UHGV virus genome: UHGV-0092352
DNA: 13,933 bases
Strand: one strand, 5' to 3'
DNA from: a virus
The notes beneath the pieces were generated by a model. That model was not told the origin of the DNA. It saw only the letters and a program-made list of their open reading frames with translations, and ran no database searches. A program made the position numbers and the translations under genes. This document shows positions 1 to 13,933 of the stretch, piece after piece. Positions within the stretch are counted from its first letter, which is position 1, and every line of letters starts with the position of its first letter.

Positions 1-1776
1 ACTGTTGTTGTTGAACCAGAATATTACTTTGTCATTGCGCTGGCCGGACAGTCAAACGGCATGGCGTATGGTGAAGGCCTGCCGCTGCCGGAGACATATG
101 ACCGTCCGGACCCGCGTATTAAACAGCTGGCGCGTCGCAGTACGGTGACGCCGGGTGGTGCCGCCTGTAAATATAACGACATCATTCCGGCAGACCACTG
201 TCTGCATGATGTGCAGGATATGAGTAACCTGAATCATCCTGAAGCGGACCTTAATAAAGGGCAGTACGGTTGTGTGGGGCATGCTCTGCATGTTGCCAAA
301 AAGCTGCTGCCGTTTATGCCTGCGAATGCGGGTATCCTTCTTGTTCCATGTGGCCGTGGCGATTCGGGATTTACTGCGGGAGCAGAGGGCGCGTTTAATG
401 AGGCGTCGGGTGCGACAGCGGGCTCTTCCCTGTGGGGGGTGGATAAACCGTTGTATCGTGACCTGGTCAGCAGAACGCGTGCAGCCCTGAAGAAAAATCC
501 GAAAAACGTGCTGTTGTCGGTGATCTGGATGCAGGGGGAAAAAGATGTCAGTTCGGGGAGACATGCAGAACACAATGCGCTTTTCCTTGCCATGGTAAAT
601 CAGTACCGTGCAGACCTGGCAGATATTGCAGACCAGTGTATTGGCGGGACAACGTCCGGCGTCCCGTGGATTTGCGGTGACACCACGTACGACTGGAAGG
701 CGAAGTATGCAGTGCAGTATGAGGCGGTTTACGGAGGCTATAAAGGCAAGGCGGCGCAGAATATTCACTTTGTGCCGTTGATGACGGATGAGCATGGTGT
801 GAATGTGCCGACAAACGAGCCGTCAGAAGATCCGGACATTATCCCGGCGGGATACTATGGCGCTGCGTCACGCACTGCCAGTAACTGGACGTCAGCCGAT
901 CGTAAAACGCACTTCAGCTCCTGGGCGCGAAGAGGCATTGTTTCAGATCGGCTGGCAGGAGAGATACTGGTGCGAGCCGGGCGTTTGCTGCCGTTCCTGA
1001 GCGGGCAGTCTGCACCGCTGGCGACCACGCCAGCCTCCACGGGGGATGCACAGTCTGGCTCTGCGGGTCCGACGCAACAGCAGGGTGCAGGTATTTCTGC
1101 AGGCGGTCATACTGAAGCCGTAACAAGAATGGTGGCCGGATATGATGCGAACAGTGGCAGTGGTGTATGGACAGAGCAGCAGTGGAATGCGTCCGGTGGT
1201 AAAGGCACTGTGACGGATGACAGTGGCAGGAAGGCGCTGCGACTGGAAAAACAGCCGGGTAAACTGACCTCCTGGAAGATGTTCCGTACTGTTGCGGTGG
1301 AGGAGGCAAAAAATCTTCTCAGTAAGGGAGGTGAAATTGCCGTGCGGTTTAAGATCCCGGAGGGTGTCGAACTGGTTAACGGTCAGTTTGTCTTTGGTCT
1401 GTACTGGCCGGTGTCGCAGTGGGCGTCAGGCGCGACAGCAAACAGCATGCTGGCGTCCTTCTTCCTTCAGACGGATGCATCAAATCTGAATCTGATGTAC
1501 CACAAGGGGGAGTCGAATGCGCAACTGGGCACATTTGGGGCATTTGACCATAACTGGCATACAGTTGTTTTCCGCTTTGCGGGAAATAACAGCGAAAAAG
1601 TGGTGCCGGTGATTGATGATGCAGAGCAGTCTGCGTTTGACCTGGTGATGTGGACAAATGATGGCTTTACAGCAGATACGCTGACGCTGACAGATATCAC
1701 GGGGGCAAAAGCGACGTATCCGATACTGCTTGATACGGTCACAGTCAAAGTTAACGAAAGCCGGGCATCATCATAA
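1..1776 (+). CDS. 5'-truncated prophage late-region SGNH/SASA-type esterase (NanS-p-like sialate O-acetylesterase) with C-terminal lectin-like domain
   Basis: Frame 1 is open from base 1 with no stop before the listed ORF, so the gene begins upstream of the window. The first codons give ...VIALAGQSNGMAYGEG, the GQSN catalytic block of SASA/SGNH esterases. Stop TAA at 1774-1776. Position directly upstream of S/R/Rz matches where nanS-p sits in Stx-type prophages (from memory). Confidence 0.7.
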   Translation, partial: TVVVEPEYYFVIALAGQSNGMAYGEGLPLPETYDRPDPRIKQLARRSTVTPGGAACKYNDIIPADHCLHDVQDMSNLNHPEADLNKGQYGCVGHALHVAKKLLPFMPANAGILLVPCGRGDSGFTAGAEGAFNEASGATAGSSLWGVDKPLYRDLVSRTRAALKKNPKNVLLSVIWMQGEKDVSSGRHAEHNALFLAMVNQYRADLADIADQCIGGTTSGVPWICGDTTYDWKAKYAVQYEAVYGGYKGKAAQNIHFVPLMTDEHGVNVPTNEPSEDPDIIPAGYYGAASRTASNWTSADRKTHFSSWARRGIVSDRLAGEILVRAGRLLPFLSGQSAPLATTPASTGDAQSGSAGPTQQQGAGISAGGHTEAVTRMVAGYDANSGSGVWTEQQWNASGGKGTVTDDSGRKALRLEKQPGKLTSWKMFRTVAVEEAKNLLSKGGEIAVRFKIPEGVELVNGQFVFGLYWPVSQWASGATANSMLASFFLQTDASNLNLMYHKGESNAQLGTFGAFDHNWHTVVFRFAGNNSEKVVPVIDDAEQSAFDLVMWTNDGFTADTLTLTDITGAKATYPILLDTVTVKVNESRASS

Positions 1777-1781
1777 CCGGC

Positions 1782-1818
1782 AAAAAAAACCGCCAGCGGC
1801 AGGAACGGAAGCTGGCGG
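1782..1818 (-). terminator. Intrinsic terminator read on the minus strand (stem CCGCCAGC / GCTGGCGG followed by U8)
   Basis: Perfect 8-bp GC-rich stem at 1790-1797 / 1811-1818 with a 13-nt loop. The A8 run at 1782-1789 on the + strand becomes a U8 tail on the minus strand. On the + strand the stem is followed by AGGTAATCCC, so it is not a + terminator. Confidence 0.5.
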
Positions 1819-1915
1819 AGGTAATCCCAATGGAGAATGTAAAGAAAAGATGCTTTCGTATATCGGTTTTTTAAATGAAAACAGTTCTCATTGTCAACCA
1901 TAACGGTAAGAAACT

Positions 1916-2110
1916 ATGACATTTGTTCATCAGGTGATGCTGTACTTCTGTACGGCGGTCTGTGTGCTGTATCTTCTTTCGGGTGGGTACAGGGCAGTGC
2001 GCGATTTCTGGCGCAGGCAGATTGATAAAAGGGCCGCAGAGAAAATCAGCGCCAGTCAGTCAGCCGGAGCAAAAACAGAAGCCCCACTCATTCCGGAACA
2101 ACCTTCTTAA
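1916..2110 (+). CDS. Small hypothetical membrane protein (64 aa; N-terminal hydrophobic helix, charged tail)
   Basis: ORF MTFVHQVMLYFCTAVCVLYLLSGGY... with one predicted TM segment. Weak SD (TAAGAAA) before ATG 1916; an alternative start is the internal ATG at Met8. Double stop TAATAA. Confidence 0.4.
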   Translation: MTFVHQVMLYFCTAVCVLYLLSGGYRAVRDFWRRQIDKRAAEKISASQSAGAKTEAPLIPEQPS

Positions 2111-2135
2111 TAACCCCTTTCAACGAGAAAATCCT

Positions 2136-2426
2136 ATGTCAGAAATAAAATCGCTGGTCACTGCTGAGGCAGTGAAGGAAGTCCTGCGCTCTGAAGAAGT
2201 CCGGAGCGCACTGAAACAGCAACTTCGGCAGAACCTTGAGGCGCGTCTTGATGCAGAAGTGGATTCAATTCTGGATGAATTGCTTGGTGCACAGCCGGAA
2301 CCATCCCCGGAACTGCTTCCGGAACCACAGGCGGAAGATGTCACCACGGAAAATGGTGATATTCAGCCGGAGTCACCGGTGACGGATATGACAGACACAC
2401 AACCCGAACCGGGCACAATGCTGTAA
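2136..2426 (+). CDS. Hypothetical acidic protein (96 aa; helical N-terminus, Pro/Glu-rich tail)
   Basis: ATG at 2136 (MSEIKSLV...) preceded by GAGAAA 5 nt upstream. The listed ORF start at 1962 is upstream read-through in the same frame. A terminator-like hairpin follows 10 nt after the stop. Confidence 0.5.
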   Translation: MSEIKSLVTAEAVKEVLRSEEVRSALKQQLRQNLEARLDAEVDSILDELLGAQPEPSPELLPEPQAEDVTTENGDIQPESPVTDMTDTQPEPGTML

Positions 2427-2435
2427 CGGCGGGGC

Positions 2436-2478
2436 AGGGCCATCAGTAAAGAGCTGGTGGCCCTTTTGTTGTTGTGAG
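2436..2478 (+). terminator. Rho-independent terminator-like hairpin immediately upstream of the holin gene
   Basis: 11-bp stem (2436-2446 AGGGCCATCAG / 2454-2464 CTGGTGGCCCT, one G-U pair), 7-nt loop, then the T-rich tract TTTGTTGTTGTG. Confidence 0.5.
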
Positions 2479-2501
2479 CTTCCGAGTACGGGAGACGGGG
2501 T

Positions 2502-2717
2502 ATGTACCAGATGGAAAAAATCACAACAGGTGTGTCATACACCACGTCAGCGGTGGGAACGGGCTACTGGTTCCTGCAGTTGCTGGACAGGGTTTCCCCG
2601 TCTCAGTGGGCGGCAATAGGCGTGCTGGGGAGTCTGCTGTTTGGGCTGCTGACATATCTGACTAACCTGTATTTCAAAATCAGAGAGGACCGTCGTAAGG
2701 CAGCGCGGGGAGAGTAA
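2502..2717 (+). CDS. S: Pinholin, S21-like class II holin with dual-start motif (holin/antiholin)
   Basis: 71-aa protein [10 protein letters not shown]... with two TM segments ([14 protein letters not shown]; [18 protein letters not shown]) and a charged C-terminus [11 protein letters not shown], closely resembling phage 21 / 933W S as I recall it. Two in-frame starts, ATG 2502 and ATG 2511 (Met1/Met4). GGAG 7 nt upstream of 2502. Confidence 0.85.
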
Positions 2718-2721
2718 GGCG

Positions 2722-3252
2722 ATGAATAAACAATACAAACTGGTTGTTAAAGGGATAAATAATTACCCGGATAAGATTACTGCTACTGTGGCACTGGAAA
2801 TTGGTGGGTATCCGTCACTGTTGTTGCCATATGTGGCGATTAGTCTTGACCGTACTGAAGGTGCCACGCTGGAGTTTTACGAAGCTGAGGCGAAAAAACA
2901 GGCGAAGCAGTTTTTCATGGATATTGCTGCCGCTTTATGTGAAGGGGATGAGCAGTCGCCGGAAAAGCGCCCCATAATTTTAGAGGCGCAGGATGTGTTG
3001 ATAACCTACAGAGGAAAACTACCGGGAATAATTACGGGTTCTCTGAAGACGCCACCGACGGCATTGCGGTCAGAAAACGATGATATTGAATCACGCATTG
3101 AAAAACTGGAGTGCTATATCGCTGAATTGAAAAAAAGCATCCCAACAAAAAATGAGGTGCTTGCAGCAGATGAAATGAAAGAAACTATTCTTGATCGCGC
3201 GGCGCATCTAAGCTGCGCTTCACTGTTGAAAGAGCATCTTCAGCAGCCTTGA
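2722..3252 (+). CDS. Hypothetical protein (176 aa) inserted between holin and endolysin; function unknown
   Basis: ATG 2722 lies 4 nt after the S stop, with GGGAGAG 8 nt upstream (translationally coupled position). GC content is clearly lower than flanking phage genes (about 40% in the first 120 nt by hand count). No motif I recognise; N-terminal beta-like region and C-terminal helical region. Confidence 0.6.
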   Translation: MNKQYKLVVKGINNYPDKITATVALEIGGYPSLLLPYVAISLDRTEGATLEFYEAEAKKQAKQFFMDIAAALCEGDEQSPEKRPIILEAQDVLITYRGKLPGIITGSLKTPPTALRSENDDIESRIEKLECYIAELKKSIPTKNEVLAADEMKETILDRAAHLSCASLLKEHLQQP

Positions 3253-3485
3253 GGAATCTTTTATCATCACGAGCAACTGTCTTTGGTATTTCTTTAATTA
3301 GATGTTCCATTTCGGCGATCAGGTAATCTGACACAGCGTTATTTTTACTTAGTGCATCCATTGCTTTGATTATCTTTGCGAGGCAGCCATCTCGCATTGT
3401 TGAGTTTACGCCAGTGCCCACCACTGGCGGGCTGAAGACTTAACATATCCAGGGATTCGGAACCGATAAATCCTGATAAATATCC

Positions 3486-4019
3486 ATGAACGCAAAAATC
3501 AGATACGGCCTGTCGGCTGCCATTCTGGCGCTGATTACTGCAGGCGCATCTGCGCCTGACATTCTCGACCAGTTTCTGGATGAAAAAGAAGGTAACCACA
3601 CCACAGCATACCGTGATGGTTCTGGTATATGGACCATCTGCCGTGGTGCCACCCGGGTGGATGGTAAGCCTGTCGTCCCCGGCATGAAGTTGTCGAAGGA
3701 AAAATGCGACCAGGTTAACGCCATTGAGCGTGATAAAGCGCTGGCGTGGGTGGAGAAAAACATCAGAGTGCCGCTGACCGAACCCCAGAAAGCGGGGATC
3801 GCGTCATTCTGTCCGTACAACATTGGTCCCGGTAAGTGTTTCCCGTCGACGTTTTATAAACGAATTAATGCAGGCGATCGCAGGGGGGCGTGTGAGGCGA
3901 TTCGCTGGTGGATTAAGGACGGTGGCAGAGACTGCCGTATTCGCTCAAACAACTGTTACGGTCAGGTATCCCGTCGTGACCAGGAGAGCGCGCTGGCGTG
4001 CTGGGGAATCGACAGATAA
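3486..4019 (+). CDS. R: SAR endolysin (T4-lysozyme-like muramidase, GH24) with N-terminal signal-anchor-release domain
   Basis: N-terminus MNAKIRYGLSAAILALITAGASAP is a Gly/Ala-rich SAR helix. Catalytic E-8aa-D-5aa-T spacing is present (EGNHTTAYRD...GSGIWT). Resembles 933W / phage 21 R from memory. No recognisable SD precedes ATG 3486. Confidence 0.9.
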   Translation: MNAKIRYGLSAAILALITAGASAPDILDQFLDEKEGNHTTAYRDGSGIWTICRGATRVDGKPVVPGMKLSKEKCDQVNAIERDKALAWVEKNIRVPLTEPQKAGIASFCPYNIGPGKCFPSTFYKRINAGDRRGACEAIRWWIKDGGRDCRIRSNNCYGQVSRRDQESALACWGIDR

Positions 4020-4109
4020 GCAGAATATTTTGCTGAAAAATGCCGTTGGTCAACGCGGGCGGATAACACGAAGTCCTGTGAACTGGCAAAACCTAAGTGA
4101 ATAAAAGTA

Positions 4110-4150
4110 AAAACCCCGTTTGTTGGCAGCAAGCGGGGTTTTGTGTTTCT
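4110..4150. terminator. Bidirectional intrinsic terminator between R and the downstream small genes
   Basis: Stem AAAACCCCG (4110-4118) / CGGGGTTTT (4134-4142), extendable through inner pairs to about 15 bp. A-rich tract on the left and U-rich tract (GTGTTTCT) on the right, so it looks like a terminator in both orientations. Confidence 0.6.
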
Positions 4151-4175
4151 GACCTTGGATAAGGCAAGGGAGAAC

Positions 4176-4358
4176 ATGGAAAAGTATAAACGAATTCTGT
4201 TGAGGTTGACTATGAAAAACGGCCTTGAACTGAAAGCGCCTGTAACTGATGACATCAGCAGAGCACTGGCTTTTGCCATTAAGTGGGTGGCGGTCGGTGT
4301 TGCTGTGTCCCCGATGCTGTATGGGCTGGCAAAACTGGTCATTGCGTTGAAATCGTGA
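4176..4358 (+). CDS. Small hypothetical membrane protein (60 aa, C-terminal TM helix)
   Basis: ATG 4176 (MEKYKRILLRL...) preceded by AAGGGAG. C-terminal hydrophobic segment AFAIKWVAVGVAVSPMLYGLAKLVIAL. The listed ORF start at 4143 (GTG) is less likely. Confidence 0.4.
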   Translation: MEKYKRILLRLTMKNGLELKAPVTDDISRALAFAIKWVAVGVAVSPMLYGLAKLVIALKS

Positions 4359-4372
4359 AGGGAGGATTAAGC

Positions 4373-4504
4373 ATGTCAGACAAACTCATAACGCTGGCGA
4401 AGATCCTCTGTGTAATTGTCGGCATTTCATTTTCACTAATGCTGGTTGCCATTTTCTTTTCCACCGCCTGGCGAGTCCTGACGTTATCGGGACTGGTGGG
4501 GTGA
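4373..4504 (+). CDS. Small hypothetical membrane protein (43 aa, single TM helix)
   Basis: Strong SD GAAGGGAGGA 5 nt before ATG 4373. [33 protein letters not shown]... is a single TM helix. Stop TGA at 4502-4504, 7 nt before the Rz start. Confidence 0.5.
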
Positions 4505-4511
4505 AAGAGAG

Positions 4512-4979
4512 ATGAGCCGTGTTCTGTGTGTGGTGATTATTGTCCTGGCGGGTGGCTGTGGTGCGCTGTGGCTGGCAACAGACCATTACCGCGATAACGC
4601 CATCACCTACAAAGCGCAGCGCGATAAAAAAGCCAGAGAGCTGGAGCTGGCAAACGCCACCATTACTGATATGCAGGTGCGCCAGCGCGATGTTGCTGCG
4701 CTCGATGCAAAATACTCGAGGGAATTAGCCGATGCGAGAGCTGAAAATGAAACTCTGCGTGCTGATGTTGCCGCTGGTCGTAAGCGCCTGCGGATCAACG
4801 CCACCTGCTCCGGTACCGTGCGTGAAGCCACCGGCACCTCCGGCATGGATAATGCAACCGGCCCCCGACTGGCAGACACCGCTGAACGGGATTATTTCAC
4901 CCTCAGAGAGCGGTTGATGACAATGCAGAAGCAACTGGAAGGGGCGCAGGACTATATCCGCACTCAGTGTATTAACTAG
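4512..4979 (+). CDS. Rz: i-spanin Rz (inner-membrane spanin subunit)
   Basis: 155 aa with N-terminal TM ([19 protein letters not shown]) and a coiled-coil periplasmic domain. SD GAAAGAGAG upstream. Typical position after the endolysin; Rz1 is embedded in the +1 frame. Confidence 0.85.
4732..4917 (+). CDS. Rz1: o-spanin Rz1 (outer-membrane lipoprotein, nested within Rz)
   Basis: [20 protein letters not shown] has a lipobox (VSAC) followed by a proline-rich mature region ([36 protein letters not shown]), very similar to lambda Rz1 as I recall it. Entirely inside Rz in a different frame. Confidence 0.8.
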
Positions 4980-5002
4980 TATTTTTGTTATCCGGAGAAT
5001 GC

Positions 5003-5227
5003 ATGAAGAAATTACTGGTAACCGTAAAGCCTTTTCAGGGAACAATTCCGTTCCGTATTTTGCAGCGTGGTCGTGTTCTTGTTGAAGGTTCGTTCAGTGG
5101 TAAATGTACGCAATTACACTCCCGGACCTTTCAGGTGAATGCCACGAATGAAGAGCTAACCGTTGAGTGTACGATGAATGCCGCTAAATGCCGCATGGTA
5201 TCCGCTGCATTACAGCCAGTGTGTTGA
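5003..5227 (+). CDS. Hypothetical small protein (74 aa), function unknown
   Basis: ATG 5003 with GGAG 5 nt upstream (MKKLLVTVKPFQGTIPFRILQRG...). No signal peptide or lipobox, so not obviously Bor-like. Confidence 0.45.
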   Translation: MKKLLVTVKPFQGTIPFRILQRGRVLVEGSFSGKCTQLHSRTFQVNATNEELTVECTMNAAKCRMVSAALQPVC

Positions 5228-5425
5228 GCGACCTTATTATCCATGCGCGGTATTGTCGCCGTATTCCTGCATTAACAGAGACCGCAGCCCGACAGGGAGA
5301 CTCCTCTGCGAGAGTGTGCGGGGATAATCAAAAACGATACACACCGGGGTTTACCGCGTTAACGGAGCGCGGCGTTGTCCCCTCATAGTCGCCTGTCCGG
5401 TGCGATGGTGGAAGAAACCGAACGT

Positions 5426-5626
5426 TCATTTCTCGTTATTTTTCATGCTGGCCGGGCGCAGATGCGTTGCATCTGTTGCCAGCCTTCTCCTGCAGGCTTC
5501 AATAACCCACGCTGAAAAGTTACCGGATCCTTTATGCTCAAGGGCGATGTTGATCTGTTCAATCATGTGATTGGGGAAACGGATATTGCGGGTTGTGGTT
5601 CTGCGGGTCCGGTTTTTCGATGACAT
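5426..5626 (-). CDS. YlcI/YnfO-family (DUF3950-like) small prophage protein; putative ribbon-helix-helix-like DNA binder
   Basis: Minus-strand ORF. Best start is ATG at 5626 (MSSKNRTRRTTTRNIRFPNHMIEQINIALEHKGSGNFSAWVIEACRRRL...) with AGGAA SD (TAAAGGAAATAAAT ATG). The same family and position (between lysis genes and terminase) occur in E. coli DLP12/Qin prophages, from memory. Confidence 0.7.
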   Translation of the reverse strand: MSSKNRTRRTTTRNIRFPNHMIEQINIALEHKGSGNFSAWVIEACRRRLATDATHLRPASMKNNEK

Positions 5627-5667
5627 ATTTATTTCCTTTACTGATTGCCATATGACGGGGATTTTAC

Positions 5668-6033
5668 ATGGCTCAGCTTCGTACACTCCAGAGCAGAATC
5701 AAAACACTGAATACCCGACGGGTGAATATTCTGAAGGGGGAGCAGCGTCGTGTCAGTGGCAGTGCACGTGTTTCCCTCAAGCGTCATATCTGGCTGAGGG
5801 ACGCCGGGCAGTGCTGTATCTGTGGTCGTGTGGTTGACCTCTGTGACAGTGAACTTGATCACCGAATTGCACTTCAGTTCGGTGGTGGTAATGAGGAGAC
5901 GAATCTCTGGACGCTCTGTACCGAATGCCATCGACAAAAGTCTGCTCGTGAAGCGGCGGGTGGTATGCCGGACCCGACGCTGCCGGAGGTGTCCGGAGGT
6001 AGTGGCAGAGCGGACGACATCATCGGACTGTAA
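5668..6033 (+). CDS. HNH endonuclease (terminase-associated)
   Basis: Zinc-finger HNH signature: CCICGR...DHRIALQFGG...N...CTECHRQK. Located immediately upstream of the terminase genes, as in HK97/P27-type packaging modules. Confidence 0.85.
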   Translation: MAQLRTLQSRIKTLNTRRVNILKGEQRRVSGSARVSLKRHIWLRDAGQCCICGRVVDLCDSELDHRIALQFGGGNEETNLWTLCTECHRQKSAREAAGGMPDPTLPEVSGGSGRADDIIGL

Positions 6034-6125
6034 CCCGACCCGGGGGGGGGATCATCCGGCGTAAAAAACGATCGCTTTGGACACCGCGCCCCCTCTCACG
6101 CAGAGAAAAAATTCCCGTTTCAGGG

Positions 6126-6251
6126 CAGTTAACATGTTAACTGGCTGCCCGGGCATTTTTGCGGTTTTTATCTTTATTATTCAGTTTGTTGTGCGGAAAA
6201 AATGTTAACTGGCTTTTTCAGCAAATGTTAACCAGGCAGCAGTTAACATTT
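6126..6251. promoter_or_regulatory. Cluster of GTTAAC-centred palindromes / direct repeats; candidate terminase-binding (cosB-like) or operator region
   Basis: Perfect 18-bp palindrome CAGTTAACATGTTAACTG (6126-6143). ATGTTAACTGGCT repeated at 6134-6146 and 6202-6214. Inverted pair AAATGTTAAC (6223-6232) ... GTTAACATTT (6242-6251). Sits in the 290-bp noncoding gap between the HNH and small-terminase genes. Confidence 0.4.
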
Positions 6252-6323
6252 GCGGCATGAGACGCCGGGAAAAATGGGCTGAACCATACCCGGCTGAGTG
6301 CGTTCTGGACCCGGGAGGAGGCT

Positions 6324-6881
6324 GTGCTGACAACGCAAAAACGAAAATTTGCGCTGGCGCTCATGTCCGGGAAAAACAAAACAGCGTCAGCCATTGCCGC
6401 CGGTTATTCGGCGAAGACCGCCAGGGTTAAAGGCTCGCAGCTGGCAAAAGATCCGGAGGTGCTCGCGTTTATAGCCCGTAAACAGTGCGAAACGGTGGAG
6501 GTGGATGAGGTTCCTGTTTACCGGCAGAAAAAATCAGAGCAGGAGGATAAACCCCGTCGCCGTGAGGCGGCTGCAATACCACAGCCGGACGAAAACAATC
6601 CGGAGATGCCACCGTCCGCGGTGATGTCTCCTGGTATTGAATATATGGAGGATGGTCTTCCCGATCCGGTGAAAGCCATGGGGCGGATCCTGGTGGAAAA
6701 CCTCTGCATTGATCCGAAACTGGCACTGGATGCGGCCTGGCGTCTGGCGCAGTTCACGCACCATAAAAAAGGGGATACCGGGAAAAAATCGGCAAAAGGT
6801 GATGCCGCGAAAAAAGCGGCTAACCGTTTTGCGGTGCCACCCCGACTGGTGGTGAATAACGATAATGAGGGCAACGGATGA
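6324..6881 (+). CDS. terS: Terminase small subunit (P27-family-like)
   Basis: GTG start at 6324 with GGAGGAG just upstream (in-frame stop at 6258). N-terminal HTH-like region KRKFALALMSGKNKTASAIAAGYSAKTA. Stop overlaps the large-terminase start (ATGA). Confidence 0.75.
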   Translation: MLTTQKRKFALALMSGKNKTASAIAAGYSAKTARVKGSQLAKDPEVLAFIARKQCETVEVDEVPVYRQKKSEQEDKPRRREAAAIPQPDENNPEMPPSAVMSPGIEYMEDGLPDPVKAMGRILVENLCIDPKLALDAAWRLAQFTHHKKGDTGKKSAKGDAAKKAANRFAVPPRLVVNNDNEGNG

Positions 6882-8539
6882 TACCTGTATGGAGCACAGC
6901 CTGCCCGGACTGGGCAGAGCGCCTGAAAAAGGGGCTGTCGATTATTCCGGATCCGATTTATCCGGACGAGGCCGCACATGCCCTGGCGATTTTTAAACAA
7001 CTGCGGATTGTGGATGCACCTGGTAGCCCTACGTTCGGGGAGTCCTGTGCACCGTGGGTGTTTGACCTGGTGGCGGCCCTGTTTGGCTCCTACGATGCGC
7101 AGACCGGTGTACGCCATATCAAGGAAGTTTTTATCCTTATCCCCAAGAAAAACTCGAAGTCCACGCTGGCCGCGGGGATCATGATGACGGCGCTGTTACT
7201 GAACTGGCGGCAGGCGGCGGGTTACACGATTCTGGCCCCGACTGTGGAGGTGGCGGCCAACGCCTTCAACCCTGCCCGGGATATGGTACGACGTGACGAT
7301 GATCTGGATGACCTCTGCCAGGTACAGACCCATATCCGGACCATCACCCACAGGGTGACAGACACCACCCTGAAGGTGGTGGCAGCCGATCCGAATACGG
7401 TGTCCGGTATCAAGTCCGTGGGTACGCTGATTGATGAGTTGTGGCTGTTTGGCAAGCAGTACAAGGCGGAGGACATGTTACGTGAAGCCATCGGCGGGCT
7501 TGCCTCCCGCCCGGAAGGGTTTGTGGTGTATACGACCACCCAGTCGAATGAACCGCCCGCCGGGGTGTTCAGACAGAAACTGCAGTACGCCCGGGATGTG
7601 CGCGACGGCAAAATTCATGATCCGCACTTTCTGCCGGTGATATTTGAACACCCTCCTGAAATGGTGGAAAGCGGGGCTCACCTGCTGATGGAAAACCTCG
7701 CCATGGTCAATCCGAATCTCGGCTATTCAGTGGATGAGGCCTTTCTGTACCGGGAGTACCGTAAAGCCCGGGAAGCCGGTGAAGAGACATTCCGGGGGTT
7801 CATGTCAAAACACGCCAATGTGGAAATTGGTCTTGCCCTGCGCTCTGACCGCTGGGCGGGGGCTGATTTCTGGGAAGAGCAGGGCCGTTGTATCAGCCTG
7901 GACGATATCCTGCGTCGTGCTGATGTGGTGACGGTGGGGATTGACGGCGGAGGGCTGGATGATCTGCTGGGGATGTATGTGATTGGGCGTGACCGGGAGA
8001 CCCGCGAATGGCTGGGCTGGGGCCATGCCTGGGCGCATGAAACCGCGGTGGTCCGACGGAAGAGCGAGGCGTCCCGGTTTCAGGATCTTGTTGCCTGTGG
8101 AGATATGACCATTGTCCGGCGTATCGGGGATGACACGGCGGAAGTGGCGGAATATGTGCGTCGCATTCATGAGGCTGAGTTACTGGACCATATCGGTATT
8201 GACCCGTCAGGGGTGGGGCAGATTCTGGATTCACTGGCGGAAGCCGGGATCCCCGACGGAATTGTGGTGGGGATAAGCCAGGGCTGGAAACTGGGCGGGG
8301 CCATTAAAACCACCGAGCGCAAACTGGCTGAAGGGGTGCTGGTGCATGGTGACCAGCCCCTGATGGCCTGGTGTGTCGGCAATGCCCGGGTGGAGCCTAA
8401 AGGTAACGCCATTCTTATCACCAAACAGGCCAGTGGACGGGGAAAAATTGACCCGCTGATGGCGCTGTTCAATGCGGTCTCCCTGATGTCCCTTAACCCG
8501 GAACCGAAAAAGAAAGAATATGCGGTTTTTTTCATATAA
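6878..8539 (+). CDS. terL: Terminase large subunit
   Basis: 553 aa. Start ATG 6878 overlaps the TerS stop. Large multi-domain protein in the canonical position downstream of the small subunit; resembles HK97/P27-type TerL from memory. Confidence 0.9.
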   Translation: MIPVWSTACPDWAERLKKGLSIIPDPIYPDEAAHALAIFKQLRIVDAPGSPTFGESCAPWVFDLVAALFGSYDAQTGVRHIKEVFILIPKKNSKSTLAAGIMMTALLLNWRQAAGYTILAPTVEVAANAFNPARDMVRRDDDLDDLCQVQTHIRTITHRVTDTTLKVVAADPNTVSGIKSVGTLIDELWLFGKQYKAEDMLREAIGGLASRPEGFVVYTTTQSNEPPAGVFRQKLQYARDVRDGKIHDPHFLPVIFEHPPEMVESGAHLLMENLAMVNPNLGYSVDEAFLYREYRKAREAGEETFRGFMSKHANVEIGLALRSDRWAGADFWEEQGRCISLDDILRRADVVTVGIDGGGLDDLLGMYVIGRDRETREWLGWGHAWAHETAVVRRKSEASRFQDLVACGDMTIVRRIGDDTAEVAEYVRRIHEAELLDHIGIDPSGVGQILDSLAEAGIPDGIVVGISQGWKLGGAIKTTERKLAEGVLVHGDQPLMAWCVGNARVEPKGNAILITKQASGRGKIDPLMALFNAVSLMSLNPEPKKKEYAVFFI

Positions 8540-8564
8540 CCCTGTTCACACTGTAACCATCACG

Positions 8565-8590
8565 AACCGCTCCGGCGGTTTTTTTATTTT
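8565..8590 (+). terminator. Terminator-like hairpin between terminase and capsid genes
   Basis: Stem AACCGC / GCGGTT with tetraloop TCCG, followed by TTTTTATTTT. Lies between the TerL stop (8539) and the SD of the capsid gene (8592-8597). Confidence 0.35.
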
Positions 8591-8602
8591 CAGGAGGCTG
8601 AT

Positions 8603-10540
8603 GTGACTCTTAAACGGGCCTGTTCCCTGCTGACGGTGAAATCCTTCAGTGAGGATGAACGGGTGATCACCGGGATTGCGTCAACGCCTTCTCCGGATCG
8701 GGATGGTGACATCCTGGAGCCGGAGGGCGCGGAGTTTGGCAGTGCGATCCCGTTTCTCTGGCAGCATGACCATTCCCGCCCGGTGGGGCAGTGTACGGTG
8801 CGCCGGGTCAGCGAAGGGCTGGAAATCACGGCAACACTGGTGAAGCCCGTACCGGATATGCCGTCGCAACTGGCTGCCCGGCTGGATGAGGTCTGGGCGG
8901 CCATTAAGACCGGGCTGGTCAGGGGGCTGTCCGTGGGCTTCCGTCCCCATGAATACACCTTTCTGGACGGAGGCGGACTGCATTTTATGCGCTGGGAACT
9001 GATGGAGGTGTCTGCCGTCACCGTGCCCGCGAATGCGGAATGCACCATCCGGACCATTAAATCTTACGACCGCCCGTTTTCTGCCGCGTCCGGCAACCGG
9101 AAACCGGTGGTGAAAATCGCATCTTCTGCCGGCGCTGCGGCACAGTCAACAACCGTTTTTCATAAGGAAAAGACCATAATGAATATTGGCGAACAGATTA
9201 AAAGTTTTGAAAACAAGCGTGCAGCGCTGGCAGCCTCCCTTGAGGAGGTCATGACCAAAGCCGCAGAGGAAGGGCGCACGCTGGATGTGGAGGAGGAAGA
9301 GCATTACGACAACACCGCAGCGGAAATCCGTCAGGTGGATGCGCACCTGAAGCGCCTGCGTGAACTGGAAGCCGGTAAGGCCGCCACGGCGCAGCCGGTG
9401 AAACAGGCCGGTAACGGGAATGTGGCCGCGGTGGCTTCTGCGCCGGTGATCCGTGTGGAGCAGAAACTGGATAAGGGGATTGGCTTCGCCCGCTTTGCCA
9501 AATCGCTGGCTGCGGCTAAAGGCGTCCGATCTGAAGCCCTGGAAGTGGCCCGTCGTCAGTATCCGGATGACAGTCGTCTGCATCATGTCCTGAAATCGGC
9601 AGTGGGCGCGGGGACCACCACGGATCCGCAGTGGGCAGGCAGCCTGTCTGAATATCAGGAATACGCACAGGACTTTATTGATTACCTGCGTCCGCAGACC
9701 ATTATCGGGCGATTTGGTCAGGGCGGGATCCCTGCACTTCGTCAGGTGCCGTTCAATATCCGTGTGCACGCCCAGGTGTCCGGCGGTGCTGCCGGCTGGG
9801 TGGGTGAGGGTAAGGCAAAACCCCTGACGAAGTTTGATTTTGAATCCATCACCTTCAGTCATGCGAAAGTGTCGGCCATTGCGGTACTGACGGAAGAATT
9901 GATCCGTTTTTCCAGTCCGGCTGCTGATGCACTGGTCCGTAATGCGCTGGCGGAAGCGGTGGTGGCGCGTCTGGATACAGACTTTGTGGACCCGAAAAAA
10001 GCCGCAGTGGCAGATGTCTCCCCGGCGTCCATCACCCATGATGTGAAGGGCACGGCATCAACCGGTAACCCGGATGCGGATGCAGAGGCTGCGTTTGGAC
10101 AGTTTGTGGCAGCAAACCTGCAGCCCACCGGTGCGGTCTGGCTGATGTCCAGCACCAATGCCCTGGCACTGTCCATGCGTAAAAATGCGCTGGGTCAGAA
10201 GGAATACCCGGACATGACCCTGCTGGGTGGCTCCTTCCAGGGGCTGCCGGTGATTGTCTCCCAGTACGTGGGTGACCAACTGGTGCTGGTGAATGCCCCG
10301 GATATTTATCTGGCGGATGACGGCGGCGTGGCAGTGGATATGTCCCGCGAGGCATCACTGGAAATGCAGTCTGAGCCGACCGGCGACAGTACCACGCCGT
10401 CCCCGGTGGAGCTGGTTTCCATGTTCCAGACAGGCAGCGTGGCCATCCGTGCGGAGCGCTGGATCAACTGGCGTCGTCGCCGTACCGCGGCAGTGGCGGT
10501 GATCACCGGTGTGAACTACGGAACTGCGTCCGGCGGCTGA
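8603..10540 (+). CDS. Fused HK97-family prohead protease - scaffold-like domain - major capsid protein
   Basis: GTG start 8603 with AGGAGG 5 nt upstream. N-terminal ~180 aa carry prohead-protease hallmarks (FLWQHDHSRPVG; GLSVGF; LMEVSAVTVPANAE). A coiled-coil delta-like segment is followed by an HK97-fold capsid domain. One uninterrupted 645-codon frame. Confidence 0.85.
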   Translation: MTLKRACSLLTVKSFSEDERVITGIASTPSPDRDGDILEPEGAEFGSAIPFLWQHDHSRPVGQCTVRRVSEGLEITATLVKPVPDMPSQLAARLDEVWAAIKTGLVRGLSVGFRPHEYTFLDGGGLHFMRWELMEVSAVTVPANAECTIRTIKSYDRPFSAASGNRKPVVKIASSAGAAAQSTTVFHKEKTIMNIGEQIKSFENKRAALAASLEEVMTKAAEEGRTLDVEEEEHYDNTAAEIRQVDAHLKRLRELEAGKAATAQPVKQAGNGNVAAVASAPVIRVEQKLDKGIGFARFAKSLAAAKGVRSEALEVARRQYPDDSRLHHVLKSAVGAGTTTDPQWAGSLSEYQEYAQDFIDYLRPQTIIGRFGQGGIPALRQVPFNIRVHAQVSGGAAGWVGEGKAKPLTKFDFESITFSHAKVSAIAVLTEELIRFSSPAADALVRNALAEAVVARLDTDFVDPKKAAVADVSPASITHDVKGTASTGNPDADAEAAFGQFVAANLQPTGAVWLMSSTNALALSMRKNALGQKEYPDMTLLGGSFQGLPVIVSQYVGDQLVLVNAPDIYLADDGGVAVDMSREASLEMQSEPTGDSTTPSPVELVSMFQTGSVAIRAERWINWRRRRTAAVAVITGVNYGTASGG

Positions 10541-10584
10541 GTCTGATGAGGAGGGCGGGAGGCGCGAGCTTCCCGCAGTAACTG

Positions 10585-10806
10585 ATGGCAAAAATCCAGT
10601 ATCTGCAGGGCACGCATGATGCCCGGGCCGGGGATATCCGTGATGTGGCACAGCCGTGTGCGGAGGTGCTGGTTCGCCTGGGGAAGGCGGAGTACATCAC
10701 AGTGCGACGTCCGGCAGGTCAGAAAAAGAAACGTGATGCGGAGCATGGCGAATGTGGAACCTTTTGCGGCGAACCCGAAAAAACCAGAAATCAGGACGTG
10801 ATGTAA
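10585..10806 (+). CDS. Hypothetical small ORF between capsid and portal genes
   Basis: 73-codon ORF filling the 211-bp gap. Weak SD; the C-terminal third is low-complexity and overlaps the portal start by 55 nt. May not be a real gene. Confidence 0.25.
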   Translation: MAKIQYLQGTHDARAGDIRDVAQPCAEVLVRLGKAEYITVRRPAGQKKKRDAEHGECGTFCGEPEKTRNQDVM

Positions 10807-12116
10807 AAGAGGTGGGCTGGACCAGCCTGTTTCAGGCGGTGGCTGAGCCCTTTTCCGGCGCCTGGCAGCAGGGCGTGAAAGCCGATCCTGAAGCCGTCCT
10901 CTCCTTTCATGCGGTGTTTGCATGTATTTCGCTGATATCCCAGGATATCGCCAAAATGCGGCTGCGTCTTATGCAGACGGATGCGCATGGGATACGCAGG
11001 GAAACGCGCCGGGGGGATATTGCCCGTCTCTGTCGTCGTCCCAATGCACAGCAGAATCGTATCCAGTTTTTTGAACTGTGGCTGAACGCCAAACTGCGTC
11101 ACGGCAATACGGTGGTGCTGAAAATCCGTAACTCCCGGGGGCAGATCAAAGAACTGCGTATTCTGGACTGGAGCCGGGTTGAACCTCTGGTGGCGGATGA
11201 CGGCGAGGTGTTCTATCGCATTACACCGGACCGGAACTGCGGGATCACGGAGGCGGTGATGGTGCCTGCCAGGGAAGTGATCCACGACCGGTTTAACTGT
11301 TTTTTTCATCCGCTTGTGGGGCTGCCGCCGGTGTATGCTGCCGGGCTGGCTGCCACGCAGGGGCATCATATTCAGGCAAATTCAACGTCTTTTTTCAGAA
11401 ATGGCGGCAGGCCGTCCGGGGTGATTGAGATCCCCGGCAGTATAACGGAAGAAAATGCGAAAAAACTGAAGAGCAACTGGGACAGCGGGTATACCGGCGA
11501 AAATGCGGGGAAAACGGCGATCCTGAGCAACGGGGCGAAATATAACCCCACGACGTTTTCACCGGTGGATGCGCAGACGGTGGAACAGCTGAAAATGACG
11601 GCTGAAATTGTCTGTTCGGTGTTCCGTGTCCCGGCCTACAAGATTGGTGTGGGACAACCGCCTTCCAGTGACAACGTGGAGGCGCTGGAGCAGCAGTATT
11701 ATTCCCAGTGTCTGCAGACGCTGATTGAGTCCATTGAGCTGTTACTGGATGAGGCGCTGGAAACAGGGGAAAACGAGAGCACGGAGTTTGACGTCACCAC
11801 GCTGCTGAGAATGGACAGCGAACGTCGCATGAAAACGCTGGGGGATGCGGTGAAAAATACGCTTCTCACGCCCAATGAGGCCCGTAAACGTGAGAATCTG
11901 CCGCCCCTGGCAGGAGGCGATGCACTGTATCTTCAGCAGCAGAACTACAGTCTGGAGGCGCTGTCCCGTCGTGATGCCCGTGAGGATCCGTTCGCGTCTT
12001 CCGGGAAAACGTCGTCAGGCACACGCCAGGAGGGCGCGTCTGACGGTAATAAGGCCATAAGCGAAACAGAGCGTGATGCGGTGAAGGCGATGTTCAGGGG
12101 GATACTGCGAAAATGA
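10752..12116 (+). CDS. Portal protein (HK97-family-like)
   Basis: 454 aa. N-terminus MWNLLRRTRKNQ...WTSLFQ is typical of HK97-type portals. In-frame stop at 10734-10736 makes ATG 10752 the first start (GGAG 9 nt upstream); GTG 10812 is an alternative start. Confidence 0.85.
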   Translation: MWNLLRRTRKNQKSGRDVKEVGWTSLFQAVAEPFSGAWQQGVKADPEAVLSFHAVFACISLISQDIAKMRLRLMQTDAHGIRRETRRGDIARLCRRPNAQQNRIQFFELWLNAKLRHGNTVVLKIRNSRGQIKELRILDWSRVEPLVADDGEVFYRITPDRNCGITEAVMVPAREVIHDRFNCFFHPLVGLPPVYAAGLAATQGHHIQANSTSFFRNGGRPSGVIEIPGSITEENAKKLKSNWDSGYTGENAGKTAILSNGAKYNPTTFSPVDAQTVEQLKMTAEIVCSVFRVPAYKIGVGQPPSSDNVEALEQQYYSQCLQTLIESIELLLDEALETGENESTEFDVTTLLRMDSERRMKTLGDAVKNTLLTPNEARKRENLPPLAGGDALYLQQQNYSLEALSRRDAREDPFASSGKTSSGTRQEGASDGNKAISETERDAVKAMFRGILRK

Positions 12117-13174
12117 CTGAGCGTGAACTGTCCATTATCCGTGCGCTGGGTGAAGAATTCTCCACAGTGCTGGCGGATTTACAGCGCACATTTGAGGGGA
12201 AGATGGCCTCGCAGGCACAAGCGTTTGAAGAGAAACTGACTTCCCTGTCGGCGGTATTACAGAAGCATGTGACGGTGGATGAGGTGCGTCCGGTTCTGCA
12301 GGCGATGGTGGATGAGGCTGTGGGGGCCATTCCGGTACCGCGTGATGGTCGTGATTATGATCCGGATGTACTGCAGCAGGCGGTGAATGATGCGGTCGCA
12401 AATATTCCGCAGCCGGCGGACGGTAAAAGTCTCACCCCGGATGATGTGCGTCCGATGCTTGAACAGATGGTGAAGGAGGCGGTAAGCCATATTCCTGTTC
12501 CGCGTGATGGTCGTGACTACGATCCGGAAGTATTGCAGAAGGCGGTGAATGATGCGGTCGCAAATATTCCTGTACCGGCGGACGGCAAAAGTATTACCCC
12601 CGATGATGTGCGTCCGATGCTTGAGCAGATGGTGAAAGAGGCCGTAAGTCATATCCCTGCTCCGCGTGACGGTTGTGACTATGATCCGGATGTTCTGCGG
12701 AAGGCGGTTCTGGAGGCGGTGAATGCCCTGCCGGCTCCGCAGGACGGGCGTGATGCCACGGCACTGGAAATACTCCCTGCCATTGACGATCAAAAATCCT
12801 TTCCCCGGGGCACGTATGCCACACACCAGGGCGGACTCTGGCGGGCGTATGAAAAAACGCACGGGATGCGGGGATGGGAATGCCTGGTTGACGGGGTGGC
12901 GGATATTGACGTCAGCATGACGGGTGAACGGTTGTTCTCTGTGGTGGTCCGGCAGAGCAGTGGCCAGCGTACGGAAAAAACATTTTCCCTGCCGGTGATG
13001 CTCTACCGCGGTGTGTTCAGAGCCGGTGAAACCTACCACCCCGGCGATACGGTGACGTGGGGGGGCTCGCTGTGGCACTGCAACAGTATGACCGAAGATA
13101 AACCCGGAGAAGCTCATTCATCAGCCTGGACCCTGGCTGCAAAACGTGGGCGGGATGCAGGAGGTGGAAAGTGA
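12113..13174 (+). CDS. Repeat-containing head-module protein with a C-terminal carbohydrate-binding-like motif (candidate decoration or fibre-like protein)
   Basis: Start ATG 12113 overlaps the portal stop (ATGA). Contains three in-frame 54-aa tandem repeats (IPVPRDGRDYDP.. / IPxPADGKSxTPDD..). C-terminus has a Y..GD.V.W.G.LW.C...PG....W pattern resembling CBM5/12 (ChtBD3) modules, from memory. Confidence 0.75.
   Translation: MTERELSIIRALGEEFSTVLADLQRTFEGKMASQAQAFEEKLTSLSAVLQKHVTVDEVRPVLQAMVDEAVGAIPVPRDGRDYDPDVLQQAVNDAVANIPQPADGKSLTPDDVRPMLEQMVKEAVSHIPVPRDGRDYDPEVLQKAVNDAVANIPVPADGKSITPDDVRPMLEQMVKEAVSHIPAPRDGCDYDPDVLRKAVLEAVNALPAPQDGRDATALEILPAIDDQKSFPRGTYATHQGGLWRAYEKTHGMRGWECLVDGVADIDVSMTGERLFSVVVRQSSGQRTEKTFSLPVMLYRGVFRAGETYHPGDTVTWGGSLWHCNSMTEDKPGEAHSSAWTLAAKRGRDAGGGK
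12284..12769 (+). repeat. Tandem direct repeat, 3 x 162 bp, in-frame within a coding sequence
   Basis: GTGCGTCCG... units begin at 12284, 12446 and 12608 (period exactly 162 bp). Copies 2 and 3 are near-identical and copy 1 is more diverged. Each unit holds two ~27-aa sub-repeats. Confidence 0.85.
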
Positions 13175-13377
13175 CAGCATTACTGACACTGGAAGAAATC
13201 AAGGCTCATCTGCGTGTTGACCATGACGCGGATGATGAGATGCTGATGGACAAGGTTCGTCAGGCTACAGCTGTGCTGCTGGCCTACATTCAGGGCAGCC
13301 GGGATAAGGTAATCCGTGAGGACGGTGAACTGATCCCGGGCGAGGCATTAACCCGGATGAAGGGGGCATGCGCCTGA
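13171..13377 (+). CDS. Head-tail connector protein (gp6-like), apparently frameshifted: N-terminal part
   Basis: GTG start 13171 with AGGAGG 6 nt upstream, overlapping the previous stop. N-terminus MTALLTLEEIKAHLRVDHDADDEML is typical of gp6-like connectors. The frame stops after 68 aa, while a different frame (13329-13493) continues with an LYRN motif like the usual C-terminus and ends 10 nt before the next gene's ATG. Confidence 0.6.
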   Translation: MTALLTLEEIKAHLRVDHDADDEMLMDKVRQATAVLLAYIQGSRDKVIREDGELIPGEALTRMKGACA

Positions 13378-13502
13378 CCGGGATGTTGTACCGGAATCCG
13401 GATCTTGCTGAGCGGGAAGACCTCGTGCAGGGGGAACTGCCGTTTTCTGTGTCCGTGCTGATTTACGATTTGCGTTGTCCGACGGTGTTATGAGGAGGGG
13501 GA

Positions 13503-13853
13503 ATGGCAATATCTGCAGGTCGTCTGACACAGATGATAAGTGTTCTGAACCCGGTGTTAACCCGTAATGCTGCCGGAGAAATGACGGAAGAATGGGTGTC
13601 ATGCGGGAAAATTCATGCGGATATCCGGGGCAGGAGCAGCCGGGAGCGGATGCAGTCCGGTGCGGAAATGGCGCAGGCGGAAATCCGCATTTGGGTGCGC
13701 GGTCAGTCCGGTCGGGAAATCACGGCGGCGTCACGACTTCATGTGCTGAGTGGTCCCTGGCGTGACTGTATCCTGAATGTTGTCGGGGTGCCCGTGCCGG
13801 ATGCGACCGGCGGGCGCCTGGAAATTCTCTGTCGGCTGGGAGGGGAAAAATGA
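13503..13853 (+). CDS. Head-tail adaptor / head closure protein (Phage_H_T_join-like)
   Basis: Strong SD GAGGAGGGGG before ATG 13503. MAISAGRLTQMISVLNPV...GEMTEEW...AEIRIWVRG...LEILCRLG matches the conserved pattern of head-tail joining proteins (AGRLRHRI...EW...AEV.H.I.IRYR...LEL.C), from memory. Confidence 0.8.
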   Translation: MAISAGRLTQMISVLNPVLTRNAAGEMTEEWVSCGKIHADIRGRSSRERMQSGAEMAQAEIRIWVRGQSGREITAASRLHVLSGPWRDCILNVVGVPVPDATGGRLEILCRLGGEK

Positions 13854-13933
13854 TCGAAACCCTGCTGGATTTTTCGGGACTTGAAGAAATAAGCCGTGAT
13901 TTGCAGCTTCTGAGTGGTGCAGAAAACAACCGG
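13850..13933 (+). CDS. 3'-truncated next head/tail assembly gene (hypothetical)
   Basis: ATG 13850 overlaps the preceding stop (ATGA) with SD GGGAGGGG upstream. Open to the window end (MIETLLDFSGLEEISRDLQLLSGAENNR...). Confidence 0.5.
   Translation, partial: MIETLLDFSGLEEISRDLQLLSGAENNR

Follow-up and report, generated by a model that had tools for sequence, protein, structure and literature searches.

Published work treats Esr41 as an RNA of the island SpLE1 that is specific to EHEC, and its pairing regions have been mapped with compensatory mutants: Esr41-M1 changes the GGG that follows CCAU and is compensated in chuA, and Esr41-M2 changes CCCUCC and is compensated by bfr-M1, the bfr site being GCGGAGGGA (Waters et al., 2017, PMC5286369, Table EV8). 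The seeds of Esr41 are therefore UUCUCCAUGGG for chuA and cirA, and UCCCUCCGCC for bfr. EcOnc32, from Sakai prophage Sp3, was the strongest novel terminator-bearing peak in Hfq-CRAC and was detected at ~112 nt on a Northern blot (Tree et al., 2014). PasA and PasC, Hfq-binding sRNAs that have been validated on Northern blots, are encoded between a sialic-acid esterase gene and a holin gene, in the orientation '> < >' (Pearl Mizrahi et al., 2021, PMC8550237, Table S6; Zhu, Shabalina & Storz, 2026, bioRxiv 10.64898/2026.05.13.724894), and frequent Rfam matches to Esr41 near PasD were noted without analysis by Zhu et al. (bioRxiv 10.64898/2026.05.13.724894).

The DNA analysed here, referred to as the window, is a stretch of 13,933 nucleotides. 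Positions 1782–1897 of its minus strand probably constitute an unannotated gene for an ~81-nt, terminator-ended base-pairing small RNA (sRNA) of the Esr41/EcOnc32 lineage, one that most likely acts in trans and is made in lysogens. The esterase/lysis junctions of many lambdoid prophages are now seen to hold divergent, unannotated Esr41-like genes that share its seed core.

Organisation of the locus

The window represents late-region DNA of a lambdoid prophage of the Stx type (Table 1). RefSeq annotation of identical and near-identical E. coli loci runs from "SASA family carbohydrate esterase" through "DUF1378" to "DUF826" and leaves the spacer empty. Homology between the window and most Stx phages sets in at precisely 1782, where the sRNA gene has its 3' end; the gene therefore marks a mosaic boundary that separates esterase alleles from the module downstream. 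DUF1378 is a neighbouring, independent gene of the late operon and lies outside the sRNA unit.

Table 1. Features at and around the esterase/lysis junction, in window coordinates
Feature	Position	Strand	Remarks
SASA/DUF6645 sialate-esterase gene (NanS-p-like), 3' part	61–1776	+	Pfam and RefSeq annotation at identical loci; convergent with sRNA
Esterase stop codon	1774–1776	+	minus-strand U-tract begins 6 nt beyond
Predicted sRNA, ~81 nt	1782–1863	-	start ~1863/1861; 3' end in U-tract
Intrinsic terminator	1782–1818	-	8-bp stem, 13-nt loop, U8; likely Hfq-binding 3' module too
Terminator parts	1818–1782	-	5' arm CCGCCAGC 1818–1811; loop 1810–1798; 3' arm GCUGGCGG 1797–1790; U8 1789–1782
Second seed-like block CCUCCGCC (anti-Shine-Dalgarno)	1814–1821	-	continues into terminator stem
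Seed core UUCUCCAU	1830–1837	-	wider pairing stretch AUUCUCCAUUGGG, 1838–1826
14-codon 'mini-ORF'	1830–1874	+	GGAGG at 1817–1821; judged not a gene
5' hairpin GAAAG-CAUC-UUUUC	1844–1857	-	MFE fold
Weak A-rich -10	1868–1874	-	TTAAAA, 17-nt spacer (1874–1869), or TAAAAA, 18-nt spacer (1873–1868)
-35 hexamer TTGACA	1892–1897	-	read directly
DUF1378 small membrane protein, 64 aa	1916–2110	+	PF07125, E 4.5e-35 (Pfam), full-length; phrog_494, unknown function
DUF826	2136–2426	+	
Phage-21-type holin	2502–2717	+	
DUF1327 ORF	2722–3252	+	
Endolysin	3486–4019	+	
Rz	4512–4979	+	
Packaging genes	beyond Rz	+	presumed from position and size alone

A sequence-only reading of the spacer had described a terminator legible on the minus strand (stem 1790–1818, then U8), a perfect TTGACA further to the right, and a GGAGG, a 14-codon ORF and a 64-amino-acid ORF on the plus strand. 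Each of these is present at the coordinates in Table 1, and TTGACA was confirmed by direct reading. The caveat that the -10 element is weak was also correct: TTAAAA and TAAAAA, the sole candidates, both lack the final T, which is why a consensus scan of positions 1500–2800 called no promoter. The -10 of Esr41 is TTATAT/TATATA, at a spacing identical to that of the window unit. Alignment of 11 alleles, Esr41 among them, shows TTGAC to be invariant, as it is in 32 of 32 IMG/VR variants. A Fur-box-like 19-mer, GACAATGAGAACTGTTTTC, overlaps the -35 and spacer with a 13/19 match and provides a weak lead.

The start of the predicted transcript was placed by promoter geometry and by alignment to the 5' end of Esr41; inspection of this transcript found no AUG on the sRNA strand. 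Seven of the eight pairs of the terminator stem are G-C, and the U-tract follows directly on the minus strand only, the plus strand having A8 before the stem and no T-run after it. In all variants seen, the T-run follows the hairpin on the minus strand. The hairpin appears in the RNAfold MFE and centroid structures alike; the fold energy of the molecule as a whole is unremarkable (z = -1.7). A pattern scan, which allows loops of no more than 8 nt, also flagged the minus-strand terminator and for that reason reported an inner, shorter stem. In the 5' hairpin the GAAAG...CUUUC pairing is kept, with differing loops, in the PhiR12_3 and P13374 alleles.

Relationship to Esr41 and distribution of the unit

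At gathering thresholds, Rfam returned no matches over the whole window. A permissive Rfam scan, a covariance search that the sequence-only reading had itself proposed, gave Esr41 (RF02676) as the best family, with the full-length model aligned over 1782–1856 of the minus strand at 23 bits (E 0.08), a score that does not reach the Esr41 gathering score of 102 bits. Against the same model, true Esr41 scored 108.6 bits, EcOnc32 32.3 bits and the 933W allele 28.1 bits. An nhmmer profile built from six phage alleles, with Esr41 excluded, recovered the Esr41 locus (L003:2466–2572) from the -35 to the U-tract (E 1.3e-4 in a search space of ~1.1 Mb of fetched loci), and global alignment of the window unit with Esr41 gave z = 8.3. 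The Esr41 locus is laid out like that of the window: TTGACA is followed, after 17/18 nt, by an A/T-rich -10; next come a 5' hairpin, CAUUUUCUCCAUGGGG and then UCCCUCCGCC, which continues into the stem, with U7 behind it. The phage alleles and Esr41 are bridged by an intermediate IMG/VR allele, which has CCAUGGGG / UCCUCCAUGGGG and a terminator of the form GCUGGCG-U8. These alignments mark the unit as a divergent homologue of Esr41, itself a validated Hfq-binding sRNA, with common ancestry from promoter to terminator. The 60–80 nt minus-strand RNA predicted by the sequence-only reading thus finds support in homology, both in the alignment with Esr41 from -35 to U-tract and in a genomic slot shared with EcOnc32, PasA, PasC and EcOnc52.

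The promoter-to-terminator unit was found in 947 of 5,426 complete E. coli genomes (~17%), with 1,993 copies in all; genomes with the unit carry a median of two copies and a maximum of seven, and the sRNA unit is annotated in none of the copies in these complete genomes. E. coli 2015C-3121 (NZ_CP027340.1, 4366624–4366739) has a copy 100% identical to the window unit, and alleles of the 933W/Sp5 type are 82–84% identical to that of the window. A further 306 phage records contain the unit, among them Stx1a, Stx2a and Stx2c phages, 933W, Shigella POCJ13 and the O104:H4 Stx2a phage P13374. Both the reference Stx2 phage, 933W/Sp5, and the phage of the O104:H4 outbreak carry Esr41-like genes, which in the E. 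coli genomes often occur in several copies. An IMG/VR pattern scan for TTCTCCAT-N(6-16)-CCGCCRG was unspecific, returning 120 loci that were mostly chance matches, and an HMM filter left 10 true loci.

Conservation of the promoter-to-terminator unit exceeds chance. The invariant positions of the 11-allele alignment are the -35, the T-run of the spacer, TTCTCCAT and the terminator, and the seed core is the sole fully invariant transcribed block outside the terminator. RNAalifold on a MAFFT alignment of the 11 alleles supported the terminator only, with no compensatory pairs; covariation was uninformative because the alleles are too similar, and MAFFT had misaligned the POCJ13 and P13374 loops in this input. 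A single compensatory change was seen by eye in the POCJ13 terminator, in which the loop-closing C-G has become U-A through change on both sides.

We also compared the locus with sRNA loci mapped in lambdoid prophages. The slot of the window unit, convergent with the esterase gene and with its U-tract just beyond the esterase stop codon, matches that of PasA and PasC. In strain E2348/69 each consists of an RNA of 79–85 nt behind a TTGACA -35 and a weak A-rich -10; the 3' end of PasC (1290832) adjoins the esterase end (1290830), and a second unit, located downstream of PasA, likewise has its 3' end beside an esterase stop codon. EcOnc52, an Hfq-CRAC peak in Sakai Sp4, has the slot and orientation of the window unit. 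EcOnc32 sits between an ~30-nt relic of an esterase 3' end and a holin gene, convergent, with its terminator abutting the relic. It reads TTGACA...CAUUUCUCCACGGGGAAUAUCCCC...terminator and is Esr41-like by Rfam (32 bits, E 0.008), by a covariance model built here (E 0.0037) and by nhmmer (E 6.9e-4). For PasA and PasC, global alignment with the window unit gave a modest excess (z ~5.5); covariance model R1 on PasC, PasA and the second PP2 unit gave E values of 0.5–2.9 only, and nhmmer found no match on the sRNA strand of PasA or PasC, the opposite strand giving only terminator-like matches (E 4–5). As neither HMM nor covariance model unites PasA and PasC with the window unit, we treat them as co-occupants of the slot and not as proven homologues. 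The constant partner of the sRNA is the esterase 3' end and not DUF1378.

Seeds, predicted targets and alternative explanations

The UUCUCCAU of the window RNA is the core of the Esr41 seed for chuA and cirA, identical and invariant, with the GGG offset by one U; CCUCCGCC is the counterpart of Esr41 UCCCUCCGCC. Pairing of the window RNA with the chuA site was predicted at -19.7 kcal/mol, a value reached by none of 300 shuffles, with nine contiguous pairs plus GGG/CCC. The wild-type chuA site used here (...CCCAUGGAGAAUCG) was deduced from a mutagenic primer (Table EV8) and not from a genome. Esr41 itself gave -24.3 kcal/mol with this site. With the bfr site, the window RNA did no better than shuffles (12%). 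EcOnc32 was recovered by RNase E-CLASH as a hybrid with the ribosome binding site of ECs0632, the read containing a Fur box and ...GUGGAGGAUGAUAUGGAUAC. We take ECs0632 to be the entC leader, judging from the N-terminus of EntC. For EcOnc32 with this site, read as entC, the predicted duplex is -24.7 kcal/mol and uses the homologous block; the window allele has no special match to the entC site, its score not exceeding shuffled controls. This difference suggests target sets that are allele-specific around a common core. On the analogy of Esr41, the window sRNA plausibly acts on messages for iron and haem uptake.

The sequence-only reading had joined the antisense RNA, the mini-ORF and the 64-amino-acid ORF into a type-I-toxin-like module. 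The antisense RNA is supported by homology and slot; the toxin-like module is not supported, since the mini-ORF is unconserved and DUF1378 matched no toxin family in Pfam or NCBIfam. Among the alleles the mini-ORF has 4, 14, 24 or 25 codons, with only M-E-(N/K) conserved: its product is MEKK in 933W, Sp5 and POCJ13, MEKM in Esr41, 14 amino acids in the window type and 24–25 amino acids in others. Given this variation in length it is not a gene. Its Shine-Dalgarno sequence varies also (GGAGG, GGTGG or GGTGTGAG). The plus-strand complements of AUUCUCCAUUGGG and CCUCCGCC are ATGGAGAAT, at the mini-ORF start, and GGCGGAGG, the Shine-Dalgarno sequence; the plus-strand GGAGG, ATG and mini-ORF thus read as the mirror image, or by-products, of anti-Shine-Dalgarno and anti-AUG seeds in the sRNA. 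The 933W spacer was formerly annotated as orf24. From the mini-ORF stop to the DUF1378 ATG there are 41 nt in the window (12–73 nt in other alleles), and translational coupling in the manner of hok/mok is therefore impossible.

The 64-amino-acid ORF, which had been likened to Hok toxins, is DUF1378: it matched none of the Hok/Gef, Ldr, TisB, Ibs or Sho families in Pfam or NCBIfam, DUF1378 being its only Pfam match above cut-off and the NCBIfam scan giving no match at all. Membership of the Hok/Sok type was accordingly rejected, there being no Pfam or NCBIfam toxin family and no Sok-like or antitoxin match in Rfam. An antitoxin role for the minus-strand RNA, which would act in cis on the late or esterase transcript, blocking translation of the mini-ORF or a standby site, and thereby keep a DUF1378 toxin silent, is in our view very improbable. 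It would fit the 64-residue protein, with its one N-terminal hydrophobic helix and charged tail; the presence of the sRNA, ending 16 nt from the ATG, in 77 of the 80 closest IMG/VR DUF1378 loci (the remaining three have a different terminator-bearing unit in the spacer); and the perfect complementarity of the sRNA to positions 53–134 upstream of the ORF on a read-through RNA, a geometry loosely like that of tisB/istR-1. The linkage is, however, equally well explained by a shared recombination module, and the loci of Esr41, EcOnc32, PasA, PasC and EcOnc52 have no adjacent DUF1378. DUF1378 itself is far better conserved than the spacer. The sRNA ends at ~1863, ~53 nt short of the DUF1378 ATG (1916), and does not overlap its ribosome binding site; the promoter scan found no promoter-like site upstream on the plus strand; the mini-ORF is neither conserved in length or Shine-Dalgarno sequence nor coupled to DUF1378; and Esr41 has proven targets in trans (PMC5286369).

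A mainly cis-acting antisense function, which is compatible with action in trans, would have the RNA pair with esterase/late read-through mRNA and direct its cleavage by RNase III or RNase E, uncoupling the esterase from the lysis genes or damping leaky lysis-gene expression in lysogens, with the late transcript sponging the sRNA on induction. Complementarity to any plus-strand read-through RNA is indeed complete, convergent sRNAs recur at the moron junctions of late operons (PMC4104026), and RIL-seq in EPEC recovers PasA with the 3' ends of adjacent esterase mRNAs (PMC8550237). We nevertheless consider it improbable as the main function: no sequence feature specifically requires a cis role, Esr41 works outside any such context, and conservation is strongest on a short seed and not over the whole complementary stretch.

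We think it similarly improbable that the window allele encodes no functional sRNA, the hairpin acting only to terminate or insulate transcription or to stabilise a 3' end where the esterase and late genes meet, and TTGACA being a decayed or inactive promoter relic. The weak -10 and the absence of a called promoter agree with such a relic, as does the Hfq-CRAC survey of Tree et al. (2014; Table S2), in which the 933W-type copy of Sakai Sp5 (1272087–1272201), the nearest copy surveyed, is not among the peaks; moreover, a stem so rich in G-C would fold in a plus-strand transcript too. These Sp5 coordinates have no entry among the CLASH rows listed (Waters, 2017), the copy is missing from the list of Stx-phage sRNAs in a 2021 review, and a literature search (sRNA103/108/110, EcOnc32, DUF1378) gave no expression evidence for the 933W-type copy. 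Against an inactive relic, all alleles conserve the -35, its spacing from the -10 and the A-rich -10 itself, and Esr41 and EcOnc32, which are expressed, share the architecture; the U-tract is always on the minus-strand side; and UUCUCCAU is better conserved than the sequence around it, a pattern that a terminator alone leaves unexplained. That the window allele is transcribed is a prediction.

For the trans-acting sRNA that we favour, the following course may be proposed. In the lysogen the RNA would be transcribed from its own sigma-70 promoter, against the late operon, and stabilised by Hfq through the hairpin and U8 tail. Single-stranded UUCUCCAU(U)GGG, and possibly CCUCCGCC, would then pair in trans with the Shine-Dalgarno and start-codon regions of host mRNAs, leading to a block of translation and recruitment of RNase E; the likeliest targets would be iron- and haem-uptake messages, as for Esr41 (chuA, cirA, bfr). 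The gene lies in a conserved 'esterase > < sRNA' slot of lambdoid (Stx-type) prophages, with the NanS-p-like esterase gene on one side and the DUF1378-DUF826-holin genes on the other. It is conceivable, if rather unlikely as a whole, that the esterase/lysis junction is an exchangeable 'sRNA cassette' in which Esr41-like alleles (window, 933W/Sp5, P13374 and EcOnc32) are phage-borne and possibly Fur-controlled RyhB-like regulators, each using the shared UUCUCCAU core and a flank that varies to retune host iron and haem acquisition (targets such as chuA, cirA and entC); the Esr41 gene of SpLE1 would then be a stranded copy, and the late transcript, being fully complementary, would turn the RNA off at induction.

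Expression of these genes would give Stx and related prophages, beside AsxR, another regulator of iron/haem uptake and colicin sensitivity in the host, and copy number and allele type could then contribute to strain differences in Hfq-dependent virulence regulation. For annotation, short ORFs called in this spacer, such as orf24 of 933W, are probably artefacts of the antisense sRNA gene.

Comparison with described systems

With hok/mok/Sok and tisB/IstR-1 the locus has in common a short terminator-ended antisense RNA near a small hydrophobic ORF, and complementarity that covers the start of a short upstream ORF. It differs in that the mini-ORF neither overlaps nor couples with the 64-amino-acid ORF, and neither protein nor RNA matches a family of these systems. 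AsxR and AgvB, like the window unit, are short Hfq-binding RNAs with their own promoters, directed against the Q-dependent late operon of Stx-type prophages, and AsxR feeds into haem use (chuS). They lie, however, between the stx or moron gene and the esterase gene, are unrelated in sequence and sponge other sRNAs; no Rfam match to AsxR or AgvB was found in the window.

PasA and PasC of EPEC E2348/69 and EcOnc51/52 of Sakai are identical to the window unit in position and orientation, with the terminator by the esterase stop codon, but the published PasA seed, GCCAGCACC, which overlaps the terminator, is absent from the window RNA. EcOnc32 shares the slot, the TTGACA promoter, the CAUUUCUCCACGGGG block and Esr41 as best Rfam family. 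Its terminator is longer and PasC-like (GCCAGCGCAG...), its seed has C where that of the window has U (CUCCAC), and its downstream side, unlike that of the window, has neither DUF1378 nor DUF826.

Esr41 (EcOnc14), the Hfq-binding RNA of the EHEC island SpLE1, aligns with the window unit over -35 (TTGACA), seed and terminator and is of similar length (74 nt, by comparison with ~81 nt predicted for the window RNA). In both, GGG comes after UUCUCCAU, and a CCUCCGCC block leads into a CCGCC(A/G)GC...GCUGGCG stem with U7-8; the window RNA is distinguished by one extra U between CCAU and GGG. The 5' hairpin of Esr41 at the corresponding place is unrelated and its terminator loop is different. The contexts also differ, Esr41 being a solitary gene near iha in SpLE1, where no remnant of an esterase gene or of DUF1378 is present, whereas the window copy lies in an intact lambdoid late region. 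From its slot and its similarity to Esr41 and EcOnc32, we therefore regard the window element as a probable new allele of the Esr41/EcOnc32 lineage, lodged in a slot already known for sRNAs.

Junction at the sRNA terminator and occupants of the spacer

By comparison with most Stx phages, similarity of the window (~82%) starts exactly at position 1782, the 3' end of the predicted sRNA gene, and the 3' part of the esterase gene upstream of it (DUF6645 domain) is a different allele; on this sequence comparison we place a mosaic junction at the sRNA terminator. In three IMG/VR contigs the esterase and DUF1378 genes are the same as elsewhere and the spacer unit between them is unrelated, with the terminator GCCAGCGCC...GGCGCUGGC-UCUUUUUU; this unit is an additional allele type of the slot. 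Hypothetical ORFs in the deposited annotations of phages 933W and PhiR12_3 are probably spurious gene calls.

In E2348/69 prophage PP2, a second unit lies downstream of PasA, and the esterase stop codon marks where the U-tract of this second unit ends. A 'minor 236-nt' species of PasA has been reported with a 3' end at 743264 (PMC8550237). As this position coincides with the U-tract end of the second unit, the minor species may be read-through into a second, tandem sRNA gene, or a product of that gene.

Coordinates of the features described (window, or comparison locus L)
Feature	Location	Strand	Remark
Fur-box-like 19-mer	window 1879-1897	-	overlaps -35 and spacer of sRNA promoter
Intrinsic-terminator-like hairpin	window 2436-2474	+	strong; 12 pairs, then TTTGTTGTTG
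DUF1327 ORF and following ~230 nt	window 2722-3485		inserted between holin and endolysin genes
EcOnc32	L214:2079-2206 (Sakai Sp3, NC_002695 901578-901705)	-	published Hfq-CRAC sRNA
Fur-box-like 19-mer, EcOnc32 promoter	L214:2183-2201		overlaps -35 and spacer
Second TTGACA-plus-terminator unit, PasC-like	L001:2366-2466 (E2348/69 PP2)	-	downstream of PasA
Unrelated terminator-bearing unit	2355-2480 of L158, L160, L161	-	in spacer
orf24 of 933W	L004:896-1021		across/beside sRNA gene
Hypothetical ORF of PhiR12_3	L007:1013-1147	reverse	across/beside sRNA gene

Sequences flanking the holin gene

The hairpin ahead of the holin gene sits inside the late operon, following DUF826, and presumably protects the lysis genes from transcription without Q modification. 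A comparable hairpin and T-run precede the holin gene in E2348/69 PP2, and another recurs in the same upstream sequence at the PasC locus, with no holin after it. Beyond the holin gene, the inserted DUF1327 ORF encodes 176 amino acids (phrog_2091, unknown function); the only ORF in the adjacent ~230 nt is a doubtful one on the minus strand.

EcOnc32 and Fur-box-like promoter sites

EcOnc32, which in Sakai Sp3 adjoins what is left of the 3' end of an esterase gene (~30 nt), is a member of the Esr41 family, a kinship of which we found no mention in the main texts of the papers searched. When scored against GATAATGATAATCATTATC, the 19-mer of its promoter (AATAATGATAATGTTTATA) matched at 15/19 positions, a score reached by none of 1000 shuffles; that of the window promoter (GACAATGAGAACTGTTTTC) matched at 13/19, reached by 2.2% of shuffles and by 0.6% of 56-nt windows across the whole stretch of DNA. 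These sites at both sRNA promoters suggest iron/Fur control, and such control would agree with Esr41 and EcOnc32 having targets related to iron.

Follow-up and report, generated by a model that had tools for sequence, protein, structure and literature searches.

A YdfR/DUF1327-family gene and a truncated reverse-strand gene between pinholin and endolysin in a phage-21-type lysis operon

The window analyzed here, a 13,933-nt stretch of the virus genome UHGV-0092352, contains a lysis cassette in which the pinholin gene S and the endolysin gene R are separated by 768 nt (Table 1). The block between them is compositionally foreign: positions 2722–3485 have a GC content of 0.441 versus 0.549 for the whole window and form its lowest-GC 764-bp stretch (percentile 0.001), and GC3 is 0.435 in ORF176, the forward gene of the block, versus 0.60–0.66 in S, R, Rz and terL. 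The S stop codon (TAA, 2715–2717) is followed by GGCG and then by the ORF176 start codon, with a Shine–Dalgarno (SD) motif, GGAG, 9 nt upstream of the ATG and within the 3′ end of S. A first-pass annotation of this DNA had described a lower-GC block of about 760 bp, a 176-aa reading frame with an SD starting 4 nt after the S stop, and a placement in the late operon, all of which are borne out. ORF176 starts at the translational-coupling position that R occupies in uninterrupted cassettes (TAAGGCGATG versus TAAGCTGATG for R). Since it holds R's usual ribosome-binding context, ORF176 should be produced from the Q-dependent late transcript, as the lysis proteins are. An Rfam search over 2300–4600 returned no match.

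Table 1. Coordinates of features in and around the S–R interval (positions in the window)
Feature	Position	Strand	Basis
S, phage-21-type pinholin	2502..2717	+	PF04971 (P21 holin family) E 9e-33; phrog_9876/phrog_20 holin
ORF176, YdfR/DUF1327-family protein	2722..3252	+	ATG start, 176 aa; PF07041 E 2.4e-40; phrog_2091
DUF1327 core, aa 1–75	2722..2946	+	predicted three beta strands and one long helix; AlphaFold pLDDT 87.9, pTM 0.77
Linker, aa 76–113, predicted disordered	2947..3060	+	pLDDT 35–44
Coiled-coil module, aa 114–154	3061..3184	+	model helices 113–138 and 143–173
ORF176 tail, aa 155–176	3185..3252	+	antisense of the reverse gene's 3′ end
Reverse-strand moron gene remnant, phrog_18136 type	3185..3382	-	phrog_18136 E 5e-41; tblastn aa 27–91
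Deletion scar, one copy of the 9-bp repeat TTATCTTTG	3370..3378		alignment with G1/2 and O103 loci
Conserved leader of R	3409..3485		hairpin and proximal block ending ...GATAAATATCC before ATG; alignment
R, SAR-type endolysin	3486..4019	+	PF00959 (phage lysozyme) E 1.4e-24; phrog_7

The product of ORF176 had been described as unrecognised and free of motifs, which profile comparison contradicts. It matches Pfam DUF1327 (PF07041) over aa 1–112 at 137.1 bits, the gathering cut-off being 25 bits, and phrog_2091 over its full length (E 2.5e-79); in genomes 97–98% identical, the NCBI annotation of its counterpart is 'YdfR family protein'. PF07041 is also the sole family matched by all 22 diverse core sequences compared. 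The invariant and near-invariant columns, read from alignments of 18, 53 and 22 sequences, are all kept in ORF176, including R44-x-E46-G47 ... L50-E-F-Y-E54 with its YE pair (Y53 E54). That ORF176 is a genuine, intact member of YdfR/DUF1327 is practically certain. The protein is soluble and acidic (19.6 kDa, pI 5.2) and has no membrane segment or signal sequence, its top 19-residue hydropathy being 1.29. No match was obtained from a PDB sequence search with the family profile or from NCBIfam; a BFVD fold search gave nothing at E ≤ 0.001, and a fold search with the full-length ORF176 model (pLDDT 59) retrieved generic helical hairpins only. At E ≤ 0.01, ORF176 had no match in PADLOC-DB, and neither had the long members P0048 and P0007 or the L017-type reverse-strand protein. 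The family itself, with its Pfam model, its NCBI name and its holin–endolysin position, is already on record, K-12 included, and YdfR/DUF1327 is catalogued yet poorly understood.

The 233 bp after ORF176 are not empty: they hold the remnant of a reverse-strand gene, overlooked in the first-pass annotation. AT and GC skew both change sign over 3151–3450. The remnant spans aa 27–91 plus the stop codon, that is, the 3′ two-thirds of a gene whose intact product has 87–91 aa, and the final 68 nt of ORF176 lie within it. Annotated intact copies exist in E. coli G1/2, as WP_021565043, and in O103. Intact relatives carry two copies of TTATCTTTG exactly 100 bp apart (L002:3471 and 3571); the window lacks the 100 bp bearing AAGGAACAGATATG and about 28 codons of the reverse gene, whose own start codon and SD are gone, and a promoter scan found no convincing site for the remnant. 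Judged by a dN/dS of about 0.12–0.17 outside the overlap, the reverse-strand gene is real; its C-terminus is kept in both Citrobacter and a metagenome contig without any DUF1327 gene. With its partner lacking a start in the window, ORF176 would be the orphan half of a forward–reverse gene pair. Downstream, the leader of R combines a hairpin (3409–3429, CGCCAGTG-CCCAC-CACTGGCG), found in 14 of 86 loci and always 53 nt upstream of the proximal block, with the proximal block itself, found in 45 of 86. Relatives with an intact reverse gene have its start just within this block. The leader contains no obvious SD for R.

Structure prediction and alignment indicate that ORF176 is modular, with a beta-beta-beta-alpha core, a disordered linker, a coiled coil and a 22-aa antisense tail. 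In the AlphaFold core model, strands at residues 5–14, 18–27 and 37–43 precede a helix at 50–74; in the full-length model, residues 74–119 are disordered and helices follow. The short forms of the family (113–116 aa) stop at the linker end in the alignment of length classes. This mosaic build is a point absent from the first-pass annotation. Substitution rates point to purifying selection on both the core (family-wide dN/dS 0.45) and the coiled coil (0.36 for its non-overlapping part, window versus Citrobacter). The tail appears unconstrained in the ORF176 frame, since dN/dS in the overlap is 0.97 in that frame versus 0.34 in the frame of the reverse gene. Among close alleles, core differences are mostly non-synonymous (0 synonymous and 5 non-synonymous changes against the G1/2 allele), a bias that, together with the pseudogene calls that PGAP places on the nearest copies ('missing C-terminus'), speaks against strong constraint. 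In Citrobacter, the coiled-coil module lies inside a stand-alone 57-aa ORF (L105:3191–3364) adjoining the same reverse gene, so that module and partner are co-inherited without the DUF1327 core.

Such pseudogene calls could also mean that ORF176 is a decaying recombination product, a truncated YdfR joined to the antisense of a deleted neighbor and functionless in this phage. The final 22 residues are seemingly unconstrained antisense, the neighbor gene has a 100-bp deletion, frameshifted or truncated DUF1327 members are common, and the 176-aa form lacks the KRRDEQFAAF...RN C-terminal motif common to the 183-, 211-, 296- and 305-aa forms. We nevertheless consider decay distinctly unlikely: the frame is intact through all conserved modules, core and coiled coil bear the signature of purifying selection, and the 176-aa architecture recurs with both N-terminal clades at 69–93% identity. 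Forms consisting of core and linker only (113–116 aa) are moreover abundant, with clusters of as many as 1129 member sequences, so the C-terminus is dispensable for retention.

The block turns out to be the usual accessory cassette of the S–R slot in E. coli phage-21-type lysis operons, consisting here of a YdfR/DUF1327 gene and a crippled reverse-gene remnant. Among 71 IMG/VR viral contigs or loci with this holin, the slot holds a DUF1327 gene in 48, another insert in 12 and nothing in 11, the holins there being 97–100% identical. The notion that S is normally followed directly by R thus applies to phage 21 and lambda and fails for E. coli prophages with this holin, where 11 of 71 have that order. 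The suggestion of a moron-type capture fits a slot that behaves as an exchangeable accessory cassette, but the insertion is not sporadic: DUF1327 is the majority occupant, 2876 of 5426 complete E. coli genomes carry the N-terminal DNA of the gene, and the gene order recurs in K-12 Qin. The S–R interval of common lambdoid phages therefore does hold a conserved gene, though not one of known function. Since YdfR/DUF1327 fills the slot in most related E. coli prophages, the finding is an ordinary one. Its interest lies in the family's reach: YdfR-family genes are carried by over half of the complete E. coli genomes as well as by many sequenced Stx1a-, Stx2a- and Stx2c-converting phages, and they are made with the lysis proteins that release Shiga toxin. 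A paper on Stx2a flanking regions extends its coverage as far as S.

DUF1327 genes also occur elsewhere. They lie between tail genes M and L in ES18, Oslo and loci L089 and L101, between or after I and J in L099 and L107, before the holin in Morganella and after Rz in Cronobacter. The family occupies five kinds of insertion site in all, three of which touch the lysis cassette. In every one of the 10 remote contexts, a reverse ORF of 70–105 aa follows the DUF1327 gene tail-to-tail, with spacings from a 28-nt gap to a 53-nt overlap; further single-protein scans of viral contigs added one new locus. Several E. coli DUF1327 forms likewise have a tail-to-tail reverse ORF. The family thus usually adjoins a reverse-facing partner gene, at several insertion sites.

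At least eight families, without proven mutual homology, are represented among the partner proteins. BLASTP and hhalign comparisons with thin profiles gave hints only and did not establish homology between partners, the best hhalign probabilities being 15–27% for gp25-type versus L024-type and 9% for G1/2-type versus Morganella-type. When six small partner types were compared with PADLOC-DB at E ≤ 0.01, five had no match and the 91-aa type had one marginal match, Aga_Nuclease (E 0.0048). The DUF1327 cores of L099 and L102 are 89% identical and adjoin unrelated partners, while partners 64–75% identical lie beside cores only 25–43% alike. Specific pairing is also disfavored by the many partnerless E. 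coli copies (K-12 Qin, the 114-aa and 296-aa forms) and by the occurrence of the window-type partner alone, without any DUF1327 gene, in Citrobacter and one metagenome contig. The pairs gp24-gp25 of ES18 and gp23-gp24 of vB_SosS_Oslo resemble the E. coli pairs in having a late-strand DUF1327 gene followed by a tail-to-tail reverse gene of about 95 aa, and an ES18-like pair occupies one E. coli S–R slot (L007). They differ from the window in their site, between tail genes M and L rather than in the lysis cassette, and ES18 gp24 is, unlike ORF176, core only (86 aa); the relationship of gp25 to the window partner type is at best remote (BLASTP E 0.006, hhalign probability 4%).

These distributions bear on two functions suggested in the first-pass annotation. 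As a lysis regulator, ORF176 would tune pinholin triggering or SAR-endolysin release, which would explain its location between S and R; its R-like translational position and the three kinds of insertion site that touch the lysis cassette speak for this. The insertion also parts R from its S-coupled start and leaves it without an obvious SD, so the cassette may alter R dosage. A role in lysis timing is nonetheless very unlikely, because near-identical holins occur with empty slots and relatives lie in tail operons, far from lysis genes; the lack of a membrane segment or signal sequence and the absence of a growth effect on over-expression of K-12 YdfR (PMC13232886) argue in the same direction. 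ORF176 is most probably not a lysis component. We regard as highly improbable the other suggestion, a classical moron made in the lysogen from the prophage and serving in superinfection exclusion, defence or as a host-directed factor. Low GC, foreign codon usage and an exchangeable slot would suit it, as would the ES18 GenBank record, in which gp24 and gp25 are labeled 'possible morons' (the gp24 label by Casjens and colleagues). However, ORF176 is co-oriented and coupled with S, a terminator-like hairpin precedes S, no promoter-like site was found upstream of ORF176 beyond the late operon, and ORF176 matched no defence family. K-12 ydfR, too, yields almost no RNA-seq reads under standard growth (PMC13232886), and a prophage-expressed role would be better fitted by the reverse-strand neighbor.

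K-12 YdfR (b1555, Qin) lies in the order essQ-ydfR-rrrQ, that is, class II holin-ydfR-lysozyme, as in the window. It belongs to the same Pfam family as ORF176, has the same start spacing after the holin stop, and its core is 49% identical with the invariant residues kept. It is shorter (103 versus 176 aa), consisting of the core and a short helix; unlike in the window, the end of ydfR overlaps the start of rrrQ, and both the coiled-coil module and the reverse-strand neighbor are missing. A 2026 report found that aa 1–72 of K-12 YdfR suffice for two-hybrid signals with RNase E 1–597 and RNase G, and that Rne 1–598 co-elutes with Strep-YdfR (PMC13232886). DNase-resistant nucleic acid co-purified with the protein, the authors not excluding a contaminant as the RNA binder, and over-expression altered few transcripts and did not slow growth (PMC13232886). 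The pattern resembles that of the E. coli adaptor RapZ: YdfR contacted only constructs with the catalytic half of RNase E and, like RapZ, co-purified RNA (PMC13232886). RapZ and Dip (gp37 of phage phiKZ) both bind RNase E and have no homology to YdfR. The part of the enzyme bound by Dip is the C-terminal scaffold, not the catalytic half. The main text of Paradis-Bleau 2014 does not mention ydfR, though the paper is cited elsewhere for a ydfR envelope phenotype.

We favor, at a probability of roughly 0.55, a reading in which ORF176 is a cytoplasmic adaptor, produced late, which docks on RNase E and is tied to the reverse partner. Its core would bind both RNA and the catalytic half of RNase E, as suggested by the K-12 homologue, and the coiled coil would make the protein multivalent. 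ORF176 would act late in infection, functionally connected with the reverse partner in the logic of a 'noncontiguous operon': the reverse gene would be active in the prophage, and the forward gene, made in lytic growth only, would either neutralize the reverse product or clear the antisense-paired transcript. Taken singly, a link between ORF176 and a reverse partner stands somewhat below even odds, and RNase E docking by this particular allele is doubtful, the K-12 result coming only from a homologue with 49% identity. Two leads nevertheless open the family to experiment: DUF1327 usually travels with a reverse-strand partner at several insertion sites, and its modules (core, coiled coil, variable C-terminus) are separable, the coiled coil being co-inherited with one partner type across genera. 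Together with the 2026 RNase E report (PMC13232886), they make the role of the YdfR family testable.

Tai/Ati of phage phi80, a defence/counter-defence 'noncontiguous operon' in which Ati binds its Tai (He et al. 2024, PMC11364771), provides a tested model for why such gene pairs exist. There, next to a small forward gene and close to the lysis or packaging modules, the Q-dependent late operon is broken by a reverse gene (PMC11364771). Relatives of the window show a comparable interruption by a reverse gene, but their pairs are convergent (tail-to-tail) against the head-to-head arrangement of tai and ati, and the window's own reverse gene is truncated. Tai/Ati acts by inhibiting tail assembly in other phages, an inhibition that the forward gene lifts. 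Neither BLASTP nor HMM comparison matched phi80 orf62–66 (TaiEcA 204 aa, AtiEcA 76 aa) to ORF176, DUF1327 cores or any partner type.

A protein-level antidote follows the same precedent. ORF176 would be a late counter-defence (self-immunity) protein against the product of a reverse-strand defence or exclusion gene, binding that product directly, probably with its coiled-coil module, as Ati does Tai, and RNase E would be uninvolved; orphan copies would shield the phage from partner-type defences of resident prophages. In favor, the tail-to-tail arrangement is kept at five kinds of insertion site, Citrobacter inherits coiled-coil module and partner together without the core, close alleles diverge mostly by amino-acid changes, and Tai/Ati shows such gene logic in lambdoid phages (PMC11364771). 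We still rate it as unlikely. The free swapping of partners across DUF1327 clades speaks against the core recognizing a cognate protein; the gene orientation differs from that of tai/ati, homology to TaiEcA/AtiEcA is lacking, and PADLOC offers no match beyond the marginal Aga_Nuclease one.

The adaptor reading can be extended, speculatively and with less chance of being right than wrong by a wide measure, to an unrecognised, widespread two-gene class of 'noncontiguous operon' in temperate phages of Enterobacterales, defined by a late-strand gene (DUF1327 core and/or coiled coil) and a tail-to-tail reverse ORF. In each pair the reverse gene, expressed from the prophage, would act in exclusion or defence and come from one of many interchangeable families, and the forward gene would be a general late-made off-switch that either hands the antisense-paired partner transcript to RNase E or binds the partner protein. 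If the transcript is delivered to RNase E, one conserved core could serve unrelated partners. Orphans such as ORF176 would then be stand-alone counter-measures in most Stx and lambdoid prophages.

The window is late-region DNA of a lambdoid prophage of the Stx type; in it, the 176-aa ORF (ORF176) lies between pinholin S and SAR endolysin R (table). The first-pass annotation had described an insertion of about 760 bp of lower GC carrying a 176-codon ORF, and every factual point was borne out. S and R are separated by 768 nt, and the ATG of ORF176 lies 4 nt past the stop codon of S and is preceded, at a distance of 9 nt, by GGAG. The 764-bp insertion has a GC content of 0.441 vs 0.549 for the window, the minimum among window stretches of that length, and GC3 of ORF176 is 0.435 vs 0.60–0.66 in S, R, Rz and terL. 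The interpretation given there is partly right, in that the block is an accessory cassette of the late operon, foreign and exchangeable; the descriptions "unrecognised" and "sporadic" do not hold.

ORF176 scores 137 bits against Pfam DUF1327 (cut-off 25), matches PHROG 2091 across its full length, and has 97–98% identical copies in many complete E. coli genomes, named "YdfR family protein" by NCBI. We therefore assign it to the YdfR/DUF1327 family (probability about 0.97). The founding member, ydfR, resides in the Qin prophage of E. coli K-12, where essQ (holin), ydfR and rrrQ (lysozyme) follow the order of the window with an equally short spacer after the holin stop. DNA matching the N-terminal 339 nt was found in 2876/5426 complete E. 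coli genomes and the holin allele of the window in 2450, and a DUF1327 gene is present in H-19B, BP-4795, Stx2-86 and many Stx1a, Stx2a and Stx2c phages. Among 80 IMG/VR contigs whose holin is 97–100% identical to that of the window, 71 also contain R; a DUF1327 gene occupies the S–R gap in 48/71, another insert in 12/71, and S is directly followed by R in 11/71. The slot is thus normally occupied, chiefly by this family, and ORF176 is a known, already annotated member of it in the usual place. Across natural variants such a gene is dispensable for lysis, and ORF176 is probably not a lysis component. Otherwise the family is narrow: when 1.84 billion representative proteins were searched with a profile, 100 clusters were recovered, the named ones being from Escherichia, Shigella, Salmonella, Morganella and Cronobacter.

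Alternative occupants of the slot were seen in loci L016 and L022 (S–R gap about 600 bp), L017 and L085, and L026 and L007. They comprise a 185-aa protein that has the coiled coil and, C-terminally, a module of roughly 130 aa, but lacks the DUF1327 core; a 210–233-aa reverse-strand gene with no family match; and compound slots of two forward genes and one reverse gene.

Features of the late region, modules of ORF176 and the Citrobacter comparison pair
Feature	Position	Strand	Remarks
SASA esterase gene	61-1776
DUF1378 and DUF826 genes			between SASA esterase gene and S
Terminator-like hairpin	2436-2464		strong, 12-bp stem then T-run; between DUF826 gene and S
Pinholin S	2502-2717
ORF176	2722-3252	+
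ORF176 core	aa 1-75		sole part common to all family members; invariant YE motif
ORF176 linker	aa 76-113		predicted disordered; short family forms end here
ORF176 coiled-coil module	aa 114-154
ORF176 tail	aa 155-176
Reverse-strand ORF	3185-3424	-	PHROG 18136, E 5e-41; 91 aa when intact
Deletion scar	3370-3378
R leader	3409-3485
R-leader hairpin	3409-3429		8-bp stem
SAR endolysin R	3486-4019
R–Rz slot	4020-4511		GC 0.474; two small ORFs
Terminator-like hairpin in R–Rz slot	4110-4142		upstream of the two overlapping small ORFs
Small ORF	4143-4358		phrog_1115
Small ORF	4283-4504		phrog_4906
Rz/Rz1	4512-4979
Reverse-strand ORF, 86 aa	5426-5686	-	98%-identical genome annotates YlcI/YnfO family protein here
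HNH endonuclease gene	5668-6033		downstream of Rz/Rz1, as are terminase, portal and head genes
Citrobacter sp. Cpo113 coiled-coil ORF	L105:3191-3364	-
Citrobacter sp. Cpo113 reverse gene	L105:3001-3258	+

The 233 bp 3′ of ORF176 consist of a reverse-strand gene remnant, missed in the first-pass annotation, and the conserved leader of R. The reverse-strand ORF is a real gene: outside the ORF176 overlap, dN/dS is 0.12 among E. coli variants, which stand an in-frame 12-nt indel apart, and 0.17 against a Citrobacter homologue. AT and GC skew change sign across 3151-3450, and intact counterparts of 91 and 87 aa are annotated in E. coli G1/2 and O103 strains. In the window exactly 100 bp are gone between two 9-bp direct repeats (TTATCTTTG), so that the start codon, the ribosome-binding site (AAGGA) and some 28 codons are lost and only aa 27–91 are left. 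Many other genomes share this deletion, and deleted and intact variants both circulate in E. coli.

DUF1327 proteins are built from modules and range widely in length (72–76, 103, 113–116, 176, 183, 211, 246, 268, 287, 296, 305 and 328 aa). ORF176 itself is acidic (19.6 kDa, pI 5.2) and has no membrane segment. The core, modelled confidently from a diverse alignment (pLDDT 88), is predicted to consist of three antiparallel strands and, after them, a long helix; core dN/dS is 0.45 family-wide, and the few core differences between very close alleles are mostly amino-acid changes. The reverse gene has homologues in Citrobacter (70% identity) and on a metagenome contig (66%) that keep the same C-terminus with no DUF1327 gene nearby; the last 22 residues of ORF176 are therefore antisense to a stretch of the reverse gene that is native and conserved. 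The tail looks accidental, since dN/dS in the overlap is 0.97 in the ORF176 frame vs 0.34 in the reverse frame. The coiled-coil module is not accidental. In Citrobacter, an ORF of 57 aa stands alone as a coiled coil homologous to ORF176 aa 120–176; it is devoid of a DUF1327 domain and lies tail-to-tail with the reverse gene with a 68-nt overlap, as in the window, and dN/dS in its non-overlapping part is 0.36. The overlapping pair is thus conserved across genera, and ORF176 is a DUF1327 core and linker fused to a coiled-coil module that travels with a phrog_18136-type partner. A 211-aa form (e.g. phage PhiR5_1) breaks from the window exactly at the ORF176 stop codon and runs past it into a KRRDEQFAAF... 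module, which accounts for the PGAP "missing C-terminus" flag on the nearest copies. A holin gene lies just downstream of the Citrobacter pair.

Other DUF1327 genes are located between the tail genes M and L in Salmonella phages ES18 and Oslo and in loci L089 and L101, between or after I and J of the tail genes in L099 and L107, directly before the holin in Morganella, between lysozyme and a different holin in Salmonella L092, and after Rz in Cronobacter. In 10/10 independent contexts outside the E. coli S–R slot, a reverse-strand ORF of 70–105 aa follows the DUF1327 gene tail-to-tail, with a spacing that varies between a 28-nt gap and an overlap of 53 nt. This layout recurs in several E. coli forms, with still other partners. 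At least eight partner families can be told apart, each having a PHROG of its own, and no demonstrable mutual homology was found. The pairing is not specific at the core level: cores 89% identical adjoin unrelated partners, partners 64–75% identical adjoin cores just 25–43% alike, and a partner is absent beside many E. coli copies, among them that of K-12. A 224-aa Morganella morganii protein (P0239), on record as a "phage tail tip fiber protein" and with Phage_Tail_Tip and DUF1327 Pfam hits, probably arose when gene calling merged the end of gene J with a neighbouring DUF1327 gene; this would fit the insertion site in the tail operon.

Leads on family function come from the conserved association with a reverse-strand gene and from the modular coiled coil–partner link. 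Residues 1–72 of K-12 YdfR gave two-hybrid signals with RNase E 1–597 and RNase G, Rne 1–598 co-eluted with Strep-YdfR, DNase-resistant nucleic acid co-purified, and over-expression barely altered transcriptome and growth (PMC13232886). In the "noncontiguous operon" of phi80, a reverse-oriented immune gene, tai, is combined with a small late-operon counter-defence gene, ati (PMC11364771). ORF176 is soluble and modular; within the late operon it takes R's translational context. It may act as a late-made cytoplasmic adaptor whose core would dock on RNase E and RNA and which would clear the antisense-paired mRNA of the reverse partner or bind its product; in the window it would survive as an orphan. 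The link to the partner is tentative, at somewhat under even odds, and RNase E docking by the window allele we consider less likely still.

R has no obvious Shine-Dalgarno and is detached from the S-coupled start used in uninterrupted cassettes. The proximal block of its leader is conserved in 45/86 loci, and the leader hairpin occurs in 14/86, each time 53 nt upstream of that block. At the hairpin before S, Q antitermination presumably lets late transcription continue. The R–Rz interval forms a second variable slot, occupied in other phages by ant or different small ORFs. The 86-aa ORF just before the HNH endonuclease gene, which it slightly overlaps, is a further reverse-oriented gene within the late region.

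Follow-up and report, generated by a model that had tools for sequence, protein, structure and literature searches.

Two small predicted membrane protein genes and a terminator-like hairpin between the endolysin and spanin genes of a lambdoid Escherichia coli prophage

Introduction

Lysis by the phages of Gram-negative bacteria is usually told in terms of a holin, an endolysin and a spanin, and the releasin of phage Mu and the Lcc6 protein of phage LambdaSo reveal that there are extra small membrane players. In phage P2, the LysA protein is reportedly non-essential and its loss is said to shift the timing of lysis, so that it has been considered antiholin-like. Antiholins can also arise from dual starts within a holin gene, as in the S107/S105 pair of lambda and the S71/S68 pair of phage 21, in which basic extensions set the topology of the isoforms. 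A different class of accessory gene, the moron, is said to possess its own sigma-70 promoter upstream and a factor-independent terminator downstream.

In lambdoid phages, morons are described as small accessory genes that lie between late-operon genes at recombination-tolerant sites and are associated with intrinsic terminators (PMC4104026). Mu gp25, the releasin (DUF2730), aids release of the SAR domain and is harmless on its own (PMC9239132). Lcc6 of LambdaSo, which has 65 residues and a single transmembrane domain (TMD), is needed for lysis beside a pinholin, a SAR endolysin and Rz/Rz1, and acts at the pinholin step (bioRxiv 10.1101/2024.01.23.576932). As precedents, Mu gp25 and Lcc6 show that small membrane proteins bearing no family resemblance to one another can control lysis by SAR endolysins or pinholins. 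Here we compare these systems with a lysis locus in which two short open reading frames, ORF1 and ORF2, and a hairpin lie between R and Rz.

Results and discussion

Layout of the locus

The stretch of DNA analysed here (the window; 13,933 nucleotides) corresponds to the late region of a lambdoid prophage of E. coli; the gene order is S, a DUF1327/YdfR-family gene, R, the interval under study, Rz with an embedded Rz1, and then HNH endonuclease and terminase genes. The features that matter for what follows are these:

2502..2717, plus strand: pinholin gene S, P21-type (class II), with a Met1/Met4 dual start (PF04971, E=9e-33; sequence MYQMEK...)
2722-3252: DUF1327/YdfR-family gene, between S and R
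3486..4019, plus strand: R, SAR endolysin/lysozyme with a weakly hydrophobic N-terminal signal-anchor, MNAKIRYGLSAAILALITAGASA (PF00959, E=1.4e-24; phrog_7 endolysin)
4020..4105, plus strand: R-proximal 3' flank, about 90% conserved across all cargo types, bounding the exchangeable segment on the left (39 distinct R-Rz intervals aligned)
4110..4150, no strand assigned: intrinsic-terminator-like hairpin with a U-rich tail, stem 4110-4142 of 13-15 bp (folding; structure kept in E. coli variants and Salmonella)
4176..4358, plus strand: ORF1, 60 aa, with a basic N-terminal helix (KYKRILLRL), the conserved motif MKNGLE.DAPVT and a C-terminal helix that is long and marginally hydrophobic (phrog_1115/4493/3246; dN/dS; AF2)
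4360..4365, plus strand: Shine-Dalgarno sequence of ORF2, GGGAGG, 7 nt 5' of the ATG (read from the sequence)
4373..4504, plus strand: ORF2, 43 aa, with one strongly hydrophobic TM helix, predicted N-in/C-out, forming a conserved block with Rz (phrog_4906, E=2.5e-27)
4512..4979, plus strand: i-spanin gene Rz (PF03245, E=3e-50; phrog_13)
4732-4917, plus strand: o-spanin gene Rz1, embedded in Rz (ORF with the lipobox LVVSAC)

When re-read from the sequence, the coordinates of the hairpin and of both ORFs agreed with those given in a preliminary description of this DNA, as did the strong Shine-Dalgarno sequence of ORF2 and the position of its stop codon 7 nt before Rz. The spacing is tight throughout: the hairpin stem is followed after 33 nt by the start codon of ORF1, 14 nt separate ORF1 from ORF2, 7 nt separate the ORF2 stop from the ATG of Rz at 4512, and the ribosome-binding region of Rz falls within the end of ORF2.

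Comparison with described lysis systems

In position and presumed logic, ORF1 and ORF2 most resemble P2 LysA and the small lysis helpers, from which they differ in size, topology and sequence. LysA is likewise the product of a membrane-protein gene in this slot, between the endolysin gene K and the Rz-equivalent lysB/lysC, but it has about 140 residues with approximately four predicted TM segments, P2 possesses a canonical holin and a soluble endolysin, and no Pfam or PHROGs link was found between LysA and either ORF. Mu gp25 shares with them the character of a small, single-TMD inner-membrane protein encoded a few genes away from a SAR endolysin (PMC9239132). It differs in having 99 residues, an N-out/C-in topology and an acidic cytoplasmic domain of 73 residues, and in replacing the holin, whereas ORF1 and ORF2 coexist with a pinholin. 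Neither ORF matched DUF2730; ORF2 has only around ten residues on each side of its TMD, and the soluble part of ORF1 is N-terminal and basic. Lcc6, which we compared by description rather than by sequence, is also a small single-TMD protein from a lambda-like phage that uses pinholin/SAR-endolysin lysis, but its gene lies far from the lysis genes, near xis, its TMD is N-terminal and followed by a 43-residue cytoplasmic tail, and it is essential, whereas ORF1 and ORF2 are dispensable in related cassettes.

The likeness to dual-start antiholins concerns ORF1, whose alternative starts, M1 and M13, differ by a basic 12-residue extension, in a window whose S gene carries the 21-type Met1/Met4 pair. 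ORF1 differs from these antiholins in being no holin homologue: neither ORF matched a holin family (Pfam Phage_holin_*) at E<=1, in searches where the S protein of the window was recovered through PF04971. More generally, Pfam, NCBIfam and PHROGs contained no holin, antiholin, releasin or other lysis family that matched either ORF, all of the PHROG matches being to families of 'unknown function', and a sequence search of the PDB with both profiles returned nothing meaningful. Spanin features are likewise absent from the two proteins, as a periplasmic domain is missing from ORF2, whose KILC sequence misfits a lipobox, ORF1 also has neither, and a genuine Rz/Rz1 pair lies downstream.

Our preferred reading, which we hold tentatively and with somewhat less than even confidence, is that ORF1 and ORF2 may be non-essential inner-membrane accessory factors that modulate pinholin/SAR-endolysin/spanin lysis. 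According to this proposal, both would be small inner-membrane proteins expressed from the late operon together with S, R and Rz/Rz1. ORF2 would insert N-in/C-out beside the i-spanin and the pinholin, ORF1 would form a basic helix that is tail-anchored or marginally embedded in the membrane, and the two would tune the pathway through contacts between TM helices, with effects on lysis timing, on pinholin triggering or on release of the SAR domain. The grounds for this reading are the inferred late co-expression of the genes and the fact that, in this clade of Rz proteins, Rz is almost invariably preceded directly by a small hydrophobic ORF, together with the occurrence of ORF1 in a second SAR-endolysin cassette that has an unrelated holin and, by analogy, the precedents of P2 LysA, Mu gp25 and LambdaSo Lcc6.

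We found no description of the conserved slot before Rz, or of the sharp modular junctions, in the literature searched; the ORFs themselves are already present in databases as hypothetical proteins. No paper was found that names ECs_1966, ECs_5707, the RefSeq accessions or the PHROG id. ORFs in the R-Rz interval go undiscussed in a comparative paper on Stx phages, nothing is listed at the expected coordinates in the Sakai Ribo-seq supplements, and a preprint on the Enterobacteriaceae microproteome leaves lysis genes unmentioned.

Modular organisation of the R-Rz interval

In the DLP12 and Qin prophages of E. coli K-12, R overlaps Rz directly and neither ORF1 nor ORF2 is present; relative to these two cassettes they are extra genes, as the earlier view of an insertion implied. 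The same arrangement, with R overlapping Rz and both ORFs absent, presumably holds for lambda and phage 21. Because cassettes of this kind have neither gene, ORF1 and ORF2 cannot be essential.

The 82 intervals that we gathered, either via ORF2 or via DNA similarity to the interval, include four architectures. In the first, which is that of the window, the order is R-hairpin-ORF1-ORF2-Rz and the interval measures 489-492 nt. In the second, which is found in Sakai Sp5 and Sp10 and in most Stx-converting phages, a different hairpin and a gene for Ant (189 aa) precede ORF2 and Rz in an interval of about 1 kb. The third contains three or four consecutive small hydrophobic ORFs, and the fourth a single hydrophobic ORF of either 32 aa or 37-50 aa. 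As an ORF-independent sample we took the 80 loci in IMG/VR whose Rz proteins are closest, in 74 of which R lies upstream. R abuts Rz in none of these 74 loci, and a small hydrophobic ORF directly precedes Rz in 72 of them (ORF2 in 33, the 32-aa ORF in 19 and a short form resembling ORF1 in 20); the other two also possess ORF2, but there a fragmented methylase (about 940 bp) intervenes before Rz.

All interval types share the roughly 85 nt that follow the R stop codon (4020-4105) and diverge from about position 4106. When the window type is compared with the Ant type, similarity returns exactly at the start codon of ORF2 (4373) and continues at about 95% to the start of Rz, which is the end of the compared segment. 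These sharp junctions, at about 4105 and at 4373, indicate at the level of sequence that the hairpin and ORF1 (approximately 4106-4372) are exchangeable cargo and that ORF2 is part of a conserved ORF2-Rz block. The single insertion of both ORFs that had been proposed thus gives way to two separate evolutionary units. Nor is the interval a degenerate remnant of a larger gene such as an antirepressor (Ant/BRO-N), an origin that the preliminary description had named as one that would undo its interpretation, since the DNA of ORF1 has no similarity to Ant genes: blastn-short and tblastx comparisons of 4143-4372 with six Ant-type intervals gave no nucleotide or translated match to Ant, the only match being to a separate ORF1-like copy in one of the intervals (L009), and ORF2 is found intact downstream of Ant in the Stx phages.

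As antirepressors and a fragmented methylase also occupy it, the R-Rz interval is a general hot spot for cargo, so that position alone is no proof of a role in lysis. The main competing explanation, though a somewhat unlikely one, is that the two genes are late-operon cargo unrelated to lysis, encoding membrane proteins that occupy recombination-tolerant slots and confer some other benefit, such as superinfection exclusion or a block to DNA injection, protection of the membrane or of a receptor in the dying cell, or lysogenic conversion through transcription that leaks past the terminator. The swapping of Ant, methylase fragments and various small ORFs through one slot, the positions of the exchange junctions and the dispensability of the genes in related cassettes are all consistent with this explanation. 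So are the distant relatives of ORF1, some of them tandem paralogues, that in Salmonella prophages come just past a terminator, at the end where the tail-fibre genes lie, beside genes without a lysis signature; exclusion morons such as cor and HK97 gp15 occupy this same region. The occurrence of such relatives outside lysis cassettes weakens any purely lysis-specific reading of ORF1. However, classic moron anatomy is absent at the present locus, because the ORFs have no promoter motif of their own and no terminator downstream, the terminator being upstream of ORF1 with none between ORF2 and Rz. Furthermore, a PADLOC search returned no defence family for either ORF at E<=1, and ORF2 is almost always found within 7 nt of Rz whatever the cargo upstream, which would be unexpected for free-floating cargo.

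Coding evidence and distribution

ORF1 and ORF2 are real genes under purifying selection, being conserved beyond chance and evolving like coding sequence. Across 19 intact alleles of ORF1, pooled dN/dS is 0.21 in the annotated frame versus 1.1 and 2.3 in the other two, and polymorphic sites are distributed 18/12/39 over the three codon positions. For ORF2 (25 intact alleles) the corresponding values are 0.38 versus 0.8 and 1.5, and 18/14/24. With each distinct variant counted once, an excess of synonymous changes was detected in the annotated frame only (p=1.7e-5 for ORF1 and p=0.02 for ORF2). Support for selection on ORF2 is thus moderate, and linkage to Rz could explain part of its conservation. 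As the selection signal is confined to the annotated frame, an overlapping +1-frame ORF at 4249-4350, where dN/dS is at least 1, was rejected as spurious. Frameshifted alleles of both ORF1 and ORF2 are present in some prophages, as expected for accessory genes of decaying prophages.

The 492-nt R-Rz interval is found at 95-98% identity over its full length in many E. coli chromosomes. In a set of 5426 complete E. coli genomes, part of the interval is matched in 2113, and in 998 the match extends over 80% or more of the module's length; RefSeq annotates two hypothetical proteins within it. Intact copies also occur in records deposited as phage genomes (the PhiR12/PhiR5 series). Among 185,579 species-representative genomes in GTDB, ORF1 was not found and ORF2 was found only on a 328-bp contaminant contig labelled Xanthomonas pisi. 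The preliminary description had staked its case on the retention of both ORFs in relatives, and retained they are, in these 998 E. coli genomes and, for ORF2, in 276 phage records.

The ORF2 protein and its family

The hydrophobic segment of ORF2 spans residues 11 to 29/33 and has a mean Kyte-Doolittle score of 2.9, which exceeds the hydrophobicity of the Rz anchor, so that the central TM helix assigned to it at the outset stands up to a TM check. Since Lys4 and Lys10 lie on the N-terminal side and the C-terminal tail of about ten residues is uncharged in most alleles, an N-in/C-out orientation is predicted, as for Rz. AF2 models a single helix over residues 2-38 (pLDDT 89).

A protein search identified 106 homologues, nearly all from Escherichia/Shigella and all 'hypothetical'. 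The 276 phage records are mostly those of Stx-converting phages, and include BP-4795, Min27, P13374 and the Sakai prophages Sp5 (ECs_5707) and Sp10 (ECs_1966); their ORF2 proteins share 74-100% amino acid identity and keep the same length, start and stop, and the gene is often left unannotated in Stx-phage records. Across alleles the N-terminal half is almost invariant at the protein level, and the C-terminal half is variable. The one Pfam match, to DUF3930 at E=0.17, is sub-threshold, scoring 12 bits where the cut-off is 25. Homology to the 32-aa ORF (MAEKLSTWKF...) that replaces ORF2 in other phages was considered and set aside, as an hhalign probability of 1.8% demonstrates none.

It is also conceivable, though quite improbable, that the ORFs have little or no function as proteins. 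ORF2 would then persist mainly as a short frame whose translation brings ribosomes to Rz, once inserted cargo had parted R and Rz, and ORF1 would be hitch-hiking filler in slow decay. This would account for the tight spacing between ORF2 and Rz, with the ribosome-binding region of Rz inside the end of ORF2, as well as for the frameshifted alleles of both genes, the variable C-terminal half of ORF2 and its modest selection signal. It does not sit well with dN/dS values that are well below 1 in the coding frame only, strongly so in ORF1, with the constancy of ORF2 in length, start and stop over the 276 phage records, with the near invariance of its N-terminal half, or with the retention of the ORF1 motif and hydrophobic core in relatives at about 50% identity or less.

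The ORF1 protein and its family

In the AF2 model of ORF1 (pLDDT 77), a short linker joins a basic amphipathic helix, residues 2-15, to one of 38 residues (22-59). Of the C-terminal TM helix previously ascribed to this protein, the helical and hydrophobic character was upheld by the TM check, but the stretch from about residue 30 to 58 contains two lysines and a proline (K36, P46 and K53) and is only marginally hydrophobic, about on a par with the SAR domain of R. Initiation at M13 (4212), an alternative in-frame start that is the annotated one in some relatives, would yield a 48-aa product. The extension that distinguishes the M1 form from the M13 form is strongly basic (K3, K5, R6 and R10; +4/-1 charges), and the paired starts thereby resemble, by analogy, the logic of dual-start antiholins. 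Upstream GTG (4143) and TTG starts, which are used by some gene callers, were rejected because they overlap the terminator tail.

ORF1 matches the function-unknown families phrog_1115, phrog_4493 and phrog_3246. A protein search returned 121 homologues in Escherichia and Salmonella, all of them 'hypothetical' and the most distant about 65% identical, and an exhaustive profile search of 1.84 billion representatives found only 18 clusters at 50% identity, all of them of 20-87 aa and none fused to a known domain. Common to these clusters is the MKNGLE.DAPVT motif with the hydrophobic helix after it; the basic M.KYKRILLRLT extension is also present in many. A homologue with 82% identity is the immediate upstream neighbour of Rz in Salmonella, where an unrelated holin (HP1-type) and another SAR endolysin precede it. 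The same hairpin recurs ahead of this homologue, its inner stem bearing compensating changes.

A more specific form of our preferred reading, which we consider unlikely, is that ORF2, and perhaps also the 32-aa and ORF1-like proteins that occupy the equivalent position before Rz, is an unrecognised single-TMD partner of the i-spanin or the pinholin that sets the timing of lysis, and that ORF1 is a second, exchangeable regulator whose two starts give isoforms of opposite topology. Members of the ORF2 family directly precede Rz in the genomes of hundreds of Stx-converting phages, and also in roughly between a fifth and two fifths of complete E. coli genomes. As ORF2 is present in most Stx-converting phages, such a role in lysis timing would, if true, affect the timing and amount of Shiga toxin release, and with them prophage fitness. 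If ORF2 has no effect on timing, the locus would still constitute a cargo slot defined by recombination within an essential gene cluster, with a terminator as insulator.

The hairpin after R and expression of the interval

The hairpin at 4110-4142 consists of AAAACCCCGTTTG-loop-CAAGCGGGGTTTT followed by GTGTTTCTG on the plus strand. It has a predicted folding energy of -21.1 kcal/mol (z=-3.25), and none of 200 shuffled sequences folds as well. A stem of 13-15 bp that includes six G-C pairs and is followed by UUUUGUGUUUC has the appearance expected of an intrinsic terminator, namely a G+C-rich stem-loop with a U-tract. The minus-strand fold is less stable (-14.3 kcal/mol, z=-1.9); after it comes UUUUUACUUUUAUU, a good U-tail supplied by the A-rich 5' flank. 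Of the strong bidirectional terminator in the preliminary description, the strong plus-strand hairpin with its U-tract is therefore borne out, and bidirectional action is plausible because of the minus-strand U-tail, though weaker. The hairpin is one of five terminator-like sites in 3.5 kb.

Across eight variants, pairing in the hairpin is kept in 99% of cells; two pairs are changed on both sides, both of them in a single Salmonella sequence. Phages of the Ant type possess a different but analogous hairpin at the same position. Rfam contained no family that matched the window at the gathering score, and a search of 3900-4600 by E-value gave sub-threshold terminator look-alikes only. An identity as an anti-sRNA of the AgvB/AsxR class was also rejected, as AgvB and AsxR sit upstream of S, at the pR' moron site, and the Sakai Hfq-CRAC table places no peak in the R-Ant gap.

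No plus-strand sigma-70-like promoter stands out above the background of the window between 3950 and 4560 (best score 7.4, tile median 7.2), and expression of the interval therefore probably depends on Q-antiterminated late transcription. In lambdoid late operons, Q-modified polymerase from pR' passes through intrinsic terminators; for this reason ORF1, ORF2 and Rz/Rz1 are expected to appear late, at the same time as S and R, and not to be expressed in the lysogen. The hairpin after R would thus act as an intrinsic terminator that in the lysogen keeps stray transcription from upstream out of ORF1, ORF2 and Rz/Rz1 (and, in Stx phages, out of the antirepressor gene), and that Q-modified RNA polymerase would read through during lytic growth. 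A role as insulator also fits the analogous hairpin of the Ant type, because a leaky antirepressor would be costly in a lysogen.

On the minus strand, a promoter-like site (TAGTCA-18-TATACT, 4212-4183) is directed at the hairpin. A type I toxin-antitoxin-like arrangement, in which ORF1 (or ORF2) depolarises the membrane and a short minus-strand RNA running from inside ORF1 to the hairpin masks the ribosome-binding site of ORF1, would draw on this site, on the good minus-strand U-tail and on products whose size and hydrophobicity match those of type I toxins, but is very improbable, given that the site reaches only about the 90th percentile of the window background and lies within conserved codons, that no plus-strand promoter was found for a toxin mRNA, that neither ORF matched a toxin family in Pfam or NCBIfam (Hok, Ldr, Ibs, TisB and others) and the hairpin region no Rfam family, and that the Sakai Hfq-CRAC table reports no EcOnc (Hfq-bound sRNA) peak in the R-Ant gap of Sp5, which, like Sp10, carries Ant-type cargo without ORF1. 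EcOnc11 is located downstream of Rz, within a segment that is not conserved in the window.

Flanks of the exchanged interval between R and Rz

The approximately 85 nt that follow the stop codon of R, the SAR endolysin gene (window 4020-4105), are about 90% conserved across every cargo type, that is, across the alternative contents of the interval between R and the i-spanin gene Rz, and this holds even in those types in which the terminator-like hairpin 3' of R has been exchanged for another. This segment could be a functional element of the R 3'-UTR, or could merely be homology that serves cargo exchange. At the other end of the interval, in four IMG/VR loci (L021-L024), a fragmented DNA methyltransferase gene (MKCVLYSGDCLDVMP...DPPYG) of about 940 bp is inserted between Rz and ORF2, the second of the two small membrane-protein genes; entry of cargo is therefore possible on the Rz side of ORF2 too.

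ORF1 and ORF2 alleles

Many deposited genomes of Stx-converting phages, including NC_010237 (Min27), NC_011356 (YYZ-2008) and AJ279086 (phage 7888), carry directly 5' of Rz an ORF2 homologue that is intact (74-93% identity) and has no annotated feature. Other alleles of ORF2 are frameshifted, their C-terminus being exchanged for ...RLDDVVFVGDAGVRGI, and frameshifted or truncated copies of ORF1 were found as well; these ORF2 and ORF1 copies, which come from L124, L111 and six similar loci, from L022/L023 and from L007, are consistent with decay in some prophages. A 328-bp contig of a Xanthomonas pisi assembly (NZ_JPLE01000251.1) also holds ORF2, at 93% identity; E. coli or phage DNA has almost certainly contaminated that assembly.

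Within ORF1, one site is directed at the hairpin:
4212-4183, minus strand: promoter-like site, TAGTCA-18-TATACT

The RNA predicted from this site would be about 80 nt long and antisense to the ORF1 ribosome-binding site. The site overlaps conserved codons of ORF1, and its score reaches just the 90th percentile or so of the window background.

Features outside the interval

An insertion also separates R from S, the P21-type pinholin gene, and the lysis cassette therefore has two interruptions. A further hairpin lies about 40 nt 5' of the holin gene.
2436-2464, plus strand: strong hairpin, the second of terminator-like form, with 7 G-C pairs in a stem of 12 bp; TTTGTTGTTG follows
2722-3252, plus strand: DUF1327/YdfR-family gene (176 aa), between S and R
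3185-3424, minus strand: 79-aa ORF overlapping the DUF1327/YdfR-family gene; phrog_18136 ('unknown function')

A short reading frame lies downstream of Rz:
5003-5227, plus strand: 74-aa ORF; phrog_2571 ('unknown function')

It aligns to positions 100-172 only of the 291 in phrog_2571, and may be a piece of a larger gene. In Sakai Sp10 (L178), EcOnc11, a strongly Hfq-bound peak (Tree et al. 2014), was placed at approximately 6445-6510 on the minus strand, in the terminator-proximal 3' region of a minus-strand YlcI/YnfO-like gene 3' of Rz. The EcOnc11 segment is replaced in the window (compared region 5419-5471), and the flanks alone are common to the window and Sp10.

Follow-up and report, generated by a model that had tools for sequence, protein, structure and literature searches.

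In bacteriophage lambda the cos site is organised as cosQ, cosN and cosB, with the elements R3, I1, R2 and R1. Several TerS sites are separated by bent DNA, the TerS-site side is packaged first, and cleavage at cosN leaves a 12-nt 5' overhang; to our knowledge no HNH partner takes part. The pac site of phages SPP1 and SF6 (pacL-pacC-pacR, bound by G1P) is made of short repeated boxes in intrinsically bent DNA, and SPP1 packages by a headful mechanism with a single imprecise cut at pac and terminal redundancy. In HK97 the corresponding proteins are gp1 (TerS), gp2 (TerL) and gp74 (HNH), and the ends of the chromosome have been defined experimentally. The minimal site of the HK97 TerS lies downstream of the cut at +15 to +29 and contains an A-tract (PMC11331095).

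Cohesive ends have been mapped in two groups of phages related to the DNA studied here. For the Stx1 phage Lys8385Vzw, PhageTerm gave the cos type with cohesive ends of the 3' kind, and CGCCCCCCCT stands at the genome end (PMC7946995). The Acinetobacter phages fEg-Aba01, fLi-Aba02 and fLi-Aba03 have the 10-nt 3' cohesive end CGCCCCCCAT, established by PhageTerm and by restriction gels of heated and cooled DNA (PMC7354433). For this phage group, then, the cohesive end has already been published. These end maps give the overhang only; the poly-G tract and the repeats described below do not figure in them (PMC7946995, PMC7354433).

The DNA analysed here is a 13,933-nt stretch of the viral genome UHGV-0092352, referred to as the window. 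It carries a packaging and head module in which an HNH gene stands directly upstream of cos, terS and terL. The genes are as follows.

5668-6033, plus strand: HNH endonuclease gene, accessory nuclease of the packaging module (Pfam PF01844, E=4.8e-7)
6324-6881, plus strand: TerS (small terminase), GTG start; PF03592, N-terminal DNA-binding domain of the SPP1/SF6 type
6878-8539, plus strand: TerL (large terminase) of the HK97 type (Pfam PF03354 and PF20441)
8603-10540: protease-capsid fusion (Pfam PF04586 and PF05065)
10752-12116: portal (Pfam PF04860)

The stop codon of the HNH gene (TAA, 6031-6033) and the GTG start of TerS at 6324 bear out the 290-bp noncoding gap, 6034-6323, that an earlier sequence-only reading had drawn between the two genes. 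In TerS the PF03592 match covers residues 2-57 (36.1 bits, cut-off 26.1), and the protein weakly matches PDB entries 2cmp, 4zc3 and 3zqp, which are DNA-binding domains of SF6/SPP1 G1P. The single PDB match of TerL is 6z6d, 'Terminase large subunit' (E=1.5e-9), which we take to be the HK97 TerL. Pairwise comparison of the HNH protein with HK97 gp74 gave marginal similarity (E=0.096). No significant BLASTP match was found between TerS and HK97 gp1, and gp1 itself matches no Pfam family.

We consider it probable, at roughly 65%, that 6034-6323 is a cos site serving an HK97-type packaging machine whose TerL is assisted by the HNH nuclease, with cutting elements and TerS-recognition elements laid out as below. 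This reading builds on the gene families, on the homologous mapped ends and on the conservation and spacing of the elements. Signed distances are counted from the top-strand cut.

6042-6050, plus strand: poly-G tract (G9), at -53 to -45 from the top-strand cut, on the right-end side of cos
6051-6084, plus strand: conserved upstream arm of cos, ATCATCCGGCG...CGATCGCTTTGGACAC, near-invariant in 62 unique close copies
6085-6094, plus strand: predicted cohesive end (cosN equivalent) CGCGCCCCCT, placed by homology to the mapped ends of relatives
6095-6125, plus strand: left-end core CTCACGCAGAGAAAAAATTCCCGTTTCAGGG, the most widely conserved block past the cut
6126-6143, no strand assigned: site A, an 18-bp perfect palindrome CAGTTAACATGTTAACTG with two GTTAAC words at +34 and +42
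6150-6198, no strand assigned: AT-rich spacer (GC 0.42) whose T-tracts, among them TTTTT at 6156-6160 and 6165-6169, are phased with the helix
6199-6214, plus strand: site B, AAAATGTTAACTGGCT, which repeats the right half of site A (94% over 16 nt), its core invariant in 62 unique copies
6221-6233, plus strand: site C, GCAAATGTTAACC, forming an inverted pair with site D, core invariant
6239-6253, minus strand: site D, GCAAATGTTAACTGC in the minus-strand reading, which repeats the left half of site A and stands in inverted orientation to site C
6254-6323, plus strand: variable GC-rich spacer with the densest substitutions of the interval; the Shine-Dalgarno sequence of TerS, GGGAGGAGG (6313-6321), is at its end

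The homologous mapped ends agree with the proposal of the sequence-only reading that cos lies between HNH and TerS. The cleavage site itself is a C-rich 10-mer that this reading had not flagged; the two features that it had flagged, the G9 tract and the GTTAAC array, flank the cut at -53 to -45 and +32 to +159. Cuts are predicted at 6084/6085 and 6094/6095, leaving the 10-nt 3' overhang CGCGCCCCCT. This differs by one substitution from the 3' cohesive end of Lys8385Vzw, a phage approximately 97% identical to the window, whose terminal 10-mer aligns to 6085-6094 and whose left end aligns to 6095. The Lys8385Vzw record ends in ...GGACACCGCCCCCCCT and begins with CTCACGCAGAGAAAAAATTCCC, so that its break, ...CCGCCCCCCCT/CTCACGCAG, falls exactly at the predicted cut. 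In the Acinetobacter relatives, whose TerL is 52% identical, the mapped 10-mer stands at the homologous place and is close to that of the window; the fLi-Aba03 record terminates in ...GGACACCGCCCCCCAT, and those 10 nt are annotated as the cohesive end. The record of Burkholderia phage Bcep176 starts exactly at the homologous 10-mer. Two assembly contigs have ends at most 4 nt from the predicted cut, one (L197) starting at the equivalent of 6094 and the other (L014) ending at the equivalent of 6098. These ends were mapped in relatives of the prophage and the cut in the window is placed by homology, and PhageTerm calls beside homopolymers may miss by a base or two.

The phi330 record, considered as further end evidence, starts at terL, is uninformative on cos and was set aside. 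A hairpin or cruciform of the G-run with the C-run around the cut was also rejected, as 6030-6105, folded as DNA, did not outdo shuffled sequence (z=+0.77). In Pseudomonas phage CF53a a near-perfect long inverted repeat is found at the place of the cut.

The nine-G run that the sequence-only reading described in a GC-rich block is present at 6042-6050, within a block (6034-6094) of 67% GC. G-runs in the window are unexceptional for its composition (4 G7 matches against 4.6 expected from shuffles), and since the run alone is within chance, its significance rests on conservation in relatives. These were gathered by scanning IMG/VR for the conserved word GATCGCNNNGGACACCGC with a BLAST filter, together with TerS-based loci and TerL-based phage records. 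A run of 5-12 G precedes the cut in every relative, and homology stops there on the left, also when the upstream neighbour is a gene other than HNH. In 28 unique distant contexts, some with unrelated intervening sequence, 41-45 nt separate the 3' end of the run from the cut; the window and fLi-Aba03 both have 44 nt. In HK97 the sequence GGGGGGGGGATCA (G9 followed by ATCA) ends 42 nt before the right end. The hosts of relatives with the tract span about eight genera (enterobacterial, Pseudomonas, Burkholderia, Bordetella, Vibrio, Moraxella and Acinetobacter). Within the upstream arm, GGACACCGC is retained in the Salmonella, Moraxella and Acinetobacter relatives, and GATC sites occur in or at the arm at 6050-6053 and 6070-6073.

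Across 113 close copies the length of the tract varies from 5 to 12, with 7 or 8 the commonest, as would be expected of the slipped-strand hotspot that had been suspected here; the exact number of G residues is evidently tolerated. In the PPompW prophages, ISEc20 sits inside the tract. The part of cos between the poly-G and GGACACC, which occupies the position of lambda cosQ, is shared with HK97. Because the HK97 TerS is unrelated to that of the window and binds at +15 to +29, downstream of the cut, we infer that this upstream half goes with the shared TerL/HNH side and most likely serves that nuclease in cutting or termination, a role assigned to the tract from its position alone.

Past the cut, the left-end core holds an A6 tract at 6106-6111 (+12 to +17). 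T-rich sequence takes its place in relatives from Pseudomonas and Vibrio, suggesting that DNA shape is what is recognised. A GTWAAY word follows at +33 to +36 in 20 of 28 unique relative contexts. It reads GTTAATGGCGTTAAC in Pseudomonas and GTTAATGGCTTTAAC in Burkholderia relatives, GTTAA words are present in four copies in Bordetella phage PHB09, and the end-mapped fLi-Aba03 has three AAGTTAAA repeats at +34, +47 and +58; no GTTAA word was found at +34 in the Moraxella and Vibrio relatives.

Within the interval, GTTAAC occurs at 6128, 6136, 6204, 6227 and 6242, and all coordinates of the previously described arrangement (palindrome, direct repeat and inverted pair) were confirmed. There are 10 copies of GTTAAC in the whole window against 1.9 expected. 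The 8-mer ATGTTAAC has five copies in 13.9 kb, all at 6128-6249, against 0.27 expected, a number reached in none of 200 shuffles. The palindrome of site A spans +32 to +49 and is extended to 22 bp (GCCAG...CTGGC) in 22 of 62 unique copies. The direct repeat ATGTTAACTGGCT lies at 6134-6146 and 6202-6214, and the inverted pair GCAAATGTTAAC / GTTAACATTTGC at 6221-6232 and 6242-6253. Between site A and site B, the spacer 6150-6198 is predicted to be intrinsically bent: when all 70-nt windows of the 13.9 kb are ranked by AA/TT periodicity of 10-11 bp, the top nine have their starts at 6056-6156. The IHF consensus WATCAANNNNTTR, searched with at most one mismatch, has no match in 6034-6323, the AT-rich spacer included.

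Conservation follows the same words. Among 62 unique copies none of the 38 columns of the ATGTTAAC cores varies, compared with 57 of the 191 other columns of 6095-6323 (Fisher p=7.5e-6, a value that overstates the support, given the non-independence of the close copies). This set was anchored on site A, which is also invariant in an independently anchored set. The core of site D is invariant, and its outer stem positions vary without compensation in two copies (L106 and L107), for which reason the C/D inverted repeat was rejected as an RNA stem. An RNA element was likewise rejected, as an Rfam search across 5000-7000 gave zero matches at E<=1. No conserved ORF was found in the interval. ORF 6134-6208 (24 codons, MLTGCPGIFAVFIFIIQFVVRKKC), a candidate gene for a small hydrophobic peptide, was discarded because an indel truncates it in L106 and it changes freely in L107.

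Comparison with relatives that have a short spacer indicates how the array may have arisen. Salmonella phage FSL SP-016 and approximately 20 IMG/VR relatives match just 6039-6144 of the window. In the short-spacer relatives TerS starts at the ATG of GT(A/T)AAC(A/G)TGTTAAC, which aligns to window position 6134; by this alignment the Stx lineage is longer by about 182 bp (6142-6323), a stretch that holds three extra ATGTTAAC copies and the phased T-tracts. Judged from these alignments, only the first palindrome (site A) is ancestral to the family and the other three copies are lineage-specific. The ATG at 6134 is probably a fossil of the ancestral TerS start codon: the ancestral dyad would have overlapped that codon, and the addition of some 182 bp in the Stx lineage would have left TerS starting at 6324, as it does now. 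The 182-bp stretch was considered as a mobile element and rejected, as in the phage collection it is found in this context only.

Codon usage at the start of TerS bears on what is being conserved. The N-terminal Leu codon that overlaps the word is TTA in 23 of 23 unique genes, compared with 4.1% of the other Leu codons, and this preference holds even in GC-rich hosts. The bias suggests that what is constrained is the DNA word, in its fixed spacing from the cut, and not the protein, although selection for an AT-rich, unstructured translation start could contribute partly. In the window, where TerS begins GTG CTG ACA at 6324, the N-terminal Leu codon is CTG.

According to our model, TerL and the HNH protein would cut concatemeric DNA in a staggered manner, at 6084/6085 on one strand and 6094/6095 on the other. 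The genome would then enter the capsid from 6095, terS first, and the virion ends are predicted to be ...GGACACCGCGCCCCCT-3' on the right and 5'-CTCACGCAGAG on the left, with the 10-nt 3' overhang. The stretch 6042-6084, from the poly-G to GGACACC, would become the right end of the packaged chromosome. On the downstream side the GTTAAC words are the candidate TerS recognition region. The SPP1-type TerS would recognise the A-tract at +12 to +17 and the GTTAAC dyad at +34/+42, at the position of lambda cosB. In the Stx lineage only, three more ATGTTAAC half-sites at +110, +133 and +148 would be available on DNA bent by the phased T-tracts, and a ring of TerS could in this way reach several sites along the curved DNA. 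The pairing of proteins with elements, and the parts given here to sites B-D and to the G tract, are inferred from comparison.

The poly-G might have no packaging role and be a slippage-prone leftover, or a hotspot of recombination and insertion that borders the module by chance. Its length of 5-12 at no evident cost, its place at the edge of homology between mosaics, the ISEc20 insertion and the fact that G-runs are not rare at this composition all fit such an origin, which we consider doubtful while allowing it an appreciable weight: a neutral homopolymer should decay, and yet the tract is kept at 41-45 nt from the cut in about eight genera and in HK97, despite fully diverged intervening sequence. 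The opposite extreme would make the poly-G, about 45 nt before the cut, a cos subsite of all HK97-type systems that is read by TerL/HNH and not by TerS, with slippage between 5 and 12 acting as a heritable dial on cleavage or termination. We regard this as a long shot. If true, the G-count would set the efficiency of packaging and cross-packaging among co-resident Stx-type prophages that share this cos.

Sites B-D and the 182 bp could be a neutral by-product of local duplication or recombination close to the TerS start, with only the stretch from the poly-G to site A functional. Sites B and D copy the halves of site A exactly, flanks included, the 182 bp is confined to this context, and the cut and TerS are just 45-70 bp apart in the Salmonella, Pseudomonas, Burkholderia and HK97-like relatives; since short-spacer relatives manage with the dyad alone, sites B-D may be dispensable duplicates. 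However, none of the 24 columns of the three cores varies, in contrast to the spacer around them, and this is so even in copies of 85-89% identity. Arrays of three to four GTTAA words have, moreover, been built independently in other lineages, and site A is separated from sites B-D by phased T-tracts, so we hold neutrality of these sites to be rather improbable. Still less probable, in our estimate, is that the GTTAAC words are not a packaging signal at all and serve as an operator for terS translation or transcription, bound by TerS or another regulator. Like many repressor sites, the words are palindromes, and the ancestral dyad covers the TerS start codon just past the Shine-Dalgarno sequence. 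Against this, the dyad has been kept at +34/+42 from the cut though TerS moved by about 190 bp, which ties its position to the cut and not to the gene. No convincing promoter or terminator was found in 6034-6323 either; the promoter candidate, a weak minus-strand match made of the motif itself, was rejected.

The reading of the interval as a cos site concerns a widespread element. The interval is 95-99% identical in 93 phage records, among them Stx1a, Stx2a and Stx2c phages, BP-4795, 2851, 1717 and YYZ-2008, and this cos type is present in 1277 of 5426 complete E. coli genomes (24%), with up to 7 copies per genome. Among the records listed it carries no annotation. We regard the find as correct and well supported and as largely ordinary, a cos of a known kind. 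In the searchable literature, with older subscription papers such as the original HK97 genome paper falling outside, we found no description of the poly-G at -45, of the GTTAA words from +34 or of the lineage-specific expansion. Knowing where the cut falls and which signals flank it is of use in orienting and annotating these prophages and in interpreting PhageTerm and coverage data. It also helps to predict which co-resident prophages or plasmids with the module of approximately 100-220 bp could be packaged by one another's terminase.

Set beside the described systems, the window follows lambda in order: an upstream accessory element, the nick site, repeats with phased T-tracts, and terS. It does not belong to the lambda type, having no cosN-like sequence (lambda cosN GGGCGGCGACCT has no match in the window at <=2 mismatches), no IHF site and other protein families. 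Lambda Nu1 and gpA belong to families unrelated to the TerS and TerL of the window, and the 5' overhang of lambda contrasts with the 3' overhangs of the window's relatives. Bending, too, would be intrinsic here, from the phased T-tracts, as the IHF consensus is absent from the interval. With SPP1 and SF6 the window shares the TerS N-terminal domain, of the same Pfam family PF03592. It differs from SPP1 in its HK97-type TerL with HNH nuclease and in precise cohesive ends; close and distant relatives alike have such defined ends, and headful (pac) packaging with imprecise ends does not fit.

The closest likeness is to Lys8385Vzw and to fEg-Aba01, fLi-Aba02 and fLi-Aba03. These share the 10-mer family of the cohesive end, the poly-G 44 nt upstream, GGACACCGC, the core C(T/G)CACGCA..AAAAAATTCCC and GTTAA-type repeats from +34. 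fLi-Aba03 departs from the window in that its three AAGTTAAA repeats are direct, without palindromes, and in having 72 bp from cut to TerS.

HK97 agrees with the window in gene order, with HNH before cos and terS and terL after it, in the type of TerL, and in a 10-nt 3' overhang. Both have G9 followed by ATCA upstream of the cut, ending 42 nt before it in HK97 as against 44 nt in the window. The motif GAC(A)CCGC-GCC at the site of cutting and an A/T tract just inside the left end are also common to the two. HK97 differs in having no GTTAAC words and in a TerS that starts 49 bp after the cut, compared with 229 bp in the window. Since the TerS of the window is a PF03592 protein unrelated to gp1, the module is HK97-like in TerL, in HNH and on the cut side, and not in TerS or on the side of the TerS site. 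The two phage types together make a natural experiment, in which the side from the poly-G to the cut travels with the HK97-type TerL and HNH, and the GTTAA words with the SPP1-type TerS.

The poly-G tract upstream of the inferred cut is interrupted in one relative, the prophage PPompW_132418 (L219; LC567822.1), by ISEc20, an IS110-family element that occupies 1146-2604 of the record at the equivalent of window position ~6046. G7 borders the element at one end, G5 at the other, and upstream of the split tract tRNA genes are found in place of the lysis genes and HNH. This arrangement suggests that ISEc20 targets G-runs and that part of the cos-proximal region has been lost from PPompW_132418.

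In many relatives and in HK97, an AT-rich insert crowded with Fur-box-like words (e.g. AATGATAATGATTCTCATTA, AAATGAAAATGATTATCATTT) lies immediately 5' of the poly-G tract, at the following positions:

~100 bp upstream of poly-G: AT-rich insert with Fur-box-like words, in relatives L208, L210, L207, L068, L052, L069, L124, L119, L040, L024, L016 and L023
about 420-485 of the HK97 record (L212): AT-rich insert with Fur-box-like words

This insert might represent iron-regulated or promoter DNA ahead of the packaging genes. The window lacks the insert: only 8 nt separate its HNH stop codon from the G tract.

The start of the HNH gene overlaps by 19 nt, on opposite strands, with an ORF that is the only leftward gene of the late-operon stretch:

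5426-5686, minus strand: DUF3950 ORF (PF13132, E=6e-20)

Further downstream, prohead protease and major capsid protein are fused in a single ORF of 645 aa (8603-10540). The fusion is situated between terL and the portal gene (10752-12116), a gene arrangement that is unusual in head modules of the HK97 type.

Between the cut and TerS, an ORF of 24 codons (6134-6208, plus strand) has the fossil start codon of TerS as its first codon and encodes the hydrophobic peptide MLTGCPGIFAVFIFIIQFVVRKKC; its truncation in the relative L106 makes it probably not a gene. In L057, a distant relative from IMG/VR, the same interval contains two copies of AAAAGTTACAC, and about five further GTTAC(A) words, encoding a repeated K-K-V-T peptide, are found in the interior of terS about 200-290 nt after the cut. 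Together these repeats may constitute a recognition array running on into terS. The record of phage phi330 (PV189401.1) is opened at the terL start, so that terS is split, and the note to its misc_feature 55391-55911 calls the genome both circularly permuted and cohesive-ended, which looks like an inconsistency of annotation rather than biology.

When the end of the Pseudomonas phage vB_Pae_CF53a record was joined to its start (L128 and L127), an inverted repeat, near-perfect over its ~30-nt arms (GGTGGGGGGGGTGAAAATATCCGGCTTCGC / GCGAAGCCGGATATTTTTACCCCCCCCACC), was seen just 5' of the left-end core, the conserved block following the cut. Its outer parts are G8 and C8. In the window, by comparison, no more than a faint trace of the symmetry is left, with its centre on CGATCG at 6069-6074.

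Follow-up and report, generated by a model that had tools for sequence, protein, structure and literature searches.

Does a viral gene in which a prohead protease and a major capsid protein are read as one frame give rise to one protein or to two? The gene in question lies in UHGV virus genome UHGV-0092352, in a stretch of 13,933 nucleotides (the window, hereafter), where an earlier note, made from the letters alone, had described a single 645-codon frame with a protease, a coiled-coil delta or scaffold-like segment and a capsid domain, and had suggested that an in-frame ATG at codon 193 preceded by a Shine-Dalgarno (SD) sequence could start the capsid independently. The make-up of the frame is borne out by its translation, by Pfam and PHROG matches and by a structure model, and the ATG at codon 193 does lie downstream of an SD. 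The features on which the argument draws are the following:

8603..10540, + strand: full-length ORF with GTG start (645 aa, 69.1 kDa), comprising protease, linker, delta/scaffold-like segment and HK97-fold capsid
8590..8605, + strand: initiation region for the full-length protein (AGGAGG, followed after 5 nt by GTG)
8744..9058, + strand: core of the S78 (HK97-type) prohead protease, residues 48-152 (Pfam PF04586, TIGR01543)
9017..9178, + strand: variable low-complexity linker, residues ~139-192, with indels and low conservation in alignment A1
9163..9168, + strand: internal SD, TAAGGA, read in frame within His-Lys-Glu
9179..9181, + strand: internal in-frame ATG, codon 193, proposed start of a nested capsid-only product
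9179..10540, + strand: proposed nested gene for delta domain and major capsid protein (453 aa, 48.2 kDa, N-terminus MNIGEQIKSF)
9185..9385, + strand: helical delta/scaffold-like segment, residues ~195-261, predicted helices
9758..10507, + strand: HK97-fold capsid domain, residues 386-635 (PF05065, TIGR01554)

The N-terminal part scores 35.5 bits against the Pfam Peptidase_S78 profile (PF04586; cut-off 21) and 46.4 bits against TIGR01543, below the equivalog cut-off of 59; it is thus a member of the Pfam S78 family but not an NCBI equivalog of TIGR01543. Two residues that show no variation in alignments A1 and A2, His55 (in LWQHD) and Ser110 (in GLSVGF), are candidate catalytic residues of this domain. 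The C-terminal part was recovered by the Phage_capsid profile PF05065 (53.1 bits, Pfam cut-off 24.2) and by TIGR01554 (78.1 bits against 27.5), the latter aligning residues 204-584 with profile positions 3-355, and a sequence search of solved structures returned a single weak capsid match, 9d9w (E = 0.0018). Both domains are spanned by one profile, PHROG 617 (phrog_617; E = 1.9e-261), in which residues 1-639 cover positions 7-626 of 626. The intervening linker has no predicted secondary structure and is predicted to be disordered (pLDDT 22-27); it contains a conserved AG(A/T)(A/S) motif, and the internal ribosome-binding site lies at its 3' end. The delta segment is predicted to form two long helices (195-222 and 229-261, pLDDT 73-76), which are the sole confident parts of an otherwise poor model built from a 19-sequence alignment (mean pLDDT 40.4) and used for the linker and these helices only; a weak coiled-coil Pfam match falls at residues 189-210. 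We interpret the ORF as a natural fusion of an S78 prohead protease with a major capsid protein bearing an N-terminal delta domain, from which two co-terminal products would be made, and give this reading a probability of about 70%.

The same gene, with 95-99.5% protein identity, is present in phages 2851 (EP2851_53), BP-4795, YYZ-2008 and JLK-2012, which are long-tailed Stx/lambdoid phages of E. coli whose version belongs to PHROG 617 and has the same neighbors (TerS, TerL, fusion gene, portal). In comparison to the phage 2851 group, the copy in the window starts with GTG and adjoins a frameshifted portal gene, in which a run of five G residues stands in place of the six in phage 2851.

The earlier note had named a sequencing error hiding a stop codon between the two domains as an outcome that would overturn its proposal. 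This is excluded by the uninterrupted frame of 644-648 aa found in thousands of sequences. Of 5,426 complete E. coli genomes, 1,255 contain the fusion, at 2,977 places in all; 93 phage records likewise have the frame open, 139 of the top 150 cluster representatives are fused, and over 130 clusters at an identity of no more than 50% share the open frame. Thus, even though the portal run shows that the window has at least one frame-disrupting difference elsewhere, the probability that a sequencing or assembly error has erased a stop between two separate genes is practically nil. Full-length fused homologs in Enterobacterales are 68-77% identical and possess a homologous linker, while those in alpha- and betaproteobacteria are 34-49% identical; judged by this distribution the fusion is old and stable.

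In presenting the fusion as a departure from the usual separate protease and capsid genes, the earlier note was right that there is one frame here, but the arrangement is less unusual than it implied. Phages 2851, BP-4795 and YYZ-2008 already annotate the gene as 'major head protein/prohead protease', and protease-capsid fusions in one polypeptide have been reported to be common in small siphoviruses. Hence, the fusion itself is not new, having its own PHROG family and similar counterparts in the literature. The window gene and the NCBI family NF045541 ('prohead protease/major capsid protein fusion protein') are different fusion families, the NF045541 profile scoring 54.2 bits against a cut-off of 525 and matching residues 48-287 only. 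The fusions of Paracoccus, which combine a ClpP protease with a Mu gpT-type capsid, likewise belong to a different sequence family. No mention of internal starts was found in the papers on the NF045541-type and Paracoccus fusions. Public annotations show one CDS throughout, with the internal start annotated in none. A limited literature search on protease-capsid fusions found no report of an internal start, so that a prior description is possible, and no proteomics, N-terminal sequence or ribosome profiling for initiation at 9179.

In the window the sequence TAAGGAAAAG occupies positions 9163-9172 upstream of the ATG at 9179, which is in frame with the GTG at 8603 ((9179-8603)/3 = 192). Pairing of TAAGGA with the 3' end of 16S rRNA is worth -6.2 kcal/mol at an aligned spacing of ~7 nt, and within the window the SD strength of codon 193 ranks 62nd among 637 codons and sixth among the 53 in-frame NTG codons. 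On the window sequence alone the internal site is therefore not beyond chance; it becomes significant because it is conserved across relatives and placed at the domain boundary. Two other in-frame ATGs with a nearby GGAGG were considered and rejected, namely 8987, with a poor spacing of 13, and 9251, with a poor spacing of 2 and a context not kept in the one homolog compared. GC content around the linker and internal site is 0.33, as against 0.60 over the whole ORF.

Unfused relatives with the same gene order offer a comparison, as their capsid gene begins at a methionine homologous to Met193. Such loci are found in Snodgrassella prophages, Burkholderia phage vB_FUBS1, Moraxella phage Mcat5 and the metagenome loci L060 and L110, and the stand-alone capsid proteins P0200, P0251 and P0265 enter the alignment at their residues 1-3, opposite residues 193-194 of the query. 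The proteins of vB_FUBS1, Mcat5 and Snodgrassella alvi are 32-39% identical to those of the window, and the order TerL, protease, capsid, small ORF, portal is common to both; in vB_FUBS1 the prohead protease (212 aa) and the capsid protein (444 aa) are separate genes. The unfused capsid starts are preceded by TAAGGA or GAGAGG, and the protease stop either lies 9-23 nt upstream of the capsid start codon or, in Mcat5, overlaps with it (ATGA); the fused frame of the window has no such stop. In vB_FUBS1 and L060 the stop codon TAA of the protease itself forms part of the TAAGGA SD. A loss of a C-terminal targeting tail of the protease in the fused forms was also considered, but the difference between 192 aa (protease plus linker) and the 205-234 aa of the unfused proteases is too small to sustain it.

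The fused relatives were compared at the DNA level in a set of 81 non-identical contexts with 37-100% protein identity. In all 81, the codon at which the delta segment opens is a potential start (ATG in 75, GTG in five, TTG in one), none of the fused loci compared lacking an NTG at this position, and in alignment A1 Met193 is invariant immediately 3' of the indel-bearing linker. Where valine takes its place the codon is GTG in five of five cases (p = 0.008 from codon usage, a value which, like the other p-value given below, overstates independence as the compared sequences share ancestry). In 123 of the 139 fused representatives a Met lies within eight residues of a conserved EQI anchor, in 12 a Val and in three a Leu, and the remaining one has Met just beyond this range; the background frequency of Met is 2.45%. 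The codon is preceded in 75 of the 81 contexts by an SD core (AGGA, GGAG or GAGG) that measures 4 nt or more and has an aligned spacing of 3-9 nt, as against 9.4% of other codons in these ORFs by the same definition. The SD energy at the internal start has a median percentile of 0.10 and lies below 0.2 in 95% of contexts, and positions -12 to -9 are ~97% purine.

The residues encoded by the SD differ among these relatives (KG, KE, QG, TG, QE, EEG), while the codon preceding GGA or GAG ends in A or AG throughout. The glycine of the SD core is specified by the rare codon GGA in 42 of 62 cases, as opposed to 246 of 3,753 (6.6%) elsewhere, an approximately 10-fold enrichment. Further, the internal site is among the most AT-rich 1-3% of most ORFs, and 71 of the 81 contexts have AAN as their second codon. 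Taken by comparison of these sequences, the constraint at the site appears to act on nucleotides rather than amino acids, with the internal SD and in-frame start probably kept by selection; the Met and the Lys/Gly/Glu-rich stretch could be kept partly through protein-level constraint. The proposal of independent capsid initiation at codon 193 accordingly gains support from the comparison, since start and SD persist down to 37% identity and unfused homologs start there, and an unannotated nested capsid-only product of ~48 kDa is likely to be made.

These observations bear on the simpler possibility that all subunits are translated from the GTG at 8603 as the 69-kDa fusion and the capsid is released by autoproteolysis, with the internal SD and ATG as a relic or a protein-level feature. 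Such a polyprotein would agree with the single CDS of public annotations and with an internal SD that is only moderate in the window (-6.2 kcal/mol, top 10% of codons), and by a rough volume estimate a shell with protease and capsid at 1:1 is not physically impossible. As one or a few mutations separate the fused from the unfused state, a relic could be imagined if the fusion were young, but the homologous linker in Enterobacterales and the presence of the fusion in other classes indicate that it is old. An unused relic in an unconstrained linker would be expected to decay; instead, while the linker has diverged with indels, the NTG persists in 81 of 81 and the SD core in 75 of 81 contexts, the rare GGA codon is enriched, and Met is replaced by GTG or TTG alone. 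Production of the polyprotein alone is thus unlikely.

Alternatively, the internal SD might serve as a translational pause or standby element without initiation, for example by allowing time for the protease to fold before the delta segment emerges. Such a role would agree with an SD-like core whose nucleotides are kept where two domains meet. A pause would work without a start codon 6-10 nt further 3', yet ATG, GTG or TTG is strictly kept there; moreover, an AAN second codon and an AT-rich, weakly folded context are hallmarks of initiation regions, and the same site is a real start in the unfused relatives. A pausing role without initiation is therefore very improbable.

Returning to the two-product reading, its precedents are to be found in lambda C/Nu3, Mu I/Z and herpesvirus UL26/UL26.5, in which a scaffold gene is nested in frame in the 3' part of the protease gene, and the shared C-terminal part directs the protease to the procapsid and sets how much of it enters. 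By domain matches the window has the long ORF of such pairs, in which the N-terminal protease is followed by a part expected to build the procapsid, and the apparent selection on the internal SD and start was counted as its second hallmark. As in lambda C/Nu3, a long product with an N-terminal protease would be accompanied by a shorter co-terminal one, here the proposed 48-kDa protein. The differences are that pairs of the lambda C/Nu3 type have a free scaffolding protein in common, the capsid being encoded by a gene of its own, while here the common part is the whole capsid protein with its delta scaffold, and that the protease is of the S78 family as opposed to the S49 family in lambda and assemblin in herpesviruses. 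As proposed, the nested capsid start would be a novel form of the lambda C/Nu3 strategy. Compared to HK97 gp4/gp5, the protease (S78, TIGR01543) and capsid (PF05065, TIGR01554) families are the same, and like gp5 the capsid part has a predicted N-terminal helical delta-like segment instead of a separate scaffold. HK97 uses two genes, gp4 entering the shell non-covalently; here a single frame serves for both, and the portal lies 3' of the capsid gene, a different gene order.

Mechanistically, ribosomes initiating at the GTG at 8603 would make the 69-kDa protease-delta-capsid protein, and those initiating at the internal TAAGGA/ATG at 9179 the 48-kDa delta-capsid protein. Both could co-assemble into the procapsid through their common capsid and delta parts, so that the protease would be carried into the shell by a covalent tether, with its copy number determined by the relative use of the two starts. 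Once the shell has formed, the protease might cleave off the linker and the delta domains and also eliminate itself, as the HK97 protease does. We infer use of the internal site, co-assembly, the setting of stoichiometry and the proteolytic steps. Going further, we consider it slightly better than an even chance that most capsid protein comes from the internal start and that the fusion is a minority product solely dosing a tethered protease. On this reading an unannotated nested gene would be present in thousands of proteobacterial prophages and in roughly one in four complete E. coli genomes, and protease encapsidation would have a third route besides the non-covalent tail of HK97 and the joining of protease to scaffold in lambda and herpesviruses; fused and unfused states might then be switched by single mutations in the stop inside the SD (TAAGGA).

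If the internal start is used, a very frequent structural gene of E. coli and Enterobacterales prophages, including Stx1 and Stx2c converting phages, has two products where one is annotated. A phage with a delta scaffold would then dose its maturation protease by covalently tethering it to a subset of capsid subunits, and the nested-gene logic of the lambda, Mu and herpesvirus pairs would reach the capsid protein itself. This would matter for genome annotation, for how virion proteomics is read and for engineering HK97-like capsids or nanocompartments that hold a defined number of cargo molecules tethered inside. If it is not used, the locus is merely a well-known fusion gene.

A capsid-only product could in principle also arise from a separate, shorter transcript with a promoter within the protease part, as in herpesvirus UL26.5, and there is an AT-rich stretch upstream of 9179. 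A scan of 8300-10800 found no sigma-70-like promoter (~0.8 expected by chance), and the late genes of lambdoid phages form one Q-antiterminated transcript; a shorter transcript would in any case still be served by the same SD and ATG. A separate transcript is thus exceedingly improbable, and, with no sigma-70-like promoter found inside the ORF, the second product of the two-start reading would share the same mRNA.

On this mRNA, the upstream start, which is mostly ATG in homologs, has the stronger SD duplex (-9.1 kcal/mol, against -6.2 kcal/mol at the internal start; -10.3 kcal/mol for the AGGAGG of the window), but it is costlier to open (11.3 kcal/mol, against 7.9 for the internal start; Wilcoxon p = 4e-5). 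Its SD and GTG are paired in the minimum-energy fold of the window sequence. In this crude comparison the summed duplex and opening energies are alike for both starts and predict no excess of the short product; therefore no conclusion on stoichiometry is drawn from the energies. A conserved RNA structure presenting the internal start was also considered and rejected, as RNAalifold on 17 Enterobacterales sequences retained nothing beyond a trivial hairpin of 4 bp, which shows hardly any covariation. In the window itself, a long stem (9126-9141 with 9216-9233) folds around the internal site with z = -3.6.

The window comes from a long-tailed Escherichia coli prophage, lambdoid or Stx-type; its region 8400-10700 is matched at 90-99% identity by 93 phage records, among them 2851, YYZ-2008, JLK-2012 and numerous Stx1a and Stx2c converting phages, and in protein-level comparisons phage BP-4795 also matches the fused ORF. 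The genes are arranged as follows:

6324..6881, small terminase, first in order
6878..8539, large terminase, 5' of the fused gene
8603..10540 (+), protease-capsid fused ORF, GTG start, 645 codons, 69.1 kDa
10585..10806 (+), small ORF of 73 aa (PHROG 829), between the capsid and portal genes
from 10752, portal, 3' of the small ORF

The earlier note had read the 645-codon ORF as a single frame joining protease and capsid, and the translation, Pfam and NCBIfam agree on this architecture:

residues 48-152, Caudovirus S78 prohead protease (Pfam, above gathering threshold)
residues 48-154, TIGR01543, HK97 proheadase (NCBIfam)
residue 204 onward, TIGR01554, HK97 major capsid (NCBIfam)
residues 386-635, Phage_capsid domain (Pfam, above gathering threshold)

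An AlphaFold model of the protein, built on a shallow alignment, is poor (mean pLDDT 40); its consistent trait is an unstructured stretch at residues 139-193 (pLDDT 22-27), after which it places two long helices, 195-222 and 229-261 (pLDDT 73-76), a predicted pattern that fits a delta domain, i.e. the N-terminal scaffold part of HK97-type capsid proteins.

The protease-capsid fusion is genuine, old and widespread; it was already known and is not novel in itself. Of 5,426 complete E. coli genomes, 1,255 carry the frame without interruption, with as many as seven copies per genome, under the PGAP name 'phage major capsid protein'. A sequencing error masking a stop codon between the two domains, which the earlier note had named among the things that would refute its reading, is excluded as the source of the fusion by this recurrence of the same open frame across prophages of many genomes, leaving a vanishingly small probability for an artefact behind the open frame. 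Further fused versions occur in prophages of Salmonella, Enterobacter, Klebsiella, Serratia, Pantoea, Erwinia and Proteus (57-77% identity) and in alpha- and betaproteobacteria (34-49%). A full HMMER search over 1.84 billion cluster representatives recovered 12,595 matches, and among the best 150 representatives (clusters at <=50% identity) 139 are fused over their full length, at about 630-690 aa. In GenBank the gene goes under 'major head protein/prohead protease' or 'capsid and scaffold', PHROG 617 spans the protein end to end, and the ORF protein falls outside NCBIfam's curated 'prohead protease/major capsid protein fusion protein' family. Fusions of S78 protease and capsid have been described in thaumarchaeal proviruses (PMC6563490), and ClpP-gpT fusions in Paracoccus prophages (PMC6536676).

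An in-frame ATG at 9179 (codon 193) is preceded by TAAGGAAAAG at 9163-9172, as the earlier note had it. Judged from the window alone this internal site is unremarkable, its TAAGGA scoring -6.2 kcal/mol and ranking 62nd among 637 codons, and 6th if only the 53 in-frame NTG codons are counted. In a 19-sequence alignment Met193 is invariant, opening a conserved MNIAEQIKSFE directly after a linker variable in both sequence and length. In the eight residues that precede the conserved 'EQI' anchor, the 139 fused representatives have Met in 123, Val in 12 and Leu in three cases, the single exception bearing a Met only just beyond that range; the background frequency of Met is 2.45%. The DNA of fused homologues, gathered from reference genomes and metagenomes, provided 81 non-identical contexts around this position, from proteins 37-100% identical to that of the window. 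At this codon 75 have ATG, five GTG and one TTG: all five valines use GTG (p = 0.008 given the codon usage of those ORFs), and the lone leucine uses TTG, which makes up 5% of the Leu codons in its ORF. No fused locus without an NTG at the start position was found, including two unanchorable loci inspected by hand. A second in-frame ATG lies at 9251 (codon 217) with a GGAGG just 2 nt upstream, too close for efficient initiation; Met217 is kept in close relatives, and its nucleotide context differs in the one homologue compared.

The Shine-Dalgarno (SD) sequence is similarly constrained. Of the 81 contexts, 75 carry a core of 4 nt or longer whose aligned spacing is 3-9 nt, against 9.4% of other codons in the same ORFs, and purines make up about 97% of positions -12 to -9. 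Ranked by SD energy within its own ORF, the site sits at a median percentile of 0.10, and in 95% of contexts it is below 0.2. The amino acids that the SD encodes differ (KG, KE, QG, TG, QE, PEEG, PKEG), and yet the codon preceding GGA always ends in A (AAA, CAA, ACA) and that preceding GAG-GGC always in AG (AAG, GAG, CAG). Likewise, 42 of the 62 glycines lying 2-6 codons upstream of the start are encoded by the rare GGA, versus 246 of 3,753 (6.6%) elsewhere in the same ORFs. These patterns point to a constraint on nucleotides and not on amino acids. The 81 contexts are phylogenetically related, and very small p-values (e.g. KS 1e-47) are not true probabilities; the case for a functional internal start rests instead on how many deep lineages share it (Enterobacterales, Proteus and Phlomobacter, several alpha- and betaproteobacterial groups and diverse metagenome clades), on the contrast with the variable flanks and on codon choice.

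It could be argued that only a polyprotein is made and that the internal Met is a relic or is structurally constrained. This agrees with the annotation as it stands, but conservation at the nucleotide level contradicts it, and we regard it as unlikely. A homologous linker runs through the Enterobacterales clade, which thus inherited the fusion, and the start and SD are kept there despite saturating synonymous divergence, as well as in far more distant fused lineages. A relic start in a linker free to change would decay; its persistence together with the SD therefore suggests that the internal site is used. A pause element at the internal SD would leave the start codon unexplained and is highly improbable.

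The local base composition and folding also have traits of an initiation region. Around the internal start, the stretch from -25 to +15 ranks in the top 1-3% of most ORFs for AT content (window: GC 0.33 vs 0.60 for the ORF), and 71 of 81 contexts have AAN as their second codon. Across 25 loci unfolding costs 7.9 kcal/mol at the internal site versus 11.3 at the upstream start (Wilcoxon p = 4e-5); in the window 81 nt round 9179 fold at -6.9 kcal/mol and the upstream start at -24.6 kcal/mol, where SD and GTG are both base-paired. The crude total energies of the two starts are similar. As no sigma-70-like promoter was found within the ORF, no second transcript is indicated; a capsid-only product from a separate transcript has no support and is likewise highly improbable.

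We accordingly favor, at a probability of roughly 0.7 and on comparative sequence evidence, the use of the internal site to yield two co-terminal proteins, a 69-kDa protease-delta-capsid and a 48-kDa delta-capsid; the suggestion of the earlier note that codon 193 might initiate a capsid-only product gains from the conservation of start and SD in fused relatives. Both products would polymerize via their common capsid and delta parts, enclosing the tethered protease in the shell, and the ratio of initiation events would set its copy number. Once the shell is assembled, the protease would digest the linker, the delta domains and itself, in the manner of HK97, where the protease digests the delta domains and itself after assembly. 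Nested protease and assembly genes are known from lambda C/Nu3, Mu I/Z and herpesvirus UL26/UL26.5; in those systems the nested product is a free scaffold, whereas here it would be a capsid protein with a built-in scaffold. Such an arrangement would be neat, and not very surprising to a specialist in phage assembly. The internal start is annotated in no database record examined, and a limited literature search recovered no mention of it.

Unfused relatives place the site in an evolutionary setting. Prophages of Snodgrassella alvi have a 234-aa protease gene, a 23-nt spacer containing GAGAGG, then a 439-aa capsid gene starting MTIEEQI. Burkholderia phage vB_FUBS1 shares the window's order (TerL, protease, capsid, small ORF, portal); its protease stop TAA belongs to a TAAGGA, and the capsid start MTIAEKIK follows 10 nt downstream. 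In Moraxella phage Mcat5 the separate genes overlap in ATGA, and metagenome locus L060 has an in-frame TAA within TAAGGA, 9 nt upstream of a GTG start. The capsid genes of all of these align to the window protein from M193, and the stand-alone capsid representatives P0200, P0251 and P0265 match from residues 193-194; the internal site is therefore the ancestral start of the capsid gene. Very few mutations separate the fused state from the unfused one. In locus L033, from a Parasphingorhabdus MAG, a capsid-like match (query 309-636) lies upstream of a protease-like match (3-156) at 3001-4427, the reverse of the usual order, which may reflect two adjacent elements or a rearrangement.

Several other features were noted around the fused gene. 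The start at 8603 is GTG in the window and ATG in every other homologue examined at the DNA level. Between the large terminase and fused genes, 8564-8589 (+) forms a terminator-like hairpin (GAACCGC-TCCG-GCGGTTT) followed by a T-run that stops a few bases short of the fused gene's SD; loci of Enterobacterales, Proteus, Phlomobacter and Candidimonas also have a hairpin and T-run in this position, with differing loops and sometimes stems. The hairpin might be a partial terminator or an mRNA-stabilizing 5' hairpin of the capsid message. At about 9126-9143 (residues about 175-180, SAGAAA), 10-20 residues upstream of M193, lies a short motif conserved family-wide, which reads AGATA in Enterobacterales and PGA(S/T)G in more remote members. 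The AGATA version is near-invariant even at synonymous sites (GCTGGCGCTACAGCA), and its nucleotides form a 4-bp hairpin in which the window shows one compensatory change; candidate roles for the motif are an autoproteolytic site or a small RNA element. In the window, Ala-rich coding segments at 9126-9141 and 9216-9233 pair in a long GC-rich stem around the AT-rich internal start (141 nt, -45.9 kcal/mol, z = -3.6), which is not conserved in 16 related sequences.

The small ORF at 10585..10806 shares 55 nt with the portal start and has no annotation in phage 2851; a small ORF also occupies its position in vB_FUBS1 and Pseudomonas phage IME307. The portal is one 859-aa ORF in phage 2851 and two in the window (10752..12116 and 12113..13174), split at 12092-12116 by a 1-nt deletion in a G-run (G5 vs G6 in phage 2851), which suggests either that the prophage is defective or that a homopolymer was misread in sequencing. 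Its C-terminal extension (12329-12708) holds a 162-nt (54-aa) tandem repeat in 2.3 copies with 87% match; the window portal is 54 aa shorter than that of phage 2851, and the repeat copy number therefore differs among phages.

Follow-up and report, generated by a model that had tools for sequence, protein, structure and literature searches.

In solved portal structures, the C-termini of the portal subunits form a crown that faces the capsid interior. Proteins attached to the inner face of the portal include the helical barrel of about 120 residues in P22 gp1 and the low-copy minor head proteins SPP1 gp7 and Mu gpF, which enter the procapsid through their binding to the portal. MuF proteins combine a conserved N-terminal domain with polymorphic C-termini (PMC5576092). 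Here we describe a gene, X, found in a 13,933-nucleotide stretch of the UHGV virus genome UHGV-0092352 (the window), a metagenome contig with 3x coverage from sample ERZ857990. Its features are the following.

10752..12116, + strand: HK97-type portal gene, 454 aa (Pfam Phage_portal, E 4.2e-81; PHROG 2271/12)
12097..12101, + strand: G5 run that sets the frame relation of portal and X (compared with loci L001 and L002)
12113..12116, + strand: ATGA, the X start overlapping the portal stop, which fits translational coupling
12113..13174, + strand: ORF X, 353 aa, acidic, pI 4.9
12119..12259, + strand: long N-terminal amphipathic helix of X, residues 3-49 (AF2 and heptad pattern)
12248..12328, + strand: diverged half-unit before the array, 27 aa, helix type 2 (54-56% nucleotide identity to the second halves of units A and B)
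12329..12490, + strand: repeat unit A, 54 aa, made of two 27-aa halves (IPVPRDG and a helix, IPQPADG and a helix)
12491..12652, + strand: repeat unit B (88% nucleotide and 93% amino acid identity to unit A)
12653..12733, + strand: partial third unit, first half only (70% nucleotide identity to that half), followed by the C-terminal domain
12725..13171, + strand: conserved C-terminal all-beta domain, residues 205-353
12800-12889, + strand: CBM5/12-like hairpin module 1, about residues 230-259
13001-13141, + strand: CBM5/12-like hairpin module 2, about residues 297-343
13171..13377, + strand: gp6-like head-tail adaptor gene (Ad1; Pfam Phage_connect_1), overlapping the X stop

The preliminary description had assigned X to the head module, and this placement holds. 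In the window, X lies between the portal and adaptor genes, and among diverse loci of gamma-, beta- and alphaproteobacteria, located by a scan with a trimmed alignment of the X family, the ORF directly upstream of X is a Pfam Phage_portal protein in 63 of 64. The order portal-X-adaptor is also found in the isolated phages FSL SP-016 and RHph_X2_26; in the latter, a non-capsid gene lies upstream of the portal gene, yet the order is kept. The X start overlaps the portal stop in 63 of 63 distant loci (a 4-nt overlap in 24 of them and a 1-nt overlap in 9), with X in the -1 or +1 frame relative to the portal, as set by the length of the overlap. In the window, X has neither a spacer nor a well-placed Shine-Dalgarno sequence (AGGGGG ends 11 nt ahead of the ATG), and this arrangement, together with the start-stop overlap, implies a portal-like low copy number. 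The portal domain is confined wholly to the upstream ORF, whose last ~70 residues are of low complexity and end in AMFRGILRK, and X gave no match to the Phage_portal or portal_HK97 models (PF04860 and TIGR01537).

Homologs of X form at least 5,693 clusters at 50% identity. Of 5,426 complete E. coli genomes, 1,060 carry members of the family, with a median of two copies, and three Pseudomonas phages have a homolog as well. No Pfam or NCBIfam model covers it, and searches of Pfam, NCBIfam, and PDB sequences with X and distant members gave only sub-threshold CBM_5_12 and collagen matches; some members carry collagen-like Gly-X-Y tails. In the databases, these proteins are named “phage portal protein”, “gp6-like head-tail connector, partial”, “carbohydrate binding domain protein”, or frameshifted pseudogene. 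PHROG 1289, “portal protein”, is also the X family, its name apparently having been taken from fused forms (see below). An antisense ORF (12257-13117, 286 aa) was put down to the repetitive coding sequence; homology is confined to the + strand.

In the AF2 full-length model, X begins with a long helix, continues as a string of helix-linker beads modeled with low confidence, and closes with a beta domain modeled confidently. The helix (residues 3-49, pLDDT about 87-95) has a 3-4 spacing of hydrophobic residues and is likely the segment for oligomerization and attachment. It is followed by a stalk of 13-17-residue helices split by Pro/Gly linkers. This stalk had been described as three 162-bp repeats, of which copies 2 and 3 were nearly identical through recent duplication. 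The 162-bp in-frame period is real, but there are not three good copies: in the register of that description (12277/12439/12601), identities are 81% (1-2), 73% (2-3), and 65% (1-3), so copies 2 and 3 are not nearly identical. The natural register gives two full units, 88% identical, flanked on each side by one diverged half-unit. Units A and B differ at 16 codons, 12 of them synonymously, so the unit was not duplicated very recently and selection constrains its peptide. Copy number does vary among homologs, as had been anticipated: members of the E. coli-type group have 0-6 of the 54-aa units, and the Pantoea lineage has about 20 half-units. For this contig, a short-read metagenome assembly with 3x coverage, the count is uncertain. 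These repeats, together with the multiple prophage copies per genome, break short-read assemblies at X.

The C-terminal domain consists of two hairpin modules around a small sheet and ends in a near-invariant K-R-G-R-D motif. The likeness to CBM5/12 modules noted earlier stands at the level of the fold, the small antiparallel beta fold of chitin-binding domains, although the motif spacing had been misread: 7 residues, not 3, separate C323 from P331, and 6, not 4, separate G332 from W339. PF02839 aligns positions 3-25 of its 44 with X residues 303-325 at 21.4 bits (E 2.5e-4), below the gathering score of 26.2, and distant homologs score 16-23 bits. The structural neighbors of the domain are tail fibers and tailspikes. 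With 45-70% identity from E. coli to Pseudomonas and Burkholderiaceae, the domain is strongly conserved, unlike receptor-binding tips.

In E. coli Stx-type phages, the length of the G run just ahead of the overlap decides between two forms of the locus. With G5, as in this window, portal and X are separate overlapping genes; with G6, as in phage 2851 and WGPS6, they form a single ORF of 859 aa that contains three full repeat units. Portal and X are one ORF in phage 2851, Stx2a_WGPS6, and vB_EcoS-705R7, and at the fused junction (...FRGDTEKMTEREL...) the N-terminal helix of X is joined straight to the portal tail. No locus has lost the ATG of X, which remains as a Met within the fusions. Among 84 loci with comparable flanks, 56 are G5/split and 28 are G6/fused; the junction state of phi330, whose record has many broken ORFs, was left out. 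The exact G6 junction is present in 747 complete-genome records, an abundance that partly reflects the heavy sequencing of clonal O157. When the junctions were clustered by flanking haplotype, G6 was found in about 6 of the ~30 clusters and G5 in about 24, and several switches between the two have thus occurred historically. We do not claim active phase variation of the G tract: the main G6 haplotype comprises 29 G5 and 747 G6 records, and the G5 minority could be homopolymer error in long-read assemblies. A fusion also arose independently in a Pantoea-type lineage, with two diverged representatives of 1243 aa (L110) and 1237 aa (P0255). Fused phage 2851 came from induced particles and is reported by Strauch et al. 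2008 to be infective. Lys8385Vzw, which has the split form with an X of 245 aa, likewise came from induced particles and packages DNA (PMC7946995). A counter-point to the proposal made below is that the fused alleles might represent tolerated loss of function in an accessory protein that the phage can spare.

Taken together, we propose that X serves the portal vertex as a minor protein of structure or assembly, tethered to the portal in about 12 copies inside the head, a proposal to which we give about an even chance. X would be made in step with the portal through translational coupling, and its N-terminal helix would tether it to the flexible C-terminal tail of the HK97-type portal, non-covalently in the G5 split form and covalently in the G6 single polypeptide. 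That X has repeatedly been fused in frame to the C-terminus of the portal suggests that it attaches at the capsid-interior end, and X is probably located on the capsid-interior face. Since portal C-termini face the interior, the X copies, about 12 of them, would project from the crown into the head, each as a segmented stalk of short amphipathic helices and Pro/Gly linkers with the conserved tandem CBM5/12-fold domain at its end. By analogy with the P22 portal barrel, SPP1 gp7, and Mu gpF, X would most probably serve to organize or retain the DNA end and to aid genome delivery. A literature search for proteomic, electron microscopy, or genetic evidence of X in virions, or of the side of the capsid on which it lies, returned none. 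It is a counter-point to an interior X that the protein is acidic and reaches about 570 aa per fused copy in E. coli-type loci, a large load beside packed DNA. A more far-reaching version, which we consider improbable, is that X is a new and very widespread class of appendage of the portal crown, a detachable “portal barrel” of variable length with a peptidoglycan- or glycan-binding tip, carried within the head, expelled with or before the DNA to assist its delivery, and switched between covalent and non-covalent attachment by G5/G6 slippage. If so, thousands of E. coli “frameshifted portal pseudogenes” would be intact two-gene loci.

The preliminary description had instead seen in X a capsid decoration or an adhesive fiber. 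X is probably not a decoration protein: its coupling to the portal stop implies a low copy number, whereas hundreds would be needed; its start signals do not suit expression at tens to hundreds of copies per capsid; its conserved neighbor is the portal gene, not the capsid gene; and no homology to the decoration or head-fiber families (lambda gpD, Hoc, Dec, and phi29 gp8.5) was found in Pfam, PHROG, NCBIfam, or PDB. An outward glycan-binding fiber is less likely as well, given the fusion to the portal C-terminus and the conserved tip domain. Shifted from the capsid face to the neck, this idea would have X trimers make an external neck or collar fiber similar to the T4 fibritin whiskers, anchored through the N-terminal coiled coil to the portal/adaptor region outside the head and with the CBM5/12-like domain facing glycans. 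A coiled-coil-like N-terminus, a variable repeat stalk, Gly-X-Y tails, and a CBM-like tip are classic features of external fibers and are a counter-point to an interior location. Nevertheless, we regard a neck fiber as rather unlikely. An in-frame fusion to the interior C-terminus of the portal would trap X inside the head, and yet such alleles are common, have lasted through divergence, and are present in phage 2851; moreover, the tip is far more conserved than is usual for receptor-binding tips. The related Pankowvirus phi330 depends on OmpC, which its J-like tail fiber is predicted to bind (AlphaFold3), and TEM reported no head or neck fibers; the mass-spectrometry maps in the same study are for podophages only (PMC12502783).

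A somewhat less probable possibility is that X is a portal-tethered assembly factor, scaffold- or core-like, that helps to nucleate the shell around the portal and, once cleared by the prohead protease, is missing from mature virions. In favor of this, X is an acidic, elongated, and mostly helical protein, its gene belongs to the head module, and it is coupled to the portal. In addition, the major capsid protein is a protease-MCP fusion of 645 aa (Peptidase_S78 and Phage_capsid), which places a protease in every prohead, where it could release X from fused portals. However, the stretch of about 200 residues between the protease and capsid domains could be a built-in scaffold, X differs from known scaffolds in that its best-conserved part is a beta domain, and free variation of the stalk by 0-6 units in close relatives would be odd for a size-determining core.

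According to the prevailing database annotation, the true gene is the fused portal of ~860 aa, the window carries a frameshifted and non-functional pseudogene, and X is a by-product of decay or assembly error. PGAP annotates the identical junction as “phage portal protein, frameshifted”, several phage records have “portal protein (pseudogene)”, and Asadulghani et al. scored the portal as defective in Sp6, Sp9, and Sp12 (PMC2669165). The contig itself has 3x coverage, and a 4-bp deletion shortens its Ad1 to 68 aa from the 108 aa of its orthologs (alignment with 2851, Lys8385Vzw, and 705R7). We nonetheless find this explanation quite implausible, as distant loci (63 of 64) and isolated phages regularly have portal and X as two overlapping genes, G5 prevails in about 24 of about 30 junction haplotype clusters, the X ATG is kept throughout and persists as Met inside the fusions, and the split-form Lys8385Vzw packages DNA (PMC7946995). 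Least probable is a programmed -1 frameshift on the G5 template, at G_GGG (12098-12101) or A_AAA_TGA (12110-12116), which would give, beside free portal and free X, a minority of portal-X chains with ...FRGDTAKMTEREL... or ...GILRKMTEREL... across the junction: either slip would re-pair the P site perfectly and enter the correct frame, and the A run is preceded at 8 nt by an SD-like AGGGGG, but there is no canonical X_XXY_YYZ heptamer at the junction, its 116 nt (12085-12200) have no significant structure (z -0.56), the frame of X is -1 or +1 among distant loci depending on the overlap, and stop-start overlaps are ordinary coupling signals. Fusions of GFP to the T4 portal reportedly perform best in a mixture with the wild-type protein, a precedent that would favor such minority chains.

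From a practical perspective, once X is recognized as a gene in its own right that is coupled to the portal, prophages in EHEC and other genomes will be scored differently for intactness. Proteins on the portal's inner face affect how DNA is retained and ejected, the X family is uncharacterized, and its fused and unfused alleles offer a natural pair for testing what such an appendage does.

Finally, X can be set against the systems that it resembles in part. In chitinases, the substrate-binding loop of CBM5/12 bears sugar-stacking aromatics, namely, W687 in ChiA1 and a W-W/Y pair in ChiB and ChiC. The X-family consensus (GSxWHCxxxTxxKPG) appears to have no conserved aromatic there, and X differs from CBM5/12 (ChiB, ChiC, ChiA1, and EGZ) in packing two modules into one 149-aa domain and in scoring under the Pfam gathering threshold. 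With T4 fibritin (wac), X shares an N-terminal attachment segment, helical segments broken by loops, a C-terminal beta domain, and a gene beside the neck genes; however, the two are not homologous, and fibritin is not known to be fused to the portal. Similar to SPP1 gp7 and Mu gpF, which are low-copy minor head proteins, X is encoded immediately downstream of the portal gene (63 of 64 loci). The Phage_Mu_F domain (PF04233) had no match in X or in nine distant members, and in contrast to MuF proteins, X is conserved at its C-terminus and variable in the middle. P22 gp1 has no sequence similarity to X, which is normally a separate gene, and its barrel lacks a beta domain, whereas the stalk of X is broken by Pro/Gly linkers, varies in length, and ends in one. 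Yet the X of the G6 and Pantoea fusions is, as in P22, a C-terminal and largely helical extension of the portal, and would likewise project from the crown in 12 copies per particle.

The open reading frame under study, X (353 aa), best fits the description of a minor head protein associated with the portal, and its sequences are already in databases under misleading names. The window is an entire ENA metagenome contig (ERZ857990 NODE_3076) with 3.0x coverage, too low to make its indels, the lengths of homopolymers or the number of repeat copies secure. It covers the late region of an E. coli prophage of the lambdoid, Stx type, with 94-97% identity to Pankowvirus-type phages (2851, WGPS6, vB_EcoS-705R7), and includes the following genes:

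61-1776, sialate-O-acetylesterase-like protein
6324-6881, small terminase
6878-8539, large terminase
8603-10540, prohead-protease/major-capsid fusion, 645 aa
10752-12116, plus strand, HK97-type portal
12113-13174, plus strand, ORF X
13171-13377, gp6-like head-tail adaptor
13503-13853, head-closure protein

Unusually, the major capsid gene precedes the portal gene; in its product a Peptidase_S78 prohead protease (residues 48-152) is joined by a linker of about 200 residues to an HK97-type capsid domain (386-635). The adaptor gene starts with GTG, not ATG, and carries a 4-bp (CTGC) deletion at about 13366 that leaves 68 aa, compared with 108 aa for the orthologues in phages 2851, Lys8385Vzw and 705R7; the prophage is defective unless the 3x-coverage assembly is in error. 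At 6767-6820, close to the 3' end of the ORF for the small terminase, a 27-bp unit, AAAAGGGGATACCGCGAAAAAAGCGGC, stands in two tandem copies (85% matches).

The preliminary description placed X exactly and read three in-frame 162-bp repeats in it. The period is indeed exact, TRF finding it free of indels at 12329-12708 (87% matches, score 590). However, instead of three good copies there are two full units (12329-12490 and 12491-12652, 88% identical) with a diverged half-unit on each side: 12248-12328, before the array, is 54-56% identical to the second half of each full unit, and 12653-12733, after it, is 70% identical to the first half. In the register used previously, the pairwise identities are 81, 73 and 65%, at odds with the claim that copies 2 and 3 are nearly identical. 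Nor does a recent duplication fit, since the two full units differ in 16 codons, 12 of them synonymously, which points to a duplication old enough for drift and a peptide constrained meanwhile. The proposed copy-number variability is real, related loci having 0 to 6 full units; X measures 245, 353, 405/407, 461 or 569 aa in 82 related viral or phage loci, apart from two outlying lengths of 280 and 325 aa, and a 299-aa X corresponds to the 900-bp matches in a phage collection. Each 54-aa unit comprises two 27-aa halves, both of them made up of IPxPxDG and a short amphipathic helix after it. It is very common for public short-read assemblies to stop inside these repeats (e.g., loci L169-L171, at position 1), and the truncated products go by the names 'phage gp6-like head-tail connector protein, partial' or 'phage portal protein, partial'. 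A 286-aa antisense ORF inside X (12257-13117, minus strand), which lacks supporting homology, is probably a by-product of the coding repeats.

A full-length model divides X, an acidic protein (pI 4.9), into a long N-terminal helix with 3-4 hydrophobic spacing (pLDDT about 90 over residues 3-49), six helices of 13-17 residues with low-confidence Pro/Gly linkers between them, and a beta domain. The CBM_5_12 Pfam match is partial and sub-threshold (21.4 bits vs a cut-off of 26.2). For residues 205-353, AlphaFold2 with an alignment of 112 diverse homologues gives a confident, all-beta model (pLDDT 94.6), and its two CBM5/12-like hairpin modules (~230-259 and ~297-343) around a small sheet support the predicted CBM5/12-like fold. 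The family consensus has no conserved aromatics in the loop where chitinase CBMs have their sugar-stacking residues, and glycan binding is putative. The 61-1776 product (571 aa) has a SASA sialate-O-acetylesterase domain and DUF6645. A 2026 preprint describes the capsid of Stx phage phi24B as decorated by a processed esterase (10.64898/2026.04.10.717836); if of the same kind, the window's esterase would be a better candidate than X for glycan-directed capsid decoration.

Homologues of X among 1.84 billion representative proteins fall into 5,693 clusters with a cut-off of E<=1e-3, or 2,734 when it is tightened to E<=1e-10. The 150 matches listed are, a few short fragments excepted, 210-860 aa long and share a common plan: an N-terminal helix, IPxPKDG-type units in differing numbers, and a conserved C-terminal domain ending ...WxLAVKRGRDGKDG, with a short collagen-like tail in some family members. 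Only one of them contains a portal part, P0255, which is a portal fusion. Pfam and NCBIfam hold no family covering X homologues, and PHROGs 1289 and 2271 name them 'portal protein'. We compared 80 loci from one-genome-per-species bacterial genomes, spanning Enterobacterales, Pseudomonas, Burkholderiaceae, Comamonadaceae, Rhizobiales, Sphingomonadales and others. A long upstream ORF was callable in 64 and is Pfam Phage_portal in 63. All 63 show an overlap between the portal stop and the earliest possible start of X, which measures 4 nt in 24 loci, a single nucleotide in 9 and 7-38 nt in the others. Adaptor and head-closure genes lie downstream of X in distant loci, and the portal-X-adaptor order is also found in the isolated phages Salmonella FSL SP-016 and Rhizobium RHph_X2_26. 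As the gene upstream of the portal in RHph_X2_26 is not a capsid gene, this order and the distant synteny indicate that X has the portal as its conserved partner rather than the capsid protein.

The window portal ends ...AMFRGILRK*, and X starts at an overlapping ATGA. Where the window has five Gs (G5, 12097-12101), Stx2a_WGPS6, phage 2851 and vB_EcoS-705R7 have six (G6), and the extra G brings portal and X in frame; the fused ORF of WGPS6 and phage 2851 is 859 aa, with the junction ...AMFRGDTEKMTEREL.... Across 84 loci with comparable junction flanks (the window, IMG/VR and phage loci), 56 are G5 and split and 28 are G6 and fused, on about 24 and about 6 haplotype clusters (500 nt of flanking sequence), respectively. 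Among 5,426 complete E. coli genomes, 1,060 contain the junction, at 2,528 places in all. Records with the exact G6 haplotype number 747; another 29 have G5 between the same flanks, a share that homopolymer error could partly explain. A second, independent fusion belongs to a Pantoea-type lineage, in which about twenty tandem 27-aa units, (I/L)PxPEPLPDIxxMVxxAVxxI, make the longest arrays seen in the family. Its members L110 (2737-6468, 1243 aa) and P0255 (1237 aa) are mutually diverged, yet both are still fused, and in both the old start codon of X survives as an internal Met. On the wider comparison, a pair of overlapping genes is the usual and ancestral condition, with fusion as a derived, tolerated variant. 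The fused phage 2851 is said to be infectious (reportedly Strauch et al., 2008). Both states are found in phages from induced particles, phage 2851 being fused and Lys8385Vzw split (PMC7946995). In the record of phage vB_EcoS_phi330 (PV189401; Sanger, manually assembled), the X, gp10-like and major tail genes are each split into two ORFs, which suggests frameshift errors in the record.

X has no well-placed Shine-Dalgarno sequence, which, with the stop-start overlap, suggests expression matched to that of the portal and would argue for about a dozen copies per particle. Decoration proteins need hundreds, so this coupling speaks against the capsid decoration role first proposed, while the assignment to the head module, between portal and adaptor genes, stands. 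X has repeatedly and lastingly become fused, by its N-terminus, to the C-terminus of the portal, a classic sign that the two may work in contact. Since the portal C-terminus forms a crown inside the capsid in solved portal structures, fusion would also fix X in the interior. We infer tethering, location and role alike, and favour, at about even odds, a portal-tethered appendage that projects into the head and would consist of a flexible helical stalk, variable in length, with a beta tip that is conserved. It is unlikely, though conceivable, that X is instead an external, fibritin-like neck fibre; its fibre-like architecture, the collagen-like tails of some relatives and structural neighbours of fibre type would fit, but fused alleles exist, tip conservation is unusually high, and the related phi330 depends on OmpC, the predicted target of its J-like fibre, with no head or neck fibres reported by TEM (PMC12502783). 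Slightly less probable is a portal-tethered assembly factor removed by the protease, with which the acidic, helical character of X and the protease-capsid fusion are consistent.

Databases take the reverse view, with the fused portal-X as the intact gene, and a junction identical to the window's is named 'phage portal protein, frameshifted' by PGAP. The portal is labelled 'pseudogene' in several records and was scored defective in prophages Sp6, Sp9 and Sp12 of Sakai (PMC2669165). That X is a frameshifted portal pseudogene is doubtful, being contradicted by synteny in distant loci, although for this low-coverage contig the adaptor deletion allows decay or assembly error. Programmed -1 frameshifting, mechanically possible at G_GGG or A_AAA_TGA, is very improbable, as the junction has neither a heptamer nor a stimulatory structure (z -0.56) and the frame relation of portal and X varies among distant loci.

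What distinguishes X are its helix-linker repeats of 27/54 aa, its tandem tip of CBM5/12 fold and a split/fused dimorphism controlled by a homopolymer. Its main immediate value lies in a corrected annotation and a natural fused/unfused allele pair for experiments. As a portal-tethered appendage, X may by analogy play a role comparable to that of the P22 portal barrel or of SPP1 gp7 / Mu gpF, which act on how DNA is retained and delivered.
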